Of a stretch of 21,779 nucleotides of DNA, positions 1 to 21,779 are shown in pieces. Source of the stretch: Craspedostauros australis (taxonomy: Eukaryota). The notes under the pieces are model-generated. The model searched no databases, was not told where the DNA came from, and saw only the letters and a program-made list of their open reading frames with translations. The stretch covers positions 62,001 to 83,779 of the forward strand of contig JALAGF010003172.1 in the NCBI GenBank assembly GCA_030167865.1, in the 5' to 3' direction. The stretch's first letter is position 1. Each line of letters starts with the position of its first letter. The position numbers and the translations under genes are program-made.

Positions 1-1638
1 CGTGATGTGATGTGATGTGAGTTTGTGGAAACGGTCGTCGTGTCCCCAACTTGATGGCTTTGTCACCATGAGCACATGAGCACATGACCTTTCTTTTCTC
101 GCACAAACAAACAAGCCCTTCTCCCACCTTCTATTCCATTGTCGTGCTTCGACGTGGGTGCTCCCCTGGTACCACACCAATAGCGCCAAAATGGAGAATC
201 GGAACAACCGCGCGGGTAATATTTGCGAATACTTGGCCCACGACAAGCGCCCCCCAGCCGGAACTTTTTATCGCACGCAAACACAACACAGAGAAGGTAG
301 GAATACAGCCAAGGTGGGTCGTGGCTACGGGTACCGAGATCAGTTCGAAAATGCGTCGCGTTCGATAATGATACCTTCGCTTCCCCTGAAGTACCGCATT
401 TCCACATTCGTTCTCTTCGCTCGTTTCGGAGCGCAACAACAGTCGCTTCCTTCGTCCTTGATCGTCTTCTTGCAGAGAGAGAGGCATTGTACTCCGCATG
501 GCAACAAACCTATCAATGTAAAAAAAATCCATGTCTTCGGCAAGTTTCGTCCAAGCTCTTGGCCACATCTATTATTATCGGAGGTACCGCTGCACATAAG
601 GATCGCACCATGTCTTGCAAATGAGAAGTAGCCCCATTGATGCGATATCAATCATGAACACGAGCGGATCAGACATCCCAACACAATGCTCCGCACCTGT
701 TCTCCATCCCTATCTCTTTCTTTCCGTGGAGTTCCTCAGTTGCCGCATCCAACATCAGTCACAGGAACAAAGAACTCCACACCTGTGAGTAAGCAAGACA
801 CACATGGCCTTGTGACACTGGAAAAGTGGAGTAAGTACTCGTGACGATCCTCTGTCCGTGTCGACGCTCGCAATTGCACACGCCTACGTCCACAACAACA
901 ATGCCGCGCACAGCAACCGCTTGCTCGAAACGGGTCAACGTTGCAGGTTCGTTCCAGCAGAAGATGACCACAAAGATCAACACGAATACCAGCGACGAGA
1001 CGGTAGCATCATGAATTGGAGCGACAGGGGGCTTTGTTCGCAGAAGTCTCCAATGAGCGAGGGTGCTCTCTGCAAATGCTGGTGTGGTGTCTTCGTTCGG
1101 AAGTTGCTGGCATGAACGAAGGAGCCTGCGTCCATGGGTACCGCAATCACATCGCAACCTTGTTCCTGTGAGTACCGAGTTGGAACCGTCAACGATACAG
1201 AGAGTTCTTTGTTGGGAGAACACGAAAGAAGTCGAACAACAACTCTACCTCCGTCAACCATTTTGGCGCTAGCTTAACCGTCAAGGCGGTTAATAACCGT
1301 TAACGCGCGTCGGTTTTCACTATGATCTGCTGGTGGATGTTGTCACAAAGTGCGCACCTTTCCGGTTTCATTTCAATTCGCACAATGCATCAGCAGCAAC
1401 AGCAACAGTAACAGTAACGCCGATGAAAGTGAGATGATGACAACAATGGTGCAAGTCGTGGTGATGATGATGGTGATGATCACGGTAGGCGCGAGCGGAC
1501 TGGGTTCAACGCATCCTGCGTTGCATCATCCAACGCAACATTTCTCGCCGCTCCATTTCTTCGACGACGCACACCACAGATTCACTTGCACCCGCATTCA
1601 CGTACACAGACACACATAGACTCTACGAGGACACAAAC

Positions 1639-3417
1639 ATGCCATACAATGGACCATTCAGCCACCACAGATTGGTGATGGTGGGTCTTGCCGTCACGAC
1701 GTGCCTCTCTCAGATCAATGTCTTCGTCCTGAACCATTCCAACCTCGCTGCATCCCCGTCGGTATCATCACCATCGTCGCTGATAGCTACGAGGCTCGAT
1801 TCCTTTCAGTTGCCAGCCAACGCATCGCATGCAGGTGAAGCTGCAGCAACTGCACGGCTTCCCTTGCATCAGACGACAGGCGACAATGGCGAAGAAGACG
1901 AAGATGAAGATGAAGACAAGAAAAGAGGACATGACGAGCAGCACGATGAACAGCACTCGAAGAGAGCGCAACAACAACAGAAGGAGGCAATTCCACCAAC
2001 ATTCAATGAGGAACATGACTTCTCGAAGGGACCTCGATCCCAGCCGTACGCTGCGGGTTCTTCGTTCCAACAGATCGTGGAGAAGTATGGACATGCTAGC
2101 ATGGTGAACATCACGTTGATGACGACCAGGCAAGCATCGAATCAAACGCAACCTCCTTCATCGCTGCCTTCTGGCTGGTGCAATGTCAAACGCGGCGAAT
2201 CGTACGCGGCGGCATGGATCACCTCCACACCATCCTTGCTGAAGAACAACCGCGTCACATTGTCAGAATTGTACAATCCCAAGGCGCCGCTCAACCTGGA
2301 ACGAGGGTACTACGCAGCCATACGCAACGTCAACACTCCCATCTACCGCTCTGTCGACATGTTCGATTTCTACGTCCATCACCTGTCATCCTACGAAAAG
2401 ACGGAATCCAAGTTCAATGGACGGATCCAGTATCCGACGCTATCCGCAACAATCCAAAGACGGACAACCGAAATGATGGAGGGCTACCGACAACGTGGGC
2501 ACAACAACCCGACGGGCATTCGCAATGGCCACGTCCTCGCAATCCTCCCGTTCTACGCCACGACTGACAACAACGACGACCACCACATATTGGGCACCAG
2601 CATTGAACAACGACGAGCGTTCTTCCGTTTGACACTCCTGACGGTGGCCAACGTCTTCCCCAACGTCGTCGTGTACGTGGCCACCAAATCTGACTACGAT
2701 TACGCGCTGCAGCACAGCGAGTACATCTACGACATCCAATGGATCCGCGATCTGCGCGACCCCCAGCACCTACCTTACGCGGCATCCGTGCACACAAAAC
2801 GATTGTTGCGCAAGGGCACGTACGATCGCGACCAGTTCGATTTCGTCTATTACAGCGAGACCGATCAGATGCCGCACTTGCGCGATGTGGATGCGGTGCT
2901 GGCAGGGGCGCTGGAGATGGGGACGGTGGTTGTGCCGCATCGTGGCAAACCGTACGCGACGTACGATGATCTGGAACGCCCGGCACGGTCGCTGTCGTGG
3001 TTGCAGAAGGAAGGTGCCACCGCGGTTGCTTTGGAAGTGGAGCGCGATTGCAATGAAGCGGAGAACGGCGAGCGTGGTGGTCTTGACAAAGACCTCCTGA
3101 TCGCGGAACGATCAAAGCAAGTCGAGGAACGTTATCGCCATCATCTGGATGTGACATCATCATTGCACGTCGTAAATGTGCCCGATATCATGGCGGCGAG
3201 CTGCTGCTTCCCAGCAACGTGCCCGACGCGCAAAGAGGTCTCATTGGAACCCATCGATCCTGAATCGACAGAAGGATCACAAACCTCGTCTTCGTCGAAG
3301 GTGGTGTTGTTCCGCCAGCACGAAAGTTTCGCCCACGTTGCAGGTACGGGGAATGAGAGAATCGACGCGTACCAGGTATGCCGATTGAATGTCCACAAAC
3401 GAGAGAGATGCTCCTAA
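1639..3417 (+). CDS. Hypothetical type II membrane protein (592 aa), possibly glycosyltransferase-like
   Basis: Long ATG-to-TAA ORF. N-terminal hydrophobic anchor (LVMVGLAVTTCLSQINVFVL), then a low-complexity acidic/Gln stem, then a globular domain with FDFVYYSETDQ. This architecture is typical of Golgi-type enzymes; the function is inference only. Confidence 0.8.
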   Translation: MPYNGPFSHHRLVMVGLAVTTCLSQINVFVLNHSNLAASPSVSSPSSLIATRLDSFQLPANASHAGEAAATARLPLHQTTGDNGEEDEDEDEDKKRGHDEQHDEQHSKRAQQQQKEAIPPTFNEEHDFSKGPRSQPYAAGSSFQQIVEKYGHASMVNITLMTTRQASNQTQPPSSLPSGWCNVKRGESYAAAWITSTPSLLKNNRVTLSELYNPKAPLNLERGYYAAIRNVNTPIYRSVDMFDFYVHHLSSYEKTESKFNGRIQYPTLSATIQRRTTEMMEGYRQRGHNNPTGIRNGHVLAILPFYATTDNNDDHHILGTSIEQRRAFFRLTLLTVANVFPNVVVYVATKSDYDYALQHSEYIYDIQWIRDLRDPQHLPYAASVHTKRLLRKGTYDRDQFDFVYYSETDQMPHLRDVDAVLAGALEMGTVVVPHRGKPYATYDDLERPARSLSWLQKEGATAVALEVERDCNEAENGERGGLDKDLLIAERSKQVEERYRHHLDVTSSLHVVNVPDIMAASCCFPATCPTRKEVSLEPIDPESTEGSQTSSSSKVVLFRQHESFAHVAGTGNERIDAYQVCRLNVHKRERCS

Positions 3418-4072
3418 TGCGACTGAGACGATGGCAGAACTATGTCGGTGTAGAGGAACAAATAGTGTTCGCAGTGAAGCAGGTGCAGAAATATAGAATA
3501 TGCACATAGTACTCATACATATAATAATATGTAATATGGTACATTGAGTAGCACTTCCATTGATGGATGCTTCTTCCAAGCTACCATCTCATCACAATGT
3601 GAGCGTGTTAGAGTATGATGGAGTAGAGCAGTTCGGCACAACATGAGCTTGGTGGGACTCGGTGATCAGGTCGCGTGCCGACTTGATGCCAGCAGAGTCG
3701 TGCCAACGAAGAGAGGAACAGAAGATTTCCTTCACGTTTTCGTTGTCATCACCCAACGGTCAAAAATGCTTTCTGGGCCATCGTCACAACCCTTCAGAAC
3801 GCAACGGACCCAAAGCTGATTGAGACCATTGCTACACACTCTCTCTCTGTCTCTCTCGCAACATCTCCGTGTTAACCGATCGCCGTCGCACCACTTCTGC
3901 TGTACTCTCTACCAATAGAGAGCGTCCGTACGAGTAGCTCGTTCGCTGGTGGTTGGCATCATCAGCATCATTCACATCAGCACCAGCACCAGCACCAGCA
4001 TTGGCATCATACGGAACAAGTCGATCAACCGATCGACCAAGGGTAACACTGACAACAGTAGCGACTGCAACA

Positions 4073-5905
4073 ATGACGGCAACAATGAGTCGGCACACAC
4101 CCCCACTGATTCTTCCATGGTTTCAGTTACTGCTGCTACTAGTGGACAACAAGGGCACAACAATGACAGTCGCAGCGGAATGCCACACCTACTTGGCTCC
4201 ATCCACGATCCCTGGCGCCGGCCTCGGGGTGTTCGCAGGCAGCAAGAGCTACAAGACAGGCGACAGAGTCACGTTGCCCGACGTCGTCATCCCTGTCATT
4301 GAACTGGATTGGCACAACAACTACACGAAGTACGAATTCCTATGGAAGGACTACGTCTGGTCCGGATCCAACTTTCATGACATGGAATTGGATTCCGAGG
4401 ATGGCTTCGAAGCCCTGAGTGCGGCATCCGGCGGGATGGGGGCGGCCACCAACTGTCATATATCCTTACACAATGTTCACGACACAAAGATCCAAATGGA
4501 TCAGGGCGATGTGCCGATGGACAGTCCAGGGCTGGGCGCATTCACGCCGTACCATGGGCGTGCCTTCCATGCCATCACCGAGATCCCGGCCGGGATGGAG
4601 CTCTTTTCGGATTACGGGTACGGCTACTTTCTAGCGCGTACTCGCACTTACGGCCCGATCCCCTTTGAGGATGATTACGTGCAAGCGGATGAATTGCTGA
4701 AGAACTTTTTGGAGTTGGAATCATCGCTGCAGATCGAGCAAGCCGTGGTCGAGGATCTGTACGACGCCATGATCCAGCTCAAGGGCGAGATCTTCTCGCG
4801 CACGCTGTCGGCGCTGCCCAGCAACAGGACGCAGATCGAGCCCGTCATGCATCAAGGTGGCACGGACATGCAGGATTTCAATCGCAGCATCCGCAGCATG
4901 GAATGGCTGGAGCAGCATGGGCAGTGCATGGACAACATCAAGCCTCAAAAGTCGACGTTGCCGCATGCGGGTCGCGGTGCCTTCGCGAATCGTTTCATCG
5001 CCGCGGGGACTCTCGTGGCGCCGGCACCGTTGATCCATATCCCTGACGGTTCCATCCTCAACATGTACTATCCGTTGCATGACGAAAACTTCGAGAAGGC
5101 CCATTTTGACGAAAAGGCCCGTGATAAGATACAACGGGATCCCAACAACCCTAAGCACCACCAGCTGCTCGTCAACTACTGCTTCGCGCATCACGAATCC
5201 ACGCTCCTCATGTGTCCCTACGGAATCCTCACGGCGTTGATCAACCATCACCAGGAGAAGGCCAACACCAAGATCGTGTGGAGCGCCAACAACCGGAATC
5301 CGGAATGGAGGGAGACGCCCATCGAGGTGTGGGGCAGCCAGCCCCAAAGCGGTCTGTCCTTCGACTATGTCGCCACGCGCGACATTGAGGAGGACGAAGA
5401 GATCTTTATCGACTACGGCGATGCCTGGGAGGCGGCATGGCAAGATCACGTCGCCGACTACTACGTCGACGGCCAACCACCGCGCCCGCACTTCATGCAG
5501 GCGGCGGATCGTAACACGCGCATGGACATTCCCATACGGTTGGTCACTGATCGGCCTTACGATTTGGACGACGTGCGCGTGACGGTCATCGGACATTACG
5601 TTGAATTCAACGGCGCGCAAGGATTCGATACCAACGAGGATTACGACTGCGATGTGCTGCATCACAACAAGGACAGGGACACGTACATGGTGCAGCTGAC
5701 CTATCCGTTGACCAACGAAGAGCAATGCGTGATCGATGTGTGGGATAAGGGCGGCCATATTCTGTTCGAGCTCCCGCGTCAGGCATTCTTCTTTTACGAC
5801 GTCCAGGCCTGCACGAGGGATCATGTGCAGCTGTGGTCCTTCCGGCATCCCATGATGATTCCCGATGAGATGCTTCCAGATATCTGGAGGAACAGAGTGC
5901 CGTGA
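4073..5905 (+). CDS. Secreted/ER-type protein with two SET-like methyltransferase domains (diatom-expanded family)
   Basis: SET motifs occur twice: YLAPSTIPGAGLGVFAG...NCH...EIPAGMELFSDYG and STLPHAGRGAFA...LINHH...ATRDIEEDEEIFIDYG. Hydrophobic signal-like segment LILPWFQLLLLLV. The ORF track starts at a TTG; the first in-frame ATGs are at 4073 and 4085. Confidence 0.88.
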   Translation: MTATMSRHTPPLILPWFQLLLLLVDNKGTTMTVAAECHTYLAPSTIPGAGLGVFAGSKSYKTGDRVTLPDVVIPVIELDWHNNYTKYEFLWKDYVWSGSNFHDMELDSEDGFEALSAASGGMGAATNCHISLHNVHDTKIQMDQGDVPMDSPGLGAFTPYHGRAFHAITEIPAGMELFSDYGYGYFLARTRTYGPIPFEDDYVQADELLKNFLELESSLQIEQAVVEDLYDAMIQLKGEIFSRTLSALPSNRTQIEPVMHQGGTDMQDFNRSIRSMEWLEQHGQCMDNIKPQKSTLPHAGRGAFANRFIAAGTLVAPAPLIHIPDGSILNMYYPLHDENFEKAHFDEKARDKIQRDPNNPKHHQLLVNYCFAHHESTLLMCPYGILTALINHHQEKANTKIVWSANNRNPEWRETPIEVWGSQPQSGLSFDYVATRDIEEDEEIFIDYGDAWEAAWQDHVADYYVDGQPPRPHFMQAADRNTRMDIPIRLVTDRPYDLDDVRVTVIGHYVEFNGAQGFDTNEDYDCDVLHHNKDRDTYMVQLTYPLTNEEQCVIDVWDKGGHILFELPRQAFFFYDVQACTRDHVQLWSFRHPMMIPDEMLPDIWRNRVP

Positions 5906-6691
5906 GGGCATGTTGGTCGAGCAGTTAGGCAGTGTCAGGATGGTCGCGAGTGTGTAAGGTTGAGAGCAAACGCATCCAGATTAGAGCGAGGTGATTACGC
6001 ATACATTCGCACAATTCTAGTGTAATAACGCATCATGCAATGGAACAATATAAACTAAATTCTTGCTTTCTATCCAATAATGGTACTCTCCAGAGAGGAA
6101 GTGTTGGTAACAGGTCGTCCATGCAGAAAGAGCCCAGAAGCGGAATTGAGGCTTGGGCAGATTGATTCGTGTTTCAACAAGTCACGATAGGTACGAGGGA
6201 TCCTTTGAGTCCCGTAAACGCACTCTCAATCACGATCCACATCAACGCGAACAACGGCTCCTCCGGAACGGTGTTGCAGATTCCGGAGGAGCCAGAGGAA
6301 TTGCAACAGGTTGCAGTGTCCAGACACAACACAAGAGAAGGAAGATGGCTGTTAGGTTCCTCTCCTTTTGATGGGATAGTGCTTTGATGCAGATGCCCAA
6401 CAAAGGCGATCGAGTGCTGGTTGAGAGGCGATGGCATCAATGGAGATGACAATCTCCGGCGTTTCTGTTTCGTCGCTCAGGAATTGCGCTTCTGCGTGTG
6501 CTCCGCTCACACTCACAATGACAACTTGATGGGATGAAGAGGCGTCAAGATACAAGAGCACCGTGTCACATGTGATGACAACGCTCCTGTCCACCCGCAC
6601 ATACGAGCACAAACGAGTCGAGGAGAGAGTATTATACGAAGTTACTGGGACAGCTATTAGCCATAGCTCGTACTCAACGAATACAAACATC

Positions 6692-8699
6692 ATGCACAGC
6701 TACGGCAGCACCAACGCGCCCAACGATGACAGCCCTGCGCATTCGGATCGCGACTATCTGTTCCACGCCAGCTCCAGCATGGAGACTTATGGCGACGACG
6801 ACGTGCCGTCCGTCGGCAGAAGCGTGTCGCTGAGTCGTTTCGGGTACCCTTCGAGTCTGCGCATCCAGCACGACCTGCGAACAGCATCCACAGTCGGTGC
6901 GCTCCTCGTCTTCCTGCTGCTCGTGCTGGGCTTCGTGCAGCATAACAGCAGCAACGGTGATGTTACGAATGTGGACCAACCGGATCTGCTCCCCATATGG
7001 ACGCCGTTGCTGCGAGAGGCCATGCCACGAGCAGATTCAGTTGAAAAGCACTACGAACATCAGCTTGTGGACCATTTTGCTGCAGACCAGACTGAGCACA
7101 CCGCCGTGTTTTCGCAACGGTACTACGAATCCGAGCGTTTCTTCCAAGGTCCTGGGCATCCATTCCTCGTCATTGTTGGTGGACAGCATTCCAATGACAA
7201 AGGGCTGAGCATTCCCTTCGTGGCGGAATATCTGGCCAGCATCCTCAACGCCTACGTTCTGCAACCAGAGCATCGGTTCTATGGAAAATCCTGGCCGGTC
7301 CAGCATGTGTCACAGCAAGACGTCCACTCCAGCGACATCAACAAAGACATTGACAGCGATGGCAGTAATGATTTTCCGTCTTCGGATCGGCTAAGGCAGC
7401 TTCAAAGCCCTCATCAGACAATGGCGGACCTTGCTCAGATCGTTCAGCACATGCAGGAAGAGCATGGCTGCAGCCTCGATCCATCCAGCAAAGACTACTG
7501 CCCCGTCATTGCCGTGGGCGGTGGCATGTCGGGAGTGCTTGCTACCATGATGCGGTTGACGTATCCGAACGTTGTGGACATCGCTTACGCGTCATCCGCA
7601 CCGTTAAAACTACATACACATTATGTAAACACGCATGCGTACTTTGAAAAGATCACGCAAGTGGCAGAATCGGCGTCGTCCGGATGCTCCAATGCCGTCC
7701 ATCAGACGCTGCTGGACATCTCGGGTGCGCTTCGCGTCAACGACGACCAAGAGCCAAACTATGTCGATCTCTCTTCGAGGTTGGGCATCTGCGCTGACAC
7801 CATGCCATCACATATCCAATCATCCGTCGTGTTCCAGCAAGAGTTGGTCATGAATATCGCAAATAGGTTTGCAAAATGCAACATGGAGTACTACCCACCA
7901 GGTCCAGAGACGTCTCTTGTGGCAGCGTGCAATATCTTTCAAGATTCTACGATGTCGGCGGAAGGCAAGATCGCGTCCTACCTCATGGCCCCGAACGGCG
8001 ATGAGAGTCAGTGCTTCGATTTGTCATCGTTCGTGCGATCTAGACCGCATTCCACCTTGTCCGCAGACAACCATGAAGAGATCGGGCGCGGTCTTTCCCA
8101 AGACATTTGGGACTTGCAGGTACGTTGATCGATGGGTCATTCGGCTCTTGTCTGCCCCACTTACATGGCAACGATCTCCGTCATTCTCACACTTGATTTC
8201 CTCTTTGTTTTTTCTTGAACCTGTCACGACTCCCCTTATCTACGTGCTGCTCAATGCCACTATGCTCTCGCATTCTGCTGTTTGCCCCGCGAAGATATGC
8301 GACCTGCTCACGAATCCAGCGACGGTGACAGACGCTTCCATGTTCCCTGTGCAAGAATACAGCGACGAGTGGCTGGACCAGCACTGCCATTCCCGATCTG
8401 ACTCTGCATCGCACATCCAAGATCTGATGCATGACATCGGCGTAGATGACTTGGCGCAGCTCAGCACAACCAGGATGCTTGTCGTCAATGGCATGAACGA
8501 TGGGTGGTCCATGGCGTCGCAGTTGGAAACGCAGGTTGATTTGCGCGTGGTCAACATCCCAAGCGGCGCGCATCATAGCGAATTGTCACAAACGGGGCCG
8601 TTCGAGAATGACACATTGGACATGCAGGGGGCGTACACTCAGATTGCGCGACATTTACTCGATCTCGTGCGCGTGGCGATGGCAGAACGCAGTGTGTAG
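6692..8699 (+). CDS. Peptidase S28 (prolylcarboxypeptidase/DPP-II-like) homologue, membrane-anchored; exons 6692-8119 and 8295-8699 (~610 aa)
   Basis: S28 motifs QLVDHF, FSQRYY, EHRFYGKS, ADLA, YPNVVDIAYASSAP, NGMNDGW, GAHHSEL. N-terminal TM segment. Splicing joins WDLQ to ICDLL in frame. Confidence 0.85.
8120..8294 (+). other. Spliceosomal intron (175 nt) in the S28 gene
   Basis: CAG|GTACGT donor, pyrimidine-rich body, AAG|ATA acceptor. Removal restores the frame between the two S28-like ORFs. The exact acceptor is inferred. Confidence 0.7.
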
Positions 8700-9028
8700 C
8701 ATGATGTTCGATGATTGTTTCTGCAGGGAGCGGAAACAGAAGCTGGTGTTGGGAGAATAATTAAAGTACAGCACAGCACAGCACAGTACGAAAGAGAAGA
8801 GCAGTGTTCATGCGTGAGTAGACACAGTTCATAACGAACGACGACCACTTAATCCTTGCGGCAAGCCGATTTACTCTATGTTGCTCAAAGAGTGTGGTGG
8901 CGATAGGTCCCTCGCCTGAAGCTGGGCCTGCGGAAGCGCCAGCATCAAGAGGAAACCAGAATTGGGCAAAAACAGAGAAATGGGACGAAAAGATGAGCAA
9001 AAAGGGCTGATTCCTGCTCTTTTGGAGT

Positions 9029-9033
9029 AAAAA
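9029..9033 (-). terminator. RNA polymerase III terminator (T5)
   Basis: TTTTT 4 nt after the 5' half of the permuted tRNA on the minus strand. Confidence 0.65.
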
Positions 9034-9037
9034 GAGT

Positions 9038-9115
9038 CTGCAATCGAACGCTCTACCACTGAGCTATACTGACCTAGAGAGTCAACAACGTGAGTCGAAC
9101 ACGTGACCATTCGAA
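9038..9115 (-). tRNA. trnC-GCA: Circularly permuted tRNA-Cys(GCA): 3' half 9115-9080, linker CTCTAG, 5' half 9073-9038
   Basis: The halves reassemble into a full cloverleaf: acceptor GTCAGTA/TGTTGAC, D-arm GCTC/GAGC, anticodon stem TTCGA/TCGAA with GCA (9041-9039), T-arm ACGTG-TTCGACT-CACGT, and U73 discriminator (Cys identity). Confidence 0.88.
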
Positions 9116-9146
9116 TACTGCTTCGCTGACGTGCTGAGCGAAAAAC

Positions 9147-9153
9147 ATATTTA
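9147..9153 (-). promoter_or_regulatory. TATA-like element upstream of the permuted tRNA
   Basis: TAAATAT begins 38 nt upstream of the 3' half. A similarly placed AT-rich box lies at the other copy. Confidence 0.4.
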
Positions 9154-9349
9154 TGAACTCTTGAATTGGTGCTGCTGCACAACAACAAATCTTCATTTGT
9201 TCTGCCCCAACCCAACAGGCATTCCCGATCCACCCATCCACCCACCACACATGCTCATTCAGTGGCAGCCAGCACACTTCACAAAGAGAGCGCGAGGGAA
9301 CTCAACAGCAGCATCCAATAGCATCCATGATGAAAGCAACAAAGATTGC

Positions 9350-10129
9350 ATGAGCAACAACTTTCCTGTGGCCAATGCAACTGCAGTGATCGATGATAGC
9401 AACGATGACGCTGAGATGGCCGACGTGAGACACATGAACAACAGCAAACGGTTCGAGACCGCCAGCTGCAGAATGGTGCAACAGACGCACGGGGTCGCAT
9501 CCCTACGACGCATTCCGAATGCATCTGTCAGACCGTACGATGAAGAGGGAATGGATTCTACAGATTCTGCGGAGAACGAGAATGCACCAGGTCGTGGCAC
9601 CATCACGGTGATCCCTGGGGCCGATCTAGCTGTTTGAGGCAACAGCAACAACGTGAATCCCGATGGCTCCCCCATCGCAATCCAGGAGGCGATTGGAGAT
9701 GCCGATATTTCAACGAGGAGCGTGAGAACGACCAAGGCCAACTGGGAGGCAACATTCGGCGTGTTCATCGTCATGGTGGCTCTGACCACCTTTTCGACGA
9801 TGATGATATTGGACTATGAAGAGCCTCCTCACGACAGGTTTTCGTTCAGTAATTCGAACAATGGCGATGTGTGGACTCCTCCAATCCCACCACCGACGCT
9901 TTCATCTTGCGATGGATTTTCCTTCGCTTGGTTCGACCATGAAGCGACAGATGCGCTGCGAGCTTCGGTTGACGGAAGCTTCGGAATAAGCGACACAAGC
10001 AGCAAAAACATGTGCCTCGAACAATGCAAGTTGTTAGAGCGAGGGTTAGTGGGCCACTTCTTCGTGTCCACGAAGCCTGACTTCTGGAAAGGTGACCGGG
10101 ATTGCATGCGCTATCCAAACCCTTTGTGA
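9350..10129 (+). pseudogene. Single-pass membrane protein with Cys-containing ectodomain, interrupted by in-frame TGA (9635-9637)
   Basis: ORFs 9131-9637 and 9653-10129 are in the same frame. Read-through gives a low-complexity N-terminus, IPGADLAV*G, a TM segment (FGVFIVMVALTTFSTMMIL), a Pro-rich linker and a CLEQC-containing domain. The 3' end is uncertain (possible GTGAGT donor near 10126). Confidence 0.5.
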
Positions 10130-10927
10130 GTTTGTCTCGAAAGGGCCCCTCTCATGACGACAGGAAGTGGCACCATTCGATCAAAGATTCGCATCCTGAC
10201 CGATGGTTGCCTGTAGCACGGCGACCATCGAGCAGCTGGTGTGCTCAACGAGTATTCTCCTCTACGATCGCTCTGTTGCTTTGATGAAATACATATGCGA
10301 CGATCAATTGACTAGGACTCGTATGCACATTCATGAGTATTGCGGTGTATTCTCCGAATTTGCGCGCTCGCCAACTGGGATACGTGAGCTTGGCTCAAGT
10401 GAGAACGTCCAGTGTGAGCAATAAGCACAGGCTGGCGTCAATCAACTTGGCTTGAGGGATCCCTGCCCATGTGCTCAGCCCGGCCACAAAGTCCAGGAGA
10501 CATGAGGACCATCCAACGCTCCGCGCATCACATTGAAATTCGTGGTGCCGACCCCGATGGCTGATGGCTTCCAAATGACCTCAATCACCCTCGTCTGCGT
10601 TCAGCAAGCACGTCAACTGCGAAAAGAATGAGTACCGCGATATTAGTATGCATGTTCTTGCGACGCTTACAATCAAGTTGGACAATCCAATCAAGTTAGA
10701 TGGCATGTGGCAACCACTCGATCGCACCTGGGAGTTCCTCGAGCCCGTGAGGAGCACCGTGCATTCATTGAAACCCAAACTATGATGGGCCAGCAATCAG
10801 GTACACGGTCTCGGCATTTCATCGTAGAATGTCTGTGAAGAAGGCAATAGCACACATGTGATACAATGTAAATGGATACAATGTAAATGGATACGATCTA
10901 TGGTATGGCATGGTATAATCTGGAACT

Positions 10928-12910
10928 TCACTCCTCTTCTTCAGCAGAGCTGTCCGTCTCAATCGCTTTGGATGATTTGGTACTCATTGAGCGGACGAAG
11001 TCCACCAATGTCGCCCAATCCATGTATGAATCCACGTTTGCTGTACTCTCATCCTCATCTTTAACCTTGTGCAGCTTCATCATGGACATGTGACTGTACT
11101 CATCATCAATACCATCACTCTCCGCTCCCCCACTGCGGAGGACATGAATGCCTCCCATCAGTTGGGGTTGTAGAATCAGCTTGCTGAAATCTGGATGAGC
11201 GAACATATCTTTCTCACTTTCAGCTGCCATTCTCATTGCTGCATCCTTCAACACCACGCAGTTGTGTTGATGGGCGAATATCAATGCATCTATCATGATG
11301 TCCTCTGTGAGATGCTTGCGGGCCAACTCTGCTTCAAGAACAAGCTTGAGCCGCCAGAAGCCGAATTCGTTGGCCACAAGGATCAGCTGTTGCAGATCGT
11401 GCCGTCTATTGAGGGCGGGAGTTGGCTGGTGAGAGGCATCTGCATCGCGGTGAGCGTCGACAATAGCGCCGATGTGAGCAGCAGTGTTGTCACGAGCGCT
11501 GTCATCAAATGATATCTCACCTGTGTAGATGCATTGGGGGACGTATCGGACGTGTTTTGGTTGAAGGTTGGGAAGAGGGATGGTTGTTTGGATGGGTTCA
11601 GTTCTATCTTGAGCGCCATCGTGAGCGCATTGATGTTGGATTCCTTTGTCGATCAGCGTCTCAATGGATGGGACGGTGATCATGAGGACTCCGGAGTTTG
11701 CCTTGATTGGTTGCTGTTCGTCGTCCTGTCCACACAAGAAGATGGTGTCTGTCCTGTTCCCAGTTTAGAAGGATTTGAGTCGGTCTTCTCCAATGCTGGC
11801 GTTGGTCCTCTTGTGGCTGCTGTGTTTGTGTTCATTCTCTTGGCTCTTTCGCTTCAACTGGTGTCTCGACTGTTGTTGCAAATGTTCAATCTCTTGTTCC
11901 TTCAGCTTCAACTGCTGTCCCAACTGTTGTTTCAGTTGTTCATTCTCTTGTTCCTTCTGTTTCAACTGCTGCCGCAGTTGTGAGTTGCGATAACTCAGAT
12001 CATCGAGACGGTTTATCATCTTGATATTAAATGTTGCATCGACCAAATCGAGGGGCGTTTTGTTGTCGTTGTTTTTGATGTCGATATTAGCATTGGCTGA
12101 TGCAATGAGGTACTCGACACACTCCAGCGTGTTGTTGTTGCATGCACAATGAAGGGGAGTGGAACCATTGTTGTTTTGACAGTTCACTTTCGCCTCACAT
12201 GAATCGATGAGGTACTCCACACTCCTCAGCTGGCCACACAAGCATGTGTGATGAAGGGGAGTGTCACCAGAGTTGTCTTTGCAGTTGATGTCCGCCCCAC
12301 ATAATTCGATGAGGTACTTCACACACTCCAGGCGGCCGTTCCAGCATGTGTGATGAAGGGGAGTGCAACCGTCGTTGTTTTGGCAGTTGATGTTTGCCCC
12401 ACATGATTTGATGAGGTACTTCACACACTCCAGGCAGCCTTCCATGCATGCCCGATGAAGGGGAGTGTTTCCATTGTTATCTTCACAGTTGATATTCGCC
12501 CCACAGGATTCGATGAGGTACTTCGCACAATCCAGGTGGTCATGGTGGCATGCCGTCTGAAGGGGGGCATCACCATAGTAGTTTTGGCAGTTGATGTTCG
12601 CCTCACATGATTCGATGAGGTACTTGACACACTCCAGGTGGCCGTTGTCGCATGCCAGATGAAGGGGAGTGTCACCATGGTTGTTTTGGTAGTTGATGTT
12701 CGCCTCACATGATTCGATGAGGTACTTGACACACTCCAGGTGGCCGTTGTGGCATGCCAGACGAAGGGGAGTGCGACCAACCCAGTCTGTAACCTTGTTG
12801 ACATCAACTCTCTCAGTCTGCGTCTTGTTCTGCTTCTTCCATTCCTTCAACACCGACAAGTCACCTGCATTGGCAGCAGCAATGAGTTGTTCATTCGTAA
12901 CATTCGGCAT
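10928..12910 (-). pseudogene. Ankyrin-repeat / coiled-coil / BTB-POZ protein split by one in-frame TAA (11767-11765)
   Basis: ORFs 12910-11765 and 11737-10928 are in frame. Read-through LKSF*TGNRTDTIFLCG..PIKANSGVL starts a BTB fold, followed by LILVANEFGFWRLKLVLEAEL and ALIFAHQHNCVVLKDAAM (BTB/BACK-like). The Gln/Glu/Lys-rich segment is coiled-coil-like. Confidence 0.8.
12071..12784 (-). repeat. Seven tandem 102-bp (34-aa) ankyrin repeats
   Basis: Consensus GxTPLHxACxNGHLECVKYLIESCxANINCxNN. The units are visibly similar at DNA level. Confidence 0.92.
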
Positions 12911-13255
12911 TTCGAGAGGATGGACGATTGACGTTGGATGATTGGTCTTGGGTTGGCTCTCGTAGAAATGTGTGAAGTCTGAGCTCCCTATGGCAGATGT
13001 ATTGATCGCGTATCTGCCCTATCTTGTATTAGTATGAGTGCCACACACTGTGTGATGAATAGTACTATGAGTGGCAATTCGATGTCTGTTGTTGATGTGT
13101 GCGAGTATGGGGTTGAGTGGTGTGTGTTGTTGTCTTGTTGTCTTGTTGGCGTGATCTTCTCTTTCTCTCTTTTGCGCGAAACCATCTTCAAGTTTGTCTG
13201 TGACTGTTTCGTGGGCAGAGAGGTCAACTTTTTCCTAGTGCACCATACATGACAG

Positions 13256-13261
13256 TATTTA
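13256..13261 (+). promoter_or_regulatory. TATA-like element upstream of the permuted tRNA
   Basis: TATTTA begins 42 nt upstream of the 3' half. Confidence 0.4.
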
Positions 13262-13297
13262 GACCGTATTCTGCGTTATGTGGGTAGCACAGCAGTA

Positions 13298-13375
13298 TTC
13301 GAATGGTCACGTGTTCGACTCACGTTGTTGACTCCACGGGTCAATATAGCTCAGTGGTAGAGCGTTCGATTGCAG
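13298..13375 (+). tRNA. trnC-GCA: Circularly permuted tRNA-Cys(GCA): 3' half 13298-13333, linker CCACGG, 5' half 13340-13375
   Basis: Reassembled: GTCAATA TA GCTC AGTGGTA GAGC G TTCGA TTGCAG|T TCGAA TGGTC ACGTG TTCGACT CACGT TGTTGAC T. All four stems pair, the anticodon GCA is at 13372-13374, and U73 is present. The B box precedes the A box. Confidence 0.9.
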
Positions 13376-13379
13376 ATTC

Positions 13380-13384
13380 TTTTT
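13380..13384 (+). terminator. RNA polymerase III terminator (T5)
   Basis: TTTTT 4 nt after G37 of the 5' half; further T-runs follow. Confidence 0.65.
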
Positions 13385-13856
13385 ACACCAAAAGAGCAGG
13401 AATCAGTCCTTTTTGCCCATCTTTTCGTCCCATTTCTCTGGTTCTGCTCGATCCAGGCTTCATTTTGCTACTTCCAAGCAGCAATGGCAACAGCAGGAAC
13501 CGCCACAACATCGGTAATGGTGATGTCTCTTCCGCAATCGGCGCTGATGGGCCATTCTCCCCAGATGCACCACACACAAGTGGAGATGAGGATGAACCTG
13601 GCGTCCGGATCAGCAATAGTAACGAAATCTTGTGCTGAAACTCTTAACCAATCTCATGTTTGCAGCTTCGTCGATGAGAGGTGATTCATCGTGAAGTGTT
13701 GGTACTTGGGAGCGCCAAGAGATGGATTCGCTGTCGACTATAATATTATTGTTTAGAATGGCGACTTTCCGTCAATGGCTCACAGTATGTATTTGTATGG
13801 AGTAGGCGCGTGTCCTGTCAAAATTGTTCACAACCTTCATTCCGTTCTTCCCCCGA

Positions 13857-15218
13857 TCACGCCCTGATTGTCTCCAACACGTCGTCCAGAACAGACGCCA
13901 GCTGTTCGGCGTCCAACGTTTCATCTCTGGGTCCCACCGACGATGATCGTTGTGGGCTTGGACCGTACACGAGGTTGACCGAGGAAGAATTCTTGCTGCG
14001 CCTTCCGCGAGGTGACTTGAGCAGGTTGGCCAGCGGCAGTCGCAACGAGGACAATCCTCCACCACCCTTCTTCAAGCCCGGCTTGCGATGGCTGCTGTTA
14101 ACAGGAGCGGACGTCGGAGCCACGAGCTTCTTGATCGTTTTGGGCTGTGTATGTGGCTTCTCGGTGCGAGGTTTGGTGTCATGAGATGAACTGGGCATCT
14201 GGGTATTGTCGTGCTCTTGCGGGTTCGCGTTCTGCCTGGACGGGGCCTCGGTTGGGAGTGTGAGCACCTTCAGGGCTGTGAAAGCAGGCGACTGGATTGC
14301 TGCGTCGTTGGTGGACCGAGCCCGTTGCTTGTTCTTGAGCGGCTTTGGTCTCGGAGTGGAGCGTGTTGCAGACCTGCCGTGGAGGCTGGCGGATCCAAAG
14401 TTATCGTGCCACTTCTCGATCTCCCATTGCAGCTTGTAGTTTGCCACGATGCCTGATGGCTTGAGCTCGTGGTTCGTGATGGGGCATGTGTACCCGTGTT
14501 TTTGGAGATGCTCGAGGATCTCATTGCGCTCGTAGTTGATGCCCGTTCGCGTCATGACAGGGTCCTTCATGCATCGCTTGGATAGCGGGCAGCGGAAATG
14601 ATCTGGGAACAAGGAGATGTATCCCGGGGACAGCATCAGCGATGATATGTTGTCGTACTGATCCACATCCACCCTGCGCATGCGCGAAGATGGCGTGCGC
14701 TGCACGGGCGTCTCCTTAGCGGCCTCCACGAGGTCGAGCGAAGCCGAGGCGGAGGCCCTGCCGTTGCGGCTTGGGGTCAATGGGCACGTCAGCTCGAAGT
14801 TGTGCTCTTTCTGCACGGGGGTGACATCGCCCATGTCGTTGTGGAAGCTTTGGGAGCCAAGCTCTTCGCTTTCGTTGTCTTGTTCAGCGTTTGGCATGTT
14901 GGAACGCTTCCAGGCAACGATCCTCACCTGCAGGTTCTTGTCGGAAATGAGGTTGGAAGGACGCAGAGGCTTGTGAGTGATGGGACAGTAGGTGTAACCT
15001 TTGTTGAGCCAGCCCAGGATGGCCAGCTTTTCGTAGTGGGTTCCGTAGCGGCTCATCATGGGGTCTGACATGATCTGGTGCGTCATGGCGCAGAGGAAGT
15101 CTGCAGGGATCTTGGGATGAGCTTTTGGGGAAGCAATGTCCGCATCAGGTGCTTCGAGCGGCGGTGGTGGCTGCTGCTCATGATCTTGATGGTGTTGTTG
15201 CTCTTTGGTGGGGCTCAT
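13857..15218 (-). CDS. Tandem U-box domain protein (putative E3 ubiquitin ligase, ~453 aa)
   Basis: Two U-boxes: IPADFLCAMTHQIMSDPMMSRYGTHYEKLAILGWL...CPITHKPL and FPDHFRCPLSKRCMKDPVMTRTGINYERNEI...CPITNHEL. Disordered basic C-terminus. Start chosen at MSPTKE; an upstream ATG at 15344 is possible. Confidence 0.88.
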   Translation of the reverse strand: MSPTKEQQHHQDHEQQPPPPLEAPDADIASPKAHPKIPADFLCAMTHQIMSDPMMSRYGTHYEKLAILGWLNKGYTYCPITHKPLRPSNLISDKNLQVRIVAWKRSNMPNAEQDNESEELGSQSFHNDMGDVTPVQKEHNFELTCPLTPSRNGRASASASLDLVEAAKETPVQRTPSSRMRRVDVDQYDNISSLMLSPGYISLFPDHFRCPLSKRCMKDPVMTRTGINYERNEILEHLQKHGYTCPITNHELKPSGIVANYKLQWEIEKWHDNFGSASLHGRSATRSTPRPKPLKNKQRARSTNDAAIQSPAFTALKVLTLPTEAPSRQNANPQEHDNTQMPSSSHDTKPRTEKPHTQPKTIKKLVAPTSAPVNSSHRKPGLKKGGGGLSSLRLPLANLLKSPRGRRSKNSSSVNLVYGPSPQRSSSVGPRDETLDAEQLASVLDDVLETIRA

Positions 15219-17598
15219 CGTGGGTATATTGATATTGCTGAATTTATGTAATGCTGTGTTGCTTGGATGTGTTTTGTGAGGCTTCGTCAAGGAGCTCGGA
15301 GATTTGTGAGAAGGTTTGGCGAGGACAGGGAATAGAACCAACATGCGCAGAGCAACGACACGCGTGCGCACTCATGCTGTTGCTGCGCTTCTGGGGTGGT
15401 GTTCCTTCCCGTCTCAGTACTCAGAGTACGAACTGTCCCATCATACTCGTGTATCCAACAGGATGGCAGGTGCTGACACTTGTTCGCATCTGTCTGAGAT
15501 TTCCCGTTCTGTGTGGAGTCAACCAGAGTCGGTGATGTGGGAACTCCGTCGCCGTCTCGGGGCCGCCAGGTTGATGGATATTTTGGCCACCGTTGAAGTA
15601 CACAAAAGCCTTGGTTGATGGTCCCCGATCGCATAGAATGGGTCGGTGCTCCTGAAATTGTCAATGCAGCTTATTTGTGCTGAGTACAGTTTGCACATTC
15701 TCGTCCCCCCCTTCCGCCTGGCGACATAGCATACGCAGAACGCCTGACGAATCGAGCCAGAACTTGAGAGAAGCTTCCGCCCATTCATTAGGGGGCTTGG
15801 GTTGTTCGGGAATCGAGACGAGGGATCAGAGTAACGCCATGCACCACTCCCCTCACCAAAGATAGACAAAGGTAGTGGGACCGTTCTCAGTAGTGGTAAC
15901 TAGGTCGATCAGCAGGTGGCGCTTCGTGCTTCATGCTTTTGTGCGTCATGCACCAAGTTACGAGCTGCGGCCTGTGCATCCGTCCGTCCGCGCATCTGCG
16001 CCTATTCTTCCTCCTCCTCTTTCTCTTGGCTCAGCACCTCGCACAGGTACGGCCAATGCTGGTGGAGCCTCTCGACAGGACAGGAATGTCACGATCATAC
16101 TTCACGATCAAAGAGTGCTACTTTTCGGCGGTGGACCTGTCTCTCGGCCAACAATCCACGAGTGCTGCAGCTCGTGCCCCACTTTTCCCTGCTCCGCTTG
16201 TATCAACCGAGGACGCCAAACGGCATGGTGGAACAAGATCAGTTCGCCGCCAAGTCTTTCTCATCTCGCGAGAGCCCATGCGGCAAGTGCCATCGTGCGG
16301 CGACGCATGAGCTATGAGTAAACTTGCTCGCGGTGGCAGCGCGACGCCTCTCCCCCGTTTTTCTCGTCTCTCGTTTCATCTTGACAAAATTGGATGACAT
16401 CAACTGCCTCCCTGAAAAGGTTCATTTTTGGTCTCGCTGCGCCATGTTCCCCCCTAATCCTCCGCGATCTCCGGGCACTACAAGAGAACGCAGACTTGCA
16501 CCCGTTTTGGGCTTCAACGAGAGCAAGAGTAAATACTAATCCCGTGCGGGAGTGCCCCCAAGATGTGGCCTTCCTGCTTCCCAATCGTGACGTGATATTC
16601 TTCCTGGAAGGGCTTTCGCAGTAAAGAAACCCATCAACGCAAAAACTCGTCAGAGTGTCTGTCTGAGATGGCAGAACATGACGATCTTGTTTGGCACTCA
16701 CAAGACAGAGGCTGCTTGATGTTGTGAAACTATTGGAAATGTCGAATCACGATTCGACAAAACAACGAGGCGGACGACAACCGGACGGGAAAGAACACGA
16801 ACATCGACGGTCATCTCAAGACCGTTTGAATTGGAACAATCCATTCATGTTACAGGCCCACGGTCATTGAACTGGATCGAGACTCACGATACGACTGACA
16901 CACAATATAAAATATGTTATGGTAATATTACCGCATCATCCAACAGATCCACCTGCATTCCACCTGTAGACTATCTCATTTGGTTTCATTGAGTCCGTAG
17001 GACTCATCTACAACGAAGTTCATTAACCAGCCCTCTTGAAGTGGCGATTTGCGTCAACCAGTCTGTTTTGTGATACTTAGCAACTCAAAACGTCCGAATG
17101 TCCAGGCGACATCTCATGGACACAGAGACTTCACCTCATCTTCCAAGGTTAGTAGATATCTGTAGATTACCTGTGCCACACAGAAAAAGTACAAGCCACA
17201 TCATACGTATTTGTCATAATCGCCATAGAACGCAAGTAAATAGTCCATACGAACGTATAGACACCAAAGAAGGGAATACATGCCTGTTATAGTCATAGAT
17301 ATGCGCATCATCCATCTGTTTGCTCCAATTCTCTGCGTTGTGGATCGTATTCTGTCGGATCCGTCATTGGAAAGGATAGAATATTACATATTAACAAGAT
17401 CAGTGCATCGAGAGCATTCCCATGGATATAATACCAACTTGTGGGTGTCAATATCTGTTTGAAAGAGATGCTGGTATCCAAATCTATGAATCTCGTGACA
17501 CTGTGTGGTACACTTGATGCTGGACTGTATCCCCCATATCCATGCATCTGGCAGGTCGTTTTGAGAGATTCAACCAACCGCATCACTCCAATCACACT

Positions 17599-18537
17599 TG
17601 TTGGAATGTGCATATGTGTATGTGCATCGCTCACCCATTGTTCTCTTACTCTATGCTCAAACAGCGCACACGTTGGTGCCATGAATGAAGCGTGACTGAG
17701 TGAGATCACATTCTGAGTTTACGTGCACCAAATTGTTCTCGATTTTGGAAGGAAATTGTTGGCGAGTTCCGTAGATGGGTACCTTGCAATCGTGGAAGAC
17801 GGTGATGGTTGTTACGATTCTGATTGCTATTTCATTACGTTGGTACTCCAATCCTCTCGGTGTCACCGTTCTCTTGCCTGATGCTCTCAGCGCGTTTCTC
17901 TGTTTTGTAGATTGAGTCTCCGACTATGAGTCGGTACGTGAGATGCTCTCTTGCTATTATTCGTATTCTCTCTCTTCTCAATGTAGCATGTTCGTGCTAC
18001 ATGACACTCCGTGTTCGATGCGTACTCTGCATTCGACACTTCGTTCATTTATTACTGGCTTCTACTGCATGAGTACTTACCACTTGAACTCCTCTTCATG
18101 TATCCATGATCTCTATGCCCTTGGGTCATCGAATCTTTACCTTCTGCTTCTGACATGGAGACAGATGTCAACGTGGTGACATGATGACATCCTGTCAACA
18201 TCAGCTGTCGTCTTTCTGCTCTCCAGATGTCACATTCCATTGATGATGCGATGGTCTGTCAGATGATATTGTCATCTGGGGTTTAGTTGGGAGGTACATC
18301 GAGCTTCGCTCGATACCATACGTTTCCATTGATGGATGGACGGACGATATTCCTGATTCTCTCAGAAATCGTTGATTGCAAATTTCCTCCAGAAATTCTG
18401 CTCATTTTTGTGTGTTCCATTTCCACTGTGATTCTGACAAATCACAGCATACTAACCACACGAGTGTAGTTTTACCGTCCGTGCATGTATAAGAGAATAA
18501 CGGGTGAACGATGCACATGTACACGTACATCTTGACA
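17599..18537. mobile_element. Non-coding element with long imperfect terminal inverted repeats and TGT...ACA ends (element A)
   Basis: Left end TGTTGGAATGTGCATATGTGTATGTGCATCGCTCACCCATTGTTCTCTTA aligns with the reverse complement of the right end, TGTCAAGATGTACGTGTACATGTGCATCGTTCACCCGTTATTCTCTTA. Flanks CACACT/TATACT may be a decayed 6-bp TSD. Confidence 0.62.
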
Positions 18538-18670
18538 TATACTCACATGTACATCTCGACAGGAAATGTGTGAACCATGTTTTCTGAGAGCATCAGGAAC
18601 TCAGTCTGTCCGTCCATTCAACAAGAATGAGTGCTGTTGAATCCAGATTGATGTATGTCACAACTAAACC

Positions 18671-19461
18671 TGTTGGAAATCCAGGTTACTAGTACTGTAG
18701 TTTAACCTTTACTAAACTGTACCGTTTTAGAACTGTGAGAACAACATCTTCATTTCTCATTTCCTCAAGTCGTTTGCTCATGATGATGCCAGTAACACCC
18801 TGTAGTTGCCCCTGCATTCATCATTGCAATCCTCCTCCATCATTCACATCTCATTGTTCATGACAGGTGCATTTCATCATGCTTATCCATTGAGTTTCCC
18901 TCCTACACTCCTGCAGTACATGCATGCCGATGTCGAGTTTCACGCTCTTCCGATGAGGCATCCATCACTCACTCAGTGCACTCTTCCGTGTTGTTCACTC
19001 ACTCTTCTCACATGTTCACTGGCGGTCACGCTTGGATCAGAACATGGTGTTCTGACACGATCAAGCCAATCCTTCGATGATGTTCCAGTCCATGCTATAT
19101 TCTCCTTCGCTGCTCTCTCTCAATCACATAATCATGTTCTGGGTTCTGAGTGACACAACACTGATAGCGTTTTTGCATAGATGTTTGGTTCAACTGATCA
19201 ACCTTCATGCTTGGAACACTCTGGTGTTCCAGTCTCCCTTTCACATCCATTGTTTGCCATGTTGGTTCGTCAATCATCTCAAACATGTCACACCTTTAGT
19301 CTGTTCGTCGTCTGCCATACTCTTGACACACAGAGGAGGAAGGTTCACAATCGACTTGGGAGTGTGTCCAACTTTGGTAGATCGGTCAGTCTATTTTTGG
19401 TATTCTGGGAGGTGCGGAAATCTAGGATATTCTGACATAGTCGCACCCTCGATTCCTGACA
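18671..19461. mobile_element. 791-bp non-autonomous element (solo LTR or Ginger-like MITE) with 6-bp TSD TAAACC (element D)
   Basis: Ends TGTTGGAAATC...GATTCCTGACA, imperfect inverted termini of ~25 bp. TAAACC at 18665-18670 and 19462-19467. Excision restores continuity with the homologous element A sequence. Confidence 0.8.
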
Positions 19462-19768
19462 TAAACCCAAATTGACAATACCTTTGCCTCCCATCTACTT
19501 CATCAACGGAATATGGAATCTGAAGGAGCATGGAAGGAAGCAACAGCTGGCATTGACACAATGTAATCGTGTCACCCCATTGACAGTCAACTCCACATCA
19601 GAACAAGAATCCAAAGATTCTATGACCATAGCATCATCAAGATTGTGGAGATGCAAAGAGGAGTTTGGAGGAGACATTGGAGACTGCATGCAGAGGAGTG
19701 GGACAGTGGAAGACAAGACAATAAAAAATGTATTGCATATGGAGTATTGCATAACATTTACATGGACA

Positions 19769-19792
19769 AGAGAGAGAGAGAGAGAGAGAGAG
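19769..19792 (+). repeat. (AG)12 microsatellite
   Basis: Seen directly. The homologous position in element A has only a short AG run. Confidence 0.9.
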
Positions 19793-19915
19793 AAACAGTG
19801 AGAGAGCATCTTGTGTACCAACTCATAGTCAGGAGACATCAGGCCAACAGGAGACCCCCAAAACCATTGGAACAAAAAAATGAAATAGCAAACAGAATCG
19901 AAACCACCTCCACCA

Positions 19916-20509
19916 TTATCTACAGTGCAAGGAATATCCATGAGCAGAGCTTGCCAACATCACCAACTGCAGCTCCAAGGAAGCCCCATCATTGTTGGGA
20001 ATAGCCAAAGCACATGGAAGGTCTTGGCCACTGGAAAATAGTGCTTGCGCCACAGTGTGCCCCACAGTTCTGGTGTCAATTGCACAGCTGCTGTTCGTGT
20101 CAAACTTGAATGGACCGTCGTGGTACACGATGAGCTCCAGCACCAAGCTGGAGTCCCTCTTGTTGAAGGCGCGAGTGGCAATAACTGACGACACCAGCTG
20201 GTTGCGGCCCAGGTTGTCTTCACCTTGTGCATTGAAGAATGGCCTTGCTGCCATCTTTGTGTTGTTGTTGGTGTTGATCATGGTGAACAACATGAAGCTG
20301 TAGATGGAGCACTTGTAATCGTTCGCAGATGATATTCTCGTGGGTACTTGCTTCGTGGTGGATGCCTCAACGTCCACTGCTTGCGCAAATGGCCACGAAC
20401 TGTGTCGATGCGGAGCACGTGGCTCCTCATCCGTGAGCAACATCACCGCGATCACGGCGATTGTGCAGGCAAATCTTCGCATCGCCATCGTCAACTTCTT
20501 CATCAGCAT
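19916..20509 (-). pseudogene. Possible decayed or truncated gene for a secreted protein
   Basis: Signal-like MRRFACTIAVIAVMLL followed by protein-like sequence (FFNAQGEDNLGRNQLVSSVIAT, LVLELIVYHDGPF). The 3' end runs into repeat B. No family recognised. Confidence 0.3.
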
Positions 20510-21779
20510 GCGGTTTCGGTTCTTGCTGCTGGCCTCGCCCCTTGTCGTTGCAGTGTTGGTTCCTGCAAGTGATGATGCTTGTGATGATGATCGGGATGAT
20601 GGGAGCGATGGCAGTGTTCTGTGGAGTGGTGGGTGCGAAAGACAGTGAATGATCTTTGAGCAATGGCTTTGAACGTCGTTTGTGGATGATGGTTGGCACA
20701 TTCTGTACGTACTCCAGTGGAGCATAAGTTGAGTATGGCAGAGATGAACACAGAGAGTATTGGGAATGGTGTGGGTGTGGATGTGGATAGGTATGGCATG
20801 CATGGCGCGAGCAAGAGCAGTGCTGCTGTTCGGCATGAATGACAGCACGCCTCCTCTTTGAGGAGGCGTTGCGCCATGCGCCATGAAGGGGTGTTCGTTC
20901 TTCCATAGCATTCGCACAGCGTGGTCGCAGTGATCGAGCCAAGAGAGATACGAGTACGAACTGTTGCTCGTTGGGGAGAAGACACAACTATTGTTACTGT
21001 TAGGCATTTTCTGCGATGTGCAGGACGTATGTTACCAAGCGATACGTATTATAATACATGCGTTAGCTGCCACCAAGCACGCAATAGCGCTCAGCATCAG
21101 CGTCAGCCCCCAAGCATGTGACCAATCGATCCCCTTGCAGTGGCGAGATGCGGTGCATATGCGTACTAGTAAATACGAATACCATCCATTGATGGACAGC
21201 TTCGCCAGGACCTCACCCTGGAAAGGCACCGAAGACTCTGCAGGCAGCCAGCCCTAATGGACGTCCATCACTGCTTCATTTCCCACTCTGAGGTCGTACA
21301 GAAGCGAAAGCGCTCCCACAGAAATGATCGCCTGACACGCACCTCCTTGGACCCACGAGCACACAGAGGAGCTCGAGCCACGCCGATCGTACCCTGAATC
21401 GGTGTTCACTCAAATATCCACTGCAGATCGAGACACACTTGGAAAGTACGATCACTCTCTGAGCCCTACCCAGTGCTGCCTTGCTACCTCATCCCCTGCA
21501 TGGGCAAAATCGCAATCATGCCAAAGGCGCCCAGGCAGACGAGTGCGTACGAACAGAGTCGGCCTCAACCCGAGATTTTCCGACGCGCGCGTGCATGATT
21601 GACGTGCCGCCACTGCCACACTGTCAAGTTTGACCCTTATCCCATCAAGCAGGTATCTTTGGCAGCCAATGCTGCACAGAACAGCCAGACAGTACTCACA
21701 AGCTTCCTCTCATGCGTCTCCGACCGCTCCATAGAGTAAATACAATAGGCAATACTGTCTCGAGCGCAAAGTTACAATA

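Follow-up and report, generated by a model that had tools for sequence, protein, structure and literature searches.

Two stretches of DNA in the window, which here means the whole 21,779-nucleotide piece of Craspedostauros australis DNA that was analysed, carry the 3' half of a tRNA-Cys in front of its 5' half. These loci raise the question whether they are functional permuted tRNA genes, and whether the pattern of differences between them reveals purifying selection. The gene pair is very probably real and functional, and it is the comparison with related sequences, and not the window pair itself, that we take as the decisive support for function. The complete reading, according to which both loci are functional permuted nuclear genes of type II (junction 37/38) for a cytosolic tRNA-Cys(GCA), are processed by the pathway proposed below, arose by an inverted duplication and are held by selection, is considered likely as a whole.

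Architecture of the two loci

The two loci lie on opposite strands and have an identical gene order (Table 1). As in permuted tRNA genes of type II, both halves are encoded on one strand, the 3' half first and the 5' half after a brief spacer, and joining them yields a canonical cloverleaf that carries the identity elements of a single isoacceptor. An AT-rich, TATA-like element upstream and a T-stretch downstream flank the unit, while the 6-nt linkers are free of T-runs. Each tRNA half gave two matches in the window and none in 100 shuffles, so that a chance origin of these matches is excluded.

Table 1. Position of the two permuted tRNA-Cys genes and of their parts in the window. Minus and plus numbers in the remarks refer to positions before nt 38 and after nt 37, respectively.
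Feature	Position	Strand	Remarks
Copy 2, permuted tRNA-Cys(GCA) gene	9029-9122	-	order leader, nt 38-73, linker, nt 1-37, trailer with T5
Copy 2, AT-rich TATA-like box ATAAATAT	9147-9154	-	-39..-32 relative to nt 38; putative upstream promoter element, function presumed
Copy 2, leader AGCAGTA	9116-9122	-	7 nt; 0/7 differences to copy 1
Copy 2, 3' half (nt 38-73)	9080-9115	-	36 nt; identical in both copies; anticodon-stem 3' strand, variable loop, T-arm, acceptor 3' strand, discriminator U73
Copy 2, linker CTCTAG	9074-9079	-	6 nt; 4/6 positions unlike CCACGG of copy 1
Copy 2, 5' half (nt 1-37)	9038-9073	-	36 nt, anticodon GCA; acceptor 5' strand with G5, D-arm, anticodon-stem 5' strand, U32 U33 G34 C35 A36 G37
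Copy 2, trailer ACTC and T5 run	9029-9037	-	predicted 5' cut site after G37; putative Pol III terminator
Copy 2, downstream part of the duplicated unit	8941-9028	-	+10..+97; near-identical to copy 1 up to +65 (8973), then decays
Copy 1, permuted tRNA-Cys(GCA) gene	13291-13384	+	gene order as in copy 2
Copy 1, TATA-like box TATTTA	13256-13261	+	-42..-37
Copy 1, leader	13291-13297	+	7 nt
Copy 1, 3' half	13298-13333	+	36 nt
Copy 1, linker CCACGG	13334-13339	+	6 nt
Copy 1, 5' half	13340-13375	+	A5
Copy 1, trailer ATTC and T5 run	13376-13384	+	T5 at +5..+9, as in copy 2
Copy 1, downstream part of the duplicated unit	13385-13472	+	counterpart of 8941-9028

In genomic order, no tRNA was detected in the window, neither by ARAGORN (0 genes) nor by Rfam at the gathering threshold. 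An ordinary, unpermuted nuclear tRNA gene was rejected, as ARAGORN found no collinear cloverleaf and the Rfam tRNA model, which matched the region of the 5' half only, reached 16.3 and 21.1 bits compared to a gathering score of 29. When the 5' and 3' halves were joined by script, ARAGORN called a 72-nt tRNA-Cys(GCA) for both copies, in which the four stems are paired, all 21 stem pairs of the cloverleaf are intact and the cysteine discriminator U73 is present. Of one sequencing run that overlaps the window, the single contig covers 8700-8852 and so stops short of the tRNA.

The module order T-arm, acceptor, D-arm is also found in YrlA (RF02553), a Y-RNA-like tRNA mimic of bacteria and phages, and sub-threshold Rfam matches extended over the whole YrlA model (30.2 and 33.7 bits; E 9e-5 and 8e-6). 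That the loci encode such a mimic instead of a tRNA is hardly credible, however: the scores are far below, less than half of, the gathering score of 69, no match occurred at the gathering threshold, and the matches are explained by the common order of the three modules. Furthermore, the anticodon arm with GCA is complete in both window genes, U73 and a putative Pol III terminator are present, and the genome belongs to a eukaryote. Even at E values up to 10, the Rfam searches on both loci returned just the sub-threshold YrlA and tRNA matches and noise.

Differences between the two copies

The genes are parts of an inverted pair of 187-nt repeats (8941-9127 and 13286-13472), which are 88% identical and lie 4158 nt apart. 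Counted in register, the copies differ at 0/36 positions of the 3' half, 1/36 of the 5' half, 0/7 of the leader and 4/6 of the linker, whose length is equal in both; three of the four linker changes are transitions. The single difference in the tRNA is G5 in copy 2 and A5 in copy 1, and either base pairs with U68. The preliminary description had given the same counts for the tRNA (1 of 72 positions, with the pairing to U68 kept) and for the linker (CTCTAG and CCACGG, 4 of 6 positions at constant length), and both were confirmed. It was also right that the upstream DNA is unalignable beyond the leader, where 2/5 positions differ at -12..-8 and 32/48 at -60..-13, the latter value being that of random sequence.

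On the downstream side, the implied divergence of everything outside the tRNA proved wrong. Apart from one difference in the four trailer positions before the T-run, the copies are identical in the T-run (0/5) and nearly so at +10..+65 (3/56); at +66..+95 11/30 positions differ (37%), and farther out the similarity is random. The similarity of the copies extends about 95 nt past the tRNA in this direction. Since the downstream flank is also nearly identical, the comparison with this flank alone does not show selection: the tRNA (1/72) does not differ significantly from the untranscribed downstream flank (4/65; Fisher p=0.19), and neither do the tRNA and the 7-nt leader together (1/79) from the flank at +10..+65 (3/56; p=0.31).

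This is what a recent, neutral duplication would produce, in which near-identity simply reflects youth, the linker was altered by one complex multi-nucleotide event and the window pair alone says nothing on selection. The low divergence of the flank, with or without the T-run, and a tRNA that is not significantly more conserved agree with such an origin, as does the acceptor stem, which is the same in both copies and lineage-specific; used as a search pattern, it gave 0 matches in the metagenome contigs scanned. We nevertheless regard a recent neutral duplication as quite unlikely. Four changes in the six linker positions without a change in length have a probability of 1.9e-4 at the rate of the flank, which makes the linker the real outlier, and the outer leader and the trailer show raised values as well (2/5 and 1/4). 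In addition, the family data described below independently show constraint on the tRNA; therefore, this alternative touches the weight of the argument drawn within the window only, and not the function of the genes.

A different picture arises if the sites are divided into transcribed and untranscribed ones, a partition which was made post hoc and assumes the start of transcription. The transcribed but unconstrained sites (leader -12..-8, linker and trailer) then differ at 7/15 positions compared to 3/56 in the flank beyond the terminator (p=4e-4, 8.7-fold), and the difference to the tRNA plus leader (1/79) is pronounced (p=5e-6). The comparison of the halves with the linker and the flanks, which the preliminary description had suggested, separates the tRNA clearly from the linker, the outer leader and the trailer, but not from the downstream flank. 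Hence, the result on selection within the window depends on which sites count as neutral.

The about nine-fold faster divergence of linker, outer leader and trailer may fit transcription-associated mutagenesis; this is the least secure of our conclusions. For active tRNA loci, a 7-10-fold excess of mutations has been estimated from such sites by Thornlow et al. 2018 (PMC6130373). Mutagenesis of this kind does not account for the 37% divergence at +66..+95 or for the stop of the homology at -12, though both copies keep the AT box at a similar distance.

Alternatively, the copies could be old duplicates, with a saturated linker and upstream region, a tRNA and leader under selection, and a downstream element of 65 nt that is either constrained by a function of its own, e.g. 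as backup terminators or as a site for processing or binding, or homogenised by gene conversion. Near saturation in the linker (4/6) and upstream (32/48) beside 3/56 at +10..+65 would be accounted for in this way; moreover, none of the three T-runs of the element has been lost from either copy, and a hairpin of 7 bp, which overlaps the first of these runs, stays paired despite a C-to-U change. However, the element is absent from all 17 metagenomic relatives, in which the similarity to the window ends at the T-run, and it neither matched an Rfam family nor gave a significant fold (z=0.17 and -1.2). Conversion reaching into the flank needs homology on the far side, and a conversion tract spanning the tRNA would have homogenised the linker, too. 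An old origin is thus rather unlikely. We prefer an inverted duplication of 187 nt with a background divergence of about 5%, after which purifying selection would have held the tRNA and the 7-nt leader.

Relatives, junction and transcription signals

Metagenome contigs were searched with a Cys-specific permuted pattern consisting of the T-loop, 11 free bases, U73, 10-40 free bases, the D-arm, 7 free bases and UGCA, which gave 33 matches in 31 loci. Intact permuted tRNA-Cys genes were found in 22 of these loci (24 matches); ARAGORN called a tRNA-Cys on each join, and the loci have 6-7 of the 7 acceptor pairs across the linker and 5/5 anticodon-stem pairs between the halves. Rejected were six loci (L124, L146-L149 and L152) that represent ordinary tRNA-Cys genes inside tRNA arrays, two degenerate loci (L130, identical to L144) in which the T-stem and the D-arm of two tandem copies are broken, and one locus (L126) on the same contig as a viral match. 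On viral contigs, the Cys-specific pattern matched two loci, neither of them a permuted tRNA-Cys, and a generic pattern for the permuted topology was uninformative, as it matched more than 120 tandem tRNA pairs.

After removal of duplicates, the metagenome set comprised 19 distinct permuted genes, 17 of which have the tRNA body of the window genes. These 17 relatives and the two window copies make up the alignment A2 (19 rows). Two permuted genes with divergent bodies were left out of this alignment and of all counts made on it, namely the GC-rich L138 and L151 (identical to L153), whose linker of 26 nt has the length listed for Ostreococcus lucimarinus. Beyond the tRNA, no synteny of the window with any of the related loci was detected by blastn or tblastx.

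In A2, 98.7% of the 475 cells of the permuted cloverleaf are paired, compared to 90.7% in shuffles, none of which reached the observed value (0/500), and pairing falls to 22-44% if the partners are slid against each other. Eleven pairs are changed on both sides: all seven acceptor pairs, which span the linker, two pairs of the anticodon stem, which join the halves, and two of the T-stem. The search pattern fixed U73 and nt 8-25, 33-36, 53-58 and 60-61; because of this, the invariance at these columns, including the D-stem, exists by construction. The pattern-free columns of the body differ at 0.065 (3' body) and 0.090 (5' body) per site, and the flanks at 0.70 (leader -14..-7) and 0.62 (trailer) per site. 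At the free positions of the body, 10 of the 17 relatives, among them a contig of centric-diatom type, are identical to the window genes, and both window copies keep every conserved feature reported here for the family, among them the leader motif, G37 and the T-run.

With these data, the assumption that both copies are functional and under purifying selection, which the flank comparison in the window (p=0.19-0.31) does not carry, gains its support from the alignment of the relatives. The loci could instead be relics, left over from decayed tandem tRNA-Cys genes or derived from tRNA-like repeats and not expressed as tRNA, and the degenerate permuted copies mentioned above demonstrate that decayed forms exist elsewhere. 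This explanation is very improbable for the window copies, since all their stem pairs are intact, their free body positions are identical to those of 10 of the 17 relatives, neither copy has lost the AT box, the T-run, G37 or the motif in the leader, and the acceptor pairs of the family show compensatory change across the linker in 7/7 cases.

The linkers of the 19 rows are short (5, 5, 6 (six times), 7, 7, 8, 9, 9, 10, 10, 12, 12, 12 and 21 nt), and their length is not fixed, as this range shows. Even relatives sharing one identical acceptor stem have linkers of 6, 7, 9 and 10 nt, and the 6-nt linkers of the family differ at 0.59 per site. The proposal that the linker is constrained only in length, drawn from the two window copies, is therefore not supported. 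The CCA at the start of the linker of copy 1 was dropped as a meaningful feature, because none of the 17 relatives carries CCA at this place.

The position of the junction can be derived from the same alignment. All 19 rows have G at nt 37 and U at nt 38, although both were free in the search pattern, and the base before U38 (-1) varies (A in 8, C in 5, T in 3 and G in 3 rows). This variable base can therefore not be nt 37, which together with the invariant G37 and U38 places the junction at 37/38. Further upstream, the leader contains G at -6 in 18 rows, C or U at -5 (16 and 3 rows), A at -4 in 17 rows and A or G at -3 (11 and 6 rows). The resulting motif GCAR (GCAG at -6..-3 in the window) pairs with C35, G34, U33 and U32 in 94.7% of the cells; variation in this helix is possible on one side only, because the side of the anticodon loop is invariant.

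The leader helix of 4 bp adjoins the anticodon stem and leaves two bulges of 3 nt each, N(-2) N(-1) U38 and A36 G37 N(+1), and the predicted cut sites fall after the second base of each bulge; in copy 2, the bulge with the predicted 3' cut site consists of U(-2) A(-1) U38. Leader and loop fit a relaxed bulge-helix-bulge motif, as described for 37/38 junctions in the review by Soma (2014, PMC3978253). The use of the leader by this motif would explain why exactly seven leader nucleotides are identical between the copies. A strict bulge-helix-bulge would also have an outer helix, which is not conserved across the family (42% paired), and the minimum free energy folds of the precursors are not better than those of shuffled sequences (z = +0.46 to -1.47) and prefer a slightly shifted register of the leader.

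Putative transcription signals are present on both sides of the genes. In both window copies, a box of six A or T residues starts 37-42 nt before nt 38; in 7 of the 11 relatives without a preceding tRNA gene, such a box starts between -45 and -30. For tRNA genes of Phaeodactylum tricornutum in general, AT-rich DNA has been reported at -30 to -40 (PMC3531208). Downstream, a T-run of at least four residues starts within +1..+14 in 19/19 members of the family.

In 6 of the 17 relatives, an ordinary tRNA-Ala(UGC) gene, or tRNA-Ala together with tRNA-Leu(CAA), precedes the permuted gene on the same strand and ends 6-10 nt from nt 38; in L134 the order is tRNA-Ala, then tRNA-Leu(CAA). The AT box is missing in all five of the tRNA-Ala-linked relatives for which the full 70 nt of upstream sequence are available, and ARAGORN detected no upstream tRNA for the two window copies. 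The narrow spacing suggests that in these relatives, though not in the stand-alone window copies, the permuted gene may be co-transcribed from the internal promoter of the upstream tRNA, which, if true, would elegantly solve the problem of how permuted genes obtain a promoter. Tightly spaced tRNA genes that are transcribed together are known, e.g. tRNA-Arg/tRNA-Asp of yeast. The typical spacing of such dicistronic units matches that of the 6 relatives, whereas the window copies stand alone behind an AT-rich box.

For the window genes, the following pathway is proposed. RNA polymerase III would be placed by the AT-rich box about 40 nt upstream, would start roughly 7-12 nt before nt 38, read through the two halves and the 6-nt linker between them, and stop at the T5 run, 4 nt past G37. 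In the transcript, the halves would fold into the cloverleaf, with the linker closing the acceptor stem, and GCAG of the leader would pair with U32-C35 to give the 4-bp helix between the two 3-nt bulges. The tRNA splicing endonuclease could cut at A(-1)/U38 and G37/A(+1), and a ligase would join G37 to U38, yielding a circular RNA from which RNase P and tRNase Z would remove the linker before CCA is added. The enzymes and the circular intermediate are proposed here by analogy to Cyanidioschyzon merolae and green algae such as Ostreococcus; the processing of permuted tRNA genes has been reviewed (PMC3978253).

Host lineage and relation to known permuted tRNA genes

Evidence on the origin of the window comes from an ORF with a SET domain (3953-5905), for which 254 relatives were found at E values up to 0.001 (best E 4e-153, at most 45% identity over about 90% of the query). 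Of the 120 relatives listed among these 254, those with a name all come from raphid pennate diatoms or Bacillariaceae MAGs (Nitzschia, Cylindrotheca, Pseudo-nitzschia, Mayamaea and Epithemia). The named relatives of an S28-peptidase ORF are likewise all diatoms (at most 41% identity), and the search with a U-box protein of the window gave a weak result. Because of these protein relatives, the G+C content of about 50% and the long, intron-poor ORFs, the window was assigned to diatom-type nuclear DNA and not to a prasinophyte. Regarding the metagenomic relatives, the ORF next to the permuted gene in L123 encodes mitochondrial EF-Ts, whose named relatives are all centric diatoms (47-56% identity); the protein search with the flanking ORF of L136 was uninformative.

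Permuted tRNA-Cys genes seem to be widespread in this lineage. In full-text literature, with limited coverage of subscription papers, no report on a permuted tRNA gene in a diatom or any other stramenopile was found. The accessible parts of reviews up to 2026 place permuted tRNA genes solely in red and green algae, chlorarachniophyte nucleomorphs, one crenarchaeon and a prasinovirus (PMC3978253, PMC4033280, PMC13578239, PMC3673656, PMC12633428). The window genes appear to be duplicated type II permuted tRNA-Cys genes in a lineage for which such genes are unreported, while the kind of gene itself is known.

If genes that are intact, duplicated and conserved across diatom-type contigs are indeed present, a major, ecologically dominant algal lineage is added to the hosts of permuted tRNA genes, and the splicing endonuclease and ligase of diatoms would circularise a pre-tRNA. 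As standard tRNA finders cannot detect permuted genes, diatom genomes annotated with them would appear to be devoid of tRNA-Cys. The family furthermore offers natural experiments, with linkers of 5-21 nt, genes that stand alone or follow tRNA-Ala, and the A5/G5 difference that marks the two loci of the window; transcription and processing of permuted genes could therefore be tested in a genetically tractable group.

A more far-reaching hypothesis, which we put forward tentatively and think somewhat less probable than its opposite, is that a permuted gene older than the radiation of the diatoms is the sole source of cytosolic tRNA-Cys in pennate and centric species alike. In the ancestral state, this gene would have been the second one in a co-transcribed unit behind an ordinary tRNA-Ala(UGC), which supplied the internal Pol III promoter missing from a permuted gene, and stand-alone copies such as those of the window would later have come to rely on AT-rich boxes upstream. 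If this is true, permuted tRNA genes extend to the stramenopiles, and there is a concrete answer to the question how they are transcribed.

Among known systems, that of C. merolae is, according to PMC3978253, the only one for which the circular intermediate and aminoacylation have been shown experimentally. The gene architecture, the TATA-like box upstream, the T-stretch and the proposed order of processing are alike in C. merolae and the window genes, and the bulge-helix-bulge at the termini of the C. merolae precursors has a putative, relaxed counterpart in the window genes. In contrast, Table 1 of the same review lists no tRNA-Cys among the permuted genes of C. merolae, the junctions there lie at several positions and the linkers comprise 7-74 nt.

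The closest counterparts by isoacceptor occur in prasinophytes. Table 1 of Soma 2014 (PMC3978253), after Maruyama et al. 2010, contains permuted type II genes for tRNA-Cys(GCA) from O. lucimarinus, O. tauri and Micromonas pusilla. These genes resemble the window genes in the isoacceptor, the junction at 37/38, the leading 3' half, the T-stretch after the 5' half, the AT-rich upstream region and the inferred maturation through a circular intermediate. They differ in their host, which is a green alga instead of a diatom (stramenopile), in their linkers (26, 38 and 12 nt compared to 6 nt here and 5-21 nt in the relatives), and in the tRNA body and acceptor stem. In addition, no GCAR leader that would pair with nt 32-35 is apparent in L151, the contig resembling Ostreococcus, and the arrangement of two inverted copies in the window is unlike that of the prasinophyte genes. 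Should the hypothesis of an ancestral permuted gene in diatoms hold, the permutation of tRNA-Cys(GCA) at 37/38, which diatoms and prasinophytes would have in common, raises the question whether it is convergent or was acquired from an algal endosymbiont.

tRNA-Ala genes upstream of permuted tRNA-Cys genes

In six of the metagenome loci matched by the pattern search for permuted tRNA-Cys (L123, L128, L131, L142, L150 and L134), the 3' end of an ordinary tRNA-Ala(UGC), or in L134 of a tRNA-Leu(CAA) preceded by the tRNA-Ala, lies on the same strand, 6–10 nt before nt 38 of the permuted gene. These genes look like a co-transcribed cluster, and if they are, the upstream tRNA would supply an internal promoter for the permuted gene. 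The DNA upstream of the permuted tRNA-Cys in L133 resembles the decayed 3' end of an upstream tRNA of this kind.

L128 and L131 each carry two identical Ala-Cys(permuted) units as a direct repeat on one short contig (copies spaced at 832 and 1164 nt, respectively), and the presence of several permuted copies together is therefore not unique to the window.

Positions of the features discussed (window positions unless a locus is named)
Feature	Position	Strand
Upstream tRNA-Ala(UGC)	L123:1585-1656	-
Upstream tRNA-Ala(UGC), two	L128:579-650 and 1411-1482	-
Upstream tRNA-Ala(UGC)	L131:101-172	-
Upstream tRNA-Ala(UGC)	L142:1589-1660	-
Upstream tRNA-Ala(UGC)	L150:135-206	-
Upstream tRNA-Ala, then tRNA-Leu(CAA)	L134:1-156	+
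Tandem tRNA-Cys-like pair	L130:1340-1596	-
CCA, copy 1 linker	13334-13336	
T-run hairpin, copy 2	9017-9036	-
T-run hairpin, copy 1	13377-13396	+
S28 gene	6530-8696	
S28 reading frames	6530-8125 and 7854-8696	
Segment between 187-nt repeats	9128-13285	
Ankyrin ORF	11768-13018	-
Tandem repeats	12037-12846	
BTB/BACK ORF	10931-11764	-
Second inverted repeat	17792-17836 / 19879-19923	

Window copies and their surroundings

The linker of copy 1 opens with an encoded CCA immediately 3' of U73. This is probably due to chance, since a linker-initial CCA is absent from copy 2 and from all 17 metagenomic relatives. At the T-run, which forms the 5' arm, both copies possess a 7-bp hairpin (CTCTTTT / AAAAGAG); a C-to-T difference in copy 1 retains a G-U pair, and a second difference is located in the loop.

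The 4.16-kb segment bounded by the inverted 187-nt repeats could be invertible through recombination between them. A gene of the ankyrin plus BTB-like type lies in it, along with unknown ORFs; six tandem repeats of 102 nt represent the ankyrin repeats of one ORF, and the adjoining ORF showed weak BTB/BACK matches. A second inverted repeat (45 nt, 80% complementary) occurs where the window has a lower GC content. The serine carboxypeptidase S28 gene runs across two reading frames, a split that implies a frameshift or an intron. In run X1, one contig has the same sequence as the window and terminates at 8852.

Degenerate and mimic-like loci

L130 holds a tandem pair of permuted tRNA-Cys-like copies with a spacing of about 150 nt, and L144 has the same sequence. 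The first has a broken T-stem and the second an altered D-arm; both are probable pseudogenes. Because this pair is degenerate, decay of permuted copies is possible.

L121, L122 and L126, on contigs of about 276 kb from viral and metagenome collections, show T-arm, acceptor and D-arm in permuted order with 6–7 of 7 acceptor pairs and an unmatched anticodon stem (3 of 5 pairs). This element may be a Y-RNA-like tRNA mimic of a large virus.

What the first reader, a model, noticed from the sequence alone, without database searches (positions are those of the whole stretch)
13291..13384. Circularly permuted tRNA-Cys(GCA) gene in an apparent diatom genome
Seen: the tRNA 3' half (positions 38-73) precedes the 5' half (1-37) across a 6-nt linker, and the halves rebuild a complete cloverleaf with GCA anticodon and U73. 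No conventional partner half flanks either piece. Established: permuted tRNA genes mature via a circular intermediate and are known from the red alga Cyanidioschyzon merolae, prasinophyte green algae, a chlorarachniophyte nucleomorph and the archaeon Thermofilum. Standard tRNA scans miss them. Inference: I know of no report from diatoms or other stramenopiles, so this may extend the system to a new lineage; that needs a literature check.
Basis: partly seen in the sequence, partly recalled or inferred. Interest (0 to 1): 0.93.

Follow-up and report, generated by a model that had tools for sequence, protein, structure and literature searches.

The report
Permuted cysteine tRNA genes in diatom
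This diatom DNA carries two copies of a cysteine tRNA gene whose back half is written before its front half, an arrangement known from a few other algae but apparently unreported for diatoms, and environmental DNA suggests it is widespread among them.

Summary
At 13298-13375 (+) a tRNA 3' half (nt 38-73) is followed by a 6-nt linker and the 5' half (nt 1-37). Swapped in silico, the halves give a 72-nt tRNA-Cys(GCA) with U73. Standard scans miss it.

A covariance model built only from 10 non-diatom-type permuted tRNA-Cys loci finds exactly these two sites, at 81.6 and 81.4 bits; the next best hit scores 7.2.

A metagenome scan gave 106 loci. Of these, 47 have 7/7 acceptor pairing across the linker, and 16 sites on 14 contigs share the window's tRNA body with compensatory acceptor changes. 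One of these contigs is from a Thalassiosirales diatom.

Three features fit Pol III transcription and splicing-endonuclease processing: a conserved leader strand that pairs with nt 32-35, a T-run 5 nt after nt 37, and an AT-rich block near -40.

The window's proteins match only diatoms among named hits.

Permuted tRNA-Cys(GCA) at junction 37/38 is already known in Ostreococcus and Micromonas, and this scan met the Ostreococcus gene before. I found no diatom report. Expression, and the absence of a conventional gene, could not be tested.

Verdict: a new member of a known kind.

The parts
13254..13263 (+). AT-rich (TATA-like) block at -44..-35 upstream of copy A. Candidate upstream Pol III promoter element.
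   Evidence: Copy B has an AT-rich block at -42..-26 although the two upstream regions are otherwise unrelated. PlantRNA reports an AT-rich region at -30 to -40 of P. tricornutum tRNA genes (PMC3531208, passage).
13291..13297 (+). 7-nt leader of copy A (AGCAGTA). Nt -6..-3 (GCAG) can pair with nt 32-35 of the anticodon loop. Nt -2, -1 and nt 38 form a 3-nt bulge that holds the 3' cleavage site.
   Evidence: Identical 7/7 in copy B, while -20..-13 is 2/8. The helix is 83% paired across 28 distinct sequences, with G-C at the 32/-3 pair in 3 sequences that have C32.
13298..13333 (+). Copy A 3' half: tRNA nt 38-73 (anticodon-stem 3' strand, variable loop, T arm, acceptor 3' strand, discriminator U73).
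13334..13339 (+). Copy A intervening sequence (linker), CCACGG. [quoted passage not shown]
   Evidence: It differs at 4 of 6 positions from copy B's linker. The CCA at its start is absent from copy B and from relatives, so it is not an encoded CCA end.
13340..13375 (+). Copy A 5' half: tRNA nt 1-37 (acceptor 5' strand, U8, D arm with G18G19, anticodon-stem 5' strand, loop with U33 and GCA at 13372-13374, G37).
13376..13450 (+). Trailer of copy A. T5 at 13380-13384 (+5..+9) is the likely Pol III terminator. A second T5 lies at 13410-13414. The first 75 nt are 67/75 identical to copy B.
   Evidence: A run of 4 or more T within 30 nt after nt 37 is present in 37 of 38 eukaryote-type metagenome loci; the exception is cut by the contig end.
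9116..9122 (-). 7-nt leader of copy B (AGCAGTA).
9038..9115 (-). Copy B, the second permuted tRNA-Cys(GCA) gene: 3' half 9115-9080, linker CTCTAG 9079-9074, 5' half 9073-9038. One change against copy A (G5 for A5), which still pairs with U68.
   Evidence: 81.4 bits.
8963..9037 (-). Trailer of copy B, with T5 at 9033-9029.
9141..9157 (-). AT-rich block at -42..-26 upstream of copy B.

Best explanation
The window holds two functional, circularly permuted nuclear genes for cytosolic tRNA-Cys(GCA), of the type with its junction at 37/38, in a diatom.

Proposed pathway (inferred, by analogy with the pathway shown biochemically in red and green algae):
1. RNA polymerase III starts a few nucleotides upstream of the 3' half, helped by an AT-rich block near -40. 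It ends at the T5 run 5 nt after nt 37.
2. In the linear precursor the two halves fold into the tRNA body. The acceptor stem is closed by the 6-nt linker.
3. The leader's GCAG pairs with loop nt 32-35. Each cleavage site then sits in a 3-nt bulge, giving a relaxed bulge-helix-bulge that includes the 32/-3 anticodon-intron pair.
4. The tRNA splicing endonuclease removes leader and trailer. The tRNA ligase joins G37 to U38, producing a circular RNA.
5. RNase P and tRNase Z excise the linker, and CCA is added.

Shown here: the gene order, the cloverleaf, conservation and covariation in relatives, the conserved leader strand, the T-runs and the AT-rich blocks.
Inferred: transcription, the order of cuts, the circular intermediate and aminoacylation.
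For: - Swapped halves give tRNA-Cys(gca) with U73 and all standard arms.
- There are two copies with unrelated upstream DNA. They are 36/36 and 35/36 identical in the halves, and the one change keeps pairing.
- A model from 10 other-lineage permuted tRNA-Cys loci scores 81.6 and 81.4 bits with no non-standard pair marked.
- Of 106 metagenome loci matching the architecture pattern, 47 have 7/7 acceptor pairs across the linker. Chance for 7 pairs is roughly 0.1% by my estimate.
- 16 sites on 14 contigs share the window's 57 non-acceptor positions with at most 2 mismatches, but carry different, mutually compensating acceptor stems and different linkers of 5-21 nt.
- On 28 distinct sequences, 94.3% of cells pair, against 26-42% when partners are slid. 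The anticodon stem is 100% paired with 3 pairs changed on both sides. The T stem is 97.9% paired with 4 such pairs. The leader/loop helix is 83% paired.
- T-runs follow nt 37 in 37 of 38 eukaryote-type loci.
- One same-body contig (L006) is from a Thalassiosirales diatom by its flanking gene: 83% to Stephanodiscus, 74-80% to Thalassiosira.
- Named protein relatives of the window are all diatoms.
- The pathway itself is established for algal permuted tRNAs (PMC3978253, section 6 passages). Trl1-type ligase homologues are stated to occur in diatoms (PMC4090602, passage).
Against: - There is no expression evidence. No sequencing run was listed, so the junction read, the circle and the CCA-tailed tRNA are unseen.
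- The genome is not held, so a conventional tRNA-Cys gene elsewhere cannot be excluded. PlantRNA's curated P. tricornutum set is not reported as lacking tRNA-Cys (passages only; supplements closed).
- Part of the comparative signal is built in. My pattern fixed the D arm, part of the T loop and TGCA, and I kept only loci with 7/7 acceptor pairs for the alignment.
- The outer helix of a strict bulge-helix-bulge is missing. At most 1 of 2 tested pairs forms in either window copy, and that helix is 62.5% paired overall.
- The A box lies downstream of the B box, so the promoter is unclear.
- ARAGORN on swapped halves also probably bacterial tRNA-like elements tRNA-Cys, so that test alone does not discriminate.
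Confidence: 0.85

Rival explanations
1. Non-functional relic. The locus is the inner part of an old tandem pair of conventional (intron-containing) tRNA-Cys genes whose outer halves decayed. The working tRNA-Cys gene lies elsewhere in the genome.
For: Tandem duplication followed by loss of the outer segments is the published model for the origin of such genes (PMC3978253, section 10 passage). The genome could not be searched for a conventional gene. A weak tRNA-like match (21.1 bits, below the 29-bit cutoff) joins the 5' half to the trailer.
Against: - Both halves are intact and identical in two copies whose linker and upstream DNA have diverged.
- Acceptor stems covary across the linker in at least 9 different acceptor-stem versions.
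- The leader strand and the T-run are conserved across lineages.
- A relic would not keep these features.
- No outer halves lie within the window.
Confidence: 0.07
2. Head of a tRNA-derived repeat (SINE-like element or locally duplicated segment) rather than a tRNA gene. The two copies share about 100 nt of trailer.
For: Copies A and B align over about 177 nt at 89.8%. The trailer at +1..+75 is 67/75 identical.
Against: Only two copies, and no decayed ones, are found in 21.8 kb by sensitive blastn. The tail is not shared by any metagenomic relative, whereas the tRNA halves are. Similarity starts exactly at the 7-nt functional leader. Genome-wide copy number is untestable here.
Confidence: 0.03
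3. A tRNA-like regulatory or decoy RNA (Y RNA-like, YrlA type) that keeps the permuted order and is never turned into a tRNA.
For: Rfam's YrlA model is the best match to the native order: 33.7 bits, E 2.7e-5 in a 1.1-kb search. The relatives score 29-42 bits.
Against: - All these scores are far below the family's 69-bit gathering score.
- YrlA is a bacterial and phage family.
- The long closing stem is absent.
- The element keeps U73, U33, G37 and an exact anticodon stem and loop, which a decoy does not need.
- Known Ostreococcus- and Micromonas-type permuted tRNA genes have the same layout, and the model built from such loci finds both window copies.
Confidence: 0.03

Closest known systems
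Permuted tRNA-Cys(GCA) genes of Ostreococcus lucimarinus, O. tauri and Micromonas pusilla (Maruyama et al. 2010, as tabulated in PMC3978253 Table 1, read)
   Same: Same isoacceptor, same junction (37/38, type II), no intron, a short intervening sequence and a T-run downstream. Metagenome loci with 26-nt and 12-nt linkers, the lengths tabulated for O. lucimarinus and M. pusilla, went into the model that finds the window copies at about 81 bits.
   Different: - The host is a diatom (stramenopile), not a green alga.
- The linker is 6 nt, against 12-38 nt.
- The tRNA body differs at 12-15 of 57 non-acceptor positions.
- Whether the two lineages share one origin is open.
Permuted tRNA genes of Cyanidioschyzon merolae (Soma et al. 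2007; reviewed in PMC3978253)
   Same: Same gene logic: 3' half, intervening sequence, 5' half. Shared features are a TATA-like element within 50 bp upstream, a T-stretch downstream, no signals in the linker, a bulge-helix-bulge-like fold at the junction, and CCA not encoded (section 4). The circular intermediate was shown there by RT-PCR.
   Different: C. merolae has 11 such genes with four junction types, and none is tRNA-Cys. In the window only type II tRNA-Cys is seen, and no RNA evidence exists.
Permuted tRNA-Ser genes of the Bigelowiella natans nucleomorph
   Same: Type II with a very short intervening sequence (5 nt, Table 1), comparable to the 6 nt here.
   Different: A relict green-algal nucleus and a different amino acid.
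YrlA / bacterial Y RNA-like RNAs (Rfam RF02553)
   Same: The order T arm, acceptor-like stem, D arm in one transcript. It is the only Rfam family that matches the native sequence.
   Different: The score is half the gathering threshold. It is a bacterial family that needs a long Ro-binding stem, which is absent here. It is a resemblance of layout, not membership.

Membership tests
Circularly permuted tRNA gene, type II (junction 37/38) | 3' half lies upstream of the 5' half on one strand, separated by a short intervening sequence | tested here: met
   13298-13333, 6-nt linker, 13340-13375. Copy B has the same layout.
Circularly permuted tRNA gene, type II (junction 37/38) | Halves rebuild a canonical cloverleaf with conserved tRNA elements (U8, G18G19, U33, T54-C56, R15:Y48) and the identity element U73 | tested here: met
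   ARAGORN on the swapped halves. The named elements were read directly. All 25 modelled pairs are standard in the model alignment.
Circularly permuted tRNA gene, type II (junction 37/38) | Leader and trailer form a bulge-helix-bulge (strict or relaxed) around the junction | tested here: inconclusive
   A central 4-bp helix (leader -6..-3 with nt 32-35) and two 3-nt bulges are present and conserved, 83% paired over 28 sequences. The outer helix is at most 1 bp in both window copies. This is therefore a relaxed motif. The free-energy fold prefers another register.
Circularly permuted tRNA gene, type II (junction 37/38) | Upstream TATA-like element, downstream T-stretch, and no terminator in the intervening sequence | tested here: met
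   AT-rich blocks at -44..-35 (A) and -42..-26 (B). T5 at +5..+9 in both copies. The linkers CCACGG and CTCTAG have no T-run.
Circularly permuted tRNA gene, type II (junction 37/38) | Conservation of the arrangement in relatives, with compensatory changes between the two halves | tested here: met
   Caveat: acceptor pairing was a selection criterion for the alignment. The independent figure is 47 of 106 loci with 7/7 pairs.
Circularly permuted tRNA gene, type II (junction 37/38) | Mature tRNA and circular intermediate detected | not testable with these tools
   No sequencing run was listed, so read laying could not be used.
Circularly permuted tRNA gene, type II (junction 37/38) | The gene is needed, meaning there is no conventional gene for this anticodon in the genome | not testable with these tools
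   No genome is held for the window. None is found in the window itself.
YrlA (Rfam RF02553) | Score at or above the family's gathering threshold of 69 bits | tested here: not met
   33.7 bits. Relatives score 29-42 bits.
tRNA-derived SINE | Many dispersed, decayed copies with a shared non-tRNA tail | tested here: inconclusive
   The window holds two intact copies and no decayed ones. The tail is shared only between these two. The whole genome is not available.

The most novel reading that the evidence does not exclude
The permuted gene is the only source of cytosolic tRNA-Cys in diatoms as a group, so every cysteine codon of a globally dominant phytoplankton lineage would depend on RNA circularisation. 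It would also share a single origin with the Mamiellophyceae gene. The two have the same isoacceptor, the same 37/38 junction and the same leader strand. In both, the gene tends to sit a few nucleotides behind another tRNA-type 3' end. That would make it a rare genomic character bearing on the disputed green-algal gene flow into the diatom nucleus.
Probability: 0.1. Interest if true: 0.8.

Novelty: new member of a known kind. Interest (0 to 1): 0.62.

Why it matters
Permuted tRNA genes have been a curiosity of a few tiny red and green algae, one nucleomorph, one prasinovirus and one archaeon. Finding them in a diatom nucleus extends the system to stramenopiles, a major and well-studied algal group. 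The same tRNA body also occurs in at least 14 environmental contigs, one of them from a centric Thalassiosirales diatom.

Practical consequence: standard annotation (ARAGORN, and the Rfam tRNA model at its threshold) reports no gene at these sites. Diatom tRNA sets, and codon-usage or tRNA-adaptation analyses built on them, may therefore be missing tRNA-Cys.

The finding also offers a genetically tractable group in which to ask two questions: why such genes persist, and how Pol III transcribes a gene whose B box precedes its A box. Some diatom-type loci apparently solve the second problem by placing the gene 6-10 nt behind a tRNA-Ala gene.

Tried and rejected
- Expression. The look-up of sequencing runs listed no RNA holder (none was listed).
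- Whole-genome checks. No genome is held, and the metagenome loci are not in held records.
- Taxon from the protein atlas. Uninformative for the window's U-box protein and for L001's rhodanese fragment.
- Swap-and-ARAGORN as a discriminating test. 44 of 44 swapped candidates are called tRNA-Cys, including 4 that I judge by inspection to be bacterial tRNA-like elements. This test shows a cloverleaf, not tRNA function.
- Generic permuted scan with artificial introns. It finds only loci A and B but mislabels the anticodon as Ser(gct), an artefact of my padding.
- Encoded CCA. Copy A's linker starts with CCA, but copy B's and the relatives' do not. Rejected.
- Downstream pseudo-B-box or relic 3' half in the trailer. 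There is a weak tRNA-like hit of 21.1 bits in the window, but only 1 of 20 related loci (L051, 23.5 bits) shows anything similar. Not general.
- Inverted copies as transposon ends. Similarity is sharp at the inner (leader) ends and fades at the outer ends, the opposite of terminal inverted repeats. Rejected.
- Free-energy folding of the precursor gives z = -1.13 and a different leader register. It neither supports nor refutes the bulge-helix-bulge.
- The bacterial-type promoter and terminator scan found nothing relevant.
- Maruyama et al. 2010 is not held.

Full report
WHAT IS THERE

The window reads, on the + strand, as follows:
- a 7-nt leader (13291-13297)
- 36 nt that are tRNA positions 38-73 (13298-13333)
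- the 6-nt linker CCACGG (13334-13339)
- 36 nt that are positions 1-37 (13340-13375; anticodon GCA at 13372-13374)
- four nucleotides later, TTTTT (13380-13384)

ARAGORN on the native window finds no tRNA. Rfam at gathering thresholds finds nothing in 21,779 bases.

When a script places the 5' half before the 3' half, ARAGORN calls a 72-nt tRNA-Cys(gca). It has a 7-bp acceptor stem (one G-U), discriminator U, a 4-bp D stem, a 5-bp anticodon stem and a 5-bp T stem. From one can read U8, A14, G18G19, A21, U33, G37, T54-T55-C56, G53:C61 and G15 with C48.

Its coordinates include the leader and the T-run.

A SECOND COPY

A pattern for the architecture (T loop, 19-49 nt, D arm, seven bases, TGCA) matches twice in the window and never in 100 shuffles. 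The second gene (copy B) lies on the minus strand: 3' half 9115-9080, linker CTCTAG, 5' half 9073-9038.

Identity of A against B by region:

| Region | Identical |
|---|---|
| 3' half | 36/36 |
| 5' half | 35/36 (A5 to G5, still pairing with U68) |
| leader -7..-1 | 7/7 |
| leader -20..-13 | 2/8 |
| linker | 2/6 |
| trailer +1..+25 | 23/25 |
| trailer +26..+50 | 23/25 |
| trailer +51..+75 | 21/25 |
| trailer +76..+100 | 16/25 |
| trailer +101..+120 | 4/20 |

Each half occurs only in these two places at up to 3 mismatches. Sensitive blastn of the 201-nt unit finds only A and B. So no outer partner halves and no decayed copies lie in the window.

A general scan of my own for junction-37/38 permuted tRNAs took all pairs of 7-bp complementary strands 0-80 nt apart and gave the swapped halves to ARAGORN. 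It hits only these two loci among 4,540 candidates, and hits nothing in three shuffled windows.

WHICH ORGANISM

The long ORFs carry SET, peptidase S28, ankyrin and U-box domains, which is nuclear eukaryotic content.

The S28 ORF's 120 listed relatives reach 31-44% identity. Every hit with a readable organism name is a diatom: Cylindrotheca, Bacillariaceae MAGs, Discostella, Pseudo-nitzschia, Thalassiosira.

A lineage-specific ORF has only two relatives, and the named one is from a Bacillariaceae MAG.

The window is thus from a diatom without a close relative in that database. No genome is held for it.

RELATIVES

One scan of metagenome contigs with the same pattern returned 106 loci.

- In 47 of the 106, the seven bases after the T arm pair 7/7 (G-U allowed) with the seven bases before U8. 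That is, the acceptor stem forms across the gap. By my estimate the chance expectation is about 0.1% per locus.
- The other 59 look like ordinary neighbouring tRNA genes.
- Of the 47, five lack an anticodon-stem partner at the expected distance: L010 (a tandem pair of conventional tRNA-Cys genes), L015, L029, L054 and L076.
- Four more (L034, L058, L066, L078) I set aside by inspection as probably bacterial tRNA-like elements. They have no U73 or no G1, and three of the four have no T-run. This was not tested further.
- The remaining 38 all have U73, and 37 have a run of 4 or more T within 30 nt after nt 37. The exception is cut off by its contig end.

Sixteen sites on 14 contigs match the window's 57 non-acceptor positions with 0-2 mismatches. 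They carry other acceptor stems, each internally complementary, and other linkers of 5-21 nt. Eight further sites differ at 4-8 positions.

Fourteen sites differ at 12-15 positions. Among these are sets with 26-nt and 12-nt linkers, the lengths tabulated for the O. lucimarinus and M. pusilla tRNA-Cys genes (PMC3978253 Table 1). That assignment is by linker length only.

The contig of L006, a same-body locus, encodes an aldehyde dehydrogenase fragment within 200 nt. It is 83% identical to Stephanodiscus triporus and 74-80% to Thalassiosira species. So at least one relative is from a centric Thalassiosirales diatom.

STRUCTURE TESTS

On an alignment of 28 distinct sequences in native order, I wrote the expected nested structure and counted pairs.

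| Measure | Result |
|---|---|
| Cells forming standard pairs | 94.3% (26-42% when partners are slid by 1-3 columns; 0 of 500 shuffles reach the observed values) |
| Anticodon stem | 100% paired; 3 of 5 pairs change on both sides |
| T stem | 97.9% paired; 4 of 5 pairs change on both sides |
| Acceptor stem | 100% paired; all 7 pairs covary |
| D stem | invariant |

Two of these rows are not independent evidence. The acceptor pairing was my selection criterion, and the D stem is fixed by the pattern. The anticodon TGCA is also fixed by the pattern, so its conservation among relatives carries no weight.

As an independent score, I built a covariance model from the 10 sequences least like the window: the prasinophyte-type sets plus L001, L062, L067 and L070. 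It finds copy A at 81.6 bits and copy B at 81.4 bits (rough E about 4e-24), with every modelled pair standard. The next hit scores 7.2 bits.

SIGNALS FOR PROCESSING

Leader nt -6..-3 (GCAG in both window copies) can pair with loop nt 32-35. This leaves nt -2, -1 and 38 as one 3-nt bulge, and nt 36, 37 and +1 as the other. Both cleavage sites then sit in the bulges.

This geometry is that of a canonical 37/38 intron. The 32/-3 pair corresponds to the anticodon-intron pair of eukaryotic pre-tRNAs. That term appears in a figure legend of PMC4090602; the exact positions are from my own knowledge.

Across the 28 sequences this helix is 83% paired. The three sequences with C32 have G at -3. The outer helix is weak: 62.5% paired overall, and at most one pair in each window copy. 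The motif is therefore of the relaxed kind defined in PMC3978253. RNAfold prefers a different, non-conserved register.

In six diatom-type loci a tRNA-Ala(UGC) gene ends 6-10 nt before nt 38. In L045 a tRNA-Ala and a tRNA-Leu(CAA) precede it. There the leader is just long enough to hold this strand, which agrees with the 7-nt block conserved between copies A and B.

SIGNALS FOR TRANSCRIPTION

Both copies have T5 at +5..+9, and neither linker has a T-run.

The window copies have no upstream tRNA. Both have an AT-rich block, at -44..-35 in A and -42..-26 in B, in otherwise unrelated DNA. PlantRNA describes an AT-rich region at -30 to -40 of P. tricornutum tRNA genes (PMC3531208, passage). C. merolae permuted genes have a TATA-like element within 50 bp (PMC3978253).

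How Pol III factors use a B box that lies 35 nt upstream of the A box is not known from these data.

MECHANISM

I take the pathway shown by RT-PCR for red and green algal permuted tRNAs (PMC3978253, passages) as the most likely one:
1. A linear precursor is made.
2. The splicing endonuclease removes leader and trailer.
3. Ligation of nt 37 to nt 38 gives a circle.
4. RNase P and tRNase Z remove the linker.
5. CCA is added.

Nothing in this pathway was observed here. An order in which the linker is cut first is not excluded.

RIVALS

- Decayed relic of a tandem gene pair. This does not fit the perfect conservation of both halves against a diverged linker and upstream DNA, nor the covariation in relatives.
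- Repeat or SINE head. This is suggested by the shared trailer, but there are only two intact copies here, and no relative has that tail.
- Y RNA-like RNA. The Rfam YrlA model gives the only match to the native order (33.7 bits; 29-42 bits in 20 related loci). These scores are far below the family's 69 bits, and the layout resemblance is expected for any permuted tRNA.

LITERATURE

- "permuted tRNA" together with "diatom": 9 papers, 7 listed. I read passages of the 2026 EMBO J review (PMC13578239), the tRNAscan-SE 2.0 paper, the Auxenochlorella paper and Yoshihisa's review. The other three I saw only as listings. None reports a diatom case.
- "permuted tRNA genes": 51 papers, 40 listed. No title or abstract start among those listed mentions diatoms or stramenopiles.
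- Two further searches added nothing.
- The 2014 review counts 34 genes, in C. merolae, four Mamiellophyceae, the B. natans nucleomorph and Thermofilum pendens.
- Later additions that I saw are Bathycoccus and a prasinovirus (PMC3673656) and Auxenochlorella (PMC12636532).
- PlantRNA 2.0 annotated two heterokontophytes and mentions permuted genes only for C. merolae.
I cannot say which diatom genomes were searched before, or how P. tricornutum tRNA-Cys is annotated.
- Earlier notes of this scan describe the Ostreococcus tRNA-Cys gene on other DNA. None concern this genome or sequence.

UNEXPLAINED

Between copies A and B the 6-nt linker (2/6 identical) is far more diverged than the adjacent 75-nt trailer (67/75). 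The trailer is not conserved in other lineages. Possible causes are constraint on the trailer in this genome, gene conversion that skipped the linker, or a mutational event in the linker. I could not decide between them.

VERDICT

These are real, very probably functional permuted tRNA-Cys(GCA) genes. They are a new member of a known kind, in a lineage where the kind appears unreported. The environmental data suggest the arrangement is common in diatoms.

Noticed in passing
window 9038-9122 (-): Second permuted tRNA-Cys(GCA) gene, 4.2 kb from the reported one and in the opposite orientation. It has a different linker (CTCTAG) and one wobble-preserving change in the acceptor stem. The finding did not mention it.
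   Followed up: yes
window 13376-13450 (+) vs 9037-8963 (-): The 75-nt trailers of the two copies are 67/75 identical, while the 6-nt linkers are 2/6 identical and the upstream DNA is unrelated. The trailer contains two T5 runs and a small hairpin. Relatives do not share it.
   Followed up: partly
L006 685-756, L024 579-650, L031 101-172, L071 689-760, L075 508-579, L089 135-206, L045 1-156: In diatom-type metagenome loci a tRNA-Ala(UGC) gene ends 6-10 nt before the permuted tRNA-Cys gene. In L045 it is tRNA-Ala plus tRNA-Leu(CAA). These are probably polycistronic Pol III units that lend the permuted gene a normal internal promoter. The window copies lack this.
   Followed up: partly
L024/L025 (one 1,513-nt contig) and L031/L032 (one 1,278-nt contig): Two permuted tRNA-Cys sites lie on the same short contig, about 0.8 and 1.2 kb apart, with the same leader and linker. 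These are tandemly repeated units.
   Followed up: no
L043, about 10-35 nt upstream of the permuted gene (minus strand of the locus): Only the T arm and acceptor 3' strand of the tRNA-Ala gene seem to remain upstream. ARAGORN (with introns) and Rfam find no whole tRNA. It is either a decayed neighbour or another disrupted gene.
   Followed up: partly
L012 (and L077, L094, L102), 5-30 nt upstream of the permuted gene: The 12-nt-linker (Micromonas-like) loci also have a tRNA-type 3' end (T loop and acceptor strand) a few nucleotides upstream, yet no whole tRNA is detected there.
   Followed up: partly
L029 and L076: The acceptor strands pair 7/7 and the 5' half is the diatom type. However, the T stem and the anticodon-stem partner are disrupted in the 3' half. 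This may be an extra intron or a pseudogene.
   Followed up: no
L010 564-1181: AT-rich contig (31% GC) with a cluster tRNA-Ile(UAU), tRNA-Leu(CAA) and tandem conventional tRNA-Cys genes 21 nt apart. This is the arrangement proposed as the precursor state of permuted genes.
   Followed up: no
L015, L034, L054, L058, L066, L078: GC-rich loci with T arm, closed acceptor-like stem and D arm, but no U73/G1 combination and mostly no T-run. They are probably bacterial Y RNA-like (YrlA-type) elements caught by the pattern. L058 shows long leader-trailer complementarity.
   Followed up: no
L011, L049, L059 (28-30% GC) and L036, L079 (34% GC): Diatom-type permuted tRNA-Cys genes sit in very AT-rich flanks. 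The host lineages are unknown.
   Followed up: no

Follow-up and report, generated by a model that had tools for sequence, protein, structure and literature searches.

Can a tRNA gene whose 3' half precedes its 5' half be a working gene, and where would its transcript be cut and joined? The question is raised by two loci in a 21,779-nt stretch of DNA (hereafter the window). An earlier note on one of them, made from the letters alone, had claimed that leader and trailer form a bulge-helix-bulge-like (BHB) splice motif at the canonical 37/38 site. Permuted tRNA genes are rare and have been reported from a single red alga, a handful of green algae, the nucleomorph of a chlorarachniophyte and one archaeon. 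Table 1 of PMC3978253 lists 34 such genes; the same paper gives 11 for Cyanidioschyzon merolae, two for the nucleomorph of Bigelowiella natans and two for Thermofilum pendens, and cites permuted Cys(GCA) genes of type II in Ostreococcus lucimarinus, O. tauri and Micromonas pusilla (Maruyama et al., 2010). The known pathway runs from a TATA-like promoter and a T-stretch terminator through BHB cleavage and a circle to RNase P and tRNase Z processing and CCA addition, and RT-PCR has demonstrated circular intermediates in both red and green algae (PMC3978253). Motif and mechanism are not new, because the mechanism is already established in other algae (Cyanidioschyzon, Ostreococcus and Micromonas).

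Two permuted tRNA-Cys(GCA) loci in the window

Judged from the sequence, positions 13298-13375 (+) and 9115-9038 (-) were confirmed as two circularly permuted nuclear tRNA-Cys(GCA) gene copies, here called copy B and copy A, respectively. The gene order in both is 3' half (nt 38-73), 6-nt spacer, 5' half (nt 1-37). The features of copy B are as follows.

13256..13263 (+), TATA-like box TATTTAGA, -42 to -35 from nt 38; putative Pol III promoter element
13291..13297 (+), leader AGCAGTA; GCAG within it (13292-13295) supplies the leader-side strand of the central 4-bp helix H
U13296 and A13297 (+), first two bases of a 3-nt bulge in the leader, predicted to be removed
13298..13333 (+), 3' half, nt 38-73: U38, 3' strand of the anticodon stem, variable loop, T arm, 3' strand of the acceptor stem, discriminator U73
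13334..13339 (+), intervening sequence CCACGG, a 6-nt loop closing the acceptor stem; 4 of 6 positions differ from copy A
13340..13375 (+), 5' half, nt 1-37: 5' strand of the acceptor stem, D arm, 5' strand of the anticodon stem, loop bases U32 U33 G34 C35 A36 G37
13370..13373 (+), U32-C35, tRNA strand of helix H
13376..13379 (+), trailer ATTC, with A13376 as third base of the 5'-site bulge
13380..13384 (+), T5 run, putative Pol III terminator 4 nt past G37
13376..13441 (+), 66-nt downstream block, T5 run included; 61 of 66 positions (92%) identical to the copy A block at 8972..9037 (-)

Those of copy A are listed in the same order.

9147..9154 (-), TATA-like box ATAAATAT, at about -35 to -42
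9116..9122 (-), leader AGCAGTA, the same as in copy B
9080..9115 (-), 3' half, nt 38-73, identical to copy B
9074..9079 (-), intervening sequence CTCTAG
9038..9073 (-), 5' half, nt 1-37; sole difference from copy B is A5 to G5, with the pair to U68 kept
9029..9037 (-), trailer ACTC (9037-9034) and T5 run (9033-9029)
8972..9037 (-), downstream block conserved with copy B

The copies stand about 4 kb apart in inverted orientation and were detected as a 187-nt inverted repeat (88% complementary). The sequence holds the canonical bases U8, A14, G18G19, U33, T54-T55-C56, A58 and U73; CCA is not encoded in copy A, and the spacer of copy B happens to start with CCA. No terminator lies between the halves, and an upstream TATA-like element and a downstream T-stretch are present at both copies. 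When the halves were rejoined, ARAGORN called tRNA-Cys(gca) in 4 of 4 in-script constructs (two copies by two possible junctions). On the raw window ARAGORN returned 0 tRNAs, and Rfam gave 0 matches at the gathering score. A contiguous tRNA (RF00005) was rejected as an assignment, with only 21.1 bits against 29 and the real 5' half paired with unrelated downstream sequence. The model of YrlA (RF02553), a bacterial Y RNA-like RNA, aligned 13278-13391 (+) at 33.7 bits because the order T arm, acceptor-like stem, D arm of its tRNA-like module is shared with the window locus; membership was rejected, since the gathering score, 69, is not reached and the locus has a complete anticodon arm, U73, a GCA anticodon and a eukaryotic context.

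A generic permuted-tRNA scan of the window found these two loci only. A 15-mer from the D arm matched twice in 21.8 kb (0.01 expected), once per copy; a 20-mer taken from the variable loop and T arm of the 3' half likewise occurred only twice, once per copy. These counts bear on the idea that the loci are not permuted, each lying midway in a tandem series of intron-containing tRNA-Cys genes or stemming from an assembly error; such tandem repeats are the precursor of permuted genes proposed in PMC3978253. Since each half occurs exactly twice in the window, once per copy, the loci are not the middle of an array: no outer 5' half lies upstream and no outer 3' half downstream. The same order is moreover found in two contexts and opposite orientations, with a T5 terminator soon after the 5' half, and we regard this idea as one that can almost be discounted.

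The halves and the leader are kept between the copies

Upstream of the leader (-60 to -8) the copies agree at only 19 of 53 positions. Identity starts at the leader (7 of 7 from -7 to -1), as the earlier note had observed, and runs through the 3' half (36 of 36) and the 5' half (35 of 36), giving 71 of 72 mature positions; the spacer is identical at 2 of 6. Because the spacer has diverged between two faithfully kept halves, we infer that halves and leader are probably under selection and not merely recent copies. Downstream, the 66-nt block is followed by 34 nt with 22 identities. The block showed no coding signal, significant fold, Rfam family or look-alike in the metagenome loci among the matches listed, and may be a constrained downstream element, judging by its conservation. 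The two copies are related by descent and give each other no independent support.

A relaxed splice-type motif at the 37/38 junction

In both copies the bases claimed in the earlier note for a 4-bp helix were confirmed: GCAG (13292-13295 in copy B) can pair with C35, G34, U33 and U32 (13373-13370) as G-C, C-G, A-U and G.U. Unpaired on its flanks are U13296 A13297 U13298 on one side and A13374 (A36) G13375 (G37) A13376 on the other, and the 5-bp anticodon stem lies beneath. As a rule, each 3-nt bulge of BHB and anticodon-intron structures is cut after its second base. The bulges UA/U and AG/A thus agree with the cuts predicted earlier, after G37 and before U38; their geometry fits the hBH form, and conservation appears to end at the same two sites (see below).

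The outer helix is weak, as had also been stated: copy B offers a single A-U pair (A13291-U13377), copy A two pairs after an initial mismatch. A test for the strict, archaeal-type hBHBh' motif found no outer helix h' of at least 2 pairs closing the second bulge, and a test for a BHB-type junction found helix h, a 3-nt bulge and the 4-bp helix H. These results support a junction motif of the relaxed hBH form in the nomenclature of PMC3978253, where hBH at 37/38 is the junction motif of green-algal and nucleomorph type II permuted pre-tRNAs. By an arithmetic estimate, the chance of a fixed-register 4-bp match to UUGC is about 3%, so that one locus alone proves little.

Folding of the precursor, proposed in the earlier note as a check, did not single out the BHB register. 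The BHB register adds -3.1 kcal/mol beyond the cloverleaf alone; with the cloverleaf fixed, a rival 3-bp register, GUA (13295-13297) with U33-C35, gives -3.5 kcal/mol, which is 0.4 better. When four versions of the precursor were folded without constraint, the BHB register did not appear and the GUA register was obtained instead (z-scores -1.32 to +1.34). Because the rival register is slightly more stable and is the one returned by free folding, thermodynamics decides neither way.

The same design recurs in environmental loci

Metagenome contigs were scanned with a pattern consisting of T loop, 24-54-nt gap, D arm and TGCA, with leader and trailer unspecified, which yielded at least 125 matches in at least 124 loci. 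At least 64 passed a permuted-cloverleaf test (acceptor stem at least 6 of 7 pairs, anticodon stem at least 4 of 5, T stem at least 4 of 5), and the 61 that did not pass among the 125 matches listed were mostly ordinary tRNA-Cys genes just behind another tRNA. Sixty-two of the 64 carried 25 nt of leader and gave at least 47 distinct loci with at least 45 distinct mature sequences. Counts below refer to the 47 loci among the matches listed (the listed loci). The same pattern over 185,579 prokaryotic genomes gave 2 matches, neither of them permuted: one was a tandem bacterial tRNA-Cys in which the anticodon-stem and helix H pairs fail, and the other matched the pattern only partially.

Leader positions -6 to -3 were paired with nt 35-32 at 4 of 4 positions in 32 of the 47 listed loci and at 3 or more in 40, while eight other offsets gave 4 of 4 in 0-6 loci. 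At most 2 of 4 were paired in the remaining 7 of 47 listed loci, so helix H is not universal. The leaders are unrelated, and the words at this place include GCAA (16 listed loci), GCAG (7), GCGA (4), GTAA (3) and others. Position 37 is G in 44 of 47 listed loci and nt 38 is T in 37, and the adjoining bases vary: the first trailer base is A in 20, T in 18, C in 6 and G in 3, and 14 dinucleotides occur at leader -2/-1 among the listed loci. Conservation therefore ends exactly at the two predicted cut sites.

The ends of the transcript might be processed in some other manner, in the MFE register or by trimming and ligation, and not by endonuclease acting on the BHB-like motif; the MFE structure does lie in a different register, the energy gap is small and the outer helix is missing. 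We consider this very improbable indeed. The GUA-type register reaches 3 of 3 pairs in 6 of 47 listed loci, whereas in the BHB register those three bases are all paired in 35 of 47; conservation breaks off where the BHB cuts would fall; and the published pathway for such genes uses the BHB motif (PMC3978253). Cleavage at the hBH motif thus remains the preferred reading.

Putative signals for transcription recur as well. TTTT occurs within 25 nt of trailer in 39 of 47 listed loci, all 39 runs beginning no more than 14 nt past G37, and an AT-rich peak lies at -36 to -40 (0.74 against about 0.55 nearby, 47 listed loci). The spacer is 10 nt or shorter in 33 of 47 listed loci and starts with CCA in 1 of 47. 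The nearest listed loci have 64-65 of 72 mature positions in common with the window, and nt 38-65 are exact in 9 of 47. A tblastx comparison of the environmental loci with the window gave no common neighbouring genes and 2 weak matches outside the tRNA. Environmental contigs often hold two or three permuted tRNA-Cys genes near one another (L019 and L020 on one contig, L024/L025, L037/L038, L047/L048); one contig has three same-strand copies with a different leader ahead of each GCGA word.

Covariation and a covariance model

An alignment was made from 45 of the 47 listed loci, L050 and L102 being left out because they lack U73. Across the spacer, the acceptor stem was 99.7% paired, and each of its 7 pairs showed two-sided changes; the anticodon stem was 100% paired, two-sided changes occurring at 3 of its 5 pairs (45 listed loci). 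Helix H was 86.1% paired in the same listed loci, and its -3:32 pair covaries (A-U in 28, G-U in 7 and G-C in 4 of the 45). The outer helix h' was 49.4% paired, with only its first pair often kept (33 of 45 listed loci); slid controls on the 45-locus alignment were 27.6-43.4% paired. A covariance model (R1), built on the 45 loci with the window left out, gave the two copies in the window scores of 95.9 and 94.7 bits along its entire length, with no non-standard pair. The next-best R1 match in the window had 8.6 bits. Direct comparative support for the hBH register and the U38 junction thus comes from the environmental loci.

The junction base and contiguous tRNA-Cys genes

The mature loop predicted in the earlier note, U32 U33 G34 C35 A36 G37 U38, is favoured by the listed loci. 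That note had called U32/U38 atypical, which must be withdrawn for permuted genes: U32/U38 is the rule among the permuted loci (37 of 47 among the matches listed), and of the 39 distinct contiguous tRNA-Cys genes among the matches listed, 5 carry it as well. The contiguous genes more often carry C32/A38 (14 of the 39) or U32/A38 (10).

These figures bear on a variant in which the gene is permuted and functional and the junction lies one base further on, so that A38 from the trailer (A13376) replaces U13298. ARAGORN accepts both rejoined forms as tRNA-Cys, A38 is the commonest base in contiguous tRNA-Cys genes among the matches listed, and the first trailer base is A in both window copies. The base before the 39-43 strand is nevertheless T in 37 of 47 listed loci, the first trailer base is unconserved among them, and the geometry of the 3-nt bulge puts the cut before U13298. 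Contiguous tRNA-Cys genes with the same anticodon stem, loop and U38 also exist. The comparison therefore favours U38 over A38 at the predicted junction, and we judge the shifted junction very unlikely.

The contiguous genes in question (L006, L007, L012, L036 and L093) have the acceptor strand GCGCATA, and they share anticodon stem and loop with the permuted form and with the predicted product of the window. A permuted form with the same GCGCATA strand is found in L002, L005, L076 and L106, so both gene forms of nearly one tRNA exist in nature.

A contiguous tRNA-Cys gene may lie elsewhere in the genome of the window. In the available text on the Nitzschia inconspicua genome (PMC8329260), tRNAscan-SE found tRNAs for all 20 amino acids; contiguous tRNA-Cys genes may thus coexist in diatoms, which weighs against the reading that permuted genes are the only source. 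In such organisms permuted genes might supply most or all of the cytosolic tRNA-Cys, a possibility that has to be seen in this light. The same tRNA set speaks for a stronger claim, that the window loci are silent or decaying remnants and that the working tRNA-Cys comes from contiguous genes elsewhere. We think this unlikely. The 71 of 72 mature positions kept while the upstream region (19 of 53) and the spacer (2 of 6) diverged point to selection, both copies retain a perfect cloverleaf, U73, the GCA anticodon, a TATA-like box and T5, and the design recurs with compensatory changes in the 47 distinct environmental loci among the matches listed.

Proposed maturation of the transcript

Taken together, these results suggest, with a probability of roughly 0.8, that each window locus is a functional circularly permuted nuclear gene of type II (37/38) for a cytosolic tRNA-Cys(GCA). 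All steps of the pathway below are deduced from the DNA together with what has been published for other algae. Directed by the TATA-like box, RNA polymerase III would start a few bases 5' of the leader, and it would stop at T5. The transcript of about 100 nt would fold into a cloverleaf, the 6-nt spacer closing its acceptor stem and the transcript's two ends forming its anticodon stem, with GCAG of the leader paired with U32-C35. The tRNA splicing endonuclease would then cut in both 3-nt bulges, after G37 and before U38, and tRNA ligase would join G37 to U38 to give a 78-nt circle. Excision of the spacer by RNase P and tRNase Z, plus CCA addition, would follow, and the mature loop would have the seven bases given above.

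An ordinary eukaryotic pre-tRNA with a 37/38 intron has the same anticodon stem, 3-nt bulge and 4-bp helix of nt 32-35 with removed sequence, and is presumably handled by the same enzymes. It loses an internal intron, whereas the 'intron' removed from the window transcript would be its two ends; ligation would therefore give a circle, and a second pair of cuts would be needed at the acceptor stem. The anticodon loop of tRNA-Cys is near-palindromic, in that U32.G37, U33-A36 and G34-C35 can pair, and the leader's GCAG repeats the bases of nt 34-37. Helix H would thus find a ready-made partner strand in a partial copy of the loop, which may explain why Cys genes have been permuted repeatedly.

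Comparison with known permuted genes

The permuted tRNA-Cys genes of Ostreococcus and Micromonas resemble the window loci in isoacceptor, 37/38 junction, gene order and hBH motif, in a CCA that is as a rule not encoded and in an AT-rich region upstream. They differ in spacer length (26, 38 and 12 nt in O. lucimarinus, O. tauri and M. pusilla, against 6 nt in the window) and in host, which is a green alga in each case and appears diatom-like for the window. Loops differ too: C32/A38 is found in the listed environmental loci whose spacers measure 26-35 nt and which may be prasinophyte-like, against U32/U38 in the window. Cyanidioschyzon merolae shares with the window the upstream TATA-like box, the downstream T-stretch and an intervening sequence free of terminators. 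Its tRNAs mature by way of a BHB-type motif and a circular intermediate that RT-PCR has shown, the route predicted for the window as well; it has no permuted Cys gene (Table 1 of PMC3978253), whereas the window genes are for Cys; and its junctions also lie at 20/21, 50/51 and 59/60 with several BHB types, against only 37/38 hBH here. AT-rich sequence at -30 to -40 upstream of tRNA genes is described for Phaeodactylum in the available text of PMC3531208, which fits the TATA-like boxes of the window.

What is likely to be new is a host that is diatom-like, an acceptor spacer of only 6 nt (7-74 nt in the nuclear genes of Table 1, PMC3978253) and a large environmental family with the same design. 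A full-text literature search, with subscription papers and supplementary tables outside its reach, returned no permuted tRNA gene reported in a diatom or another stramenopile. A 2025 paper adds Auxenochlorella and, in its available text, names only the red alga and prasinophytes as precedents (PMC12633428); the same lineages are named in the available part of a 2026 review (PMC13578239). It is possible, though we hold it somewhat doubtful, that the window contains the first permuted tRNA gene recognised in the nuclear genome of a diatom or of any stramenopile, as a member of a large environmental tRNA-Cys family with U32/U38 and 5-10-nt spacers that is invisible to standard tRNA finders.

A diatom case would add a major, ecologically dominant lineage with secondary plastids to those known, and would mean that annotation by tRNAscan-SE, ARAGORN and Rfam can miss an essential tRNA. 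It would also offer a tractable system for tRNA maturation through a circular intermediate. The at least 45 distinct mature sequences of the environmental scan suggest a design common in nature, and the R1 model is able to find such genes in any genome. The green-algal contribution to diatom genomes is disputed; if the assignment is true, a rare gene form common to a diatom and prasinophytes bears on that dispute.

Host genes and other features of the window

The window encodes SET, Peptidase_S28, ankyrin and U-box domains, which belong to eukaryotic genes. The SET ORF has near-full-length matches at 34-48% identity with E-values down to 3.8e-153, and all organism-named matches are diatoms (Nitzschia, Cylindrotheca, Pseudo-nitzschia, Bacillariaceae sp., Mayamaea and Epithemia). 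All organism-named relatives of the S28 ORF among the 120 listed are likewise diatoms (Cylindrotheca, Bacillariaceae sp., Discostella, Pseudo-nitzschia and Thalassiosira sp.), at 30-44% identity; in a protein atlas search this ORF gave a family match only. Organism-named entries were the minority in both searches. From these relatives we infer that the window is diatom-like nuclear DNA, probably of a pennate diatom to which the database searched holds no closely related sequence. The U-box ORF adjoining copy B had 1 protein match, to a plant U-box domain over 14% of the query, and a Pfam search of 36 further window ORFs found no conserved marker gene.

The Peptidase_S28 gene (6563-8699, +) is split into two overlapping frames, 6563-8128 and 7869-8699, which suggests a short intron or a frameshift. 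Within the ORF at 11765-12910 (-), a 102-nt tandem repeat of 6 copies (12037-12846) constitutes the ankyrin-repeat array, and a 54-nt tandem repeat of 3 copies (11829-11990) lies near the 3' end. A 45-nt inverted repeat (17792-17836 and 19879-19923, 80% complementary), with its arms 2 kb apart, sits in an AT-richer part of the window without long ORFs.
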